This document shows, piece after piece, positions 1 to 64,000 of a DNA stretch of 64,000 nt. Positions within the stretch are counted from its first letter, which is position 1, and every line of letters starts with the position of its first letter. The notes beneath the pieces are model-generated. The model was not told the DNA's origin and made no database searches. It saw only the letters and a program-made list of their open reading frames with translations. Origin of the DNA: an uncultured Gemmatimonadaceae bacterium (lineage in GTDB: Bacteria; Gemmatimonadota; Gemmatimonadetes; Gemmatimonadales; Gemmatimonadaceae); NCBI GenBank assembly GCA_963751275.1, contig CAVVTZ010000006.1, positions 1 to 64,000 on the forward strand, written 5' to 3'. A program made the position numbers and the translations under genes.

Positions 1-138
1 CCAGATCCGGGGCCGGAAGGGGATGTGGGCGGCAGCCGTGGCACTGGTCAGCTCCGCCGGAGTCGTGCCAGTCTCGTACTTCGTCTTCGGGCAGCGTCGC
101 GAGCCTTGACCATGCTCCGGGAATGTCGCGCACCGGGG

Positions 139-396
139 TCAGGTGGTCCGCGCCGGGCGTACTACCTGGCCGGTGCGTGCGCTGGTCCGGGCGGCGTCCA
201 GGACGGCGGCGGTCGCAACGGCGTCCCAGGGGTCTACCGGCACTGGTTGGGTGCCGCGGATGGCGGCGGCGAAGGCGGGGTAGAACAGGTCCCAGGCCCC
301 GCGTGCGGAGGGCACGGGTTCTGCGGTGTCGCCGCGGAGCAACTGTCCCCACCGCATCAGCCAGTGGGGCCTGTCCGGCCAGATCGACCCCGCCAC
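139..396 (-). pseudogene. C-terminal fragment of a Gfo/Idh/MocA-type oxidoreductase
   Basis: Translation ...FYPAFAAAIRGTQPVPVDPWDAVATAAVLDAARTSARTGQVV resembles the C-terminus of this family. There is no room for the N-terminal Rossmann domain before the ABC1 gene. Confidence 0.55.
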
Positions 397-494
397 CGGT
401 GGCCTGGTCGGCTACTGCGCCATCGCCCGCAAACCGTGAGTATCCACGGAAGGACGGTCCGCCATGCCCGGCTCAGACGCGGCATCGGCCGCCC

Positions 495-2474
495 TTACCG
501 GCTCCTGAGGATCGTGAAGAGCACTCGCAGCGCGAGGATGGCGGCGACGATGAGCAGGTTGTAGCCGATGAACTGGTAGAGGCTGAGGGTGGGGGTGATC
601 TTGGGGCCGCCGGACGTGCCGAGCAGCATGGCGGCGACGATGCCGGAACCGACGCCGAGGAACGTCATCAAGAACTGATGGACCAGGCCAGTGATCATCC
701 GGCGGTCACGTTCGTCGGCGAACTGCCGCACGTTGACGCTGAGCCTGCCTTGTTCCAGCGCGCCGGTGACGCGGTCGAACCGGCGGGGCAGCCGGCGCAG
801 CACGGGGAGCAGCGCGGCCAGTTCGTCGGTGGCGGTCTTCTGCACGGCTCCCGGAGACACCTGTGCGGCTATGCGGTCCGCCGCGTACGCGCGCGCTTCG
901 CCGGCTATGTCGATCTTCGGCGTCAGCAGGCTGAGGGTGCCTTCCAGGGTGCCGAGGGCGCGCAGGACGGTGGCGACCTCGGGCGGAATGGACAGCTCGA
1001 AGCGGGAAGCCAGGCGGAACAGGTCGGTGAACATCTCGGCGGTGGCGGCCCCGCCCGCGAGGTGGCGGGCCATGAACCGGCCGAGCGCCCGCTCCAGCTG
1101 CTGCTCGTCGATGTCGTCCGGGCGCGTGACCAGTTCCAGCAGCGCGTCGCGGAGCGGCGCCGGGTCGCCGCGGCCGACCGCAGACAGCAGGTTCAGCAGC
1201 GCGGCTCGCTGCTGGGCGTCCAGGCGGCCGACCGAGCCGAAATCAAGCAGGGCGAGGCGCCCGTCAGTGAGCAGCAGGATGTTGCCCGGATGCGGGTCGG
1301 CGTGGAACACGCCGCCCTCCGTGATCTGGTACACCATGCTGCGCAGCAGCGCCCGGGCCAGCGCGGCCCGGTCAAGCCCCTTGTCCTCGATCAGCGGCCC
1401 TGCCGCGCGCAGGTTGACCCCGTCCAGCCACTCGATGACGAGCACATGCTCGGTGCACAGCTCCTCGTGTACGGCCGGAATCACCACCGGGACGCGCCTG
1501 CCCACGGCACGCTGCTGCCCCTTCCAGGTGGTGGCCATGGCGGCCATGTTCCGTGCCTCCACGCGGAAGTCGAGCTCTTCCCGGATGGCGGCGCCGAACC
1601 CGCGGGCCACGCCGACCGCGCCGACCGCGCGCGCCCAGCGGGCGTGCTCCTCGAGCCTGGCCGCCAGCCTCAGCAAGATGTCCAGGTCCTGTTCGACGGT
1701 GGCGCGGATCCCGGGCCGCTGGACCTTCACCGCCACCGTGGCGTCCGGGCCGGCTTCGCAGCGCAGCCGGGCCTTGTGCACCTGGGCGATCGACGCGGCC
1801 GCGGCCGGTTCCGGCTGCAGCTCCGCGAACACCTCCCTCGCCGGCGCCCCGAGCGACCGGCTTATCAGTTCCTCCACCTGCTCCCACGGTGCCGGTTCGG
1901 CCCGGTCCTGGAGCCGGGAGAGCTCGTCGGTGAACTCCTCGGGGAGCAGGTCACGGCGAGTGGACAGCAGCTGGCCGAACTTGACGAAGGTAACCCCGCC
2001 CTCTTCCAGCGCACTCCGCAGCGACACCGCGATCGCCGTCCGCCCCTCAGCCGTCTCCCAGCCGCGCAGCGGCCGCCCCTGCAGGTAGGGGCCCAGCCCG
2101 TGCCGCACCAGGATCCGGCTGATCTGCGCGTAGCGCCGCGAGCGCGCGAACGCGCGCCGTGCGCGCAGGACGATCTCCACCGGCTGCGGCCCGGCCCCGG
2201 TCGGCACCAGCGCCTCCGCCGCCACGATGAAGATCATCGCGACGATCAGCGGGACGCCCAGCGCGACGCTGAAGAACACGGCCAGATGCCCGGACTGGGT
2301 CGCCCGCAGCGCCCGGCCCACGATCAGCGCGGCGACGAACCCGACCAGGCCCGCGATCACCGCCCGCAGCGCTCCGACCGGCAACCCGAGCAGCCGCCGC
2401 GATACCCACGCCAGCACCGCCACCAGCACGATGCTGGTGACCAGCACGACCACCGCGAATACGATCCCGTTCAC
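495..2474 (-). CDS. ABC1/UbiB (AarF) family atypical kinase with N- and C-terminal TM helices
   Basis: Motifs FVKFGQLLSTRRD, AAASIAQVHKA, VAVKVQRPG, FHADPHPGN, LLDFG; 659 aa, intact. Confidence 0.92.
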   Translation of the reverse strand: MNGIVFAVVVLVTSIVLVAVLAWVSRRLLGLPVGALRAVIAGLVGFVAALIVGRALRATQSGHLAVFFSVALGVPLIVAMIFIVAAEALVPTGAGPQPVEIVLRARRAFARSRRYAQISRILVRHGLGPYLQGRPLRGWETAEGRTAIAVSLRSALEEGGVTFVKFGQLLSTRRDLLPEEFTDELSRLQDRAEPAPWEQVEELISRSLGAPAREVFAELQPEPAAAASIAQVHKARLRCEAGPDATVAVKVQRPGIRATVEQDLDILLRLAARLEEHARWARAVGAVGVARGFGAAIREELDFRVEARNMAAMATTWKGQQRAVGRRVPVVIPAVHEELCTEHVLVIEWLDGVNLRAAGPLIEDKGLDRAALARALLRSMVYQITEGGVFHADPHPGNILLLTDGRLALLDFGSVGRLDAQQRAALLNLLSAVGRGDPAPLRDALLELVTRPDDIDEQQLERALGRFMARHLAGGAATAEMFTDLFRLASRFELSIPPEVATVLRALGTLEGTLSLLTPKIDIAGEARAYAADRIAAQVSPGAVQKTATDELAALLPVLRRLPRRFDRVTGALEQGRLSVNVRQFADERDRRMITGLVHQFLMTFLGVGSGIVAAMLLGTSGGPKITPTLSLYQFIGYNLLIVAAILALRVLFTILRSR

Positions 2475-2539
2475 ACCAACACCAAACTATTCCGGCGCGC
2501 CACCAGATCAAAGGCGCAGCAGCTGGCCAGCGCGCCGGC

Positions 2540-2660
2540 CGGGCCGTGCCCGAGGTGGGTGGAGACGGCCTTCATGCTGACGAACAGCGCCTGGGCGATC
2601 TGGCGGTTGGTCAGGCCCTGGCTGCGAGCTGCGCGACCCGCAGCTCGCTGGCGGTCAGCG
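2540..2660 (-). pseudogene. LuxR-type HTH remnant
   Basis: The reverse strand reads QGLTNRQIAQALFVSMKAVSTHLGH, a LuxR HTH signature, with no intact ORF around it. Confidence 0.6.
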
Positions 2661-2885
2661 CCTCGGCGCCGGCAAGGCGTTCGCGTCGCGGCCGGCCGCC
2701 GGAGCCCCTAGAGTGATACCCCCCGCGCCCCAGGCTGGATGTTTCAGCTGAGCGTGCGCAGCCGTGAAGGCGTCCTGCACCGCCTCTTCGGCGAGGTCGA
2801 TATCGCCGAAGAGGCGGATCAGGGTGGCTACGCAGCGGCCGTACTCGGCGCGGAAGACGCGCTCGATGTCCGCAGAGGAGGTCAC
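2655..2885 (-). pseudogene. ECF sigma factor, N-terminal fragment only
   Basis: IERVFRAEYGRCVATLIRLFGDIDLAEEAVQDAF is sigma region 2 and follows a YciI gene, as is usual. Similarity stops after about 45 aa. Confidence 0.75.
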
Positions 2886-2892
2886 CGGCGGG

Positions 2893-3249
2893 CTAGCCGG
2901 CGGGGTCTTCTTGGAACGGGCGGACCTCGACCGGGGCGCGGCACGCGCTAGCGGCCTTCGCGGCCCAGGCGAGCGCCGCGTCGAGGTCGGCGGCCTTGAT
3001 CACCCAGAAGCCGCCGAGGTGTTCTTTGGTCTCCGCGAACGGGCCGTCGATCGTAAGGACCTCACCGCCCTGCACGCGGACCACGGTGGCCGAGGCTGGG
3101 GGGTGCAGCCCCCCGCCGAAGACCCACGCCCCTTCGGCCCGCAGCTCGGCGTTGAACGCGTCCACGTCGGCGTAGGTCTGCTGCACCTCCTCCGGAGACG
3201 GGAGTTGCTGGCCCTCGGCGCTGTGCACGGACAGCATGTACTGCTTCAT
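2893..3249 (-). CDS. YciI/DGPF-domain protein
   Basis: DGPFAETKEHLGGFWVI and VEVRPF motifs; start MKQYMLSVH. Confidence 0.9.
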   Translation of the reverse strand: MKQYMLSVHSAEGQQLPSPEEVQQTYADVDAFNAELRAEGAWVFGGGLHPPASATVVRVQGGEVLTIDGPFAETKEHLGGFWVIKAADLDAALAWAAKAASACRAPVEVRPFQEDPAG

Positions 3250-3404
3250 GAGCTTGCTCCTTCCTGGTTTCCGGCACGCTACCGGTCTCTGAGCTACGGG
3301 CCTGGCTGCAGGGCCTTGTCCGGCAGCGGCGAACCATTGCCGCCGGCGACCCGGCCGCACCCGGCCGGGTCCCTGCGATGATGGTCATCCCGGCGGCCGG
3401 GAGA

Positions 3405-3910
3405 CGTCGGTCGAGGAGATCGCGGACGCGGCCCGGGTCACCAAGGGCGCGGTGTACCACCACTTCGCCGGCAAGGAGGCGTTGTTCCGCGCCGTGCTGG
3501 CAGAGGTCGAGGTTGAGGCCGAGGCCCGTGCGGCTGGAGCCGGAGACCCGGAGGGGGCGCCGGTCGACCAGATCGTGGCCCGTGTGAACGCCTACCTGGA
3601 CGCTGCGCTCGATGAGGAGATGCGGCGGATCGCGCTGATCGACGGGCCCGCCGTGCTCGGCCTGGAGCCGGAGGGTTCGGTTGAGCAGCAGCCGGGCCAC
3701 GTGGACCTGCGGTCGTTCGTCGCCGCGTCGGCCGCGCGCGGCCAGATCATCGACCTCGACCCTGACCTTCTCGCTCATCTCATCCGGGGCCTGGTGTGGC
3801 TGAGCGGACTGCAGATCGCGCACGCCAGCGACCCCGACGTGACCAGGGCGGCGCTGGGGGAGGCGCTCGACGCGATGCTCCGGGGCCTGGCTCCAGGCCC
3901 GAGGCGATAA
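3405..3910 (+). pseudogene. TetR family regulator, 5'-truncated
   Basis: VEEIADAARVTKGAVYHHFAGKEALF is a TetR HTH. The first helix and a start codon are missing in frame. Confidence 0.7.
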
Positions 3911-3971
3911 GCCTGGCCGCCCAGCGAACAGGGCTTGCGCCTATGGCATACCCAGGGTATGTTTTATACCC

Positions 3972-4395
3972 ATGGAATCCGGAAGGCTGGAAACCCGGCT
4001 CGGGCCCCTGGCCTGGCGATCGTCCGGCCGGGGGCCGGCGCTCGTCTTCTTCGCCGGCGCCCTCGCGAATCATGATCTGTGGCGTGACGTCGCCGTCGCG
4101 CTGCAGGACCGCTACCGCTGCATCACGGTCGACCTCCCGCTGGGAGCGCATCCGTGGCCGCTGTCCGCGGGAGCAGACCGATCGGCCACCTCGCTGGCCC
4201 GGCTGCTGCTCGACTGCCTCGAACTGCTCGACGTGGAAGATGCCACGGTGGTCGGCAACGACACGGGCGGCGGACTGCTCCTGCTGTCGCTCGCCAGTGG
4301 TCATCCGGCGCTCGGGCGAGTGGGCCGTCTGGTCCTGACGAACTGTGAGACCTACGACAAGTTCCCGCCGCCGGGTGCGCTCAGAAGGGCGTCGG
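3972..4395 (+). pseudogene. Alpha/beta hydrolase, 3'-truncated
   Basis: PALVFFAGALANHDLW, DLPLGAH and GNDTGG motifs; it runs into the convergent gene at about 4390. Confidence 0.75.
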
Positions 4396-4819
4396 CCCAG
4401 ATCCCGCCGCGGTCCTCCGGCGGCGCCGCCCGCCGCCCGCCGGTGCAGCGCGGGTAAGCCACTCCCGGCTCGGCCGGGATGATCTTCTCCACCACGATGT
4501 CGTGCCGCCAGTCGTCGCCGAAATCGTAGCTGTAGACGACCTTGGCCCGCTCCACCGCGGCCACTTGAGCGAGCGCGGCGGTAGCCTCGTCCTGCCGCTC
4601 CGACCAGTCATCGTCGTCGTCCGGCGCGCCGAACTCACCGCATACGGTCTCGAAGGCGTGTAGGTGGTAGCCCTCCCAATCGAAGGCGGCCTGCATCACC
4701 TCGTGTACTAGGTCGAGCGGCATGGCGCTGGGGATCTCAAGCCGCCGCCAGACTGGCGGCTTGGCGCCGTACAGGCTCACCTTCACGCGGTGCACGGTGG
4801 TGGCGGCCTTCTTCGGCAT
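4390..4819 (-). pseudogene. Plasmid pRiA4b ORF-3 family protein, 3'-truncated
   Basis: PPVWRRLEIP, HLHAF, YSYDFGDDWRHDI, PRCTGGRRAAPPED; ends abruptly after GGIWA. Confidence 0.8.
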
Positions 4820-5000
4820 GTCGCCGATCATTCCACAGGCGGGTGCGGGCGCCGATCGATCAGTGGCCGCAGGTCGGCCGCTCGGCCCGCGCGGGTACAG
4901 GCCCGAAGTGCCGCTGCCCGTCAGGGCCATCCAAAATCCTTTACCCGAACGGACCGTGGTGCGTCTTTCGCGTTCCCTGCTTCGCTTGAGCGGCGCGAGC

Positions 5001-5501
5001 TCAGCTTGCGGCGAGCCTTTCGGCGCCGGCTCGGGCGGCGTCGGCCGTGCGGTGCAGGAAGTCGGCCAGGAGCTGGAGGTCCTTGTCGTCGTACTCGGCG
5101 CAGATCTGGTCCATCGCGGTGTTCATCCCGGAATCAATGAGGTAGAGGCGGAGGATCTCCGCTCCGCGGCCCCGGGCCGCCTGGACGACGACGCCGCGGC
5201 GGTCGGAGGGGTCACGGCCGCGATCGATCCAGCCGCCGCGTTCGAGCCGGTCGAGGATGCCGGTCATGGTGGCGGGGTGCAGTCCGGCGCGCCGGGCCAG
5301 AGCGCTCGGGCTGAGCGGGCCGTACCGGGTGATGAGGTCAAGGCACTCCAGGTCAGCGGCCTTGAGATCGAGGCGTGCGCCGACGCTGTGGTTGAGCAGC
5401 GACAGCTGGGCACCCAGCTCCCGCAGCGACTCCTTGATCGCGCGGTTCAGTCGTCCGTGGTGCGGCACCGCGCCCGCATCTCCCGATAGTATCGATTCCA
5501 T
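5001..5501 (-). CDS. MarR family regulator
   Basis: LSPSALARRAGLHPATMTGILDRLERGGWIDRGRDPSDRRGV winged HTH. Confidence 0.9.
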   Translation of the reverse strand: MESILSGDAGAVPHHGRLNRAIKESLRELGAQLSLLNHSVGARLDLKAADLECLDLITRYGPLSPSALARRAGLHPATMTGILDRLERGGWIDRGRDPSDRRGVVVQAARGRGAEILRLYLIDSGMNTAMDQICAEYDDKDLQLLADFLHRTADAARAGAERLAAS

Positions 5502-5534
5502 ATGATATGGTCTCCGTATAGTATGAGTTACGGA
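5498..5534. promoter_or_regulatory. Probable MarR operator palindromes
   Basis: CCATAT-G-ATATGG and TCCGTA-N10-TACGGA lie in the short AT-rich gap between the divergent marR and oxidoreductase genes. Confidence 0.5.
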
Positions 5535-5577
5535 ATAAATGTACCGGAAGGCAACGGAACCTGGAAAGGCGAACACG

Positions 5578-6213
5578 ATGAAACTCACCATCCTCGGCGC
5601 GACGGGCGCCACCGGAACCTGCCTCACCAGCCAGGCGCTCGCGGCCGGTCACGAGGTCACCGCGGTAGTCCGCGATCCTGCCCGCCTGGCCGTGCCGGCT
5701 CATCCCCGGCTGCGGACCGTCACCGCCGACGTCATGGACCCCGCATCCATCGCCCCGGCTATCGCAGGCGCGGACGCCGTCATCTCTGCGGTAGGCCCGC
5801 GCGGCACCGGTCCCACCACCGTCATCCAGGACAGCGTGCACGGCATCATCCAGGCCATGCACAAGACCGGTATCCGACGGCTCCTGCAGGTCAGCGGTTC
5901 CATCGTCGCCGACGAAGGCGAAAGCCCCTACATGCGCCACCTGGTCAAGCCCGTGGCACGGCGCACGTTCCTGCGCCATGTCTGCGCCGACATGCGCCGC
6001 GGCGAGGACGAGATCCGGGACAGCGACCTGGACTGGACGATCTTCCGCCCGCCCGCGCTGAACGGCAAAGCCGCCACGGGCGCCTACCGCACCGCGATCG
6101 ACCGCAACCTGCCGCACGGATTCACCGTCTCCCGCGCCGACCTGGCCGCCTGCATGCTCGCCATGCTCGGCGACCCGGCCACCGTGCACCGGCACGTAGC
6201 CATCGCCAGCTAA
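5578..6213 (+). CDS. NAD(P)H-binding protein (atypical SDR / flavin reductase-like)
   Basis: MKLTILGATGATG Rossmann motif, LDWTIFRPPAL, SRADLA. Confidence 0.9.
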   Translation: MKLTILGATGATGTCLTSQALAAGHEVTAVVRDPARLAVPAHPRLRTVTADVMDPASIAPAIAGADAVISAVGPRGTGPTTVIQDSVHGIIQAMHKTGIRRLLQVSGSIVADEGESPYMRHLVKPVARRTFLRHVCADMRRGEDEIRDSDLDWTIFRPPALNGKAATGAYRTAIDRNLPHGFTVSRADLAACMLAMLGDPATVHRHVAIAS

Positions 6214-6309
6214 CACCGCAGTCACGATCCCCGGGTCGGGGTCAGCGTGCTTGCTGACGGGGCGGGTGTGGTGTGGGACGCCGGGATCGGGTCCTACATC
6301 TCTCGTCTA

Positions 6310-6728
6310 AGACGGTGACCGAGGATCCCGCCTGGGCGGAGTGGTCCGCCGAGGCCCTCGCCCAGGCGCGGGATGACGGCCTGCTGGTGATCAACCCGAT
6401 CGTGTATGCCGAAGTCTCGACGGGATTCGATCGGATCGAGGACCTCGATGACGCCGTTCCCGCTGATGACTTCCGGCGCGAGGCGCTACCGTACGAGGCG
6501 GCCTTCGTGGCGGGCAAGGCGTTCCTGGCCTACCGCAGGCGGGGCGGCCAGAAGCGATCCCCGCTCCCGGACTTCTATATCGGCGCGCATGCCGCGGTCC
6601 GCCGGTACCGGCTTTTGACCCGGGACGGGGCCCGATACCGCACCTATTTCCCGACGGTCACTCTCATCGCTCCTGATCGTGAGCACGTGATGAACGAAGG
6701 CCAGGACGAACCGCCGCACTCAGACTAG
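6310..6728 (+). pseudogene. VapC/PIN-domain toxin lacking its N-terminal residues
   Basis: INPIVYAEVS, RSPLPDFYIGAHA, LLTRD; the N-terminal strand with the first catalytic Asp is absent. Confidence 0.75.
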
Positions 6729-6794
6729 CCAGATCTGACCGACTGACATCGGCAACGAATCCTTGACCTAGCCGCACATAACGGCGAACGCTGG

Positions 6795-6960
6795 CCGCTG
6801 GCATCGTCGCCCGGTCGCCCAGGATGTGCTCGAGAGCGGAGGCGCCAGCGCCGGGCGGGTGCGTGGCGTGACTCGGCTGGGCGAGCTGCTGCGGGTCGCC
6901 CAGCAGTACCAGGTTCCGCGCCGCCTCGGCCACCGCCAGCACTCCTGCCAGCGACAAGCG
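6795..6960 (-). pseudogene. Fragment of an SF1 helicase domain (TM0106/RecB-nuclease-helicase type)
   Basis: SLAGVLAVAEAARNLVLLGDPQQLAQPS..HPPGAGASALEHILG, the helicase motif III region only. Confidence 0.6.
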
Positions 6961-7278
6961 TTATCCCGCGCTGGTTCGCGTGCGACGTCCGGGCTCACCC
7001 GGTCCAGCCGCGGCAAGTCGGGCAGTCCGGCGAACCCGCGCCGGGTCGAGATCCCGGCGCCCTTCCGGCCACCAGCGACAGGTCATCGTCGGTTCTCCCT
7101 GCGGCTGGCGCACAGCTCGCGCCAGCGGCAGATGGCACAGTGCTCGAACGGCTCCGGGTAGACCTCGGCCGCTGGGTCCCCGCCGATGGCGGCCGCCGGA
7201 GCAGCCGCCGCGTCTGCTGATCGATAGGCACCGCCCTGGCCGTCAAGGGTGTCGTACCTGCTGTGCTACCATAACGTT

Positions 7279-7425
7279 ATGGCTCAGCGTGAGAAGCGCT
7301 CAGTATCCCTGCCCCCTGACCTGGCCCGGGCCGTCGAGCAGGCCGCCAAGGCGGAGGGAACCACCTTCAGCGCATGGCTGGCGCAGACGGCAGCGCACCG
7401 GCTCAAGCTCGAGGCGGGACGGTGA
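7279..7425 (+). pseudogene. Ribbon-helix-helix (antitoxin-like) protein, probably truncated
   Basis: Not in the ORF track. Reads MAQREKRSVSLPPDLARAVEQAAKAEGTTFSAWLAQTAAHRLKLEAGR*. Confidence 0.65.
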
Positions 7426-7879
7426 TGAACGACGCGAGCCCGGCGGCGGCCTGCTTGCGGATCGCGCCCTGGACGAAGGGTGTCCAGCCGAGTAGAGCGC
7501 CCTTAAGTCCGAGCGCCTGACGCGACCAGGCGTAGAGGTCGAAGCGGTCGGTGTGCGCGCCGATCTTCCCGTTCGCGAACGTGAACGTGGCGTCGATCAT
7601 GTTGTGCACGGGGCGTCCGGTGGCGGTGAAGGTGTACCACGCTTCCCAGTGCGCGGCGCCGCTCGTGTCGTTCGCGGTGAACGCGGAGGATTCGATGCGC
7701 AGGTCGTTCGCGCGCTCGCAGAGCATGCGCCACATCGCGCCGATCTGGGCACCGTGGAGCTCGCCGAACACGGGATCCGTGAACGCGGCATTGCTCGCGT
7801 AGGACGCGGCCATAGTTCGGTAGTCGCGCCGCGCGAAGGCCCCGTAGAAGTCGCGGAGTAGTCTCTCGTTCGGGTGCAC
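7403..7879 (-). CDS. SnoaL/NTF2-like protein
   Basis: FYGAFARRD..F(T)DPVF..MWRML..HWEAWYTF..GRPVHN..HTDRFD. The last residues overlap the junction at about 7420. Confidence 0.85.
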   Translation of the reverse strand: MHPNERLLRDFYGAFARRDYRTMAASYASNAAFTDPVFGELHGAQIGAMWRMLCERANDLRIESSAFTANDTSGAAHWEAWYTFTATGRPVHNMIDATFTFANGKIGAHTDRFDLYAWSRQALGLKGALLGWTPFVQGAIRKQAAAGLASFITVPPRA

Positions 7880-7919
7880 AGTGCTAAAGTGCCTCGGTCG
7901 CGCAGTCGTGCGCAATGGC

Positions 7920-8391
7920 TCGGCTCCCTGCGCCGAAGGTCGCGGGCCCGGCGCCCGGCTCCGCCGCCGACGCTCAAACCGCTTCGAGCCTCGCGCACAC
8001 TACGCGCGAGTCTCTCGCTTTTCGCTGAGGCGGCGTCGCCGGGACCGGACCCGCTCCCGTTCGTCCCCGGTGGACTGCGACTGCGCGCTGATGCGCGCCC
8101 GAGGCCGTTCAGTGGGCGCGAACGGATCCGGGCGCGCGCCTCCCGTGCGGATCGCGTGCGGGAGGCTGCCTCGGCGGCCGCGTTTCCGTCTCGCCCGGTC
8201 GGGCTGAACGACCGATGATCATCGCGCATGTTGTGGCCCCATGGAGCCGGCCGGCGGGCGGCGGGTCCCGCGGCGGCGGCCTCAGCGAAAAGCGAGAGAC
8301 TCGCGGCGCCGTTCAGCCGCGAGGCTCGAAGCGGTTTGAGCGTCGGCCGCCAGAGCGGGGCCCGCCGCCCGCCGGACCCGCGCAAGGAGCT
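7920..8391. repeat. Large imperfect inverted-repeat element of about 470 bp
   Basis: 7966-8031 (GACGCTCAAACCGCTTCGAGCCTCGCG..CGCGAGTCTCTCGCTTTTCGCTGAGG) is the reverse complement of 8279-8347. Confidence 0.85.
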
Positions 8392-8451
8392 AGACATAGT
8401 ACTCGCTATCATATATCGTCAGCCCACTCACCACTCGACGAGAGAACGAGC

Positions 8452-9102
8452 ATGGCCGCCGCTTCGATCTATGCACGCGAACCGCAGCAGGCCCGCAGCG
8501 CGGAAACGACGCGCCGGCTCATCGAGGCGGCGCAGGACTTGCTCGAGACGCAGAGCTTCGACGATACCTCCGTCACGGCCATCGCCGCCAAGGCGGGCGT
8601 CACCATCGGCGCCTTCTACGCGCGGTTCGGCGACAAGGCCGGACTCCTGCGCGTGCTGGAGGCCAATCTGCATGAGGCCTTCGAGACGCTCGCCGATCAG
8701 CAGACCGTGCCGCAGAAATGGACCGGACGCGCGATCGAGCAGGCGCTGCGCGAGCACCACGAGACGCTCGTGCGCACGTACCGCTCGCACCGAGGCTCGG
8801 CGCGCGCTCTCTTGCTCAAGGCGCAGACCGACCCCGCCCTGCGCAAGCGCATCGACAAGCTCAACCAGCGCAATCTGCCGCTCATCGCCAAGGCGCTCGC
8901 GAGCCATGGGAAGATCAGCCACCCGGAGGCCGAGCGCGCGCTGCAGTTCGCGCTGCTGGCGGTGCGATCGGTGTGCCGTGAGGTGCTGCTCTTCCATCAG
9001 GAGTGGCCGGGGGCGGGCCGCAAGCTCTCGGACGCCGTGCTCGTGGAAGAGCTGACGAGAATGGTCCTCGGGTACCTTGGGATCAAGGGCGCGGGGAAGT
9101 GA
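8452..9102 (+). CDS. TetR family regulator
   Basis: TSVTAIAAKAGVTIGAFYARFGDK HTH. Confidence 0.92.
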   Translation: MAAASIYAREPQQARSAETTRRLIEAAQDLLETQSFDDTSVTAIAAKAGVTIGAFYARFGDKAGLLRVLEANLHEAFETLADQQTVPQKWTGRAIEQALREHHETLVRTYRSHRGSARALLLKAQTDPALRKRIDKLNQRNLPLIAKALASHGKISHPEAERALQFALLAVRSVCREVLLFHQEWPGAGRKLSDAVLVEELTRMVLGYLGIKGAGK

Positions 9103-9117
9103 GAGCTTATGTCAGGC

Positions 9118-9219
9118 TCGGGACGCGGGGCTCGGGACGCGCCGCGGGACGCGAGAACTGCCGGGGAGCCCTCGCGTCGTTGTCGCATCCCGCGGCGCGT
9201 CCCGAGCCCCGCGTCCCGA
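9118..9219. repeat. Palindromic repeat family A, copy 1
   Basis: GGGACGCGGGGCTCGGGACGCGCCGCGGGACGCG ... reverse complement. Confidence 0.9.
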
Positions 9220-9250
9220 ACGTGACCTACCTCGTGCCGATCCGGAGCGG

Positions 9251-9706
9251 ATGATGAAGCCATACGATGATTCGGGAGACCTGATCCGCGCCGGCTACGC
9301 CGTGCTCAGCGGCAAGGCGAGCGAGCCGCGCGATTGGGCGCGCTTCCGCACGTTCTATGCGCCGAATGCGCGTCTCGCGCCGGTGAACGTGCACGCCGAC
9401 GGCAGCCCCAAGCTCGAGCTGTTCAGTGTGGAGGATTACATCACGAGCCGCACGGCGCTGCTCGCGACGATGGATTTCTATGAGATCGAGATCGCGCGAA
9501 AGGAATGGCGCGTGGGGAATGTCGCGACCGTACTCTCGGTGTATGAATCGCGACGCACGCCCGACGGGCCGGCGTTCCAGCGCGGGGTGAACTCGGTGCT
9601 CCTCTTCAACGACGGGGTCCGGTGGTGGATAACCGCCATCACGTGGGACGGGGCCCATGCGGGGTCGATGCCTGATGCGCCGATACCGGAGCTCAAGCAC
9701 TCGTAA
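9251..9706 (+). CDS. Hypothetical NTF2-like protein
   Basis: RDWARFRTFYAPNARL..FYEIEI..GNVATVLSVYE..RGVNS..RWWITAITWD; GGAG RBS. Confidence 0.75.
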   Translation: MMKPYDDSGDLIRAGYAVLSGKASEPRDWARFRTFYAPNARLAPVNVHADGSPKLELFSVEDYITSRTALLATMDFYEIEIARKEWRVGNVATVLSVYESRRTPDGPAFQRGVNSVLLFNDGVRWWITAITWDGAHAGSMPDAPIPELKHS

Positions 9707-9817
9707 GGCGCGGGACGCGGGGCTCGGGACGCGCCGCGGGACGCGCGAACAGCACGAGGAGCTCACGCGCCGTTCTCGCGTCCCGCGGCGCGTCCCGAGC
9801 CCCGCGTCCCGCGCCTT
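9705..9817. repeat. Palindromic repeat family A, copy 2
   Basis: Same arms as copy 1; fills the gap between two convergent stop codons. Confidence 0.9.
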
Positions 9818-11520
9818 CAATGGGCTTGCGCCCATTCCATCACATTGCGCTCCAACTCCGGCAGCGTCACGCTCGGATCATCGAGCACGACCGCATGGAA
9901 TCCCTTCAAGTCGAACTTGGCACCCATCTTCCGTTGCGCCCTGGAGCGCGCGCCCGTGATCGCCAGGTCGCCAATGCCATACGTCGCGAGCTGCCCGGGC
10001 GTGGCGGCGTGCCGATCCGCATACGAAGCGGCCTGGGCCAGCGGCCGCCCCGCCACGACCATCATCGTGTCGATCGCCTGCGCGCGCGTCCAGCCGCGCG
10101 CGTGCATCCCGATGTCCACCTGCAGCGCGATGTAGACATCCAGCCGATGGATCAAGTAGCCCAGCCGCAGCAGCGGCGTGTCGAATAGTCCCGCCTCATC
10201 CGCCAGCTGCTCGGCGTAGATCCCCCACCCTTCCAAGTACGTTCCGCTCGAGAGGAAGGCGGGCGCGCCGCTCGCCGCACGAGCCTGCGCGGCGTAGACG
10301 TACTGGAAGTGATGACCCGGATATCCTTCGTGCGACGCGCCGACGCCGATGTTCATGCGCGCGATGCCGCCGGGTTGGTAGGCGTTCACGAAGAAGAACG
10401 CCGGCGTCGATCCGTCGCGCGGCGCGGGTGAATACTGCGCGGGCGCGGCGGCCGGCGCCTGCTCCTTGCTGATCGCCTTGATGACGATCGGACCGTCCGG
10501 CGTCTTCGCGAATTGCAGCGGGAGGAGCGTGCGCGCGCGGTCGAGCATCGTGGTGTACGCCGCGATGATCGAATCGGGGTCGTGCATCACGAGCGCGGGA
10601 TCGGTGCGCGCGCGGCGGAGCGTCTCCGCCAGCGTGACGTTCGGGCCGAAGACGAGCTTCCCCACCTTCAGGATCTCGGCGCCCACCTTCACCCGCTCCT
10701 CGACGGCGATGGTGTACATCGAGTCGAGGTCGGGGCGGATGGTCGTCGCGCCCCAGAGGATCGCGGAATAGCATGCCGGGCCGTTCGGCAGCGAGGTGAG
10801 CCCCGGCTCGGCGCGGGCGTGTGCGAGATACTCCTTCGCGAGGAAATCGCGGTAGCGGCGGAAGGCGGGCGCCACGGAATCGGCGACCACTGTGTGCCAC
10901 GCCGAATCGAAGGCGGCGTTCGTGTCGCGCGCGGCGGGCACTTGCAGCGCGCGGGCGCCGGAGTCGAGCATCGCGTCGAGCTGGCCGATCACGCGCTCGA
11001 CGTTCGCGCGCGGCGCCGCGTAGCCGGCGGCGAGGCCCGCGCGCAGGTTCGTCAGCTGCCGCCGCACCGCCTCGGGGACGCGGCCGGCGCTATTGAGCAT
11101 GCGGTTGCGCGCGGTGGGCGTGCCGAGCGGCCCGTTGCCGATGGTGGCGGCGAATTGGGCCTGGAAGCCGAAGAGCTGGTCGACGTTCCAGAGGGCGAAG
11201 CGGCAGACCTCCTGCGCCTGGTTGGCGGCGACGAAACCGCGCACGGCGGAGAGGCGGGCGCGGAGGCGGCGGTCGCTGAGGGAGGCGGGGTCGATCCGCT
11301 GCAACTGCGTGTCCCACGCCGCGAGTGCCGCCGAATCGGTGGCGTGCTCGGCGGCGTTCTCGATGCCCCAGGCGCCGTTGCCGTCGTCGCGCTCGTAGCG
11401 GGCGGCGATACTGCTCTCCACGGCGTTCAGGGCCGCATCCTGGGCGGCGACGGGGGCGGCGAGCGCCGCGAGCGCCAGGGCCCATGCGGCGCGAGCCGCC
11501 CTGCTCATGAGAGGGGTCAT
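9817..11520 (-). CDS. DUF885 family secreted protein (metallopeptidase-like)
   Basis: Signal peptide; HEGYPGHHFQ, EGWGIYAE, VDIGMH, PGQLATY, FDLKGFH. Confidence 0.9.
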   Translation of the reverse strand: MTPLMSRAARAAWALALAALAAPVAAQDAALNAVESSIAARYERDDGNGAWGIENAAEHATDSAALAAWDTQLQRIDPASLSDRRLRARLSAVRGFVAANQAQEVCRFALWNVDQLFGFQAQFAATIGNGPLGTPTARNRMLNSAGRVPEAVRRQLTNLRAGLAAGYAAPRANVERVIGQLDAMLDSGARALQVPAARDTNAAFDSAWHTVVADSVAPAFRRYRDFLAKEYLAHARAEPGLTSLPNGPACYSAILWGATTIRPDLDSMYTIAVEERVKVGAEILKVGKLVFGPNVTLAETLRRARTDPALVMHDPDSIIAAYTTMLDRARTLLPLQFAKTPDGPIVIKAISKEQAPAAAPAQYSPAPRDGSTPAFFFVNAYQPGGIARMNIGVGASHEGYPGHHFQYVYAAQARAASGAPAFLSSGTYLEGWGIYAEQLADEAGLFDTPLLRLGYLIHRLDVYIALQVDIGMHARGWTRAQAIDTMMVVAGRPLAQAASYADRHAATPGQLATYGIGDLAITGARSRAQRKMGAKFDLKGFHAVVLDDPSVTLPELERNVMEWAQAH

Positions 11521-11559
11521 GATGTAATATAGTACTCAATGCTATTATTTATCAACGAT

Positions 11560-11663
11560 GCGGGGCGCGGGGCGCGGGACGCGCCGCGGGATGCGAGAAC
11601 GGCGCGCGGGCTCCTGGCGTCGTTAACGCGTCCCGCGGCGCGTCCCGAGCCCCGCGTCCCGCG
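11560..11663. repeat. Palindromic repeat family A, copy 3
   Basis: Same arms with a few substitutions. Confidence 0.85.
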
Positions 11664-11674
11664 CCCTCCGAAGC

Positions 11675-12250
11675 TTAGCCCTTCAGCCGCCCCTCGATGC
11701 GCCGATCGGGCACGAACCACATGACCGCGACCGTCACGTAGAGCGCGTCCGAGACCCACTGGTTCCAGAACGCGAGCGGGATCGCGATCACATACAGCGC
11801 CAGGGAGAGCTTCCCCTTGAAATCCCCGCGGATCGCGGCGGCGAGCTTGGAATGCGCCCCCTGGTCCGCGATGATCGCTTGCTGCAGCAGCGTGTAGCCC
11901 ACCGCCGCCATCACCCCCACCACGCCGTAGAACGCCGTCGGCAGCGCCGCGAAGTGGTTCTCGCCCATCCAGCCCGTCGCGAAGGGGAAGAGCGAGAGCC
12001 AGAAGAGCAGGAACAGGTTCGCCCACATGATGCGGCCGTTCACGCGGTCGGTGACGGCCAGCATGTGATGATGGTTGTTCCAGTACAGGCCGAGGTTGAC
12101 GAAGCTCAGCACGTACACGAGGAAGACGGGAAAGAGCGGCTGCAGGGCGTCGAGGCCGGCGCCCTGCGGCACGCGCAGCTCCAGCACCATGATCGTGATC
12201 AGGATCGCGATCACGCCATCGGTGAACGCCTCGAGGCGGGCCGTGGTCAT
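11675..12250 (-). CDS. TMEM175 family potassium channel (DUF1211)
   Basis: RLEAFTDGVIAILITIMVLEL, YWNNHH, six TM helices. Confidence 0.9.
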   Translation of the reverse strand: MTTARLEAFTDGVIAILITIMVLELRVPQGAGLDALQPLFPVFLVYVLSFVNLGLYWNNHHHMLAVTDRVNGRIMWANLFLLFWLSLFPFATGWMGENHFAALPTAFYGVVGVMAAVGYTLLQQAIIADQGAHSKLAAAIRGDFKGKLSLALYVIAIPLAFWNQWVSDALYVTVAVMWFVPDRRIEGRLKG

Positions 12251-12278
12251 CGATTCCCGACTCCCGATTCCCGAGTTC

Positions 12279-12839
12279 TTAGTGCGGCCAGAGCCAGACG
12301 AACGTCCCCGCCGTGATCAGCGCGTAGATGATCCCGTCGAACGTGGACGTCAGCGTGATGCGCATGGAGCGGCGGTACCAGATCGTCAGCTGCCACAGCG
12401 CGAGCACGTAGCCCGCGAACGCGACGATGAACGCCGAGTGGAAGATGAGCTTCGCGTTGCCGCCCGGGCCCACGAGCGTGCCCGCGATGTGCGCCGCGAA
12501 GAGGCTCACCACCAGCTGATAGATGAACCACTTCCCCAGCAGGGCCCCATGTTCTCCATCATGCCCTTGTAGAGCGTCATGATCACCACCGGTCCTCGAT
12601 CGGCCTTCGCCTTGAACTCCGGCGTCTTCAGCTCGGCCATGTCCTTCGGGACGCGGGATCATGTAGTCGCCGGGCGGCAGGTTGAACGGACGCAGCGCGT
12701 CCATGATCTGGTCCTGGTTCGGCACCAGCGGGTAGTCGCCCTTGTGCCACGGCAACACCATGTGGATGAGCGAGCTCGCGATGAACGCGAAAAGGGTGCC
12801 CACGAGGATCGGGAGCCACAACGACAGGAGCGGGGTCAT
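12279..12839 (-). CDS. Hypothetical membrane protein (two compensating indels at about 12640 and 12550)
   Basis: Hydrophobic N- and C-terminal halves. The middle reads sensibly (DMAELKTPEFKAKADRGPVVIMT) only in another frame. Confidence 0.7.
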   Translation of the reverse strand: MTPLLSLWLPILVGTLFAFIASSLIHMVLPWHKGDYPLVPNQDQIMDALRPFNLPPGDYMIPRPEGHGRAEDAGVQGEGRSRTGGDHDALQGHDGEHGALLGKWFIYQLVVSLFAAHIAGTLVGPGGNAKLIFHSAFIVAFAGYVLALWQLTIWYRRSMRITLTSTFDGIIYALITAGTFVWLWPH

Positions 12840-12965
12840 CAGATACCTCGGTCGTTAGTCGTACGCGTTTGGAACGGCGGCGTGATCCGTGGGCATCGGG
12901 CGCTCTTCGGGCCGGGCACGAATTCGCTGATACTATAGTAGAGGTCCCGCCCCGTCAAACGCGCG

Positions 12966-13421
12966 CTATCGCGTTCGCTTCGCGCGCGCGGCGCGCACGT
13001 GCGCGACGTACTTGTCCATTGGGATGGCGGCGATCGCTTGCATGATCGACGGGAGATCGAGGTCCTCGAGTCGCTTGAAGCGCACGCACCCCTTGCCCAT
13101 GTCAAGGCGCTTGCCCGCCTTCTTGAATCCCGCCTGCAGGGCTTCGAGCGTCGGCTCGTGGCCATAGACGCTCATGAGGTGGAGCGAGATCTTGAGCCTC
13201 TGCCCGTCGAGCGCGGCGTAGAGCAGCGGCTGGCCATTGTACGTTTCCGCGCACACCGAGAGCGGCACGGCCCAGGTGATCATGCCGTGGCCCATCATCT
13301 CCCGATAACCCCCAGGAATCGCTTTGTTGACGAGCGCGCGCATCGCGCTGACCACCGTACGGCGGTCGGCGGGGAGGGACTTGAGATAGGCGGCGGGCGT
13401 TGTCGCGGAGCCGGATGCCAT
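12966..13421 (-). CDS. DUF1801 (YdhG-like) protein
   Basis: YLKSLPADRR..TYNGQPL.YAAL..SLHLM..LDMGKGCVRFK. Confidence 0.85.
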   Translation of the reverse strand: MASGSATTPAAYLKSLPADRRTVVSAMRALVNKAIPGGYREMMGHGMITWAVPLSVCAETYNGQPLLYAALDGQRLKISLHLMSVYGHEPTLEALQAGFKKAGKRLDMGKGCVRFKRLEDLDLPSIMQAIAAIPMDKYVAHVRAARAKRTR

Positions 13422-13457
13422 TGACTGCCGAGGGGAAACGGGAAACGGGAAACGGGA

Positions 13458-13865
13458 CTACTGCTTCGAGAAGCTATCCCGCACGTCCGCTCGCATCAAA
13501 TACCAGATCATCAAGCCGCCGATCGGGAGGCCGATCAATGTGCGGAGATCGTGGCGGACGATCGCGTTCATCGAATCGCCGGCGAGGTTCGCGACCAGGA
13601 TCGCGATCGCCAATCGCCTGCCCCACTCGGCGCCGCGCCACAGGCCGGCGGCGGCGAGCGCACAGGCGCAGGACACGGACGCCATCACGAGCGGGCCGAA
13701 TGCGCCCATCGCCGCGAGATCATCGCGCGTGGAGGGCTTGAGGCTCCACATCGCGTTCCACCGCTCTCCGGGCGTGAGCAGCGCGATGCACGTGACGCCC
13801 GCGATCAGTGCGCCGGCGGCGAAGAAGAGCGTCAGCGCGACAATGCCAGCGCGGCGCGAGCTCAG
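13458..13865 (-). CDS. Hypothetical membrane protein (about 4 TM)
   Basis: Hydrophobic C-terminal part of ORF 13458..14714, downstream of the probable acyltransferase stop. Start uncertain. Confidence 0.6.
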   Translation of the reverse strand: MSSRRAGIVALTLFFAAGALIAGVTCIALLTPGERWNAMWSLKPSTRDDLAAMGAFGPLVMASVSCACALAAAGLWRGAEWGRRLAIAILVANLAGDSMNAIVRHDLRTLIGLPIGGLMIWYLMRADVRDSFSKQ

Positions 13866-15166
13866 CGCACGTCTCCCAATGCAGCCGCCACTTCGCCGGC
13901 GAGCTGCCGGCGGCGCGCGGTCAGCCGGCCAATGCGTATCCCCATGGAACGCGCGCAGCCAGAGGGCGCGCGCCCACTCCATGACGCCGGAAGCGAGCTC
14001 GCCGTAGCGCAGCGCCACGTAGCCCGTCACCGCCGCCAGCGCGAAGAAGGGCACGATCCACACGGCGCCGCATAGCACGCCCACCACGATCGATTCCACG
14101 ATCCACGCGCCCCCCACGAACAGGATTCCCGAGAGCAGCTTCACGGTGCCCAGCACGTCATCGCTCTCCGCGTTCCGCTCGGCGACCAGCCCGGCGAGGC
14201 GATAGGGGACCCAGCCCAGCACTGCTCCAATGTCGGCGAAGGGCAGCAGCACGATCAGTCGCACGAGCGCCCACAGGAACGTCGTGAGACGCACCGGCTC
14301 CAGCTCGAGCGACCACGGGTCGCGCACGCCCATGCGGCGCAGCATGCGCGCGTAGTCGCGCGCGCGTCTCGCGATCCGGTCCACGCGCGCCGGGTCGCTC
14401 GCGCTCATCCGCTGGTACGCGTCGGCCAGACGGCGCGCCCGGCGATTGCGCGCGACCGGATCCAGCGCATCGCCGTCGGAGGCCGTCCACACGGCCACGA
14501 GCGCGACGCCGTCGAGCAGCTCGCGCGATTCGGCCTGCAGCACCACCTCGTCGAGCTTCCTGCGGATCACCTGCGTGAGATCGTGCACGGCCGCGCGCTC
14601 GTCGCGCGCGTAGTCCGCGAGGAGCGGCGCCACCGCGATCGGCTCGCCGGCCACGAGCAGCACGGACGAGCGGAAGGTCACCTTGTCCTCGAAATGAAGC
14701 CCCACGGGCACCACGGTGAGGCCGAATGCGACTCCGCTTCCGCCGAGAGCGCGATGCGCGCCGCGCCGGTCTTGAGCGCACGCAGCGCGGGATCCGAATG
14801 CGACGCGCCCTCGGGAAAGAGCGCGATCGCGCCGCCGCGCGCGAGCTCGGCGCGGCAGAGGGCGAAGCTCTCCTCGTTGCGCGACACATCGCCCGCCCGG
14901 TCACCCGACTCGTGCGCGCGATAAACAGGAATGGTGCCGAAGGCGCGCATGGCGGCGCGGCCGAGCGGATTGTCGAAGAGGGTGCTCTTGGCGAGGAAGC
15001 GCACGGGGCGCCCCGTAGCCACGCGCACCACGATGGGATCGAGCAGGCCGTTGGGATGATTGAGCGCGAGGACGACGGGCCCCGCGGCGGGAAAGCGATC
15101 GGCGTGCTCGACGACGCGCACGGGATAGTAGAGGCGGACGAGGGCCTCGAAGAGGGCGGAGATCAC
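13862..15166 (-). CDS. Lysophospholipid/glycerol-phosphate acyltransferase (frameshifts at about 14715 and 13930)
   Basis: NHPNGLLD (HX4D), FLAKSTLF, FPEG motifs; C-terminal TM region. Confidence 0.85.
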
Positions 15167-15174
15167 GGGTCTAA

Positions 15175-15289
15175 ACTACGCGGGAAGCGGGAAGCGGGAA
15201 GCGCCGCGGGATGCGAGAACAGCGCGTGGGACTCCCCAGGCTCTTCTCGCACATCGCGGCGCTTCCCGCTTCCCGCTTCCCGCGTAGTT
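15175..15289. repeat. Palindromic repeat family A variant with GGGAAGC heptamers
   Basis: AACTACGCGGGAAGCGGGAAGCGGGAAGCGCCGCG ... CGCGGCGCTTCCCGCTTCCCGCTTCCCGCGTAGTT, right after the cox operon; possible terminator role. Confidence 0.85.
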
Positions 15290-15425
15290 AGTTCGCCGTT
15301 CTATCCCGCCGCCGCCAGGCGAGCCAGGTGATCACGCTCACCACAAGGAACGCCGGCACCGCGAGGATCCACATCCCGCTCATCATGCCGTCCAGGAACT
15401 CGGCCATCGGGCCGCCCATGATCAT
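15288..15425 (-). CDS. Small single-TM protein (45 aa) at the end of the cox operon
   Basis: ATGA overlap with the subunit IV stop; MIMGGPMAEFLDGMMSGMWILAVPAFLVVSVITWLAWRRRDRTAN. Confidence 0.55.
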   Translation of the reverse strand: MIMGGPMAEFLDGMMSGMWILAVPAFLVVSVITWLAWRRRDRTAN

Positions 15426-15745
15426 GGCGCGGGCGTGGCGGCGCGCAGGTGCAGGAGGCGGAAGGCGTCGGGCCAGATCTGGTTCATCATCAGCAGCGCG
15501 AAGATCAGATAGGGGATGAGCGCCAGGAAGAGCGCGCGGCGCTCCCACTTCATGTGCATGAAGTACATGAGCCCCAGCCCCGCCTCGATGAGCGCCAGCA
15601 CCAGCAGCGCCAGGAAGAGCGTGAGGGTGGGCAGGCCGCGGTAGGTGAGCACCACCTCCACCGCGACGATGAGCAGCAGCCCCAACCAGACGATCACGTA
15701 GAACTTCATCCCCGGCTCGGGGCGGGACTGCGTGTTGGCGGTCAT
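15422..15745 (-). CDS. ctaF: Cytochrome c oxidase subunit IV family
   Basis: Three TM helices, YFMHMKWE motif. Confidence 0.85.
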   Translation of the reverse strand: MTANTQSRPEPGMKFYVIVWLGLLLIVAVEVVLTYRGLPTLTLFLALLVLALIEAGLGLMYFMHMKWERRALFLALIPYLIFALLMMNQIWPDAFRLLHLRAATPAP

Positions 15746-15755
15746 GGCGCGGCCT

Positions 15756-16385
15756 CTACTTGGCGTTCATCAGGTAGACGAGCGGGAAGACGAACATCCA
15801 CACCAGATCGACGAAATGCCAATACAGGCTCGTGGTCTCGATGTGTCCCGGCTTGAGGCGGCCGCGCCGGAACATGAGCGCGACCACCGTGAGCGCGACG
15901 ACGCCCGAGATCACGTGCAGGAGATGCAGCCCCGTGATCCCGAAGAAGGTGGCGCCGAAGAGCACCGATCCGCCCTCGGGATTCTTCGATGGGCTCCACC
16001 CTTCGCCGAACATGCTGAACCACTCGCGGATATGGAGCGTCGCGAAGACCACGCCGAGCAGCACCGTGGCGCCCATCCATTTCACCGTGGCCGGGCGGTC
16101 CTCCCGCTTCGCCGCCGCCACCGCCGCGATCATCGTGAGGCTGCTCGTGAGCAGCACGAAGGTCATCACGAGGCCGTTCACGATCGAGGGGAAGAAGGCG
16201 AAGGGACGCGTCCAGTCGGGGCTGCCCACGCGCAGATAGCCGTACGCGAAGAGGAGCGCGCCGAAGGTGGCCGCATCCGCGATGATGAACAGCCACATCA
16301 CGAACTTCTTGGACTCGATCGCGAACGGAGATGGTTCCATCGCCGCCCCATGTCCCCCGCTCGTCGTCACAGCAGAATCGGCCAC
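15756..16385 (-). CDS. ctaE: Cytochrome c oxidase subunit III
   Basis: MWLFIIAD, FFGITGLHLLHV, LYWHFVDLVWMFVFPLVY. Confidence 0.92.
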   Translation of the reverse strand: MADSAVTTSGGHGAAMEPSPFAIESKKFVMWLFIIADAATFGALLFAYGYLRVGSPDWTRPFAFFPSIVNGLVMTFVLLTSSLTMIAAVAAAKREDRPATVKWMGATVLLGVVFATLHIREWFSMFGEGWSPSKNPEGGSVLFGATFFGITGLHLLHVISGVVALTVVALMFRRGRLKPGHIETTSLYWHFVDLVWMFVFPLVYLMNAK

Positions 16386-16404
16386 GTCGCCTCCCGACGG
16401 CTGA

Positions 16405-16968
16405 TCACACCCGCATCCAGAGGATCAAGAGCAGATAGAGCCAGAGCGCCAGCATGAAGTGCCAATAGAGCGCCGCGGCGGCGAGCGCATTGAGCGGATC
16501 CGCCCCGCCGGCGCGCGACACGCGCACCGACACGTACGAGAGCGCGATGAGCCCGCCGATCACGTGCAGCGCGTGCAGCACGGTGAACAGGTAGAAGAAC
16601 GCGCTGCTGGGCGCCGTGGCGAGATACAGACCCTGCGCCACGAGCGCGCGCCACGCCACGAACTGGCCGGCGAGGAAGAGCAGCCCCAGTCCGAGCGTCG
16701 CGTACAGCAGGCTGCGTCCCGCCGGCGACCCGAGATCGCCCGCGAGCCGCCGCCGGCTCAGTTCCAGCGTGCCGCTGCTCACCAGGAGCACGAGCGTGTT
16801 GACGAGCAGGATCGATGGCAGCTGGAAGCGCACCCAGTCGGTGGCGCCGCCCTGGCGGATGACCAGCGCGCTCGTGAGCGCGGCGAAGAACATCGCGATC
16901 GCGAGGATCCCGACCAGCACGCCGGTGCGCGCCGGCGATTCGTAGCGGGCCGCGGTGGGTGCCGTCAC
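16405..16968 (-). CDS. Cytochrome c oxidase subunit III-like (second, more divergent copy)
   Basis: NTLVLLVSS, FFYLFTVLHALHV, YWHFMLALWLYL. Confidence 0.88.
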   Translation of the reverse strand: MTAPTAARYESPARTGVLVGILAIAMFFAALTSALVIRQGGATDWVRFQLPSILLVNTLVLLVSSGTLELSRRRLAGDLGSPAGRSLLYATLGLGLLFLAGQFVAWRALVAQGLYLATAPSSAFFYLFTVLHALHVIGGLIALSYVSVRVSRAGGADPLNALAAAALYWHFMLALWLYLLLILWMRV

Positions 16969-18736
<1,768 letters not shown>

Positions 18737-18751
18737 GCGATCCTCGGCGGC

Positions 18752-19552
18752 TCATTGATTGGCCTGCGACTTCAGCCATTCCTCGTATTTGTCCTGGGTC
18801 ATCACTTCGATGTACGCGCGCATGTTGTAGTGCCCGAGCCCGCAGAGCTGCGTGCACACGATCTCGTGCTTGCCGATCTGCGTCGCGGTGAAATGCAGCG
18901 GGATGACGATGCCGGGCACGAAGTCCTGCTGGATGCGCAGTTCGGGCACGAAGAAGGAGTGCCCCACATCCTTGGAGTGCATGCTGAGCGAGATCTCCCG
19001 GTTCACCGGCACCACGAGCGATGCGGAGACGATGTCGTCGCGCGCCGCGGTGTCATTGGCCGGATCGAGGCCGAAGTAGTTGTTGTCGGCCTCGGAGATC
19101 TTGTCGGGGTGGAGGACGCCGAATTTCCCGTCGGGCCCCGGATAGCGGAAATAGAACGCGAACTGCCCGGCCTGCGCGTCGATCTGCAGCGCGCCGGCGC
19201 CGGCCGGCGCGATGTAGATGGACGCCCATACCTTGGAGCCGACGAGCGTGAGCACCAGCACCTCGATGCCCACGAGCACGACGGCGAAGATCACCATCGG
19301 CCGCGCGCCGCCGGGGAAGATCTTGACCTTCCGTCCATCGCCCCGGTCGGCGAATCGCCAGACGAAGGTCGCCAGCGCGAACTGCGACACCACGAACAGC
19401 ACGCCCGACGCGATCATCGTCTCCATCAACTGGTGGTCGATCCCGGCGCCGAGCACCGAAATGTCGGGCGGGAGCCACCAAATGCGGCTCACGAAGATCG
19501 CGGCCGACACGATCGTGATGATCGTGAGGGCGATCGAGAAGAACTTTCCCAC
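18752..19552 (-). CDS. ctaC: Cytochrome c oxidase subunit II (CuA, no fused cytochrome c)
   Basis: SKDVGHSFFVP..DFVPG..CTQLCGLGHYNM CuA motif. Confidence 0.93.
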   Translation of the reverse strand: MGKFFSIALTIITIVSAAIFVSRIWWLPPDISVLGAGIDHQLMETMIASGVLFVVSQFALATFVWRFADRGDGRKVKIFPGGARPMVIFAVVLVGIEVLVLTLVGSKVWASIYIAPAGAGALQIDAQAGQFAFYFRYPGPDGKFGVLHPDKISEADNNYFGLDPANDTAARDDIVSASLVVPVNREISLSMHSKDVGHSFFVPELRIQQDFVPGIVIPLHFTATQIGKHEIVCTQLCGLGHYNMRAYIEVMTQDKYEEWLKSQANQ

Positions 19553-19569
19553 GGCGGTCGCCTCCCCGG

Positions 19570-20334
19570 CTAGTACGGCGTGGCGGTGAAGACGAGATTG
19601 ACCTTCTGCGTTTCGTTACCCGTAATGGTGACGTCTGCAGTCTTGGTGCCGAACTTCTCCTGCCACGCGGTGACGGTGTACTTGCCCGGCGGGAGTCCCG
19701 CGAGGCTGAAGGCGCCGTCGGGTCCCGTGACCGCCGAGTGCGAGGTGTTCAGCACCGCGAAGTAGCCGTGCATCCACGGATGGATGTTGCACTTCACGGG
19801 AATGAACTCCGCCTTCTCGTAGGTGACGTCGATCGGCGGCGAGCCCGGCGGCTGCGACTTGTTCCACTCCGGATTCAGCTTGGGCATCGGGTGGATGTTG
19901 TGGGACGTCTGGTCATCGTTCGCGATCTCGAGCTTCTGCCCCGCCTCCATGACCGCGACATGCGGCAGGTACTGACAGCCCTTCTGCGTGTACTTCGCCG
20001 GCGTGGCGGGCGGCGCGGTGTGCGTGTCGCCGGCGGAGATGTAGACCACCACATCGCCCAGCGTATTGCCGGGCCCGGTGACGACGAACTCGGTCATCGC
20101 GGGTGGATTATGCTCCTTGGCGCAGCTCGGCTCCTTCGCCATGTCGATGGGCTTCATCTTCGGCGGGGTACCGGTGTACGTGATGATGCCGCTAATGGTG
20201 CCGCCGGCGGCGGGTGCGGGCGCCGCGCCGCCGAGGAGCAAGACCAGCGCGGTCGCCGCGCCGGCGAGCGCGACGGCCGTGGCCGCCGCGCCCGCCGGGA
20301 ACGCCGGCTTCAGTCGTGAGGGTCGATCCATCAT
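19570..20334 (-). CDS. Periplasmic cupredoxin-like protein with a carboxypeptidase-regulatory-like Ig domain
   Basis: Signal peptide; HNIH...CNIHPWM (type-1 Cu-like His/Cys/His/Met set); GAFSLAGLPPGKYTVTAW; ATGA overlap with the upstream gene. Confidence 0.75.
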   Translation of the reverse strand: MMDRPSRLKPAFPAGAAATAVALAGAATALVLLLGGAAPAPAAGGTISGIITYTGTPPKMKPIDMAKEPSCAKEHNPPAMTEFVVTGPGNTLGDVVVYISAGDTHTAPPATPAKYTQKGCQYLPHVAVMEAGQKLEIANDDQTSHNIHPMPKLNPEWNKSQPPGSPPIDVTYEKAEFIPVKCNIHPWMHGYFAVLNTSHSAVTGPDGAFSLAGLPPGKYTVTAWQEKFGTKTADVTITGNETQKVNLVFTATPY

Positions 20335-21179
20335 TGTGTGCCTCCATCCGGCCCAATGGGCTTGAGTGTGTTGGGATGTTCGCTGACGTACTGCTTGTAC
20401 AGCGCCGACTCCTGCGTGACCAGCAGGGGCTGCAGGGTGCGCAGGAAGTGCACGAGGTCCCACGCCTCATCCGGCTTGAGATTGTCGGCGAAGGACGGCA
20501 TCGGCGTGCCATCGAGTCCGGTCATGAAGTCGCGGTAGATGTCCGCGTTCGTCGTGCCGCACTTGAAGCGCTCGCCGGTGGAGAAATTGTACGGACGGAT
20601 CGGGTTGTCCTTGCTGTCGGTGAGGGTGGACGCCGACGGGCCGTCGCCGTGGCCCGTGGGGCCATGGCATTTCCAGCATTCGAGCTTCTGGTACAGCGCG
20701 CGCCCTCGGAGCACGCTCTCCGTCGTGATCGGCGTCTCCGGCGGGATCTCAATGGGCTTCGCCGGCTGCGCGCTCGCCCACTTGTTGGAGAACGTCTTGA
20801 TGTACGCCACCAGGTTCACGCGCGTCTGCTCCGTGAGCGGGAGCCAGGACGGCATGTTGGTGAAGACGAAGCCGCGCGTGACGGAGTTGTACAGATCCTG
20901 GTCCGTCGGCAGCGAGCCCGACAGTGTGGAGCGGCACTTGAACACGGCCTCCGTGAAGTCGCGGGGCTTGGGGTCGATGTACGGCGCGTTCTCACCGTTG
21001 CCATCGCCATCCACGCCGTGACATCCGATGCAGAAACGCTGATACGACTTGTGTCCATCTTCCACGCTGCCGGTGCGCCCGTCGACGACGACCGGCTGCT
21101 GCGCGCGCAGCGAGGCGGCGCCCCAGAGGAGCATGCTCGTTCCGGCGGCGACCGCGATCCTGCTCGTGTAGGATTTCAT
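20331..21179 (-). CDS. Periplasmic diheme c-type cytochrome
   Basis: Signal peptide; CIGCH and CWKCH, each followed by PRDF/PYNF and MPSW/MPSF (His/Met ligation); AGGAGG RBS. Confidence 0.92.
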   Translation of the reverse strand: MKSYTSRIAVAAGTSMLLWGAASLRAQQPVVVDGRTGSVEDGHKSYQRFCIGCHGVDGDGNGENAPYIDPKPRDFTEAVFKCRSTLSGSLPTDQDLYNSVTRGFVFTNMPSWLPLTEQTRVNLVAYIKTFSNKWASAQPAKPIEIPPETPITTESVLRGRALYQKLECWKCHGPTGHGDGPSASTLTDSKDNPIRPYNFSTGERFKCGTTNADIYRDFMTGLDGTPMPSFADNLKPDEAWDLVHFLRTLQPLLVTQESALYKQYVSEHPNTLKPIGPDGGTQ

Positions 21180-21189
21180 CGGTGGCCTC

Positions 21190-22723
21190 CTAGAAAGCGA
21201 AGTCGAGCGCGAGCAGCACGCTGCTGCTATTCACAATGGCGGTCGGGTTGAGCGGCGGCGCACCCACGCCATCGCCACTCAACGGGACGCCGCCCACGGT
21301 CCTGCTCAGCGAATACTCAACATGGAAGGCCAGTCCGTCCCGGCTGAACATGAAGGGATACGACCGGAGTCCGATGACGTACTGATCCGTGTTGCCGTAG
21401 TTGCTCGCATTGTCCGGATCGGACTGCTGCGTCATGTGCACCTGTTCATAGCGGCCGATGATGATGAACTGCGAGTTCGGGATATAGTGCACTTCGAGCA
21501 GCGCACCGTTCCATTCGGCGTTCTTCGCGCCGGACGGCACCGCATCGGTGCCCGCCAGCCCGAGTCCGAGATACACGTTGTCGGACGCGTGCATGAATTG
21601 CGGAAGGAATTCGAAGTTCCCGAACCAGAGCTGCGCCGTGGCGCCGATCCGGTAGAAGCTCTTGTTCATCGAGCCGGTGCCGCCGATCACTTCGCCACCG
21701 GACGTCTGGCTGAGCGTCGGATACTGGCCGAGGACGCCGAAGAGGCCGACGCGCTGCGGTCCGAGCGATTTCGACTGCCAGCCCTTGCTCAGCGTGAAGA
21801 CGCCGTCGAGCCCTTGCCCGGTGCCGGGGGGAAGGCCGGGCGTGCCGTCGGCGTCGCTGACGAACGCGACGGTGTAGCGCATCCAGCTGCTCGCGTCGTG
21901 CCCCATCAACTCGATGCCGAGCTGGTTGTCGCCCATGCCGAAGGGATTGGAGTCCCCAATGGGCACGAAGTGGTACTGCGAGTAGAAGGAGCCGTTGTTC
22001 GAGAGTGTCTCGATGCGCTTCTCCGACAGGAGATTGTCGAGCTCGAACTTGCCCATCTTGATGTTGACCCAGCTGCTGCCGACGTTGTCGAAACGCACGA
22101 ACGCCGTCTCGATGCCCATCGTGCCGTCGGGATCGAGCGTCGGCACGAGGCCGAAGGTGATGTTCTTGTAGAGGGTGCCGAGCATCAGGAAGTCGATGCC
22201 CGAGAGATCGAAGCCGGCCTGCGTGATCGTCTTGGAGACGCAGCAGGTGAGTCGGATCACCCGGCGTCGCGTCCACCGGCTGGTTGGTGGTGGTCTCGAT
22301 GTGGTACTGCGGCGTGGTGCGCAGCGAGATCGGCCAGTACGACGGATTCTGCCAGATCGGAGAATCCTTCTCGTTGCCGAGCTGGTAGCCGCGGTCCTTG
22401 AAGGCCTGGCCGAACGGATTGAGCTCGGGCCACGTGGTGTGGCAGGCGGAACAGGGGAGATCGTACTTCCGCGCGAAGGCCGGGATCCGCTTCTTCGCGA
22501 AGTTGGCGAAGGTCTCGCGGCCGGTGGTGGTGGCGGGTGCCGCGCTATTGAGCGAGGCGGTGTAGGCCTTATACGCCGCGTTCAGATCGGGCGACGGCGC
22601 CGGGGCGTCGGTCATCGCGGATGAACTTAGAAAGATCGCCGCGGGGAACAGCAGTGGCCCGAAGATCGCGACAGTCCATCGCCGCCCGCGTACACCCGGC
22701 CGTACGGGTAGCAGATTCGCCAT
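21190..22723 (-). CDS. cyc2: Cyc2-like monoheme cytochrome-porin fusion (frameshift at about 22250)
   Basis: PAFARKYDLPCSACHTTWPELNPFGQAFKDRGY matches the Cyc2 PxFAR[QK][TY]-CxxCH-PxL pattern. The downstream part has alternating beta-strand character and ends LDFAF (terminal Phe). GAGGAGG RBS; about 510 aa when joined. Confidence 0.8.
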
Positions 22724-22811
22724 ATGTCCTCCTCTAGGAGATCACCGCGTATCGTGCGCATCGCCGCGAGACGCGATCGTTCAACGGTCTCGCAACAATT
22801 CGGTCGCGCTA

Positions 22812-22840
22812 TTTGTAGGGAGAATTGCCGATGCTGTCAA
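22812..22840 (-). promoter_or_regulatory. Candidate sigma70 promoter for the cyc2-cox operon
   Basis: Minus strand TTGACA-N17-TACAAA, about 90 nt upstream of the cyc2 ATG. Confidence 0.5.
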
Positions 22841-22948
22841 TGAGGAATCCGAACATTTCACCGCTGCAATGTTCGCGCGGAGATTGGAAATCGCTTATCG
22901 AGCGCCCGGAGTGGCGGTCGGCGTGCCATGAGCGGGATCGCGACGATC

Positions 22949-23723
22949 TCATCGGTAGATCTTCCAGGCCACCTCGCGCGGCAACAGCACGCGCGCCCGG
23001 AGATCGTAGCGCGACTCCGCCCACGCGATGAGTTTCGGCAGCGTCTCGGCTTGCACGGCGGGCGGAACGTTCCAGGTGTACGAGCACTTGCCGGTGACGA
23101 TGCGCGAGAGGAATTCGCCGAGCGTCATGCTGAAATCGCCGGGGAAGCGGCGCTCGGCGGTCCGCTTGAATCCGATCTTCGCGAGTTCCGATCCCACCTG
23201 TTCCTCGGTGCGCGCACCCGGATGGAAGGGATCGACGACGCCCGCCGCTTCGAAGAGTGCGCGCGCCTTCTCGCGCATCTCGAGCCACGCTTCGTCGGGG
23301 GCGCCGTTCCCCCATTCGTGCAGCAGCGGCGCGCCGGGCTTGAGCACGCGGCGGATCTCGGCGAGCACGTCGCGCCAGTCGGGCATCACGTAGAGCACGC
23401 GCGCGATGAGCACGCCGTCGAAGCTCGCATTCGGGAACGGGAGCGGCGATCCGGCCCCGCGCACGACCGTAACGGGCAACGCGCCCGCTTTCTCGCGCAA
23501 CACCTGCAACATCCCGTCCGCGGGCTCGAGCGCGGTGACGTGGAAGCCGAGCGTGGCGAAGGGGATCGCGACACGCCCGGTACCCGCGCCTACTTCGAGG
23601 AGCTCGCTGCCGGCTTTGAGTCCCGCGGCGCCGGCGAGCTCGTTGGCATGCGTGGCAGCTAATTCGCCGTGCCGCGTGTCGTACGACGAAGCCGCGGGCG
23701 AAAAATCGACGCGGAACCGGCAT
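22949..23723 (-). CDS. Class I SAM-dependent methyltransferase
   Basis: LLEVGAGTGRVA, LPFPNASFDGV, EIRRVLKPG. Start uncertain (possible indel near 23715). Confidence 0.85.
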
Positions 23724-23766
23724 TGTCGAAGTGGTCCGCGAGTCCCGCGCCCCGCGCCCCGCGCCG

Positions 23767-24249
23767 TTACTTCGCTCCGATCGGCGCGCCGTCGTTCCGA
23801 ATGTCCACGGCGCAGCGCCACTGACCGTCCGCATCGAGACGCCAGATGGTGACGCCGCGGCCGGCGAAGGTGGCGGTCTTGCCGTCGCCGCCTTTCATGG
23901 TGACGGTCTGCACGGAGGTCATGTAGGCGGTCTTGCCGTCGGGGGAGAAGACGGGATTCTCCGATTTCCAATTGATGCTGAAGCCCGGCAATTTCAGGGC
24001 GCTCTCGACGTAGGCGCGGATCGCGGCCTTGCCGACGTACGACGGCTGGCCGGGGGGAACGACGATGGCATCATCGCTCCAATAGGAGACGATGGAGTCG
24101 ATATTCTTTCCCGCGAAGGCAGTGGCGGCCCAGATGGAGTCGCGGGCGAGGAGTTTTGCGCCGAGGGCGGCGGTGTCGATCGGCGCGGGGGCGGGCGCGG
24201 TGCAGGCGGCGAGGGCGAATACGATCGTGGCGAGGAGTGAGGATCTCAT
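23767..24249 (-). CDS. DUF4440/SnoaL-like lipoprotein
   Basis: LAAC lipobox; YWSDDA..GKAAIRAY..GRGVTIWR..GQWRCAVDI. Confidence 0.85.
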   Translation of the reverse strand: MRSSLLATIVFALAACTAPAPAPIDTAALGAKLLARDSIWAATAFAGKNIDSIVSYWSDDAIVVPPGQPSYVGKAAIRAYVESALKLPGFSINWKSENPVFSPDGKTAYMTSVQTVTMKGGDGKTATFAGRGVTIWRLDADGQWRCAVDIRNDGAPIGAK

Positions 24250-24289
24250 GGAAGGCCTTAGGTGGGAGAGTACAAGGACGAGAGAGATG

Positions 24290-24476
24290 CAGTAGACAGT
24301 AAACAGTGATCCAGAACGGCACGGCAGTCTACAGTCGACAGTCTACAGCCCACAGAAAACAGATCACGAACGGCGTGAGGATCATCGAGGCACTCGTCCA
24401 ACAGTTTTCTGTGGACTGTAGACTGTCGACTGTAGACTGCCGTGCCGTTCTGGATCACTGGTCACTGTTGACTGCA
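24290..24476. repeat. Palindromic repeat family B (CAGTCGA/CAGTCTA heptamers)
   Basis: 57-bp arms 24304-24360 and 24404-24460 with one mismatch. Confidence 0.9.
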
Positions 24477-24514
24477 GCGTTACCGCCACTGGTGATGATG
24501 TTCGCAGTTCGCCT

Positions 24515-27101
24515 TCAAGGTTTCACCACCCGACTCATCCACGAATCCCCATGATACTCCCTCTGCAGCAATGTCGCCCGCTTGAGATCCTGCGACACCG
24601 TGACATCCGCCGCGCGCACGGGAATATTGCCCACCAACTTCATATCGCCCGGCCCGCTCGCTTTGTACAGCGCGATCGTCTCCGCCGTGGGCCAGACATG
24701 CAGGAGGAAGCCGCCGCCCTCGAGCGCCGACACGTCCACGCCCTCCGAGAACGCACCGCCCCAGCGCACCGGCGTGCCTCCGTCCACGGACACGACGGCG
24801 ACGCCGAGCGTATCGAAGGTGCCGTTGTTCCAGCCCGCGATGGCGATGTGTGAGCCGTCGGCGCTCGCGCGGAGGTCGCTCACCTGGCCGAACCATGACG
24901 GCGGCTTGATCTCCTTGGTCGCGCCGCCGCGCAGGATCATCAGGCGGTCGGACGTCGCGGGGATATAGGCCCAACCGTCGGGGAGCGCGATCACGGCACG
25001 GTAGATCGAATCGGGCAGGTCCACCGAGCGCAGCACGGCGCCGCTGCGGACGTCGGTGAGCGCCACGTGCGAACCGGTGGCGTTCTGCGTGCGCACGAGC
25101 AGCGTGACGGAGTCCGCCCAATTCCACGCGACCGGCGTTCCCTGCGTGCTCACGGGCTGCTCGGATCCGCCGTCGAATGGCATGACCGACAGCCGCCGCT
25201 CCAATGCGCCCGTGCTCGACGGCAGGACGCGCATCACGAGGATGCGCGCACCGTTCGGCGCGATGAGCGGGTACACGGTGTTCGAGGACTTCACGAAGCG
25301 CTTCGGCTCGGCGAGGCGGCCCTTGAGCAGGTCCGCGACGTCCAGCGCCCACGCGGAGCTCTCGGTGCTGCCTTCGTCGATCACCATCGATCCGCCGTCG
25401 GCGGTGACGGTGAAGTTATTGAAGCGCCCCGCGTACAGCGTATCCTGCCGCTCGGCGAGACGCCCGTTGGACGGATCGAGTCCCACGCGCACGATCGATT
25501 CGAACCCCTGCCCCGCGCGCGTGAGCCAGAGCGCGCCGTTGCTGAGCACGCCGGGACAGGTGCACGAATTGAGCACCTTGTCCGCCACCTTGCCGCTGCG
25601 GTCGATCACCTGCCAGAGCCCGTGCCCGCGCTGCACGATGAGCGCGCACGATCCAATTGCCGTCGGGGGAGACGCTGAGTCCCGTGATGCCGGTGCCGAG
25701 TCCCGCGACCTTGATGCTGTCGTGCACGATGCCGCTGAGCGACGTGATGCGCACGAAGTGGATGGAGTCGACGTTGGCGGATGGCGGGGTGATGAGCAGC
25801 GAGTCGCCGCCCGCCCAGAAGGTGGCGGTGCCGGGCGTGAGGAACACCGGCGGTCCGCCGAGCGCGGAGACCAGGTAGGCGCCGAAGCGACCGTTGATCG
25901 TGCCGGTGAAGATGAGCCCGCGGCGGTCGCGGCTCCACTCGAGCGCGCTCACGGCGGTGGCCTTGTCGAGGATCCGGTGCGTGCTCGTGCCACCGACATC
26001 CTGCACGTCCAGCGCGTACGTGCACGCGGCCGCGCTGCAGTTCTGCGTCATGATGGCGAGCTGCTTGCCATCGGACGAGATGGCGGAGCCCAGCGTGTTC
26101 CCCGAGAAGGTGAGCTGGGTGCGGTCGCGCAGGGCGAAGTTCGCGCCGTGGCGGCCGAACTTGCCGGTGGCGATGAGCGCGGCGATCGCGACGACCAGCG
26201 CGACCGCGGCGGCGCCGATCGCGATCGTGAGGTTCCGGCCGCGCGGGCTCGGCGCCGGCTCGACGACGGGCTTGAGCTCGAGGGCGCGCGCGAACTCGCC
26301 GGCACTGGGGAAGCGGTCGGCGGGAGTCTTGTCGAGCGCCTTCGCGACGGCGGCGTCCACCGTGACCGGAATCGATTCGCGCACGACGCGCAGATGCGTC
26401 GGGCGTTCCATCATGAGCTTCGCGATCATCGCCTGCGCGCTGGGGCCGGTGACGGGCGGCTCGCCGGCGAGCATCTCGTAGAGCACGGCGGCGAGCGAAT
26501 AGACGTCGCTGCGCGCGTCGAGCGTGCGGTCGCCGGTGGCCTGCTCGGGGGACATGTACTGCGGCGTGCCCAGGGAGAGGCCCGTTTCGGTGAGGCGGTT
26601 GCCGCCGGCTTCCTTCACCGCGAGCGCGATGCCGAAGTCGGCGAGCATCGCCTCCCCTTCCTGCAGCAGGATGTTCTCGGGCTTGATGTCGCGGTGGACG
26701 ACACCGTGGCGGTGCGCGTAGTCGAGCGCGCTGGCGATCTGCTTGGTGATCATGATCGCTTCGTCGAGGCCGAGCTGCTTGTCGCGCTTCAGTTTGTCGC
26801 GGAGGCTCTCCCCGCGCACGTACGGCAATACATAGTAGAAGAACGAATCCGCGACGCCCGAATCGATGAGCGTGAGGATATGCGGATGATCGAGCCGCGC
26901 GGTGATCTTGATCTCGGCGAGGAAGCGGTCGGAGCCGAGGACGGCGCCGAGTTCCGGGCGGAGGATCTTGAGCGCGACCTCGCGTTCGTGCTTGAGGTCG
27001 AAGGCGAGGTAGACCGTGGCCATGCCGCCGGAACCGAGCTCGCGTTCGAGGCGATAGCGATCGGCCAGGGCGGATTGGAGGCGCGGCGGGGCGTCGAGCA
27101 T
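24515..27101 (-). CDS. Ser/Thr protein kinase with a TM helix and C-terminal TolB-like beta-propeller (frameshift at about 25645)
   Basis: ELGSGGMATVYLA, VALK, HRDIKPEN, DFG, GTPQYMSPEQ; SPDG/SSDG propeller repeats. Confidence 0.92.
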
Positions 27102-27190
27102 CGGGCTCCGATAGGGGGTTATGGGCAGAGCAAAGTTAGCCGACCCACACAGAACTTGCGAGCCATTCACGACTGAAGGCGTACGTCGCA

Positions 27191-27429
27191 ACCCGAACGC
27201 CGTGAGGCGTGAGGCGTACGTCGAACCGACTGGACGGCGTGAGGCGAAACCCGAAGGCCGTGAGTCGAGACCCGAAGGCCGTGACTCGCAACCCGAACAC
27301 CGTCCGTAGGGGACTCACGGCCCTCAGGTCGCGACTCACGTAGTCCGGGTCTCGCCTCACGGGGCTCGGGTTTCGCCTCACGCCGTACAGTCCGTTCGAC
27401 GTACGCCTCGCGCCTCACGGTGTTCGGGT
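27191..27429. repeat. Long imperfect palindrome built from 21-nt degenerate units
   Basis: Units such as CCCGAAGGCCGTGAGTCGAGA; the left arm of about 110 nt is mirrored by the right arm. Confidence 0.85.
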
Positions 27430-27465
27430 GACCAATGACGGTGTTCGGGGTTGGTGCGACAACGC

Positions 27466-27525
27466 TTGACAGTGCGCTCGTGAGTCGGTAGTATACCTAG
27501 CCAGCTATACCTAACTACGTGGGTA
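27466..27525 (+). promoter_or_regulatory. Sigma70 promoter and possible PadR operator
   Basis: TTGACA(27466)-N17-TAGTAT(27489), followed by two TATACCTA direct repeats and a TACC..GGTA dyad before padR. Confidence 0.6.
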
Positions 27526-27533
27526 ATGATTTC

Positions 27534-27869
27534 ATGGCCAAGCCGAAGAATGACATCCTGCAGGGCACCCTCGCCCTGATCGTCCTCAAGACCCTCGCCT
27601 CGCGCGGGCCGATGCATGGCTACGCCATCACGCAGCTCATCCAGGAGCGGTCGGCCGAACTGTTGCGGGTGGAGGAAGGGTCGCTCTACCCCGCCCTCCG
27701 GCGCATGGAGGAGGATGGGTGGGTGAAGGGCAAATGGGGGATCACCGACAAGAACCGCAATGCGCGTTTCTACGCCATCACGGCGGCGGGGCGCAAGCAG
27801 CTCGCCGAGGAAGAAGAGAGCTGGCAGCGGCTCACCGCCGGCGTCGCGCGCGTCCTGCGCTTCGCCTAA
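27534..27869 (+). CDS. PadR family regulator (Acidobacterial type)
   Basis: LQGTLALIVLKTL..MHGYAI..EEGSLYPALRRME..GRKQL. Confidence 0.93.
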   Translation: MAKPKNDILQGTLALIVLKTLASRGPMHGYAITQLIQERSAELLRVEEGSLYPALRRMEEDGWVKGKWGITDKNRNARFYAITAAGRKQLAEEEESWQRLTAGVARVLRFA

Positions 27870-27892
27870 GCCCTCGTCACGGAGCACCGGCC

Positions 27893-30581
27893 ATGTCCTG
27901 GTTCAGCCGCATCACCAACGCCCTGCGCGATGAGCGCCTCTCCAAGGAACTCGAGCGCGAGCAGCGGTTCCATCTCGCCGAGCGCACGGACGCACTCATC
28001 GCGCTCGGCATGACGCCGGACGAAGCCGCCCACGAGGCGCGCAAGCAGTTCGGCAATCGCATGGGGCTCAAGGAGCGCGCGCGCGATGCGAGCGTGATCG
28101 GGTGGCTCGACTCCCTGCTCGCTGACGTGCGCTATGCGCTGCGGGGTCTCCTCGCCACGCCCGCCTTCACCGCGGTCGCCGTGCTCTCGCTGGCGCTGGG
28201 CATCGGGGCGAATAGCGCGATCTTCACGCTGGCGAACGCCCTCGTGTTCAAGGTGCTGCCGGTGCGCGACCCCGAGCAGATCCTCGCCGTCATCAAGAGC
28301 GAACCCGGCGACAACGATTTCACGAACCCGATCTGGGAGCAGATCCGCGACCGGAAGGACCTGCTTTGCGGGATCGTTCGCGTACGGCACCGACGAATTC
28401 AACCTCGCGAACGGTGGCGAACAGCGCAGCGTGCCGGGCGCCTGGGTGAGCGGCGATTTCTTCTCCGTGCTCGGCGTGCGTGCGGTGGCCGGCCGGCCAT
28501 TGCTGGTGAGCGACGACGTGCGGGGGTGTGCGCCGATGGCGGTCGTGAGCGCCGGCTTCGCGAAGCGTGAGTACGGAAGCGCGGAAGCCGCGCTCGGACG
28601 GAGCATTTCGCTGAATGGTCACCCCTTCTCGATCGTCGGCGCGATCGACCCTGAATTCTTCGGCATCGACGTCGGACGCACCGTGGACATTTACGCGCCT
28701 CTCTGCGGACAGAGCATCCTCTACGGCGCCGCGAAACTCGACCAACGTAGCAGCTGGTATTTGAATGTTGGCGGCCGTCCGCCTGCGGGCGTGAGCCTCG
28801 CGCAGATGCAAGCGCGCCTCGCCGCGGCGTCACCAGCGATCCTCGCGGCGACGGTTCCTCTGAACTGGTCGGCATCCGGGCGGGCGGGGTACTTCAGAGA
28901 CGAAGCTGAACGTCATCCCGGCCGCGACGGGCTATTCCGGAAACGCGCGACCGGTACCGGGCCGCCCTCTTCACGCTCATGGCGGTGGTTGGCGTGGTAC
29001 TCCTGATCGCGTGCGCCAACATTGCGAACCTGCTCCTGGCGCGCGCCGCAGCGCGCGAGCGCGAGATCGCGATCCGCCTCGCGATCGGTGCTGGACGCGG
29101 ACGCGTCGTGCGGCAACTGCTCACCGAGAGCCTGGTGCTCGCGTTCCTGGGTGCCGGGATCGGGCTGCTGTTCGCCCGAGTGGGCGAGCGGCCTGTTGGT
29201 GGCGTTCATGTCGTCGAGCCGGCGGCCACTCTGGCTCGACCTCTCGCTCGATTGGCGTGTGCTCGGGTTCACGATCGGCGCGCCGCGGTGACCGCCGTGC
29301 TCTTCGGCCTCGTGCCGGCGTGGCGCGCGACGCGCGTCGATCCACAGGCGGCGCTTAAGGCGGGCGGGCGAGGGATGGTGGGCGGGGATTCGCGGCACCG
29401 ACTGGGCAAGGCACTCGTGGTCGCCCAAGTCGCGCTCTCGCTCACACTCGTCGCGGCGGCCGGCCTGCTGGTGAACAGCTTCCGTCGGCTCACGCTCTTC
29501 GATCCGGGCTTCCGGCGCGATGGTGTGCTGATCGCGAGCGTCGATCTCACGAACACGGGACTCAAGGACAATGCGCTCGAGCAGGCCAAGACCGAAATGC
29601 TCCGCCGCGCACGCGCGATTCCCGGCGTCACCAATGCAAGCACCGCACTTCTTACACCGATCGGGAACATGGCGTGGAATGAGTTCATTGTCGTACCGGG
29701 AGTCTCTCCTCGCACACAGAATGACTCACTCGTCTATTTCAATCAGGTGAGCGACGGGTATTTCGCGACGCTCCGCAGCGCGCTCGTCGCCGGTCGTGAT
29801 GTGACGGTGGAGGATGTCGCGCAGAAACGGCGCGTCGCCGTGGTGAACGAGACGATGGCGAAGCGCTGGTACGGCGCATGCGAGCGCGATCGGGCGCACG
29901 TTCCAGCTGACGACATTCGGGCGATACCTTGACGCCCCCGATCGAGGTGGTCGGCGTGGTGCGCGACGCGAAGTATCAGCGACTCGATGAAGACGACGCT
30001 CGCCACGGCCTATGTGCCGTCGAGCCAGGGTGATGCGAATGGGCCTCGGATCCAGCTCGTGATGCGCGGCACAGGCGACCCGAAGGCGCTGATCCCCGCC
30101 GTGCGAAAGTTCGCGGCCGCCGTGAGATCCGAAGGTCTCACTCGATTTCACGACGCTGGAGGCGCAGGTCGATGAGTCGCTCGCGCGACCAAGGCTGCTG
30201 GCGTCGCTGTCGGGGTTCATGGGCGCGCTGGCGTTACTGCTGGCGGTGGTCGGGTTGTACGGCATGATGTCGTATGACGTAAATCGCCGGCGCAATGAGA
30301 TCGGGATCCGGAAGGCGCTCGGCGCGGCGGATTCAGCGTTGTGGCGCATGGTCGTACGCGAGGCGTCGAGATTGATCTTCCTCGGCGTGGTGATCGGCGC
30401 GCTCATCGCGTTCGCGAGCACGCGGCTCATGAATGCATTCCTTTTCGGGCTGACGGCGACGGATCCGGCGACATTCGTGATGGCGGCGGTGGTGCTCGGG
30501 GCGGCGGGGATGATCGCGGCGTTCCTGCCGGCGTGGAGGGCGAGTCGGATGTCGCCTATGGCAGCGTTGCGCGAGGAATGA
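27893..30581 (+). CDS. ADOP-type duplicated ABC (MacB/FtsX) permease (many frameshifts)
   Basis: Prefix domain EARKQFGN; LALGIGANSAIF; LLIACANIANLLLARA; EIAIRLAIGA; EIGIRKALGA; PMAALREE. Confidence 0.9.
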
Positions 30582-30600
30582 GCCTTTAACTGCCCATCAG

Positions 30601-30838
30601 CACCAGACCGGGGAGGTTGCAGCTAACAGCAAACAGTCACGAGTGACTGCCAGTCTACAGTCAACAGTCAACAGCTCACAGAAGTCAGTTCCACTCGCGC
30701 CTTGAGCGCCCGGCGCTGAGTCGGCGCAGAGAACTGCGATGCCGCTGGGGGCGTTCTCTGTGAGCTGTTGACTGTTGACTGTAGACTGGCAGTCACTCGT
30801 GACTGTTGGCGGTTGACTGCAGCCTGCACGGTCTGGTG
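30601..30838. repeat. Palindromic repeat family B
   Basis: AACAGTCACGAGTGACTGCCAGTCTACAGTCAACAGTCAACAGCTCACAGA and its reverse complement, between convergent genes. Confidence 0.88.
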
Positions 30839-30851
30839 ATGAAGTGAGCCG

Positions 30852-31622
30852 TCACTCCCAGCGAAACACTTTCGACGCAATGGCAACACACACAAAGAAC
30901 CCAACCACCAACGCCCCCACATCCCCCGCATGCGCGATCCATCCTTCCCCATTCCATATCCCACTCATCAACGACACCCCATACGTGAGCGGCAGACAAT
31001 ACGCTACGCCCTTCAACCAACCCGGGAACGCCGCGATCGGCGCGAACAGACCCGAGATCGCGATCATGGGATACAACACGATCGCCCCGATCGGCTGCGC
31101 AAAGCGCGCGGTGGGCACCAAGCTCGCGATGAGGAATCCGATCGCGAGAATGCTCCACGTGCTCAGGAGCACCGCGATCCCGAAGCTGACATAGGGGACA
31201 TCCACGTTCGGCGGCAGATAGCGGCGGCCGGCGAGGATCATCAAGCACATCGTCACCGCCGTCAGCAGCAATTTCACCACCACGTGGGCGGTGAGGATCG
31301 TCGCGGGGCGCAGCGGCGTGGCGCGGAGGCGCTTCAGGATGCCACCCTCGCGGTAGATCGAGATGATCGTCACCAGCGAAAGCACGGCGTTGATGGCGAT
31401 GATGACCGCCACGAACACCGGCAGCCCGTTCCGCACGAAGCCCGTCACCGGCGCCTCGTTCGCCGTCGAGATCGCGTTCACCTTCGGCACCACCCGGCTC
31501 AGCACCACGTACGCGGCCACGGGCACGGCGATGCCGCCGATCGCGCCGAGCGGTTCGCGCAGAAAGATCTTGATCTCGAGCCACGTGAGGCGCGGCAGTC
31601 CGCGCAGGATATCGAGTCGCAT
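30852..31622 (-). CDS. ABC-2 type transporter permease
   Basis: YREGGILKRLRATPL, SGLFAP, LPLTY; six TM helices. Confidence 0.9.
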   Translation of the reverse strand: MRLDILRGLPRLTWLEIKIFLREPLGAIGGIAVPVAAYVVLSRVVPKVNAISTANEAPVTGFVRNGLPVFVAVIIAINAVLSLVTIISIYREGGILKRLRATPLRPATILTAHVVVKLLLTAVTMCLMILAGRRYLPPNVDVPYVSFGIAVLLSTWSILAIGFLIASLVPTARFAQPIGAIVLYPMIAISGLFAPIAAFPGWLKGVAYCLPLTYGVSLMSGIWNGEGWIAHAGDVGALVVGFFVCVAIASKVFRWE

Positions 31623-32545
31623 CAATCCTTGATCGAGTGGCCGGTGAGCTTGAGGAACACGTCCTCGAGATTCGGCAGCTCGGTGCGGAATTCCGACACG
31701 CGCATCCCGTTCTCCGAGATGCACTGGATGACATCGGTCACGAGATCGTTCCCCACGCCGCGCACGGTATAGTTCGAGCCGCGCACGACCACCGACTCCA
31801 CGCCGCGCACCGCGCGGAGCCGGTCGGCGGCCCCGGCGTATTCCGTCGTGAGCACCACCGAGCGCTCGGGGCAATGGCGGTCCACGAGATGCGCCGGCGT
31901 ATCCACATCGATGATCCGCCCCTTCTCGAGGATGGCCACCCGGTCGCACAATCGCTCGGCTTCCTCCATGAGATGCGTCGTGAGGAACACCGTCTTGCCG
32001 CGCTCGCGGATGCCGCGCACGAGCTGCCAGATCGCGCGCCGCGCCTGCGGATCGAGCCCGGTGGTGAGTTCGTCGAGGAAGACGACCTCCGGATCGTTCA
32101 CCAGCGCGAGCGCGATGAACAACCGCTGCTTCTGTCCGCCGGACAGTGTCATGAACCAGGCGTCGCGTTTGTCCTCGAGGCCGAGTTGCTCGAGCAGCTT
32201 CTCGCCGGCCGATGCGGGTTTGCGATAGAGCGCGGCCCACAGATGCACCGCCTCCCACACCTTGATGCGCTTCTGCAGCTGCGCCTGCTGCAATTGCACG
32301 CCCACGCGCTCCTGCAGCGCGTACACATCGCGCACCGGATCGAGCCCGAGCACGGAGACCGTGCCGCCCTCGAAGCGTTTGAGCCCTTCGACGCACTCCA
32401 TGGTGGTGGTCTTCCCCGCCCCATTCGGCCCGATCAGCCCGAAGATCTCGCCATCATTGACGGTGAAGGACACGTCGTTGACGGCGAGGAAGCTTCCGTA
32501 GCGCTTTGTGAGGCCCGTGACACTCACTACCGGCGCAGATGGCAT
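31622..32545 (-). CDS. ABC transporter ATP-binding protein
   Basis: GPNGAGKTT, LSGGQ, FLDE, TTH. Confidence 0.95.
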   Translation of the reverse strand: MPSAPVVSVTGLTKRYGSFLAVNDVSFTVNDGEIFGLIGPNGAGKTTTMECVEGLKRFEGGTVSVLGLDPVRDVYALQERVGVQLQQAQLQKRIKVWEAVHLWAALYRKPASAGEKLLEQLGLEDKRDAWFMTLSGGQKQRLFIALALVNDPEVVFLDELTTGLDPQARRAIWQLVRGIRERGKTVFLTTHLMEEAERLCDRVAILEKGRIIDVDTPAHLVDRHCPERSVVLTTEYAGAADRLRAVRGVESVVVRGSNYTVRGVGNDLVTDVIQCISENGMRVSEFRTELPNLEDVFLKLTGHSIKD

Positions 32546-32557
32546 TCAGAGAACATA

Positions 32558-32698
32558 CTACAGACTCGACTGACGGCTGTCGGCTTCGACTGCGAACGCA
32601 TACGGCGACGTCGACTGGCGGCTGCGGCGTCGCTGCTACTGCGCGAGTCGTTGCAAGCGACAGTCGACAGTCGACAGTCGACGTCTGCAGTTCGCAGT
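32558..32698. repeat. Degenerate family B palindrome
   Basis: CAGTCGA x3; ACTGCGAAC...GTTCGCAGT dyad. Confidence 0.6.
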
Positions 32699-33964
32699 TA
32701 CGGCGCTCCCGGCGAGAACGCCATCCCCCACGGCAGCGACAGCGACGACGAGACGCTGCTGATCTTCACGGCCGGCGTCGGGGAGCCGGTGGCCGCCAGC
32801 TGCGACGCCGTGTAGCGGACGATCGAGGCGCCTTCGTTGGCGGCCACCCACAGCGCGCCGCTGTCGTCGAAGGCGAGTCCGATCGGAACGTTCAGCGCGG
32901 CGCCCGTGATGATGACGGCGGGCACGGGCGCGCCGATCGCGTTCAGGTCGCTCGCGTGAAATTCCACGAGGGAATCGGCGATCGACGCCACCCACAAGTT
33001 CCCGTTCGCATCGAACGCGGCGGCGAGCGGGCCGGAGAGTCCCTGCGATCCGGTGACGGCCGCGTACGGCGTCGGCTGCCCAGAGACCGCGAGCTGCGCA
33101 GGCGAGAATCCGGCCACCGAATTCCCGTGGTAGTTCACCACCCAGAGGTCGCCGAGCTGGTCGAAGGCCAGGTCGAAGGGACGGTCGATCGAGCCGAGTG
33201 CGGCCGAGATCGTGACCACCGGCGTGAACGTACCGCCGGTGGCGGCCTGCGCGGCGCTGAACTCGAAGATCTTGTGCACCGCCTGGTCCGCGATCCAGAG
33301 ATCGCCCGCGGCATCGATCGCGATCGCGGTCGGAGCTTGGATCGTCATACTGATGAGGAGTCGCGACGGCGTTGGATTGCCGGTGGACGTGACCTGCGAC
33401 GCGGCGAAGTAGCGCAGCGTGTCGCTGCCGTTCACCATCCGAGATGCCGCCCATCGCATCCACGGCGAGATCGGTGGCGTTCTTGACGGTGCTCGAGCTG
33501 ATGCCATTCCCCACGGTGATCGCCGGCGTGCGGCGAGCCGGTGGCCGCGAGCTGCGCCGAGGAGAATCCGCTGATCCGATTCGCCGTCTGAGCGGCTACC
33601 CAGAGAACGCCGGCGCTCGCCCAGGCACTGGTGTACGTCACCGTCGCCGACGCGGTGGCGCCGGACGTGACCGCCGCCGGGCTGCCCGTGACGGCGCCCG
33701 CGTAGCCGGTGCCGACGATCGGATCGGCCGTCGTGCCGGGCTGCGCATGGATCGCGTACGTGCCGGTGTCGAGTCCCGAGATCGTTTGCGACGATGTGAT
33801 CGTGCTGCGATATCCGTTGGGCCCGAGCACGGTGACGCGGCCCGTGACGCCGCCGGGCGCGGAGATCGTGATCGCGAGCGAGCCGGAAGCACCACCGCCG
33901 GGGCTGGTGCTGGAGGTGCACGCGGCGAGCGAGCGAGGATGGCTCCGAGGTAGATGGGTTTCAT
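32698..33964 (-). CDS. NHL/Vgb-like beta-propeller lipoprotein, paralog 1 (frameshifts at about 33930, 33530, 33450)
   Basis: Repeated LAFD..G.LWV units; N-terminal Ig-like segment. Confidence 0.8.
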
Positions 33965-34003
33965 AGAGGAGCGACGAACTACTCGGAGGGCGAGCAACGG
34001 CAA

Positions 34004-34092
34004 ACTTCAGACTTCAGACTCTAGACTTAGACTTGGAATACGAACGGCGTGCGTGCAGTCTAACGTCTCAGTCTAACGTCTCAGTCTGCAGT
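34004..34092. repeat. Short tandem CAGACTT / CAGTCTAACGTCT repeats in inverted arrangement
   Basis: Visible directly between the divergent genes. Confidence 0.6.
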
Positions 34093-34101
34093 ACCGACTC
34101 C

Positions 34102-35004
34102 ATGCCCGAACTCCCGGACGTCGAGCTCTATGTCGAAGCACTCAGGGCGCGAGTAATGGGCACCACGCTGACGCGGGTGCGCATCGCGAATCCCTTCGTG
34201 CTGCGCTCCGTCGATCCCCCGATCAACGACGCCGAGGGGCGCGTCGTGACCGGCGTGTCGCGGCTCGGGAAGCGGATCGTGATCGCGCTCGAGGGAGAAC
34301 GCTTCCTCATCATCCATCTCATGATCGCGGGGCGCCTGCGGTGGCGCGCGAGCGGCACGAAGGTCCCGAAGAAGCGCGGGCTCGCGGCGTTCGAATTCCC
34401 GAGCGGGATGCTGCTCTTCACCGAGGAAGGATCGCAGCGGCGCGCGGCGCTCTGGTACGTGCGCGGTACGGCCGACCTCGCGGCGCACGATCCGGGCGGG
34501 ATCGAGCCGCTCACCGCGACGCTCGCATCGTTCACCGCGGCGCTCACGCGCGAACGGCACACGCTCAAGCGCACGCTCACCGATCCGCACATCTTCGCGG
34601 GGATCGGCAATGCGTATTCCGACGAGATCCTGCACGCGGCACGATTGTCGCCGCTGCAACTCAGCACGAACCTCGATGCGAGCGAGATCGCGCGACTCTA
34701 CGCCGCGACGCAGCGTACGCTCACGGAATGGACCGACCGCCTGCGCGCGGAGCTCGCCGGCGCATTCCCCGAGAAGGTCACGGCGTTCCGCGAAGGGATG
34801 GCCGTGCACGGCCGCTACCGCCTGCCCTGCCCCGTGTGCGGTTCTCCGGTACAGCGCATCCGCTACGCCGAGAACGAGGTGAACTACTGCGCCAAGTGCC
34901 AGACCGGCGGCCGCGTGCTCGCGGACCGCGGGCTGTCGCGGCTGCTGAAAGAGGACTGGCCGAGGTCGCTCGATCAGTGGGAGGAAAGACTCGGAACGAC
35001 CTAA
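34102..35004 (+). CDS. Fpg/Nei family DNA glycosylase
   Basis: MPELPD start, GIGNAYSDEIL H2TH, CPVC..CAKC zinc finger. Confidence 0.93.
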   Translation: MPELPDVELYVEALRARVMGTTLTRVRIANPFVLRSVDPPINDAEGRVVTGVSRLGKRIVIALEGERFLIIHLMIAGRLRWRASGTKVPKKRGLAAFEFPSGMLLFTEEGSQRRAALWYVRGTADLAAHDPGGIEPLTATLASFTAALTRERHTLKRTLTDPHIFAGIGNAYSDEILHAARLSPLQLSTNLDASEIARLYAATQRTLTEWTDRLRAELAGAFPEKVTAFREGMAVHGRYRLPCPVCGSPVQRIRYAENEVNYCAKCQTGGRVLADRGLSRLLKEDWPRSLDQWEERLGTT

Positions 35005-35006
35005 CG

Positions 35007-35109
35007 GCAGACTGTCGGCTGGCGGCTGTCGCCTGACGACCTGACGCCAGACTGTCGGCTGGCGGCTGTCGCTACGAACGCAGGCGACAGCCGCCAGCCG
35101 ACAGTCTGC
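35007..35109. repeat. Family B-related element: two direct copies and one inverted copy of CAGACTGTCGGCTGGCGGCTGTCGC
   Basis: Visible directly. Confidence 0.8.
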
Positions 35110-35132
35110 ATTTGATGTTATAGTTATCCCCT

Positions 35133-35597
35133 ATGAAAACACTCATTATCGCGCTTGCCGCGCTCATGGGACTCCAGCAGTCGCCCCCGCCCAACGCCTG
35201 CGTGACCCTTCCACCCGCCGACATCGCCGCGGTCCTCGGCGCCGGGTGGGCCCAGACGCCGAGCACCATGGCGACCCACATGCCGGACCTCGAGAGTTGC
35301 TCGTACACCAAGGGCGTCGGACAGATGGTCGCGTTCTCCATCCTTCGGCCCGCGGCCGGGAACGCGAAGAAGGATGTCGCGACCCGGCAGAAGAACGTGG
35401 CGGTGAAGCACAAGGTGACCGCGCTCCCGGATGTGTGCGAGGGCGGATTCTCCTACGCGACCACGGCGACCGTCACCACGCTCGTGGCGGCGCAGGGCAA
35501 ATGGGAGGTGCAGATCAACGTGATCATCGCGAACAAGCCGGACACCGCGTCCGAGCGGGCGCTGGCCGTGGCGGCGTGTGCGAGGCTGGCGTCGTGA
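35133..35597 (+). CDS. Hypothetical secreted protein (4 Cys)
   Basis: Signal peptide; GTGA overlap with the next gene. Confidence 0.7.
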   Translation: MKTLIIALAALMGLQQSPPPNACVTLPPADIAAVLGAGWAQTPSTMATHMPDLESCSYTKGVGQMVAFSILRPAAGNAKKDVATRQKNVAVKHKVTALPDVCEGGFSYATTATVTTLVAAQGKWEVQINVIIANKPDTASERALAVAACARLAS

Positions 35598-36668
35598 ACG
35601 CGCGGGCGATCGTCTCGATCCTCGGCGTCGCTGCCTGCTCGGCGGCGCTGGGACGCGCAGGCGCCGGCGGTCGGTCACGAAGGCGACTACGTCGCCACCG
35701 ATTTCCATTTCCGGTCGGGCGAGGTGCTGCCGAAGATGACCCTGCACTACATGACGTTCGGCACGCCGCGGCACAATGCGAAGGGGATCGTCGACAATGC
35801 GGTGATGATCCTGCACGGGACCACGGGGTCCGGCAGGCAGTTCACGGGCCCGCAATTCGCGGGCGTGCTCTATGGGCCGGGGCAGCTGCTCGACACGTCG
35901 CGCTATTACGTGATCCTGCCCGACGGCATCGGCCACGGGAAGTCGAGCAAGCCCAGTGATGGGATGCACGCGAAGTTCCCGCACTATGACTATGACGACA
36001 TGGTGGCCGCGCAGCATTTGCTGCTGACCGAGGGGCTCAAGGTGGATCACTTGCGGTTGATCATGGGCACGTCGATGGGCTGCATGCACGCGTGGGTGTG
36101 GGGGGAGACGTATCCCGATTTCATGGACGCACTGATGCCGCTCGCGTGCAACGTGGTGCAGATCGCGGGACGCAACCGCGTGGTGCGCGAGATGGCGATC
36201 GAAGCGATCGTGGAGGATCCGGCGTGGAAGGGCGGCGAGTATACCGGGCCGGTGCCGGGGATGAAGACGGCGATCGACATGCTGATGATCATGGGCAGCG
36301 CGCCGCTCTATTGGCAGAAGCAGTATCCGACGCGCGCGGCGGCGGATTCGTTCTACAATGCGTACGTCGCGGCGCGGATCAACACACTGGACCCGAACGA
36401 TTTCGTGTACGCCTTCCAGGCGTCGCGGAACTACGATCCGTCGCCGAACCTGGAGAAGGTGCGCGTGCCCGTGATGCAGGTGAACTCCGCGGATGACTTC
36501 ATCAATCCGCCGGAGCTGGGATTGATGGACGTGATGATCAAGCGCGTGCCGAAGGGGAAGTTCGTCCTGCTGCCGGTGAGCGATGCCACACGCGGGCATG
36601 GGACGCACACGCTGCCGGCGATATGGAAACAGTACCTCGAGGAATTGCTTAGGGCATCGTCACGGTAA
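35594..36668 (+). CDS. Secreted alpha/beta hydrolase, homoserine acetyltransferase-like (frameshift at about 35660)
   Basis: LHGTTG, PDGIGHGKSSKPSDG, GTSMG nucleophile, GHGTH. Confidence 0.88.
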
Positions 36669-36970
36669 GTGGCTGGGCGCGAGTCGCCCGAGCGGCCACA
36701 ACTGCTTTTGACAGGATGAACATGATGGGCATGATGACTGCATGAGCGTGCAGTCATCATGACCATCACGTTCATCCCGTCAAAAGTAGCGCTGCAACTC
36801 GGGCGACCCGGGACTCACGGTAAGTGGCTGGGCGCGGGTCGCCCGAGTGGCCACAACTGCTTTTGACAGGATGAACATGATGGGCACGACGACTGCACGA
36901 GCCGTGCAGTCATCATGACCATCACGTTCATCCTGTCAAAAGCAGTTGTGCCAACTTGGGCGACCCAGGA
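36660..36970. repeat. Tandem duplication (155-bp period) of palindromic family C
   Basis: Units start TCACGGTAAGTGGCTGGGCGCG at 36660 and 36815; each contains CTTTTGACAGGATGAACATGATGG..CCATCACGTTCATCCYGTCAAAAG. Confidence 0.92.
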
Positions 36971-36973
36971 CCC

Positions 36974-38269
36974 CTATCTGACCGGCAACGTGGGTGAACC
37001 CGGCGAGAAGGCCATCCCCTGCGGCAGCGCGAGCGATCCGGCGTGCGCGGAGATCGTGACCGCCGGCGTCGGCGAGCCAGTTGATGCAAGCTGATTCGCG
37101 TTGTATTTCACGAGCGTATTCGCGAACCAGTTCGATGCCCAGAGCGCGCCGCTGTTGTCGAAGGCGAGCGCGACCGGCGCGCTGAGCGTCGCGCCGGTGA
37201 TGATCACGGCGGGCACCGGGGCGCCGATGGTGGTGAGATCGCTGGCGTTGAATTTCACGATCGTGTCGGTGAGCGTGGACACCCAGAGATTCCCCTGCGC
37301 ATCGAAGGCGAGGCCCAGGCAATCGCTCGTGCCCTTCGACCCGGCGATCGCCGCGTACGGCACCGGATCGCCGCCGGCGGCGAGCTGCGCCGCGGAGTAC
37401 CCGACAATGGTGCTGTCACCGAAGTTCGTCACCCAGAGATTGCCGTGTGCGTCGAAGGCTGCCTGCCACGGCATCGAGAGCGTGCCGAAGATCTTGTTGA
37501 CGATCACGGCGGGCGTCTGCGTGCCGCCGGCCGCGAGCTGTGCGGGCGTGAATTCGTTGAGCGTGGTGTAGTTCCGGTCGACCACCCACAGATCGCCGGC
37601 GTCATCGAACGCGAGTGCCTGCGCGGCGAGCAAGGCGGAGCTGGTGATGACCCGCGCCGGCGCCGCGTTCGTGGTGCTGGCGATCTGCGCCGCGGTGAAA
37701 TACTTGATCGTCTCGCGATCCTCGACGACCCAAATGCCGCCGACGCTGTCGACGGCCACCGCGGTGGGCTGCGGCACGGTGCTGGTGGAGCCGCCGTTGC
37801 CGACGAGTACCGCCGGAGCCGGCGCGCCGGTAGCGGCGAGGTTCGCCGAGCTGAAGCCGGCGATCACCTTGCCGGAGGGACTCGCGACCCAGAGCACGCC
37901 AGAACTGGCGCGCGGCGATGTGTAGGTGACCGTCGCCGTGGCCGTGACGCCGTTCGTGACGGACGCGGGATTCCCGGTGACGGCGCCATTGTAGGCGACG
38001 CTGACGATCGCATCATTCGTCACGCCGGGCCCCGCGCTGATCTTGTACGTGCCGACCGGCAGCGCGGTGAGGGTCTGCGTGGCGGAGATGGTCTGCGCCG
38101 AGCTATCCGGCCCCGTGATGGTCACGCTCGGCGTGACGCCGGCGGGCGCCGTGATCGTGACCGTGAGCGAACCGGTGGGACCGGCGTTGGTCGAATCGCC
38201 CGAACTGCAAGCGATGACAAGGAAAGCAGCGCCGGCAAGGCGCCCGAGCGAGCGAATCGTGTGCCGCAT
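36974..38269 (-). CDS. NHL/Vgb-like beta-propeller lipoprotein, paralog 2
   Basis: VIAC lipobox; LAFD..GNLWV repeats; clearly similar to 32698-33964. Confidence 0.85.
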   Translation of the reverse strand: MRHTIRSLGRLAGAAFLVIACSSGDSTNAGPTGSLTVTITAPAGVTPSVTITGPDSSAQTISATQTLTALPVGTYKISAGPGVTNDAIVSVAYNGAVTGNPASVTNGVTATATVTYTSPRASSGVLWVASPSGKVIAGFSSANLAATGAPAPAVLVGNGGSTSTVPQPTAVAVDSVGGIWVVEDRETIKYFTAAQIASTTNAAPARVITSSALLAAQALAFDDAGDLWVVDRNYTTLNEFTPAQLAAGGTQTPAVIVNKIFGTLSMPWQAAFDAHGNLWVTNFGDSTIVGYSAAQLAAGGDPVPYAAIAGSKGTSDCLGLAFDAQGNLWVSTLTDTIVKFNASDLTTIGAPVPAVIITGATLSAPVALAFDNSGALWASNWFANTLVKYNANQLASTGSPTPAVTISAHAGSLALPQGMAFSPGSPTLPVR

Positions 38270-38582
38270 CGTATGGCTCCTCCAGGCTACCGGAGCGACG
38301 AGCGGCGCCGAGACCGTCACCACGCAAACGACAACGACTTCCACGAATGCCGGCGAAATGCGGATCAGCGAATCGCTCCTCCTGCATATGGTGCCACGCG
38401 CCGGCGTCGGCGCTGTGTCCTTGTTGTTGACAACACAACACGACCTGACGTCAGCGCAGGGCGCCCCGTACGCCACCCTGAACGATCCGCGTGATCCGCC
38501 GCATTCCGCGTGATCCGCGTGCAAGCCGTTGTCGTTAGGCCAAGAAATGCGTGTCTGGCGTCTGGCGTCTAGTACGGCACCA

Positions 38583-39113
38583 TCAACAAATGCCGGTCGG
38601 GGCCTTTCCGGTCGCGCGCCAGGCATCGAGGAACTTGCCGCTCCAGTTCCCTTCCTCGCTGCCGTCGGGCTTCGAGATCATCCAGTCGATGATCTCCCCC
38701 TGCGGCACGGTGTACGGCTGCCGGAGCTGGTAGCCCTTCACGATGGTGATCTGGTTCCAGATGCGCCCGTACACATCGGTCTTGCCGATGCTGTCTACCG
38801 CGACGAACACCTGCTCGAACTTCCCCGTGCTGTCGTGCAGCACGGTCACGACGAACAACGATTGACCCTCGGGCAGTCCCGCCTTGAATCGCTGGGCCGC
38901 GCCGGGAAATGCCGCGCGCGCCTTGGTGACGCAGGGCGCGAGCATCTTTCCCATCGCCGAGACGCTCCCCGCCGTCGCTCCGACCGGTTCGTCCGTGGGC
39001 GCATTGTCGGCGAGCGCCGGCTCCGGCACCACCGCCGGCGCCGGCGCCGGCTTGGCGGTCGTGCACGCGGCGGCGATCGCGAGCAGCGGTACGAGCAGGA
39101 CGGACCGGTACAT
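38583..39113 (-). CDS. DUF2314 (YegJ-like) lipoprotein
   Basis: AAAC lipobox; EIIDWMISKPDGSEEGN..GKFL. Confidence 0.7.
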   Translation of the reverse strand: MYRSVLLVPLLAIAAACTTAKPAPAPAVVPEPALADNAPTDEPVGATAGSVSAMGKMLAPCVTKARAAFPGAAQRFKAGLPEGQSLFVVTVLHDSTGKFEQVFVAVDSIGKTDVYGRIWNQITIVKGYQLRQPYTVPQGEIIDWMISKPDGSEEGNWSGKFLDAWRATGKAPTGIC

Positions 39114-39189
39114 CCGATGCCTCCGTTTCGAGTGCCGAGCGCCGACCGGCGAAAGCCGAGCGGCGAGTCGGTGGGATACATTACCTCCC

Positions 39190-40390
39190 ATGCCCGACCT
39201 CTCGCCAAATGTCATGTATGTCCTGCTCATCTTCGGGATCTTCATCGTCTCGCGGTATCTCGAGCGATTCCGGATCCCGAGCGCGATCACCTGCGTGGCG
39301 ATCGGCGTGGCGCTGGGCATCGGCGCCGGCGCGTTCACCAACGCGGCCACGGTCAAGATCTTCGCCGTGCTCGGCATCGTGTCGCTCTTCCTGTTCGCCG
39401 GGATGGAGGTCGATCTCGAGGAATTGAGACGGGGACGCGCGATCCTCGCGCAACATCTCGTGATCCGCGCGGGGGTGATCGCCGGCGCGACGATGCTCAT
39501 CCAGCGCTTCCTCGGCCTCGACCTGCGCGCGGCGGTGCTCGTCGCGCTGGCGCTGCTCACGCCGTCCACGGGATTCATCCTCTCGTCGCTCGCGTCGCTC
39601 GACCTGAGCGATGCCGAGCGGTTCTGGATCAAGTCGAAGGCGATCGCGACCGAGATCGTCGCGCTCGCGGCGCTGTTCATCGCGCTGCAATCCACGTCGC
39701 CGGAAACGCTCGGACTGTCGGTCGTGGCGCTGCTGCTCATGATCCTGCTGCTGCCGGTGATCTTCAAGAATGTTCGCGCGCGCGATCCTGCCATATGCGC
39801 CGAACACCGAGTTCGCCTTCCTGGTGATCGTCGCGCTCTTGTGCGCCTCGCTCACGAAGAAGCTGGGCGTGTACTATCTGGTGGGCGCGTTCGTGGTGGG
39901 CGTCACGGAACAGCGCCTGCGGTCGGAGCTGCCGGCGCTCGCCACCGATGGGCTGATGCGCGCGGTGGAGCTGTTCGCGTCGTTCTTCATTCCGTTCTAT
40001 TTCCTGGAGGCCGGGCTCACGCTGACGCGGGAGAATTTCTCGCCGGCGGCGTTCGAGCTCGCCGGGATCTTCATCGTCTGCGCGCTCCCCGCGCAGATGG
40101 TGATCGTGGCGCTGCACCGGCGGATCGCGCTCAAGGAGCCGCTGCGCGCCGGGTTCAAGGTGGGCGCGTCGCTGCTGCCAACGCTCGTCTTCTCGATGGT
40201 GCTCGCGGGGATCCTGCGGGACCGCTTCGCGGCGACGCCGGCGTTGGTCGGTGCGATCATCATCTACGCGCTGGTCAACACGTTGCTCCCGGGGATCTTC
40301 CTGCGCACGCCGGTGCCGGACTACGATTCACCGGTGGTGCCGCGGCAGACCGTCGAGATGTCAGTGCGGGAACACGACGCAGTGCGATAG
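39190..40390 (+). CDS. Cation:proton antiporter, CPA2/KefB-like (frameshift at about 39775)
   Basis: GIVSLFLFAGMEVD, VGAFVVG, FFIPFYF; about 12 TM helices. Confidence 0.82.
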
Positions 40391-40412
40391 CCAGGGCAAC
40401 TGCCGATCCGAT

Positions 40413-43073
40413 CTACTTCTGCGCCCTCGCCTTGAGTTCCTCGAACCAATGCTCGGTGACCACGAGCAGGCCCGACTCCCCCGCCGTCGTCTCGCGCATC
40501 ATCAGGAAGTGTTTGTCGTCGGGCGATACCGAGTAGAGCGGCACCGGACCGGCGGAGACGAACGGCGTGAGCGAAAAGAGGACGTGTTGTTCGCCCACCG
40601 AGAACGTCGGCTCGGTGCTGATCGAGGCCGCCACGAGGTCGCCGTGATTGTTGCGGAAGAATAATTCCTTCCCGGTGTGGGACCAGAGCGGCGCCGTGCC
40701 GCCGGCGGTGGACACCTGCCACCGCGCCGACGACACGTTCGGGAATGGCCGCACATACGTCTCGAACACCCCCGACTCATCCGACGAGTACGCGAGCCAT
40801 TTCCCGTCGGGGGAAACAGCGGGCAATGTCTCGCGCGCCGGCGAATTCACGAGCGGCACCAGTGCAGTGTCGCCTGGATGGACGCCGTAGATGTCCCCGT
40901 TACCCGTCTCGCCGAAGACGCGCCGCGCGATCAGCCACTTGCCATCCGGCGACATGAGAACCTGGCCGAAGGCGATCTTCGGCGGCAGCAAGCGCGTCGC
41001 CGCGCCAATGCCATCCGCGCGTTTCACGGTGGGTACGCCACCGCCATCGCCCCGGTCGGCCAGGAAAAGGACGTCCGTGCCGTTGGGCATCCAGGATGGG
41101 CGCACGAACGCCGTATCGCCGAAGGTGATCCGGGAGAACGGCCCGCCATTCAACTGTTTCACCCAGATGTCCGACTTGGCACCGCGAGAAAGCTCCACGG
41201 CGATCGACTTGCCGTTCGGCGAGAGCGAGAGCGCATTGATCGTGCCCTCCATCTTCCAGGTGGAGTCCGCGCGGCTCGGGAGGCCTTCGCGCGTCACCCA
41301 GACCACCTCACGATCGGACGCCTGGCTCGCCGTCTGATACACCAGCGTGCCCGTCGATGAGATCCCCACCGCCGCCGCGTACGGACTCGGCTCGAGCCCC
41401 TCATAGAGCGCGACCGGCGGACCCGTCAGCTCCATCTTTCCCGGATCGAAGGGGATGATCAGCAGTTTTCCATCGCCGGTGATCACAACCAGATGGCCGC
41501 TTGGCGAGTAGCGCGCGTATACGCCGCGGATGAGCGGGCGCGCCTTTCCCGTCGGCAGGGGCTGCACCATGATATCGAAATCCAGCGGACTCTGTCCTTC
41601 GCGCCGAACGCGGAAGAGCAGTCCCTTCGCACCAGGCAGAACGAACGGCCATTCCGCGCCGAGGATCTTCTCGCCCGCGGGAAATACGTAGACGTGCTCC
41701 GACTTCCCGCCCGTTGCGCGGATCCGGTCGATCCCCGAATCCACTTCGAAATAGACGTAACCGTCGCTGCCCCAATCGGCGGCCGTGGCGTTCGCACTGT
41801 CGGTGAGCGAGAGCGGCGAGCCGCCCTCGAGCGGCAGGATGCGGATCGTCTTCCCGTCCTTGACGAATCCGAGCTGGCGGCCGTCGGGGGAGAAGAACGG
41901 ACTCACGGCGCCCTCCGTTCCCGCGATGGGGGTCGGGCGGATCTGATCGGCTTCCTTGATCCAGAGCCGCGTCGTCCCCTCGCCGCGGCCGGTGTAGACA
42001 ATGCGCTTTCCATCGGGCGAGATGGCGACGCGCCCGCCGAGCGCGCCGGCACTCACGGCCTCAGCGGGCCGCAGGAAGACTGCGTAGCGATTCGTGAACG
42101 GGTGCGGCGAGGGACGGAACCATCCCCAGGCCGCGAGCGCGGCGAGCAGGACGATCGCGGCGGCAGCAAAGAGCCGCGGCTTCTTCGACGCCGGCGCCGC
42201 GGCGGTCGCGAACCCGGTGCCCGACGTCATGCTCGCGGTGACGGGTTCGCTCAGCGCTTTCACGAACGCGTCGGCGGTCGGGAATCGGTCGGCGGGAAGT
42301 TTTGCGAGCGCGCGGTGCACGGCGAGCTCGACATTGAGCGGCACCGAGCGGCGTCGCGCGGTGATGCGCTCGGGCTCCTTCGTGACGACGGCCGCGATCA
42401 CCGCCTGCACCGTGGGCCCCGTGTGCGGCGGCTCGCCGACGAGCATCTCGTACAGCAGACATCCGAGCGAATAGACATCCGCGCGCGCATCGAGCGTGCG
42501 CTCGCCGGTTGCCTGCTCGGGGCTCATGTAGCCGGGCGTGCCCAGCGAGAGTCCCGTCTCGGTCATGCGATTGCCGCCGGCGTGCGTCACCGCGAGCGCG
42601 ATGCCGAAGTCGGCGACGAGCGCCTGCCCGTCCTGCAGCAGCACGTTCTCGGGCTTGATGTCGCGGTGGATCACGCCGTGGCGATGCGCGAAGTCCAGCG
42701 CGCCGCCGATCTCCTTCGCGAGGCGCACGGCGTCGTCCACCGGGAGTTGATGCTCGCGCTTGAGCCGGTCGCGGAGCGATTCGCCCTCGACGTAGGGCAT
42801 CACGTAGAAGAGGAAGCCGTCCGCCTGCCCCGAATCGAACAGCGGCAGGATGTGCGAATGCTGCAACGCCGCCGTGGTCTTGATCTCCGCGAGGAACCGG
42901 TCGGCGCCAATGACGGCGGCGAGCTCGGGGCGCAGCACCTTGAGCGCGACCTTGCGATCGTGCTTCAGGTCGTGCGCGAGATACACCGTGGCCATGCCGC
43001 CGGCGCCCAATTCGCGCTCGAGACGGTACCGGTCGGCGAGCGCGGCGATGAGACGTTCGGGTGCGTCGGGCAA
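40413..43073 (-). CDS. Ser/Thr protein kinase with TolB-like (PD40) beta-propellers
   Basis: Kinase motifs as in the first kinase; ISPDG/FSPDG/VSPDG repeats; TTG start with a GAGGT RBS. Confidence 0.94.
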   Translation of the reverse strand: MPDAPERLIAALADRYRLERELGAGGMATVYLAHDLKHDRKVALKVLRPELAAVIGADRFLAEIKTTAALQHSHILPLFDSGQADGFLFYVMPYVEGESLRDRLKREHQLPVDDAVRLAKEIGGALDFAHRHGVIHRDIKPENVLLQDGQALVADFGIALAVTHAGGNRMTETGLSLGTPGYMSPEQATGERTLDARADVYSLGCLLYEMLVGEPPHTGPTVQAVIAAVVTKEPERITARRRSVPLNVELAVHRALAKLPADRFPTADAFVKALSEPVTASMTSGTGFATAAAPASKKPRLFAAAAIVLLAALAAWGWFRPSPHPFTNRYAVFLRPAEAVSAGALGGRVAISPDGKRIVYTGRGEGTTRLWIKEADQIRPTPIAGTEGAVSPFFSPDGRQLGFVKDGKTIRILPLEGGSPLSLTDSANATAADWGSDGYVYFEVDSGIDRIRATGGKSEHVYVFPAGEKILGAEWPFVLPGAKGLLFRVRREGQSPLDFDIMVQPLPTGKARPLIRGVYARYSPSGHLVVITGDGKLLIIPFDPGKMELTGPPVALYEGLEPSPYAAAVGISSTGTLVYQTASQASDREVVWVTREGLPSRADSTWKMEGTINALSLSPNGKSIAVELSRGAKSDIWVKQLNGGPFSRITFGDTAFVRPSWMPNGTDVLFLADRGDGGGVPTVKRADGIGAATRLLPPKIAFGQVLMSPDGKWLIARRVFGETGNGDIYGVHPGDTALVPLVNSPARETLPAVSPDGKWLAYSSDESGVFETYVRPFPNVSSARWQVSTAGGTAPLWSHTGKELFFRNNHGDLVAASISTEPTFSVGEQHVLFSLTPFVSAGPVPLYSVSPDDKHFLMMRETTAGESGLLVVTEHWFEELKARAQK

Positions 43074-43167
43074 TGGACCTCGAAAGACAGATGGGCAGAC
43101 TTGGACGCTGGACAACGGCGGGGAAGTTACGAGGGGGAGAGCGAGTCCGCGAGGGCGATCAGCGTGG

Positions 43168-43353
43168 GGCGCGTGTGGGCACTAGTACCTCTGTAAGGGC
43201 GCGTCTGGTAGGCAGCGTGTGGTACTGCGCTGCGGGAGTAGCTGCGGCCACCTTCCTCCCACTCCCCAGACGCGCCCCCTCACTCCCGCCATGCCGTACC
43301 ACACGCTGCCTACCACACGCGCCCTCACAGCGGTACTAGTGCCCACACGCGCC
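43168..43353. repeat. Palindromic family D (CTAGTAC...GTACTAG), copy 1
   Basis: Arms of about 55-60 bp around an asymmetric core. Confidence 0.9.
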
Positions 43354-43447
43354 GTTACAGGGAACGAAGTGTGCCTTGCCATTGGACCGGATTCGCGTTA
43401 CTCAGGGTGAGACCGCCGCAGCAGACCACCCGCCCCGGAGGCCCCTG

Positions 43448-45661
43448 ATGCCGTCAGCTCAGCAGACGCTCATCGCCGTCCCCCTCGCCGTCATCGCCAC
43501 CGCCGCCGCGACCTGGGCCATCGAGCCCGCCGCGACGCTCACCGCGGCGCCACCCGGCGAACTCAGCGGGTGGGTGGATCTGCACACGCACCCCATGGTC
43601 AATCTCGCGTTCAGCGGGAAGCTCGTGTACGGCGGCGTCGATGTCGGCTCGCTCATGCCGGCCGGACGTGCATTGCAATCACAACGTGCGCGCGTCGAGC
43701 TGGCAGGAGGCGCTCAGCGATGACCGCGCTGACGCGAGCGGGCCGAACCTGTTCGACAACGGGTGCGGCGACGAGATCCGGAAGGCCGTGATCCAGGCGT
43801 TGCAGTCGGCGAACGATGCGCTCTCGACGCCGGACCACGCGCGCGGCGCCGACGACTTCGCGAGCTGGCCCGCGTGGAACGACATCACGCACCAGAAGAT
43901 GTGGGTGGACTGGATCCGCCGCGCGCATGACGGCGGCCAGCGCGTGATGGTCGCGCTCGCCGTGAACAACAAGACGCTGGCCGATGCCCTCGCGGGGCCG
44001 GGCGATTTCGCGACGGATGACAAGTCGTCCACGGATCTGCAGATCACGGAGATGAAGGCCTTCGTCGGCCGGCACAACGACTTCATGGAAGTCGCGTACA
44101 GCCCCGCCGACCTGCACCGCATCGTCTCCGCGAACAAGCTCGCGGTGATCATCGGCGTGGAGGTGGACAACTTCGGGAACTTCAACACGGATCCCGGCGT
44201 GAACGAGCAAAAGGTGAGCGACGAGATCGACCGCCTCTACGGCGAGGGCGTGCGCTACATCTTCCCGATCCACGTGCTCGACAACGTATTCGGCGGCACG
44301 GCCGTCTACACCGGCGGGTTCAACCTCTCGAATTACCGCGAAGAGGGGCACTTCTGGGATCTCACGTGCTCGCACAACGGCGAGCAGATCACCTACAAGT
44401 ACACGGCGGACGGATTCGACGTCGCGGTGGCGGCGGTGAAGGCGATCAAGCTGGGCATGGACATCGCGCGCAATCCGCCCACGCCGCCCACCTGCCCCGC
44501 CGGCACGGGTCACGTGAACACGCGCGGGCTCACGGCGCTCGGCACGTACGCGATCAACACGATCATGAAGAAGGGAATGCTCATCGACATCGACCACATG
44601 TCGCGGCTTAGCGCCGACTCCAGCGATCAAGCTCGCGGAGGCGGTGCCGGAGGGCGGCTATCCCCTGATCTCCGGGCACAACGGCATGCGCGGACGCATG
44701 GGCCAGAATTCCGAGAACGCGCGCACATCGGCGCAGTTCGAGCAAGATCGTCGCGCTGCATGGGATGTTCGGCCTCGGCACCGCGCACCAGAATGCCTAC
44801 CAGTGGATCGGCAACTATGCGGCCGCGGTGTACGTGACGCGAACGCCGGGCGCCGTGGCGATGGGGACGGACCTGAACGGACTGGTCGTGGCGCCGGGCC
44901 CGCGCGCCGGCTCGCACGTCGCGTACAGCTCGAGCAATCCGATGAGCAGCCTGGGCGGAAAGCAGTGGAATTACAACACGGACGGCGTGGCGCACTACGG
45001 CATGCTCGCGGACTTCCTGCAGGACGCGCGCTCGGCGCCGGGCGGCAACGACATGATCAACAACTATCTGATGCACAGCGCCGAGTATTTCTATCAGATG
45101 TGGCTGCGCGCGGAGACGCAGATGAACAACGTGGGCAAGTCGCCGACCGTTGCGATGGCGCAGCGGGTTCCGGTGGCGGTGGTGGCGGCGGGACCGATCG
45201 CGCAGCAGAACGCCGGAGCGGTCAAGACCAACGCGCCGACGATGAACAAGCAGGTGGTGGCGCAGCCGGTGAACAAGGGCGCGGTGGCGGTGAATGCGCC
45301 GCCGACGGCGGCGGCGTCCGCCGCGACGATGAAGGCCGCGCCGGTGGGTGTCGTGGCCGCAGGCGCGACGGCCAAGCCGCAGCTCAAGCTGCGGATCTCG
45401 CAGGGGCCGGGCACGTCACAGGGGACGTGGTACGTGATCGTGACCGCCGTCGATTCCGTGACGGGCGCGATGCACGCCGGGACGATCCAGATCAATGGCG
45501 TGAAGGGAACGACGGGACAGCGCGTCCAGTTCAAGGAGTGCACGACTACCACCGCCGCGAATCCGAACCAACCGCCACGGATCAGCCCGGCGAAGTGTCA
45601 GGGGGCGGTGGCGGTGGCGAGCTATCCGACTGCCGCTTTCTTCGCGGGACCGGGGAACTGA
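43448..45661 (+). CDS. Secreted amidohydrolase / membrane-dipeptidase-like protein with C-terminal extension (frameshifts at about 43665, 44625, 44745)
   Basis: DLHTHP, IGVEVD, FPIH, IDIDHMS, SGH, GTDLNG, GVAHYGML. Confidence 0.8.
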
Positions 45662-45683
45662 CTACCGACGACAAGGGCAACGA

Positions 45684-45798
45684 CCGGGAACCGATTACCG
45701 GGAACCGGTGAGGCATGACAACGACATGGTATACGACTGTGCGGAGTCGTAGACCATGTGTTGTCATGCCACACCGGTTCCCGGTAATCGGTTCCCGG
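45684..45798. repeat. Long palindrome with GGGAACC heptamers
   Basis: CCGGGAACCGATTACCGGGAACCGGTG...CACCGGTTCCCGGTAATCGGTTCCCGG, between convergent genes. Confidence 0.88.
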
Positions 45799-45818
45799 CT
45801 TGCAGTTATCTCCAGCGC

Positions 45819-48800
45819 TCAGGGCTCGTCGGGATCCTCGTCGTCCGCCTCTTCGCGAACATTGCCGGATGGTTTCGCGGCACCCTTCGCGGATCCGCTC
45901 TTATCCGCCGGGCACATCGCGGCCGTCACTCCCGCCGCGGCCGGGATCGCCTTCCCGCCGTCCTTCGCGATCGCGGCGTTCAGCGTCGTCAGATCCGCGC
46001 CGTTCAAGTTCTTCCACCGCGCGATCGTGCCATTCAAGTCGTGGCAACTCGCCGTGAATCCCTGCCCCATCGCTTCGGTCGGCGCGAGATCGCCGTTCTC
46101 CTGCGCACCGTACTGTCCTTCGAGTTGCGAGTGCACCGAGAAGAATGTCGGCGCGGGGCGCGCGGTGGGGCGCCCGAAGAAGCGGCGCCCGCCTTCGGCG
46201 TTCCCGCCAATGCTGTCGACGCGCAAACGGAACGCGGCGATCATCTTCGCGACATCCGATCGTCGAGTCGGTCCCCTTCGCCGAATCGAGCGCGGCGCGC
46301 ATCGCGGCGGCCTGCTGATAGCCGTCCCACGCGACCTGCATCGCACCCATCGTCTTCCTGATCAGCGCGTACTGCGCGGTCAGGTCCGCGGTGGTCGCGG
46401 GAGAGCGCGGATCGTTCGTGACGGCCAGCGTCTGCGTGTACACCGTGCCGTTCACGGTGAGTTTGATCGTGTAGGTGCCCGGCGGGACGAGCGTGCCCAG
46501 CGGCGACGCCGGCGTCAGTCCGGGATTCGCGTTGATCTCAAAGGTATGCGTGAACGCATTGGGCGCGTCCGTGCGCAGATCCCAGTTCGTGCGGTTCGTG
46601 CCTTCTTCCGCCGGCATCGGCTTCGGCGTCTCGATCCAGAAATTCGGCTCCGGCGGCTGCGCCGCTTCCTTCACCGGCGCGATGGGCGCGCTCGAGAGAT
46701 GGCGCACCACTGCGCCGGACGCATCGAGCACATCCAGCGTGATCACGCCGTCCGGCTTCGACGCGAGCCAGTAATAGATGATCGCCCCGTCGGGCGGATT
46801 CAGCGCGTGCGGCACTTCCGGTGGGAACGGCGTATTGTAGCCGACGTTCCGCCGCACCCGCACGGCCGGGTCGGGCTTGAACAGATGCACCGGCTCCGCG
46901 GCGATGGCCGGCGTCATCTGCCGCAGCACCGCCGCATCATCCAGGATCCAGATGCCGCGGCCGTACGAGCCGACGATGAGATCGTTCCCCGCGAAGGTGA
47001 TGTCGCGGTAGGAGGTGAGCGGCAGATTGAGTTGCAGCGACTGCCATTCGTCGCCGTCGCTGAACGAGACGTACACGCCGCTCTCCGTGCCCGCGTAGAG
47101 CAGCCCCGCCTTCTTCGGATCGGCGCGGACGACGCGCACCGCGCTCCCGCCCGGCGCATTCGTGGCCAAGCCGTTGGTGATGGCCGTCCACGTCTTGCCG
47201 AAGTCGCGCGTGCGGAAGACGTACGGCGCGTAGTCGCCATAGCGGAGCACGTTCACCGCGGCGTACGCGGTGCCCGCGTCGGCCGGCGACAGGCTGAGTC
47301 CCTCGACGAGCGCGCGCGTGGCGTACGGCAGGTTCGGGATCGACGCATCGGTCCACGTCTTGCCGTTGTCGCGCGTGAGCTTGATCAAGCCGTTGTTCGT
47401 GCCCACCCAGATCGTCCCCTTCGCCACCGCCGACGCGGCGATCACTTCGATCGCGCCCGGCGGTGGCGCGTTCATCGGCGGGATCACGGAATCCGGCGGC
47501 GGAGTGACGCCGGCGGGATACGTGAGGTCGGGGCTGATCTGCTTCCAGTGCCCGCCGCCGTCGGTGGTGGTGAACACGAATTGGAAACCGGTGATCAGTT
47601 CGTGCTGGTCCCACGGCGCCCACACCAGCGGCTGCGAGGACGTGGTGCGCAGCCGCACCGCGCTGTTCGCGGCCGGGCTCACGGAGATCCACTGCTCGCT
47701 CGGATAGCTGATCTTGTTGATGCCGTTGCCGCTCGCATACACGATCTTCGGGTTCAGCGGATCGGGGATGACGGTGCCCCACTCCCAGCCGTTCACCGGA
47801 TCCCAGTCGAGGGGCGTGATCGCGCCGAGGTTGCCGCGGCTGCGCGTGCGGATCGCGCCGGCGTCCTGCTGCGTGGCGTACACCCAGTAGCCGAACGAAT
47901 TGTCGGTGGAGATGTGGTAGACCTGCTCGTTGTTCTGATTGTACCAGGAGCTCCACGTGGCGCCGCCGTCGAGCGAGACGATCGCGCCCTGGTCGTAGCC
48001 GAGCAGAATGCGTTTGCCGTTCGTGGGATCGATCCAGTTCGCCTGCGGATCGTCGCCGCCGGGCGCACCTTTGAATCCGGTGAACGTGGCGCCGCCGTCG
48101 GTGGACTTGTACGACGCGGTGTTGAAGGTGTAGACGACGTCGGGGTCCTTGGGATCCACGAAGAGCCCGCAGTTGTAGCCGCCCTGGCCGTTGCGGATGC
48201 GGCGGTCCGACGGGTCCATCTGCTTCCACGACGCGCCGCCGTCGTCCGAGCGGTAGAGGCCGTCGTTCGTGATGAGATAGACGCGCTGCGCGTTGGTGTT
48301 CATCGCGACCGCGATGGCGGTGCGTCCGCTCCAGCGCGGGAGCCCGCCGCCGGTGATCTCCGTCCAGGTGACGCCGCCGTCGATCGACTTGTAGAGTGCG
48401 CTGCCGGTGGGCGAGCCCGGTGGAGCCGGCGGGGTCATGGGCGAGACGCCGTTCGGCGGCAGCGGCGGGAAGTAATGCTTCACCGTGGTGGCGAAGACGA
48501 CGTCGGGGCGGTCATACGCGCTCGCGAGGGCCTGCACGCCGGTGGAGTCGTTCACGAAGAGCGTGCGCGTCCACGTCGCGCCGCCATCGGCGGTGCGGTA
48601 CACGCCGCGCGTGTCGCTCTTGGCGTGGAGATTCCCCTGGGTGGCGACCAGCACCGTGCCGGCGTCGCGCGGATCGACGAGGATCGCGGGGATCTGCTTC
48701 GTGGAGTGGAGCCCCATGTGCGTCCAGGTGCGTCCCGCGTCGATCGACTTGTAGATGCCGTTCCCTTCGTTGATCGTGCCGCCGGTGACCTGATCGCCGG

Positions 48801-49110
48801 TGCCGACCCAGACGACGTTCGGATCGGACGGGGCGACGGCGACCGAGCCAATGGAGGAGACGCCCGGGACGCCGTCGAACACCGGATACCACACTTCGCC
48901 GGCACTCGTGGTCTTCCACACGCCGCCCGCCGGCGTGCCCACATAGAAGGTGCCCGCCTCACCGATCGCGCCCGATGCGGCGGAGATCCGGCCGCCACGG
49001 AAAGGGCCAATGCTGCGCCAGACAAGACCGTGGAGCATGTCGATGGGGACCGGCGCGGCGGCGATCACGGCGACGGCGGCGAGGGCGAAGAGCGAACGAA
49101 GCTTGGTCAT
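45819..49110 (-). CDS. BNR/Asp-box (VPS10-like) glycoside hydrolase-like protein (frameshift at about 46255)
   Basis: WRSIGPFRGGRI; many SxDGGxTW Asp-boxes; signal peptide. Confidence 0.88.
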
Positions 49111-49126
49111 ACCGACTCCGAGTAAG

Positions 49127-49320
49127 GGCGAGAATAGAACCGCTGACGGCGAGACTGACACCGCTGACGGCGAATATGGCACCGCTCTAACGGCGCCTGT
49201 GATCGTTGACGTGTGGCACCAGCGCCCACACGCGCGTTCGCAGTTGCCACACGTCAACGATCACAGGCGCTGTCAGCGTTGTCACTCTCGCCGCCAGTGG
49301 TGTTACACTCGCCGTCAGCC
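49127..49320. repeat. Palindrome with 21-nt tandem units
   Basis: GGCGA..ACCGCTGAC units x3; perfect 26-bp inverted repeat 49193-49218 / 49245-49270. Confidence 0.85.
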
Positions 49321-49407
49321 TTCCCTACGGCGAAAGTGGGCCGTGCGTTGCATCCCTATCATTCGAGGGCCATCTTAGTCCCTCCCCAACCTAACAGCGC
49401 AGGCACC

Positions 49408-50205
49408 ATGTCGAAGGCCGCAACGAGAGCCACCATCGGACTCAACGGGCAGCCCCTGCCCATCCTCCCCCCCGACCGCGATGCGCGCGTCTGGGCGCGG
49501 CTCGTGCGTGTGATGTTCTATACGCCGGGCTTCATGGCCATCCTGCTCATCAAGACCGGGGAGCCCGCGGGTTTCGGCATCTCGGTCGAGCTGCTCATGC
49601 TCTCGAGCGCGTCGGCGATCGTGGCCGGCCTGTTCATCGGCACGCAGTCCGCGGCGGGCGGCGCGACGGCGTCGTCGCGCGTCGGCAATTGGAGCGGCGC
49701 TCTCGTGCTCGAATTGCTGAGCGCGGTGCCCTTCCTCTGTGCCCTGCCCTCGCTCTTCCACGAACTGGCGACGAGCAATCTGCTGCACGCCGCCGCGCCC
49801 AGCGCCATCGACACCAGCCTCGGCGCGTCCGAACTGCTGCCGCTGGTGGCGGTGCTGCCCTTCGTGCTCTACCAGCTGAGCGGCTTCGGCACGATGAGCT
49901 ATGTGCTGCCGAAAGCGGTGGACTGGCTGGTCAACATGTCGATCGTCCTGCTGATCGTCACGAGCTACTATTTCAACCGCACGGCCGACTACGCGAACGA
50001 GCGCCACGCGGTGGGGCTGCTCGTGATGATCATGGCGCTCACGGTGATCTACGGGGTGCTCAAGCTGCGGACGCTGCAGGCGGCGTATGATCTGAACGCG
50101 CCGCCCGAGCCGGAGCCGAAGAAGAAGGACAAGAAGGACAAGAAGGACAAGAAGCACAAACATCATCATGACGATGAAGAGCCCGAGGTCTCACCGGCAG
50201 CCTGA
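49408..50205 (+). CDS. Hypothetical membrane protein with a Lys/Asp/His-rich tail
   Basis: About seven hydrophobic segments; KKKDKKDKKDKKHKHHHDDEE. Confidence 0.75.
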   Translation: MSKAATRATIGLNGQPLPILPPDRDARVWARLVRVMFYTPGFMAILLIKTGEPAGFGISVELLMLSSASAIVAGLFIGTQSAAGGATASSRVGNWSGALVLELLSAVPFLCALPSLFHELATSNLLHAAAPSAIDTSLGASELLPLVAVLPFVLYQLSGFGTMSYVLPKAVDWLVNMSIVLLIVTSYYFNRTADYANERHAVGLLVMIMALTVIYGVLKLRTLQAAYDLNAPPEPEPKKKDKKDKKDKKHKHHHDDEEPEVSPAA

Positions 50206-50220
50206 CGATATCCGAGCGAA

Positions 50221-50308
50221 CTGCATTTGACAGGATGAACATGATGGACATGATGAACGCGCACGCGTGCGTTCATCATGTCCATCATGTTCATCCTGTC
50301 AAATGCAG
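50221..50308. repeat. Palindromic family C, perfect 40-bp stem
   Basis: CTGCATTTGACAGGATGAACATGATGGACATGATGAACGC and its exact reverse complement, between convergent genes. Confidence 0.92.
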
Positions 50309-50896
50309 CTAGTTGAGTGGATATCCGAGCGCCCTTATCTGCTCGCCGCTCATCTGGATGATGTCGACTTTGACCGTCACCGGCACATTCGGCTCATTCG
50401 TCTTCGTGTTCTGCGGCAGCGCGGTGAATGCCTCCACCACATCCATCCCCTTGATCACCTGGCCATACACGGTGTAGTGATCGTCCAGCCGCTTGAGGCC
50501 GTTCTTGTTGGTCACGATGTAGAACTGGCAGATCGCCGAGAGTTGCCCGGGATTGTCGTCACGCCCCGCGGCGAATGACCCGTACACGTGGCGGATGCTG
50601 TCGCGGAATTCGGGCGCGAGCAGATACGTCGTGTCGTGGAAGCCCGCGGGCGTGTCGGGGCAGCCGCCTTGCGCCACGAAATTCGGCACCACACGATTGA
50701 AGGTGAGTGTGTCGAAGTAGTGCGCGTTCGCGAGCTTGATGAAGCCCGCCTTGTGGTGCGGCGTCGTGTCGAAGAGCAGTACGAGGATCTCGCCCTGCGG
50801 TGTTCGGATGCGGGCGACGTCGTGCGTCTTGGCTCCGACCGCGGCCGTCAAGACCAGCGGCAGCGCGAGCAGGGAGAGCGAGAGGATCCGGCGCAT
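50309..50896 (-). CDS. Cyclophilin-type peptidyl-prolyl isomerase (secreted)
   Basis: FNRVVPNFVAQGG, QFYIV, LDDHYTVYGQVIKGMDVV. Confidence 0.92.
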   Translation of the reverse strand: MRRILSLSLLALPLVLTAAVGAKTHDVARIRTPQGEILVLLFDTTPHHKAGFIKLANAHYFDTLTFNRVVPNFVAQGGCPDTPAGFHDTTYLLAPEFRDSIRHVYGSFAAGRDDNPGQLSAICQFYIVTNKNGLKRLDDHYTVYGQVIKGMDVVEAFTALPQNTKTNEPNVPVTVKVDIIQMSGEQIRALGYPLN

Positions 50897-50972
50897 GCCC
50901 GCGAATTATGCGCCGATCCGCGCCCCCCGCAAGTCGCTTGACCCGCCCCGCCCGGAGCGATTGATTTTCGTC

Positions 50973-52371
50973 GTGTCCAACGATCAGCTCATCGACCGCC
51001 TGGCCGGGCTGCGCGTGCTGCAAGGCGTGCCGCGCGAGGAACTCGCGTGGCTCGCGGCGCACGGCGAACTCTTGAGTTTCCAGAAGGGGGAGGTCCTGTC
51101 GCCGCTCACCAGGCCGCCGCTCGGGCTCTACCTCATCCTGTCCGGCCATCTCGTCCATCGATGTGGACCGGGGCTCCGGACCGCAGCGGATCCTTGAGTG
51201 GCACGAGGGCGGCGTGACGGGACTCCTGCCGTACTCGCGCATGGGCAAGCCGCCGGGCGAGACGCGGCTCCTGATGGACAGCGAATTCCTCCTGATCCTC
51301 AGCGAGCAATTCCCCGAGTTGATCCGCGAGTGCTATCACGTCACGGCGGCCTGCGTGCACGTGATGCTCGACCGCGCGCGGGCGTTCAACACGAGCGACA
51401 TGCACGAGGAGAAGATGGCGTCGCTCGGCAAGCTCGCGGCGGGCCTCGCGCACGAGCTCAACAATCCGGCGTCGGCGGTGGCGCGCAGCGCCGAGGGACT
51501 CGGCGAGCGGCTGCAGGACGTCGAGAACGCGTCACGCGCGCTGGGAGCGCTGCGCCTCAGCGACGCACAGCTCAAGGCGCTCGATCGCGCGCGCGAGCTG
51601 TGCCTCGCCGCCGGGGGCGCCACCTTCGGGACGTCGCCGCTCGCGCAGGCCGACCGCGAGGACGCGATCACCGACTGGCTCGAACGCCGCAACGCGAACG
51701 TGACGTCGGCGTACTCACTGGCCGGATCGTCGGTGACGATCGACGCGCTGGATGAGCTCGCCGAGCAGCTGGACGGCGAGGCGCTCGAGACCGCGCTGCG
51801 ATGGCTCGTCGCGGGCTGCACGAGCTACCAGCTCGCGAGGGAGATCGAGATGGCCGCGAGCCGGATCTACACTCTCGTGGCGGCCGTGAAGGGCTTCACG
51901 TACATGGACCAGGCGACGATGCCCAAGCCGGTGGACGTGGCGAAGGGGCTCACCGATACGCTCGCCGTGCTCAACGCGAAGGCGCGCGGGCGGAATGTGG
52001 CGGTCACCGTGGAGGTCGAGCCGGAGCTGCCGCGCGTGCCGGGCTACGGCGGCGAACTGAACCAGGTGTGGGCGAACCTCGTGGACAATGCGCTGGATGT
52101 CGCGAAGACCGGCGTCGCGATCTCGGCGGCCCGCGAGGGACGCAACGTGATCGTGCGCGTGACCGATGACGGCCCCGGGATCCCCGATGAGCTCCGCGCG
52201 CGGATCTTCGACCCGTTCTTCACGACCAAGCCCGTGGGCAAGGGCACCGGCCTCGGCCTCGACATCGCGCGCCGCCTCGTTCGCCGTCATCACGGCGACA
52301 TCGCCGTCGCATCGCACCCCGGACGCACGGAGTTCACCGTGACGCTGCCGCTGGGCGCGGAGGGCGCGTGA
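50973..52371 (+). CDS. Histidine kinase with an N-terminal cNMP-binding-like domain (frameshift at about 51160)
   Basis: LAHELNNP H-box, [26 protein letters not shown]. Confidence 0.92.
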
Positions 52372-52372
52372 G

Positions 52373-54034
52373 ATGACGAAGCCCGTGATCCTCACCGTGG
52401 ACGATGACGCCGAAGTGCTCGCGGCGATCGAGCGCGACCTGCGCACGCACTATCGCGAGGACTATCGGATCCTGAAGGCGCACTCCGGCGCGGAAGCGCT
52501 GGACATGGCGCGCGAACTGAAGCAGCGCGGCACCGCGGTCGCGCTCTTCCTGGTGGACCAGCGGATGCCCGGCATGACCGGCGTCGAGCTGCTGCGCGAG
52601 GCGAAGAAGCTGCATCCCGAGGCGCGCAAGGTGCTGCTCACCGCCTATGCGGACACGACGGCGGCGATCGAGAGCATCAACGACGTGGGACTCGATCACT
52701 ATCTGATGAAGCCGTGGTCGCCGCCGGCGGACCGGCTCTATCCGATCCTCGACGAGCTGCTCTCCGAGTGGACCGCGCACGTGCGGCTCCCCTTCGACGG
52801 CCTGCGCGTGCTGGGCGCGCGCTGGTCGCGCCCGTGCTATGCCACGAAGGAGTTCCTCTCGCGCAATCACGTGCCGTACCAGTGGGTGGACATCGACTCG
52901 GACGCGCCGATGCGCGAACTGGCGGTCTCGATCACCGGCGATGTGACCAAGCTGCCGGTGGTGCTGTTCGCGGACGGCAGCCAGCTGGTGCAGCCGTCGA
53001 ACATCGAGCTGGCGAAGAAGGCCGGCTTGCGAACGCAGGCGGACAAACCGTTCTACGATCTGATCATCATCGGCGGCGGGCCGGCCGGTCTCGCGAACGC
53101 GGTGTACGGCGCGAGCGAAGGACTCCGCACGCTGCTCATCGAGCAGAGCGCGCCCGGCGGACAGGCCGGCACGAGTTCCCGAATCGAGAATTACCTCGGC
53201 TTCCCCTCGGGGATATCCGGCGCCGACCTCGCGCAGCGCGCGGCGACGCAGGCGCTCCGCTTCGGCGCCGAGATCCTCACGGCGCAGGAAGTGGTGAGCG
53301 TGCGGCGCGAGGATCCCTACCGGATCGTGAAGCTCGCGGACGGCAGCGAGGTGTCGGGCTACGCGGTGCTGCTCTCCACCGGCATGTCAGGGAAGAAGTT
53401 CGACGTGCCGGGCATCGAGCCGCTGGTGGGCGCCGGAGTGTACTACGGCGCGGCGATGACGGAGGCCGCGACCTACCGTGGGCAGGATGTGTGCATCATC
53501 GGCGGCGCGAACTCCGCCGGACAGGGCGCCCTGTTCTTCTCGCGGCACGCGCGCAAGGTGGTGATGATCGTGCGCGCCGCGAGCCTCGAGAAGTCGATGT
53601 CGCAGTATCTCGTCGCGCGCATCAAGGCGACGGAGAACATCGAAGTGCTGGCGAACGCCGAGGTGATCTCGGCGCACGGCAGCGGGCGCCTGGAGCACGT
53701 GGTCACGCGGAACGCCGCGACGGGCGCCGAGGCGCCGATGGACACCGCGGCGATGTTCATCTTCGTGGGCGTGGCGCCGCGCACGGAGATGCTCGCCGGC
53801 TTCGTCGAGCGTGACGAGGCGGGGTTCATCGTGACGGGGCCCGACCTGAAGCGCGTGAACGGCAAACCCGCGGGATGGACGCTCGAGCGGGACCCATTCG
53901 TGTTCGAGACGAATGTGCCGGGAGTGTTCGCGGCGGGCGACGTACGATTCGGCGCCAACCGGCGGGTGGCGGCGGCGGTTGGCGAGGGTTCCGCGGCCAT
54001 CTACACGATCCACCGGTATCTCGACACCGTGTAA
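52373..54034 (+). CDS. Response-regulator receiver / glutaredoxin-like / thioredoxin-reductase-like fusion
   Basis: VDDD, DQRMP, KPW; GGGPAG FAD motif; GGANSAGQ; GVFAAGDVR. Confidence 0.92.
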   Translation: MTKPVILTVDDDAEVLAAIERDLRTHYREDYRILKAHSGAEALDMARELKQRGTAVALFLVDQRMPGMTGVELLREAKKLHPEARKVLLTAYADTTAAIESINDVGLDHYLMKPWSPPADRLYPILDELLSEWTAHVRLPFDGLRVLGARWSRPCYATKEFLSRNHVPYQWVDIDSDAPMRELAVSITGDVTKLPVVLFADGSQLVQPSNIELAKKAGLRTQADKPFYDLIIIGGGPAGLANAVYGASEGLRTLLIEQSAPGGQAGTSSRIENYLGFPSGISGADLAQRAATQALRFGAEILTAQEVVSVRREDPYRIVKLADGSEVSGYAVLLSTGMSGKKFDVPGIEPLVGAGVYYGAAMTEAATYRGQDVCIIGGANSAGQGALFFSRHARKVVMIVRAASLEKSMSQYLVARIKATENIEVLANAEVISAHGSGRLEHVVTRNAATGAEAPMDTAAMFIFVGVAPRTEMLAGFVERDEAGFIVTGPDLKRVNGKPAGWTLERDPFVFETNVPGVFAAGDVRFGANRRVAAAVGEGSAAIYTIHRYLDTV

Positions 54035-54036
54035 CT

Positions 54037-54220
54037 GCGCGTGTGGGTACTAGTACAGCTGAAACCGCGCGTCTGGGAGGCAGCGTGTGGTACGGCTCGG
54101 CGTGAGTAGCTGCGGCCACTCCCTCCTACTTCCCACACGCGCCCCGTCACTCACGCTGTGCAGTACTACACGCTGCCTACCAGACGCGCCGCTATAGCGG
54201 TACTAGGCCCTTCACGCGCA
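54037..54220. repeat. Palindromic family D, copy 2
   Basis: Same arms and core as copy 1; between convergent genes. Confidence 0.9.
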
Positions 54221-54221
54221 C

Positions 54222-56856
54222 TTACAGTCCAAACCAGTAAGTAGCCTTGATCTCGAACGTATTCATCGGGTGCACCGAGAACATGGAATTCACGTCCGAC
54301 CCCGGTGCGAATCCCGAGTACGCCTGATCGTAGTTGTACACCGTTCGTCCGTGCGTCCACACGATGAACAGCGTCGATCCCCTCCGGTATTCCCATCGCA
54401 GCACGGTGTTCACGTTCAGCTGCTGGTAGTCGAAGTTGTAGCACGACACCGTGACCGTCGTGCAGGTGCCGACGTCGGGGTTGTCCTCGGGGATCGGCGT
54501 GTACGGCACGTACTCCTTGCTGTACTCCGGCGAGCGCGGGTCGCCCACTTTTCGCCAATTCTCGTAGCGGCCGTCGCTCAGATACGGCTGGGCGTAGAAC
54601 TGCAGCGTCAGCCTTGGCGTGAACGTCGCGTCAATGCGCACGATCGCGCTGGCCGTGTTCTGGTGGAGCGTCGCAATGGTGTAGATCGACTCGGCGGCCG
54701 GCGTGTAGTGGATGTAATTCGCGAGCCAGTTCACGTAGTCCACGTCCAGCGCGTACGTGAGCGCCAGCGACACCGCCAGGCTCGACGACACGTGGTACAG
54801 CACGCTCGCCGACGCGTTGTAGCCGTGCGAGAGCCCGCCCGAGCCGTCGTACAGCGAGAAGGTGACGGCCGGCACCGCGTTCAGGCGCGGATCACCCTCG
54901 ACACCGACGAAGCCATCGTTGAACTGGTGACCGAACAGTGCGGGCCCGCCGCGCGCCTTCCGATCGTCGTACGCCGTGAGGAAGCGGTTCAACTCGAACG
55001 CGCCGTGCAGCCACCAGCTGTTCAGGAATTGCACGTCGGCGCTGAAATACGCCACGTTGTTGTTCATGTACGCGCTCGAGAGTCCCTGCGTCGTCCAGCC
55101 GTTGGTCTCGCCAATGTCGAGATACATCTGCCGGTAGAACGATCCCTGCTGCGTGATGTCGGTGGAGATGACGTTGTTCCACGTCATGATGCCGGCCTCG
55201 GCGAGGTAGCCGAGGTCGTTGATCTCGAGGCCGGGACTCACGCGCCCGAAGTTCGTGTTGAAGCGCAGGATGCCGCCGCCGATCTTGCCGAAGCTGATCT
55301 TCTCGGCGTCGCCGGTGAGCGAGGTGCGCGTGGTGTCGTACGCGAGACCGCTGCCGGGCCGCTGGTAGTAGTGCGTGCTGTTCGCCTGCGTGAGCGCCAT
55401 CGCCTGCGGCGAGCCCGACACGTAGCTGCTCACCACCGAGCCGGAGAGCTGGTATTCCCGCGAGGCGAACTGCGTGGTGAAGTGCACGCCGCCCACGTAG
55501 GCCGCATCGCGCAGCGTGTCGATCGTGAACGCATCGAGCCGACGGTTCGTCGCCGTGACCATCGCGCCGATCTGGGTCTGGCCATCGCGGAATTCCTGGA
55601 TCACCTGCGTGGCGAAGTAGTTGGCGGGCGGCTCGGAGGTACTCTGCGCGGGGTCATCGTTCACTTCCTTCGCGGTGAGCGCATCGAGTACGCCAATGGA
55701 GAGGCCGCCGTCCGTGCGGCCGGTGAGCTTCGCCGCGCCGTAGATGGACGTGACCGCCGGCGAGCCGGCGCCGCCGTCGGTGAGCTGCGGCTGGCGGCCG
55801 ATGCGGCGCGAATAGAAGAGCCCGCTGCACGAGCCCATGTTGCAGTTCATGTCGAAGCGGAAGATCCCCGTTCCCTCGAGGAAGAAGGGGCGGCGCTCCG
55901 GGAGGAAGGTCTCGAAGTTCGAGAGGTTGAGCACCGCGGGGTCCGACTCCACCTGCCCGAAGTCCGGGTTCACGGTGCCATCGAGCGTGAGATTGCTGGA
56001 GACGCCCCACTTGATGTCGCCGCCCACCGCATACTGTTGCTGCCGCCCGTAGCTGCTGTCCGCATGCGGGAAGGTGATGCTCTTCGCCACGGCATATGGC
56101 ACGATCTCGAGATGATTCGCGTTGCCGAGACCGTCGATGCCGGAGAGATCGCCGAACTGCGACGCGATGCCCGTCTGGCTCATGCGATACACGGGCCAAC
56201 TGTCCTTCTCGTTCAGCGCGCGCGATCTCGCGCGCGATCGCGAACCCCATCGTCACCTGTGGCTTCTTCGTGAAGCGCAGCTGATCGAAAGGGATCCGGA
56301 ACTCGGCGGTCCATCCGAGCGAGTCCACGTGCGTGACGGCATCCCAGATGCCGTCCCAGGAGTCGTCCTCTTCCCCGTCGTTGAGCGTGTAGATGTCGCG
56401 CTTCACACCGCGCGGATTGACGGCGAACTCGTAGCCGGTGCGCCTATCGTGATAGGAGTCGATGAGGATCTTGATCCAGTCCGACTGCGACTTCTGGTCG
56501 CGCCGGCCGAGCAGCCCGACGATGCTGTCGGGGTGCGGGTCGTACATGCGGACGAACACATACAGGTACCGCTCGTCGTACGCGACCTTCGCGAGCGTGC
56601 GGAAGGAGGCGGGGCCGTCCTCCACCGGATAGTACTGGCGGAAGAGTTCGATCGTCTGCGCCCGTTCCCAGATGGGATCGTTGTCGAGGCCGTCGAGCAC
56701 GGGCGCGAAGGGCGTGCGGGTCGCGACGGCCTCATGGGCGCTCGCGACGGATGGCTCCGGCGCGGCGGAGGGAATTTCGACGGTAGTCTGCGGCGCCTGC
56801 GCCTCGACCGCGAACGAGAATATGAAGAGCAGAACGATCGCGGAGCGACGGCGCAT
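54222..56856 (-). CDS. CBM9-like / DUF5916 outer-membrane protein (frameshift at about 56215)
   Basis: WTAEFRIPF, TVNPDFGQVESD, ERRPFFLEG, FYSRRIG, VLRWEYR.GST. Confidence 0.88.
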
Positions 56857-56906
56857 TGGCTTGAATGTAGTGCTGAGGAGCGGCGCGTCTAGCGACTAAC
56901 ACCGCT

Positions 56907-57108
56907 TGAACGGCGTACTACCTGGGGCCTAGTACCGCTGGAGCGGCGCGTCTAGTTGGCAGCGTGTAGTACAGCATGGCGGGAGTGACGGCGCGACTGT
57001 GGGAAGTAGGAGGAAGGCGGCCGCAGCCACTCCCGCCGCGCAGTACTACACGCTGCCTACCAGACGCGCCGTTACAGCGGTACTAGGCCCTAGGTGGTGC
57101 GCCGTTCA
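56907..57108. repeat. Palindromic family D, copy 3 (core inverted)
   Basis: The core is the reverse complement of that in copies 1 and 2. Confidence 0.9.
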
Positions 57109-58749
57109 CAGCAGCCCCTTGACGATCGCGTGCGCCTCCGAAACGACCGTCGCGAGGTGCGATTCTCCTCGGAAGCTTTCGGCGTAGATCTTGTAAATGT
57201 CCTCCGTCCCCGATGGCCGCGCCGCGAACCAGGCGGAGGCGGCGCTCACTTTCACGCCGCCGATCGGCGCGCCGTTGCCAGGCGCCGTCGTGATGATATG
57301 CTCCACCTTTTCCCCCGCGAGCGTCGTGCACGCCACTTCCTGCGCGGTCACGGCGCCGAGGCGCTTCCGCTGCGCCGCGGTGGCGGGCGCCTCCACGCGG
57401 TCGTAGCGCGGATCGCCCAGTTCGCGCGCGAGCAATGCGTACAGCTCGCCCGGGTCGCGGCCCGCGTTCGCGGCGATCTCGGCGGCGAGCAGCGCGGCGA
57501 CGATGCCGTCCTTGTCGGTGGTCCACACCGTGCCGTCGCGGCGGAGGAAGGTCGCCCCGGCGCTCTCCTCGCCCGCGAAGCCGAGCGATCCGTTGGCGAG
57601 ACCTTCGACGAACCACTTGAAGCCCACCGGCACCTCGTAGAGGCGCCGTCCGCGCTTGGCCGCGATGCGATCGATCGTCGAGCTGCTCACCACGCGTCTT
57701 CCCCACCCCGGCGTCGCGCTGCCAGTTCGGCCGCTGCGCGAACGAGATGATCGATCGCCACGGTGAGAAAATGATTCGGCGGCAGCAGGCCCGCGCCCGG
57801 CGTCACGATGCCGTGACGGTCCGCATCGGTGTCGCAGGCCGACGACGAGATCGTACGAGTCCTTGAGCGCGATGGCGCGCTGCATCGCGTAGGCCGACGA
57901 TGGGTCCATCCGGATGCGACCGTCCCAGTCCAGCGTCATGAAGGCGAACCGTTCGTCTACGATCGTATTCACCACCGTGCAGTCCAGCCCGTACCGCTCC
58001 GCGATCGCGGGCCAGTAGTGCACGCTGGCGCCGCCGAGCGGATCGACGCCCAGCCGGATGCCGGCGTCGCGCACCGCATCGAGGTCGATCACGTGTTCGA
58101 GGTCGTTCACGTAGGCGGTGCGATAGTCGTGCCGGTGCGTGGTGGCGGCGCGTTGCGCCTTCGCGAGCGGCACGCGCTGCACCCCCTTGAGCGCCTCGAC
58201 GAGATACTGATTCGCGCGCGCCTCGATCCACGCGGTGATGGTCGTGTCCGCCGGCCCGCCGCTGGGCGGATCGTACTTGAAGCCGCCATCCTCCGGCGGA
58301 TTGTGCGACGGCGTCACGACGATCCCATCGGCGAAGCCGGCGCCGCGGCCGCGATTGAACGCGATGATCGCATGCGATACCGCGGGCGTCGGCGTGAAGG
58401 CATCATCCGTCGCCAGCATCACGTCCACTGCGTTCGCCGCGAGCACCTCGAGCGCCGTGGCCGCCGCCGGCGCGGAGAGCGCGTGCGTGTCCACGCCAAG
58501 GAAGAGCGGCCCGCCAATGCCGCGATGGCGCCGATAGTCGCAGATCGCCTGCGTGATCGCGAGGATGTGCCATTCATTGAACGAGCGCGCGAACGCCGTG
58601 CCCCGGTGCCCCGACGTGCCGAACGTCACGCGCTCCGCCGGCACGGCCGGATCGGGGATCTCCGCGAAGTACGCCGTCACGAGCTTCGCGACGTCCACGA
58701 GCTTCGCCGCGGGCGCGCGCTGTCCCGCCAGAGCGCTGACGCCGGTCAC
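57106..58749 (-). CDS. pgm: Phosphoglucomutase (frameshifts at about 57700-57840)
   Basis: FGTSGHRG, TPSHNP catalytic Ser, GEESAG, RPSGTEDIYKIYAESF. Confidence 0.94.
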   Translation of the reverse strand: MTGVSALAGQRAPAAKLVDVAKLVTAYFAEIPDPAVPAERVTFGTSGHRGTAFARSFNEWHILAITQAICDYRRHRGIGGPLFLGVDTHALSAPAAATALEVLAANAVDVMLATDDAFTPTPAVSHAIIAFNRGRGAGFADGIVVTPSHNPPEDGGFKYDPPSGGPADTTITAWIEARANQYLVEALKGVQRVPLAKAQRAATTHRHDYRTAYVNDLEHVIDLDAVRDAGIRLGVDPLGGASVHYWPAIAERYGLDCTVVNTIVDERFAFMTLDWDGRIRMDPSSAYAMQRAIALKDSYDLVVGLRHRCGPSRHRDAGRGPAAAESFSHRGDRSSRSRSGRTGSATPGWGRRVVSSSTIDRIAAKRGRRLYEVPVGFKWFVEGLANGSLGFAGEESAGATFLRRDGTVWTTDKDGIVAALLAAEIAANAGRDPGELYALLARELGDPRYDRVEAPATAAQRKRLGAVTAQEVACTTLAGEKVEHIITTAPGNGAPIGGVKVSAASAWFAARPSGTEDIYKIYAESFRGESHLATVVSEAHAIVKGLL

Positions 58750-61700
58750 GGCTTGGGCGCGCCCGAGCCGAGCACCGCGCGCACGCAATGCACGCCCTCG
58801 TCCTTCACGAGCGCGATCCCCGCCGCGCGGTCCACCGGCGCGCCGTCGAGCTCAAGGGTGCAAATGCCGCGCGACGAGCCGTGCGGATTCTCCACCGCGA
58901 TCTCGTAGCGCGCGGCACCCCAGAGCAGCGTCATCGAATACGCCGGCCACGCGCTCGGGATGCACGGGTCGATCATCAGCCGCCCGCTCCGCACGCGCAG
59001 GCCGAGCATCCACTCGATGCCCGCGCGATAGAGCCAGCCGGCGGACCCGGTGTACCAGCTCCAGCCGCCGCGCCCCGAGTGCGGCGCGGCGTACACGTCG
59101 CCAGGCACGACGTACGGTTCGATGCGGTACCGCTCCACCTCCTGCGCGTTCGTCGTGCGCTTGATGGGATTGAGCATCGCCATCAGCTCGGCGGCCTTGT
59201 CCCCGTTCCCCAGCTCGGCGAACGCGATCACCGACCATGCGGCGGCGTGGCAATATTCCCCGCCATTCTCGCGCACACCCGGCACGTAGCCCTTGATGTA
59301 ACCGGGCTCGAGCGCCGTGCGGTCGAATGGCGGCGCCAGCAGCAGGATCAGTTCTTCCTTCCGGTCCACCAGCCGCTCGTCCAGCGACTGCATCGCCAGC
59401 CGCGCGCGCTCGCGCGGCGCCGCGCCGGAGATCACGGACCACGACTGCGCGATCGAGTCGATCGCGCACGCATCGGCGCCGTTCGTGCCGAGCGGCGTGC
59501 CGTCGTCGAAGTAGGCGCGGCGGTACCACGTGCCGTCCCATCCCGCGCCTTCCACCGCCGACATGAGGGCCGTCGTCGCCCCATTCCACGCCGCGGCGCG
59601 CGCCGTCTCTCCGCGCGCCAGCGCGACCGGAGTGAACTTCGCGAGCACATCGAGCAGGAACCACGCCATCCACACGCTCTCCCCCGTTCCCCCGGCGCCC
59701 ACGCGGCTCATGCCGTCGTTCCAGTCGCCCGTGCCCATGAGCGGCAGACCGTGACTGCCCACCTTGAGGCTCCGGTCGATCGCGCGCGCGCAATGCTCGA
59801 ACAGCGTCGCCTGCTCCCCCGAGACCCGCGGTTCGAAGTAGGACTCCGACTGTCCGGAAGTGAGCAGCGGCCCCTCGATGAAGGGCACCTTCTCGTCGAG
59901 GATCGCATGGTCGCCGGTCACGCCCATGTAATGGTCGGTCACGTAGGGCATCCAGAGCAGATCGTCCACGATGCGCGTGCGCACGCCGCGTCCGGTGGGC
60001 TCGTGCCACCAGTGCTGCACGTCGCCCTCCACGAACTGCCGCGACGCCGCGCGCAGGATCTGCGCGCGCGTCAGGTCCGGCCGCCCCACCGCGAGCGCCA
60101 TCACGTCCTGCAGCTGGTCGCGGAATCCGTACGCGCCGCTCGCCTGGTAGAACGCCGTGCGCGCCCAGACGCGGCTCGCGAGCGTCTGGTACAGCAGCCA
60201 CTGGTTGAGCATCACGTCGAGCGCGCGGTCGGGCGTCTTCACCTCGACGGTCTTGAGCAGCTGCTGCCAGGCGTCCATCACCTGCTGCAGCCGCGCGTCG
60301 AGATCCTCGGATCTCCACCGCTCCACCAGCTCCCGCGCGCGCGCGTCGTTCCCGGCCTGCCCGAGGAAGAGGACCACCGTCGCGGTGGCCCCCGGCGCGA
60401 TGTCCACCGCGGTCTGCAACGCGCCGCACGGATCGTACGTGGCGCCGGTGCGGCCCGAGAGCTTCTCCCGACGCGTGAGTGCGAGCGGGCGCGCCGGCGA
60501 GCCGTTGCGGCCCAGGAATTCCGTGCGATCGCCGGTGTGCGATGATTGCGCGCCGCGGAGATCGGCGAAGGCGACGCGCCCGCCGAAGTCCGTGCTCCAC
60601 GTATTGCGCGCGAACATCGCGCCGCTCGCCGCATCGATCTCGGTGCTCACGAAGGGCGTGCTGCCGCCGCGCGAACTGCCCAGCACCCACTCGACGTACG
60701 CCGTCACCGAGAGCCGCCGCGCGCGCCCCGAGTGGTTCGTGAGCGTCAGCCGCGCGACCTTCACCGGATCGTCGACCGGAACGAACTGCAGCAGCTCGAG
60801 CGAAATGCCGTGCGCGTCGTACTGGTGACGCGTGTAGCCGTGCCCGTGCCGCACGACGTACTCACCGTTCGGCTCGCGCACCGGCAGCGGCGTCGCGCTC
60901 CACACGTCGCCCGAGTCGTCATCGCGCACGTAGAACATGTCGCTCGGCGGATCGGACACCGGGTCGTTCGACCACGCCGTGAGCTGGTTCGCCTGGCTGT
61001 TCCCCCACCAGGTGCAGCCCGACCCCGACTCGGAGACGAGCCCGCCGAACTCCGCGTTCGCGAGCACGTTGATCCACGGCGCGGGGGTCCATTCGCCGGG
61101 CTTGAGCGCGACGACATACTCGCGCCCGCCGGCGGCGAATCCACCCATGCCGTTCGGGAATTCGAGGTCCAGCGCGGGGGCGGGCGCGCGCGGCGCGGCA
61201 GGGATCTCCGGCGCTCCTTCCTCGACCGGCGCGAGCGCCGCCAGCGCGCGCGCCGAACTCACCGGCGCGCCGTCCGCGCGGTAGCCGCGCTGCACCTGCT
61301 CCGCGAGCGTGCCGCGCCGGCTCGACAGCTCCACGCGCGCCACGCTCTCGAGCAGGTCCCGCTGCACCGCGGTCAGCTGGTCGGAGCGCATCGTGTAGAT
61401 GCGTCCCTCGACCGCCGCGGCGTCGGGGCGCGACGTCGAGAGGCTCGTGCGCACCAGCATCTCGAGCAGCGTCTGCAAGTCCTGCAGGTACGACGGCGCA
61501 CGGTCGTTCAGGATCACGAGGTCCACCGCGAGCCGCTTCAGACGCCAGTACGCGTGCGCGCGCAGCAGCTGCCGCACGATGCCGACATCGTCGGGGTCGT
61601 CGATCTTCACGAGCACGATCGGCAGATCGCCCGAGATGCTGTGCACCCAGAGCGAGGCGACCGATCCGGTGCGGCGCGCGAGGACCGCGGCCGACGCGCT

Positions 61701-64000
61701 CAGCGCACGGTCGGCGTAGAGGATCGATCCCGCGAGCGTCTGGAAGAGATGCGGCTTCCGCCGCATCGATCCCCAGGTGATGGAGCTGCACCTGCGCCTG
61801 CGTCCAGGCGAGCGTGGCCGCGCGCTCGAAGGTCGTGACGTCGTGATACTTGTCGGCGAGATCCAGCGCCTCGCTCCGCGTCGCCGAGACGAGCGTGGAG
61901 AAGGCGACGTGCACGGTTTTCCCCGGGCGGATGCGCACGCGCCGGCGCAGGCTCACCACCGGATCGAGCACCGCGCCCACGGTGTTCGACAGGTCGCGCC
62001 CCTCCGTTTCCGCGAGCGCCGACCGCGCGCGATGCCCGCGGCCGAGGAACTGCGCGCGGTCGGTCTCCCATTGGAGATCGCCCACCGTCTCGCCCTCCAC
62101 CGCCATCACGTGCGCGAGCCAGATCTCGCGCTCCTCCGGCGATCGCGGCCGGCGGGCCGCGAGCAGGGTGTCGAGCTCCGGCACGACCTCGGTCTGGATG
62201 AACAGGTTGGAGAACGCCGGGTGCGCGTTGTCCGACGCCGCCGGCGCGAGCACGATCTCCGCGTACGACGTGACGTCGATCTCGCGCGCGCGCGCGCCGG
62301 TGTTCGTGATCGAGACCCGCCGCACCTCGGCGTTGTCCTCGCTCGACACGATCACTTCGAGGCGCGTCGCGATCGCGCCGTCGCGCCGCGTGAACTCGGC
62401 GCGGTCCTCGGTGAAGGACACGTCGTACGTCTCGGGCGCCGCCCCGGTGGGCTGGAAGCCCGCCGACCACCGCTCGCCGCTCGCGGCATCGCGCAGGAAG
62501 ATGAACGAGCCCATGTCGTCGCTCGTCACGTCGGGACGCCACCGCGTGACCGCGAGATCGCGCCAGCGGCTGTAGCCGGAGCCGGCGGCGGTGATCATCA
62601 CCGCGTAGCGCCCGTTCGAGAGGAGCTGCGTGCGCGGCGCCGCGGTCTGCGGCGTGTTGAAGTGCCGCGTGCGCGGCGACACCAGTTCGCGCACATCCGC
62701 CACCGACAGCGCCGCATCCACGCGCGGACGCGCCACCGGCACGTCGCGCGGCGTGCGCTCCTGCAGCAGCAACTCGGTGGCCCGCACCATCGGCTCGGCG
62801 TGGAACCGGTCCTGCATCACGCCGCCGTGCACCGCGTTCCCGATCGCGACGATCGTCATCCCGTGATGGTGCGCCATGTACGCGCGCACGACCTCGCGCG
62901 AGACGCCTTCCGGGAGCCGCGCCGGCGTGTAGTCGATCGACTCGTAGAAGCCGTACGCGCCGTCGGCGCCCTGCCGCGCGATCGCCTCGAGATTGCGCCG
63001 CGCCGCGACGGGGTCGAAGATCGCGGCGAGCGCGCTGGCGTACGGCGCGATCACGATGTCCTCGGCGAGCCCGCGGCGCAGGCCGAGCCCCGGGATGCCG
63101 AAGGTGGAATACTGGAAACTCATCGTGACGTCGCGCGCGAAGTACGCCGACTCCGAGATCCCCCACGGTACGCCGCGCTCCCCGCCGTACTCGATCTGCC
63201 GCTGCACCACCAGGCGGCACGTCTGCTCGAGCAGGCTGCCCATCGGCGTGCGCATGATCAGCGCGGGCATGAGGTATTCGAACATCGAGCCCGCCCACGA
63301 CATGAGCACCGAGTCGCGGTGCATCGGCGTGAGCAGCCGGCCGAGGCGGAACCAGTGGCGCGCCGGCACATCGCCCTTGGCGATGGCGACGAAGCTCAGC
63401 AGCCGCGCCTCGGAGGCGAGCATGTCGTAGCGGCTGTCGTCCAGCGCCCGGTCGGTCATCCGGTAACCGATGGAGAAGAGCATCCGCGACGGATCGAAGA
63501 GGAAGCCGAAGTCCATTGCCGCGACCAGGGCGCGCGCCGCGGCCGCCATTTCCGTGAGGCGCGCGGCGACGGCCATCGCCGCGGCAGCGGAGCGTTCGAG
63601 CGACGTGGCGAGCGCGTCGATGCTCCGCAGCCGCGCGGCATCCGCGTCGCCGCCGGCCACCAGCAGCTCGCGCGCCGCGGCGAGATCCGCGAGGGCCTCC
63701 CCGCACTTGCCGGGCAACTCGGCCAGCGTGGTCCCGGGGGTGAAGCGCGCCATGATCGGCACGGCCGCCTCGTCCAGGCGCAGCCGGCACCAGGGCATGA
63801 GATCGTCGAGGTCGCGATCGTGCGTCTCGACGGCGGCGCGCAGCGCGGCGGCGCGCGCCGTCACGGTGATCGGCGACGTGTCCGCATCCGCCGGCGCGAG
63901 ATCGCGCGCGCGGTCCGACACCGCGCGCGCCGCGGCATCCAGCTCGGTGAGCCGCGCCGCGCGCGCGAAGATCGTCGCGGGCTCGTCGGCGACGATCGTG
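58746..64000 (-). CDS. ndvB: Cyclic beta-1,2-glucan synthase, C-terminal part (glucoamylase-like plus GH94 domains); runs off the window; frameshift at about 61765
   Basis: LASEARL, SWAGSMFEYLMP, WGISESA, AYMAHH, QASGAYGFRDQLQD, GDWNDGM, GVRENGG, WSWYTGSAGW. Confidence 0.92.

Follow-up and report, generated by a model that had tools for sequence, protein, structure and literature searches.

We find that a nine-gene cluster in an uncultured bacterium probably encodes a chain that carries electrons from a donor outside the cell to O2 in a heterotroph; the likeliest donor in our view, with a probability of roughly 0.55, is Fe(II) in free or organically bound form. The cluster lies in a window of 64,000 nucleotides, the whole stretch of DNA that was analyzed. 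What we observed are the components with their folds, ligand motifs, and channel residues, and the order and co-occurrence of their genes; from these we infer the direction and order of electron flow, the proton route, and the donor as follows. The heme of an outer membrane Cyc2 would take an electron from Fe(II) and pass it to a periplasmic diheme cytochrome c. From there the electron would move via, or helped by, a type-1 copper protein to the CuA center of the aa3-type oxidase that the operon itself encodes and on to O2. Energy would be conserved, because the protons that form water would enter from the cytoplasmic side by way of the D-channel, the one canonical channel that remains. As an earlier note on this DNA had stated, the substrate cannot be read from the sequence. 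The question bears on which organisms in ordinary soils oxidize Fe(II) or other extracellular donors.

The nine genes are indeed co-oriented on the minus strand with spacing of at most 19 nt (successively 10, -4, 17, 15, -4, 19, 10, and -4 nt from gene 1 to gene 9), and they are probably cotranscribed (Table 1). Pfam and NCBIfam bore out the proposed identities of the diheme cytochrome c, COX2, COX1, both COX3 proteins, and COX4. The small peptide encoded by the last gene matched no family in Pfam or NCBIfam. Homologs of it were found by tblastn at the same operon position in 14 of 80 loci, and it is possibly an extra oxidase subunit.

Table 1. Features of the cluster and its flanks, in window coordinates
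Feature	Position	Strand	Basis
Sigma-70-like promoter candidate, TTGACA-N17-TACAAA	22812..22840	-	Sequence
Cyc2-type monoheme cytochrome-porin	21190..22723	-	Cyc2 motif, homolog model
Periplasmic diheme cytochrome c	20331..21179	-	PF00034, PF13442, 6H5L_B match
Type-1 copper protein (cupredoxin + CarboxypepD_reg/transthyretin-like domain)	19570..20334	-	PF13620, model
CoxII with CuA ligands	18752..19552	-	COX2, Pfam/NCBIfam
CoxI, A1 motif GHPEVY, CoxN/a-III clade	16965..18736	-	COX1, Pfam/NCBIfam, trees
CoxIII, first copy	16405..16968	-	PF00510
CoxIII, second copy (III')	15756..16385	-	PF00510
CoxIV	15422..15745	-	PF03626
45-aa single-helix membrane peptide	15288..15425	-	tblastn homologs
50-bp heptamer-repeat hairpin	15174..15289	.	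Between operon end and convergent gene

The first gene had been proposed to encode a Cyc2-type cytochrome-porin, and both its motif and the barrel modeled for a homolog agree with this, the heme domain being modeled at low confidence. Searches of Pfam, NCBIfam, and PDB sequences found nothing for the window protein, which has a long N-terminal leader, a PAFARKY-x3-CSACH-x3-PEL motif, and a barrel with a terminal Phe. All 110 homologs have a single CxxCH and 109 end in Phe. The pattern AxPxFAR[Q/K][T/Y] before the CxxCH, with PxL after it, is matched by 109 of the 110, 64 of them with A first; the window protein reads R-I-P-A-F-A-R-K-Y, with R and not A at the first position. The intact homolog P0002, identical to the window Cyc2 at 339 of 472 aligned residues, was modeled as a porin barrel of 16 strand elements with a heme domain of pLDDT <50. 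The best matches of this model were PorB (Z 25.1), Omp32 (25.0), and OprP (24.6), with rmsd of 3.0 to 3.2 over about 305 aligned residues. The homologs resemble the Cyc2 family as portrayed for At. ferrooxidans Cyc2, Mariprofundus Cyc2PV-1, and Leptospirillum Cyt572 in N-terminal motif, single CxxCH, PxL, and a porin barrel nearest to 16-stranded porins (PMC8406198), but differ from it in that 42 to 125 residues precede the motif. In that survey at least one member of each of the three Cyc2 clusters has been verified or tested as an Fe(II) oxidase. The function of its Cluster 3 is called the most uncertain (PMC8406198), which counts against our reading if this Cyc2 belongs there. For the Cyc2 group described here, itself of uncertain function, the linked terminal oxidase genes suggest a direction of electron flow and a function that can be tested. 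A plasmid Cyc2-like gene of Caballeronia was rejected as a candidate, its match being confined to the heme region.

As the earlier note suspected, the diheme protein comes from another family than Acidithiobacillus Cyc1, and the copper protein probably from another than Cup. The best solved relative of the diheme protein is Kuenenia Kustc0457 (PDB 6H5L chain B; E = 5e-57 over 211 residues), while cytochrome c4 entries reached E values of only 0.02 to 0.06, which sets it apart from a c4-type Cyc1. It has two CxxCH motifs, M78 and M196 are invariant in 68 homologs, and His/Met ligation is predicted. In Kuenenia, Kustc0457 partners an HAO-type nitrite reductase (PMC8042395), whereas here the gene of the same diheme family follows that of a cytochrome-porin. 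In the copper protein, the four residues of H100...C137-x2-H140-x2-M143 (model numbering) are invariant in 67 homologs. A PDB sequence search with it gave nothing significant. Its model (pLDDT 93) matches the folds of amicyanin, plastocyanin, CuA, and AcoP; AcoP, of the same fold class, ranks 33rd (E = 0.003, 14% identity), behind amicyanin and others.

A synteny survey, suggested earlier as a check, found the order Cyc2-diheme-cupredoxin-CoxII-CoxI in 63 of 68 informative loci from Gemmatimonadales and Acidobacteriota. The diheme gene lies directly after cyc2 in all 78 loci with enough flank, and two CoxIII genes are present in 48 of 60 sufficiently long loci, a single one in the other 12. 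Cyc2 of this type and CoxII of this type occur in the identical 33 of 400 Gemmatimonadota genomes, so that a complete, tightly linked candidate chain exists in about 8% of the genomes sampled from this phylum, as well as in many Acidobacteriota. In one acidobacterial locus (L101), the same three front genes lead to cbb3 ccoN/ccoO-like genes, so that even there an O2 reductase terminates the module. Two results count against our reading: no cyc2 match was found in any of five same-genus genomes (63 to 89% complete), and in 4 of the 68 loci (L047 and L056 to L058) oxidase genes do not follow the front genes. Loci that have cyc2-diheme(-cupredoxin) but no oxidase, and conversely a block of diheme, cupredoxin, and oxidase genes that has no Cyc2 and follows a bd-like/cytochrome c module (L158; also L152), would fit Cyc2 and oxidase being coregulated and not in series, with Cyc2 exporting electrons or sensing redox and the diheme protein and cupredoxin feeding the oxidase internally. 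We consider this highly improbable in view of the 33/33 co-occurrence, of translational coupling across two phyla, and of an operon without a quinol-oxidizing gene able to supply electrons for export.

A housekeeping gene places the host in the Gemmatimonadaceae, and its background is heterotroph-like, in line with the heterotrophic Gemmatimonadota supposed earlier. No RuBisCO was found in the genome, which is 83% complete. It has a CtaA gene and separate caa3 and cbb3 oxidases; because these normal oxidases are kept for ordinary respiration, the operon would serve as a supplementary branch. Other multiheme-barrel loci also occur in the genome. The hosts of the operon are soil and peat metagenome-assembled genomes, according to database descriptions. 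This setting, the missing RuBisCO, a barrel with no sequence match to solved proteins, and the broad extracellular electron transfer suggested by the multiheme-barrel loci would all suit the same wire with another donor, such as reduced humic quinones, Mn(II), mineral surfaces, or partner cells, and Fe(II) as a minor one. We think this rather unlikely, though it deserves serious attention: in the literature surveyed, every Cyc2 tested to date oxidized Fe(II), and a single heme in a porin would fit a small soluble one-electron donor.

The oxidase retains the six His ligands, cross-link Tyr, and GHPEVY Glu of an A1-type enzyme. GHPEVY, WGHHM, and HFH are present in all 57 linked CoxI sequences, and the window CoxI has the heme a His as well. 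An NO reductase is ruled out by the retained cross-link Tyr and three CuB His. The D-channel Asp, Asn, and Glu are likewise kept in 57/57, while none of the 57 has the K-channel Lys or the K-channel Thr, the position of the latter being Ala in 56, or Ser (one SAII and one SVVA among the 57). The Mg-site Asp is missing from all of them. In CoxII, no acidic residue lies near the K-channel entry (68/68), the CuA Glu is replaced by Gln, and a Glu sits at the middle of TM2. O2 turnover by canonical enzymes depends on the K-channel lysine, and here is a naturally occurring A1 enzyme that lacks it; a close lysine-bearing sister, 62% identical, serves as a control. With the two side by side, it becomes directly testable why two proton channels are needed in A-type oxidases.

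Canonical enzymes mutated in the K-channel lose their oxidase activity, and R. sphaeroides K362M does so while keeping peroxidase activity (PMC7601700), which counts against our reading. An enzyme of a clade that lacks Lys, Thr, and the entry Glu of subunit II, in a cell with two other oxidases for respiration, could accordingly act mainly as an H2O2 reductase or O2 scavenger, the outside electrons protecting against Fenton chemistry. This is very unlikely: the lysine is missing from the rus-type Acidithiobacillus oxidase too, yet that enzyme is the accepted O2 reductase of its chain (PMC10654088); conservation extends to the D-channel and both copies of CoxIII; and the front module can join cbb3 genes. 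Lysine loss is itself no proof of iron oxidation, and we rejected it as a marker, because our CoxI comparison and a published table show it in many lineages without Cyc2. Also counting against a chain from outside Fe(II) to O2, the lysine is missing in four of six readable CoxI among seven Cyc2-less sister loci, and the CuA Gln occurs in lysine-bearing, Cyc2-less oxidases too (L152, L158).

Quick trees and FastTree place the window CoxI inside the CoxN/a-III clade (clade support, 99 SH-aLRT). The nearest annotated CoxI, 47 to 48% identical, belong to CoxMNOP/a-III oxidases of the same clade (Skermanella, Burkholderia, Ralstonia coxN, and Hymenobacter), which share the II-I-III-III'-IV layout. 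Unlike the linked CoxI, the relatives examined keep the K-channel Lys, and their examined regions have no Cyc2; a published table enters subtype a-III as K-channel "yes." Grouping the linked CoxI with the rus-type lysine-less clade, represented by 2TM-type proteins picked by a published signature as stand-ins for Acidithiobacillus CoxA, was rejected by the AU test (p-AU 0.0004). Because of this rejection the lysine loss looks convergent, that is, separate from the loss in the acidophile iron-oxidizer enzyme. The rus-type CoxI has two extra N-terminal helices, keeps Thr351, and has lost Ser291. The CoxI described here forms a separate clade, lacks these helices and Thr351, and in most cases keeps Ser291; its first conserved motif stands at residue 21 to 26 in 57/57, versus a median of 112 in 120 2TM-type proteins.

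This operon is a rus operon analog and not a copy. The rus layout cyc2-cyc1-cup-coxBACD-rus is reported from Acidithiobacillus, Acidiferrobacter, and Acidihalobacter, and the sole well-studied operon of such layout oxidizes Fe(II) (PMC10654088). Its order of functions is shared, as the earlier note had recognized (cyc2, diheme, copper protein, coxII-I-III-IV), and three residues are likewise missing from its oxidase: the K-channel Lys, the entry Glu of subunit II, and the CuA Glu. The differences are a Kustc0457-like in place of a c4 diheme protein, an extra domain in the copper protein, two CoxIII, and, on the host side, no RuBisCO found. No rusticyanin gene was found in the cluster, coxIV being followed only by the 45-aa peptide and the hairpin, which counts against our reading. 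Different carriers and a different CoxI clade led us to reject descent of the whole operon from the rus operon.

A 2020 preprint (bioRxiv 10.1101/2020.03.01.968255) describes "rus operon variants" in Gemmatimonadetes and other soil metagenome-assembled genomes, without Cyc1, with other cytochromes c, and with COX3 duplicated as in a-III. These are very probably the operon described here, which lowers its novelty; in the sections of the preprint consulted we found no channel analysis of the variant oxidases. Its reading is that ancestors of acidophilic iron oxidizers passed on the variants by transfer, and our tree speaks against such whole-cluster transfer. We tentatively propose, well aware that this may not hold, that soil and peat heterotrophs (Gemmatimonadales and Acidobacteriota) independently built a rus-like iron-to-O2 chain from Cyc2, an anammox-type diheme protein, an unstudied cupredoxin, and a CoxN oxidase, and that the oxidase then lost the K-channel, subunit II entry Glu, CuA Glu, and Mg-site Asp, as the acidophile iron-oxidizer enzyme did. 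If true, a D-channel-only oxidase would be a repeated solution for respiring outside, high-potential donors, and the abundant Gemmatimonadales and Acidobacteriota of soil and peat would be an overlooked Fe(II) sink in soils.

The frameshifts noticed earlier are real in the assembly, with one in cyc2 (one extra base near 22252-22262), seven in coxI, and none in four other tested operon genes. The seven in 1.77 kb of coxI, where the background is 17 in 20.8 kb, count against our reading. This density, about five times the background with seven of the eight breaks clustered there, and the failure to find the operon in the five searched same-genus genomes could mean that the operon is decaying in this genome and coxI is a pseudogene, which would be compatible with the family-level readings. 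We consider such decay unlikely. All eight breaks are single extra bases without an in-frame stop, and CoxI matches an intact relative at 457 of 568 aligned residues, a level seen for intact pairs. Moreover, 11 of 17 unrelated tested genes are broken as well (12 of 17 events being extra bases), and splits also occur in pyrimidine-synthesis-like genes and in the caa3 coxI. The eight operon frameshifts are probably assembly errors.

Of the claimed flanking signals, the sequences are present, while the scanners reported neither. The promoter scanner found none at TTGACA-17 nt-TACAAA, passing over the candidate because the last position of its -10 element is not a T. TTGACA-N17-TA occurs in 19 of 77 homologous 250-nt upstream regions versus about 0.6 expected, the related regions not being independent. 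Simple FNR and Fur patterns matched 0 of the 77 upstream regions. The long hairpin after the operon has 50-nt arms (15174-15223 and 15240-15289; 92% complementary, z -14), and no U-tract terminator was found by the scanner. It is a heptamer-repeat palindrome with three such pairs genome-wide; being a genomic repeat, it was ruled out as an operon-specific RNA. An inverted repeat at 22850-22875 was seen in the window alone among the homologous upstream regions.

The nine genes listed first in the table are real and form a conserved, probably functional version of a system type that is already known, partly in print as a preprint. The consulted part of a preprint (bioRxiv 10.1101/2020.03.01.968255) describes rus-operon variants of Gemmatimonadetes MAGs in which COX3 is duplicated and the cytochromes differ, and it interprets these variants as having been transferred from ancestors of acidophiles; these MAGs and the channel residues may already appear in its supplements. 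In the corresponding excerpts, the journal version (PMC8239418) lists a-III with a K-channel, and PMC11316326 mentions marine Gemmatimonadota Cyc2, its context not given. In partial coverage of the literature, we found neither a functional test of such an operon nor an account of a lysine-less a-III clade. Added here are the exact co-occurrence of Cyc2 and CoxII, a locus whose oxidase end is exchanged for cbb3 genes, and evidence for an oxidase of CoxN origin whose K-channel loss was independent.

Features and loci discussed in the text
Feature	Location	Strand	Basis
Nine-gene operon, cyc2 to 45-aa membrane peptide	window:22723-15288	minus	
Promoter candidate TTGACA-N17-TACAAA	window:22840-22812	minus	sequence
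Inverted repeat	window:22850-22875		
Intergenic heptamer repeats	window:24258-24554		
Second Cyc2-like gene with bc-type genes	G000:C7:467750-471470		
Multihaem cytochromes and probable barrel	G000:C7:419400-424600		
Cytochrome c maturation and hydrogenase run	G000:C9:595000-609450		
cbb3-ended locus	L101:9995-15895		
Caballeronia plasmid locus	L147:4921-7938		
Degraded CoxI relative	L149:6826-9207		
Operon without Cyc2	L158:110-11284		

The window is the start of one contig of a 3.1-Mb genome (14 contigs, 83% complete), and a housekeeping gene places the host nearest to named Gemmatimonadaceae or Gemmatimonadales (81 to 88%). The genes are co-oriented and tightly packed, as the earlier note had described: no gap exceeds 19 nt, and three adjacent pairs overlap by 4 nt. 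Pfam/NCBIfam families in the operon are dihaem cytochrome c, CarboxypepD_reg, COX2, COX1, COX3 (twice), and COX4. The promoter proposed upstream recurs as TTGACA-N17-TA in 19 of 77 homologous regions (about 0.6 by chance) but was rejected by a promoter scanner. Directly upstream of its −35 element lies an inverted repeat with the shape of a regulator site, absent from the 76 other upstream regions compared. The long downstream hairpin was confirmed (50-nt arms, z −14); it is a heptamer repeat, with three such pairs in the genome, and intergenic repeats of another type, which read as RLSTVDCR in spurious frames, resemble it. The operon GC content of 0.651 is at the 7th percentile of the genome, which weakly favors transfer.

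Frameshift-aware alignment of six of the genes against intact relatives showed one break in cyc2 and seven in coxI, all single extra bases without stops; the other four (dihaem, cupredoxin, coxII, and second coxIII) were unbroken. Seventeen unrelated genes carried 17 breaks in 20.8 kb, 11 of the 17 being broken. Assembly error is the likelier cause; decay of this coxI copy is less likely, although the breaks cluster in coxI at about five times the background density. Family-level conclusions were drawn from intact relatives.

The barrel half of the first gene product has at least 3,199 homologs among 8,000 candidates scored. Of the 120 homologs listed, the 110 full-length ones were aligned; the Cyc2 motif, as defined in the consulted part of Keffer et al. 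(PMC8406198), is found in 109 of these, a single CxxCH in all 110, and the C-terminal Phe in 109. The predicted structure of homolog P0002 is a barrel (mean pLDDT, 79) best matching PorB, Omp32, and OprP (Z, 24.6 to 25.1); its haem domain has a pLDDT below 50, so the haem plug named in the earlier note is putative. The same part of PMC8406198 names OprO/OprP as Cyc2 modeling templates and calls the function of Cluster 3 Cyc2 the most uncertain. A passage in PMC10654088 connects Leptospirillum Cyc572 to Acidobacteria and Nitrospira homologs, a lead that the protein could belong to Cluster 3. Elsewhere in the genome, genes for a Rieske protein, cytochrome b, and a fusion of subunit IV with cytochrome c precede a second, frameshifted Cyc2-like gene (PAWARKY-x3-CxxCH), which is followed by a monohaem cytochrome gene; this bc-type complex joined to a cytochrome-porin is a candidate for an uphill or export branch. 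The plasmid locus L147 has a Cyc2-like gene between the genes for a HiPIP and a c-type cytochrome.

As had been suggested, the dihaem belongs to another family than its rus-operon counterpart, and the third protein, which has a CarboxypepD_reg hit, probably does too. The best solved relative of the dihaem is Kuenenia Kustc0457 (6H5L_B; E, 5e-57; partner identity from the consulted part of PMC8042395), while cytochrome c4 barely matched; two Met residues invariant across 68 homologs suggest His/Met-ligated haems. The model of the third protein (pLDDT, 93) contains a cupredoxin domain, and its type 1 copper site (His, Cys, His, Met) is invariant in 67 homologs. At L158, a lysine-bearing oxidase and a member of this cupredoxin family share an operon with a radical SAM gene, a bd-like subunit, a dihaem fusion of Kustc0457 type, and several cytochromes c.

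Scanning genomes with the Cyc2 alignment gave at least 599 matching stretches. The best 80, which were retained, come mostly from MAGs of Gemmatimonadales and Acidobacteriota; one is labeled Bacillota and two are labeled Chloroflexi. Among these 80, the dihaem directly follows cyc2 in all 78 loci with enough flank, and the synteny survey proposed in the earlier note found an unbroken run from cyc2 to coxI in 63 of 68. Four exceptions end after the dihaem or cupredoxin; the fifth, L101 from an acidobacterial MAG, has cyc2-dihaem-cupredoxin running on into cbb3 genes, a ccoN-like one and a ccoO-like one fused to a dihaem. In an even sample of 400 genomes of the phylum, 33 carry the Cyc2 and the identical 33 a CoxII above 60% identity, on a shared contig in 31; they belong to two families (3 of 95 and 30 of 166 genomes). 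A cyc2 search of five same-genus genomes gave no match. Scan and sample were kept apart for possible overlap, and counts include nonindependent kin.

GHPEVY, WGHHM, and HFH, together with the Asp and Asn of the D-channel, are conserved in all 57 full-length CoxI proteins encoded in such operons (linked CoxI); Lys354 and Thr351 are absent from every one (P. denitrificans numbering, as in the PMC8239418 supplementary table). The window copy shows the same pattern. In the His-Asp pair, which we take to be the Mg-binding site, Asp is replaced by Ala or Gly in all 57. The entry Glu78 is missing from all 68 linked CoxII proteins, in which Gln also replaces the CuA Glu; a mid-TM2 Glu is present in 67. 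The genome's separate caa3 has canonical residues, and a cbb3 is also encoded. Close relatives of linked CoxI (L149, P0129, and P0138) carry a substitution at the first CuB His (FAQAEVY), along with degraded versions of other ligand motifs; these proteins may be noncatalytic or repurposed heme-copper subunits.

The nearest annotated CoxI proteins (47 to 48%) are CoxN-type enzymes from II-I-III-III'-IV operons, and phylogenetic trees group the linked enzymes in a single clade (SH-aLRT, 99 to 100) nested within the CoxN clade. Their neighbor, the stand-alone acidobacterial operon L148, has no cyc2 within 20 kb and retains Lys, the entry Glu, the CuA Glu, and His-Asp. Unlike linked CoxI, rus-type CoxA has two extra N-terminal helices and retains Thr351; the Lys is lost there as well (PMC8239418). 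Stand-ins bearing this signature, the named ones actinobacterial, represented the rus clade and were separated from the linked clade by a branch of support 99 to 100; forcing the two together cost 132 log-likelihood units (p-AU, 0.0004; 26 of 53 tree rows, LG+G4), which argues that lysine loss was independent of the rus clade, provided the stand-ins represent it. The Mg-site Asp is also missing in the stand-ins (117 of 120 read, 3 unparsed). Since lysine loss recurs widely among oxidase lineages, lysine-bearing CoxN proteins likewise differ in their Mg pair, and the named stand-ins are actinobacterial, the convergence is phylogenetic, and its connection to iron rests on two cases. Among seven Cyc2-less genomes with a more distant CoxII, four of six readable CoxI lack Lys and keep the Mg pair; the other two keep Lys, with the CuA Gln present. 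Also in Gemmatimonadota, L153, L155, L156, and L157 represent a second CoxN-like lineage without the lysine; it retains the Mg pair, and no Cyc2 lies in its vicinity.

In the most likely mechanism, the Cyc2 haem would be reduced by an outside donor, and electrons would travel via the dihaem and copper protein to CuA and on to O2; the protons would come from the cytoplasm, either solely through the D-channel or in part along a new route close to the TM2 Glu. Because no RuBisCO was found in the 83% complete genome, the host would be a heterotroph that gains extra proton motive force from the chain. The donor is best guessed to be Fe(II), by analogy with the tested Cyc2 proteins, which oxidize it according to the consulted part of PMC8406198. 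Peroxide reduction by the linked oxidase is a real rival to O2 as its reaction, since a K362M mutant retains peroxidase activity only (PMC7601700, consulted in part). The genome also encodes a pair of multihaem cytochromes with 23 and 18 CxxCH and, after them, a probable outer-membrane barrel; another run combines a NiFe hydrogenase operon with genes for cytochrome c maturation, several multihaem cytochromes (8, 17, and 16 CxxCH frames), and a probable barrel.

Follow-up and report, generated by a model that had tools for sequence, protein, structure and literature searches.

The window analysed here, a stretch of 64,000 nucleotides from an uncultured Gemmatimonadaceae bacterium (contig CAVVTZ010000006.1 of assembly GCA_963751275.1), carries on its minus strand a cyc2 gene followed by a run of oxidase genes (Table 1). 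The cyc2 sequence extends from 22723 to 21190 as one gene of about 510 amino acids that is split by a single +1 shift at 22246-22256, leaving the two pieces of the open reading frame (ORF) listing, a 425-aa ORF (21446..22723, minus strand) and a 356-aa ORF (21190..22260, minus strand). The 5′ frame reads ...FAKKR-IPAFARKYDLPCSACHTTWPELNPFGQAFKDRGY..., and the 3′ frame ends in DFAF and a stop codon at 21190; PAFARKY starts at residue 81 and the CxxCH at residue 91, with three residues between the motif and CSACH. The original prediction had taken these two ORFs for a single frameshift-split gene encoding PAFARKY, CSACH, PEL, a barrel half and a terminal Phe; the coordinates agree, every one of these elements is present in the joined gene, and both halves align to one continuous ORF in relatives, so that the joined gene is not a product of chance. 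It had also held that automatic annotation would miss the gene, which is borne out insofar as neither piece matches a Pfam or NCBIfam family, but the frameshift is not the only cause, since an intact homologue, searched against Pfam alone, has no match either.

Table 1. Features of cyc2 and of the oxidase genes that follow it, in positions of the window.
Feature	Position	Strand	Basis
Shine-Dalgarno-like GAGGAGG	22728..22734	-	sequence; 4 nt ahead of the ATG at 22723
Predicted Sec signal peptide, residues 1-36	22616..22723	-	basic start, hydrophobic core, SSA/M site; by eye and hydropathy
44-residue N-terminal extension, Tyr motif AAYKAY (Y51-Y54 at 22573-22562)	22484..22615	-	sequence, homologues
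PAFARKY, Cyc2 signature motif, R-I ahead instead of consensus A-x	22463..22483	-	sequence; definition in accessible text of PMC8406198
Single haem-c site CSACH (22453-22439), then TTW-PEL	22421..22453	-	sequence
+1 frame break, most likely an assembly error	22246..22256	-	frameshift-aware alignment and bridging contig
Remaining porin barrel (16 strands in homologue model), end DFAF	21190..22245	-	sequence, homologue model
Dihaem cytochrome c (CIGCH, CWKCH), 10 nt past the cyc2 stop, predicted direct partner	20331..21179	-	domain search, motifs
Exported protein, type-1-copper-like ligand set (HNIH...CNIHPWM), CarboxypepD_reg; likely blue-copper carrier	19570..20334	-	domain search, motifs
coxB, CuA subunit II (CTQLCGLGHYNM), no fused cytochrome c	18752..19552	-	Pfam/NCBIfam, motif
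coxA, A1-type (GHPEVY) haem-copper oxidase subunit I, seven +1 shifts	16965..18736	-	domain search, alignment
cox3, first copy	16405..16968	-	Pfam/NCBIfam
cox3, second copy	15756..16385	-	Pfam/NCBIfam
cox4	15422..15745	-	Pfam/NCBIfam

Cyc2 proteins are defined, in the accessible text of PMC8406198, by a PXFAR[Q/K][T/Y] motif, a CxxCH, a PxL, a length of at least 365 amino acids and a porin domain. In the window protein PAFARKY lies just upstream of the haem site, and the single CxxCH is followed by a PxL (CSACH-TTW-PEL); one CxxCH is likewise present in 119 of 120 homologues, the remaining one being a fragment. The length of 510 amino acids, against the 365 called for in one frame, is reached once the extra base is discounted; as assembled the frame is split, and homologues are single ORFs. 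The fuller consensus AXPXFAR begins with an Ala, a position outside the PMC8406198 screening rule; the window protein has Arg there (R-I-P), and Ala is found in 81/118 close and 65/80 distant homologues. Relatives at 43-59% identity over the barrel half are almost all from metagenome-assembled genomes (MAGs) named Gemmatimonadota. Of 8,000 candidates scored, 3,598 proteins match the intact homologue L002.

The fold and the complex described below were computed on L002, which is 57-59% identical to the window protein over the barrel half, and not on the window's own protein. An AlphaFold2 model of mature L002 built from 118 aligned rows (mean pLDDT 89.5) shows a small helical haem domain and a C-terminal barrel of 16 strands resembling OprO and OprP; an earlier model from 46 close rows had left residues 1-116 below pLDDT 50, whereas in the second the haem domain is resolved and residues 1-42, belonging to the extension, are not. 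Fold search with the first model returned porins including OprO (4rjw) and OprP (2o4v) at E ~1e-10, the templates that PMC8406198 names for Cyc2 in its accessible text. A sequence search of the PDB gave no significant solved relative (best E 0.18), in line with a 2026 review that, in the portion available, describes the Cyc2 structure as unsolved (PMC13741234), and the Atlas held unnamed clusters only, the nearest named family being Porin_O_P with 20% of members. The motifs, the modelled barrel and the fold matches together support the assignment first made from the letters alone, namely that the cyc2 product is an outer-membrane porin fused to a one-haem cytochrome of the Cyc2 family, and the model of the intact homologue agrees with the expectation that the C-terminal part forms a barrel.

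The oxidase operon, which the original prediction did not mention, is the main functional clue to cyc2, and its genes are presumably co-transcribed; no promoter-like site was found around it, and terminator-like sites occur at chance level. It contains cyc2, a c-type cytochrome, a cupredoxin, coxB, coxA, cox3 and cox4 in one run, the composition of a rus-like COX cluster, and differs from the rus operon proper in that it has no rusticyanin gene and no type 0 ctaA at its end. This arrangement recurs widely among 24 related loci, seven of which are cut by contig ends. The dihaem cytochrome directly follows cyc2 in 23 of the 24, the remaining one being cut by a contig end, and the type-1 copper and CuA motifs occur in 21/24 and 20/24 loci; the run continues through coxB in all 21 loci long enough and through cox4 in 16 of 24, and L016 alone has no coxA match despite available sequence. 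Within the window's coxA, the seven shifts lie near 18067, 18027, 17963, 17530, 17376, 17264 and 17164; four of the shifts fall in the 3′ 570 bases and three within ~105 bases near 18067-17963, a pattern that would lead to annotation as several fragments. Downstream of cox4 lie a short ORF and then an acyltransferase-like ORF, and the latter gene (13458-15166) also seems to be split across frames. Several related loci have extra copper-protein-like copies, located either upstream of cyc2 or past cox4 (L011 1498-2118, L009 16131-16553, L012 16069-16572, L015 15021-15416).

Across the phylum, 129 of 301 genomes match the Cyc2 profile at E 0.001 or better, a count that includes the unpublished genome G012, which enters that count only, and 28 genomes including this one, all members of this order, match at E below 1e-70. 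No cyc2 match was found in any of the five same-genus genomes searched (63-89% complete), and the gene is therefore not core to the genus. The host genome contains cytochrome c assembly genes, a ctaA on another contig and a second oxidase subunit I elsewhere, and no RuBisCO match was obtained in this assembly, which is 83% complete; the organism is likely a heterotrophic, soil-type member of the Gemmatimonadota. It also carries a second Cyc2-like gene (G000:C7, L085 3625-7053) with PAWARKY and CTGCH, without an extension and frame-broken, which ends a run comprising a Rieske protein, a cytochrome b-like gene and a monohaem cytochrome c, and this second locus may link an outer-membrane conduit to the quinone pool. 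Two of the related loci, L013 and L016, belong to MAGs labelled Anaerolineales and Limnocylindrales, where an outer-membrane barrel would not be expected; L013 is likely mis-binned, judging from its near-identity in type to the Gemmatimonadota copies.

Cyc2 proteins have been divided into clusters (PMC7029218, accessible text), of which cluster 3 is the most uncertain in function, and Leptospirillum Cyt572 may not represent it (PMC8406198, accessible text). For placement, Cyt572-type proteins were taken from metagenomes by the published N-terminal motif, and four ARQT-type proteins, whose cluster is assumed, from named plasmids. The wide profile scored three Cyt572 rows at 150-162 bits versus 33-59 bits for the four ARQT rows, and the window protein alone, read through with X, gave 42-59 versus 20-37. 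In a quick tree of 52 mature sequences stripped of the extension, the window protein falls among 13 extension-bearing rows (SH-aLRT 97), and these join Cyt572 in a group of 44 rows (SH-aLRT 95) that excludes the ARQT rows; the tree has no cluster 1 anchor, contains long branches including Cyt572, and draws on rows picked by similarity to the profile itself. By these comparisons the window Cyc2 groups with Cyt572, which favours the cluster 3 membership suggested in the original prediction, with Cyt572 as the anchor and no cluster 1 reference beside it. A Cyc2 from a hot spring Gemmatimonadota MAG has already been assigned to cluster 3 (PMC9671151, accessible text), and no placement of Gemmatimonadota was found in the text of the supplements of PMC8406198 and PMC7029218.

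A complex model of the intact L002 Cyc2 with the dihaem cytochrome and three haems reached a score of 0.75, versus 0.00 for the best control, with runs agreeing in at least 91% of contacts and a partner pLDDT of at least 89; the mark used for this score is reached by 116/157 solved complexes and 2/215 mismatched pairs, counts that apply only roughly here. Confident contacts connect the haem region of Cyc2 (residues 47-53, 62-67 and 75-79), together with barrel turns, to the first-haem region of the partner (20-26 and 76-92), and the Cyc2 haem domain is thus predicted to dock on the first haem domain of the dihaem cytochrome. Taken with the operon, this leads to a reading that is probably correct, in which cyc2 is an intact Cyc2-family gene broken only by an assembly error and its product passes electrons from outside, likely from Fe(II), to an oxygen-reducing oxidase. 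The outside donor would reduce the haem of outer-membrane Cyc2, from which electrons would move to the neighbouring dihaem cytochrome and on through the likely blue-copper protein to CuA and oxygen, and the host, likely a heterotroph, would gain extra proton-motive force from this path. We infer that electrons flow in this direction.

Fe(II) would be the donor by what is known of the family: it is oxidised by Cyt572 (PMC13741234, accessible text) and by the cluster 3 Cyc2 of Ca. Mariimomonas. Other donors could feed the same conduit and chain instead: Mn(II), humic or quinone compounds in reduced form, another cell, or the surface of a mineral or an electrode. Heterotrophy of the hosts is likely, as the missing RuBisCO match in this genome suggests, Cyc2-like matches extend to 129 of the 301 genomes, and the accessible text of PMC8406198 allows that Cyc2 may have other functions and treats cluster 3 as the least verified; on the other side, every tested Cyc2 protein in the cited papers, including the two cluster 3 proteins just named, oxidised Fe(II), and the gene order resembles that of the Acidithiobacillus rus operon. 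A donor other than Fe(II) is judged unlikely, yet it deserves to be kept in view. It is an open question (PMC8406198, accessible text) whether iron is oxidised by the products of the numerous cluster 3 Cyc2 genes found in soil heterotrophs. The extension-bearing clade is a compact system in which to address it, since the partners are all encoded in one operon and the predicted interface can be targeted by mutation.

The favoured reading presupposes that the frame break does not belong to the organism. Frameshift-aware alignment of the eight operon genes with an intact same-family relative gave one +1 shift in cyc2, near 22246, and seven in coxA, the other six genes having none. When contigs of seven read runs were compared, a single one, from another study and ~90% identical (33 mismatches in 341 nt), bridged the break with more than 31 nt on both sides, spanning 22077-22417 without one base at 22256; a near-identical contig of 151 nt stops at 22249 and does not cross the break, and contigs in two runs are without one base at 17533, the site of one coxA break. 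A word search of read runs found at best 0.11 of words in one run, a share too small to be informative on habitat. A control across the genome used ORFs taken from 13 stretches of two genomes of the same genus and aligned to the present one, a composition filter keeping 28 of 310 ORFs and an identity and coverage cut 21 of those. The frame changed in nine of the 21 genes, 16 times over 9,791 aligned residues (0.54 per kb); at this rate, the probability that a 1.5-kb gene contains one break or more is 57%. Haem site and barrel share one ORF at 13 of 19 genome loci, five others being cut by contig ends (two of which nevertheless stay in frame across the cyc2 junction) and one, L017, being itself broken, and the second Cyc2-like gene of this genome is broken as well. 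Because coxA carries seven more +1 shifts, control genes are shifted at the rate given above and the bridging contig is without the extra base, the break in cyc2 is very probably an insertion error of the long-read type, which lends indirect support to the artefact proposed at the outset.

A real break, with decay of the gene and possibly of the whole operon in this lineage, or with halves made separately or joined by programmed frameshifting, is a distinctly improbable alternative. It draws on the position of the break in a variable surface loop, the five same-genus genomes without a match, the broken L017 and the reliance of the artefact reading on indirect sequence comparison, given the low word share of the best read run. 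Against it stand the +1 direction of all eight operon breaks, the similar rate of shifts in genes outside the operon, the catalytic motifs and 73-80% identity to relatives retained by the coxA pieces, and the lack both of a slippery run at the site and of a signal peptide on the barrel piece. Programmed frameshifting in particular was rejected, as the slippery run is absent and the break is not conserved. The frameshift itself is most likely only a caution about this assembly. In its downstream frame the loop at the break (22236-22250) encodes two adjacent Cys, and the same loop of L018 (~7960-8010) also contains two Cys. A surface disulfide could form there, the exact sequence in the window depending on the position of the extra base.

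The weakest alternative, in which the barrel-haem protein does not feed the oxidase and is a redox-gated or haem-plugged channel or sensor placed before the cox genes by shared oxygen regulation, would suit the matches of the barrel to general and phosphate porins and the case of L016, which keeps cyc2, the cytochrome, the copper protein and coxB yet has no coxA match in the following 5.6 kb, but it is rendered very improbable by a gene order conserved across many genomes and by the predicted interface, which would join two haem-bearing regions.

The N-terminal extension sets this Cyc2 apart from characterised ones. Between the predicted cleavage site (SSA/M) and the P of the motif lie 44 residues, 48% of them Ala, Pro or Thr, close to the roughly 45 Ala/Pro/Thr-rich residues first estimated. 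The distance from hydrophobic core to motif is 50 residues in the window protein and at least 20 in all 109 close homologues with a usable start (median 24; 11 of the 120 were left out), and ranges from 22 to 60 in 27 genome rows including the window (median 50). By comparison, it is 8-14 in three Cyt572 rows and has a median of 9 in 66 distant representatives, six of which reach 20, the distant set having been made by removing 14 rows judged by eye to be clade members. A Y-x-x-Y or Y-x-x-x-Y pair, at variable distance from the PAFARKY-type motif, occurs in the extension segment of 97/109 close and 19/27 genome rows versus 0/66 distant rows, and a signal-peptidase-type site directly precedes the motif in 62/65 distant versus 73/116 close rows, the window protein having KKR there.

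Contigs of other strains match 22260-22530, which includes the 3′ third of the extension, without gaps and then continue into SLNxAAPA-type sequence. These gap-free matches and the clade-wide occurrence indicate that the extension is real and general to this clade of Gemmatimonadota, and on this tree it arose once; by the same sequence comparisons it accompanies erosion of the old cleavage site. Two other views were rejected, that it is an indel artefact, by the gap-free matches in other strains, and that it is unique to this gene, by its presence in 109 of 109 close homologues. The extension had been called unusual, which stands in relation to characterised Cyc2 proteins, which start at or near the motif, but it is not peculiar to this protein, being shared by a whole Gemmatimonadota clade. 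In six distant homologues (P0211, P0217, P0237, P0245, P0251 and P0269) an insert of ~10 residues lies between the AxA site and the motif (e.g. AYA-LP...IP); it looks like a doubled cleavage region and could represent the start of the extension.

After signal cleavage the extension would likely be periplasmic, or it may be trimmed later. The matching segment of the homologue is a predicted helix with pLDDT ~40 and no fixed position, and it is absent from the confident contact residues of the complex model, which gives no evidence either way. Sister proteins with the same first partners lack the extension, and it is therefore probably dispensable for electron transfer. A broader conjecture, tentative and on balance doubtful, is that this Gemmatimonadota branch of cluster 3 gained a module of 20-60 residues with a conserved Tyr helix and lost the ancestral signal-peptidase site, the module serving as a tether or pro-segment through which the haem-porin's maturation or assembly is controlled, as in PioA, while the protein docks haem-to-haem on its dihaem partner; common soil heterotrophs would then be hidden iron oxidisers at neutral pH. 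In published expression constructs, as far as their accessible descriptions go, the native signal peptide was swapped for that of OmpA, and expression of members of this clade will require a choice whether to keep the 20-60 extra residues.

The Cyc2 family, its presence in the phylum and the rus-like operon are already known; homologues in Gemmatimonadota are reported in the accessible text of PMC9769843. What is added here is a clade-wide, Tyr-bearing extension for which no description was found, and a predicted interface between Cyc2 and its cytochrome. The literature search, which covered few subscription papers, returned discussion of one such extension, that of Rhodopseudomonas PioA, in the text accessible. 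The operon resembles the rus-like COX clusters that the available part of a preprint (10.1101/2020.03.01.968255) describes in Gemmatimonadetes as variants of the Acidithiobacillus iron-oxidation cluster, in which different c-type cytochromes replace Cyc1, COX3 is duplicated and ctaA lies elsewhere in the genome; Fig. 1d and Table S1 of the preprint may already depict the arrangement seen here. A term search of the accessible journal version (PMC8239418) did not find this passage. Unlike the present analysis, the available part of the preprint does not extend to the Cyc2 protein itself, that is, its cluster placement, extension and partner interface.

According to the accessible text of PMC6831781, the electron-uptake cytochrome PioA likewise carries, ahead of its haem region, an N-terminal extension that is variable and specific to its clade, and this extension is removed by proteolysis after secretion; PioA is, however, an unrelated decahaem protein with an extension of ~200 aa, so that the comparison is one of analogy only. 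Closer is Leptospirillum Cyt572, the best-scoring named reference, which shares the ARKY-type motif, the one CxxCH, W-P-x-L, FKDRG and a DFA-aromatic end. According to the accessible text of PMC13741234, mature Cyt572 begins right at the motif (AANA/YPGF, by Edman sequencing); it is also longer, its host is an acidophilic autotroph, and electrons from it reportedly pass to Cyt579 and a cbb3 oxidase. Compared by description with the cluster 2 rus operon of Acidithiobacillus ferrooxidans, the window operon differs in having no rusticyanin or ctaA gene, a doubled cox3, a host that is likely heterotrophic and a Cyc2 with an N-terminal extension, but it repeats the same succession of an outer-membrane haem-porin, a dihaem cytochrome, a cupredoxin, coxB, coxA, cox3 and cox4.
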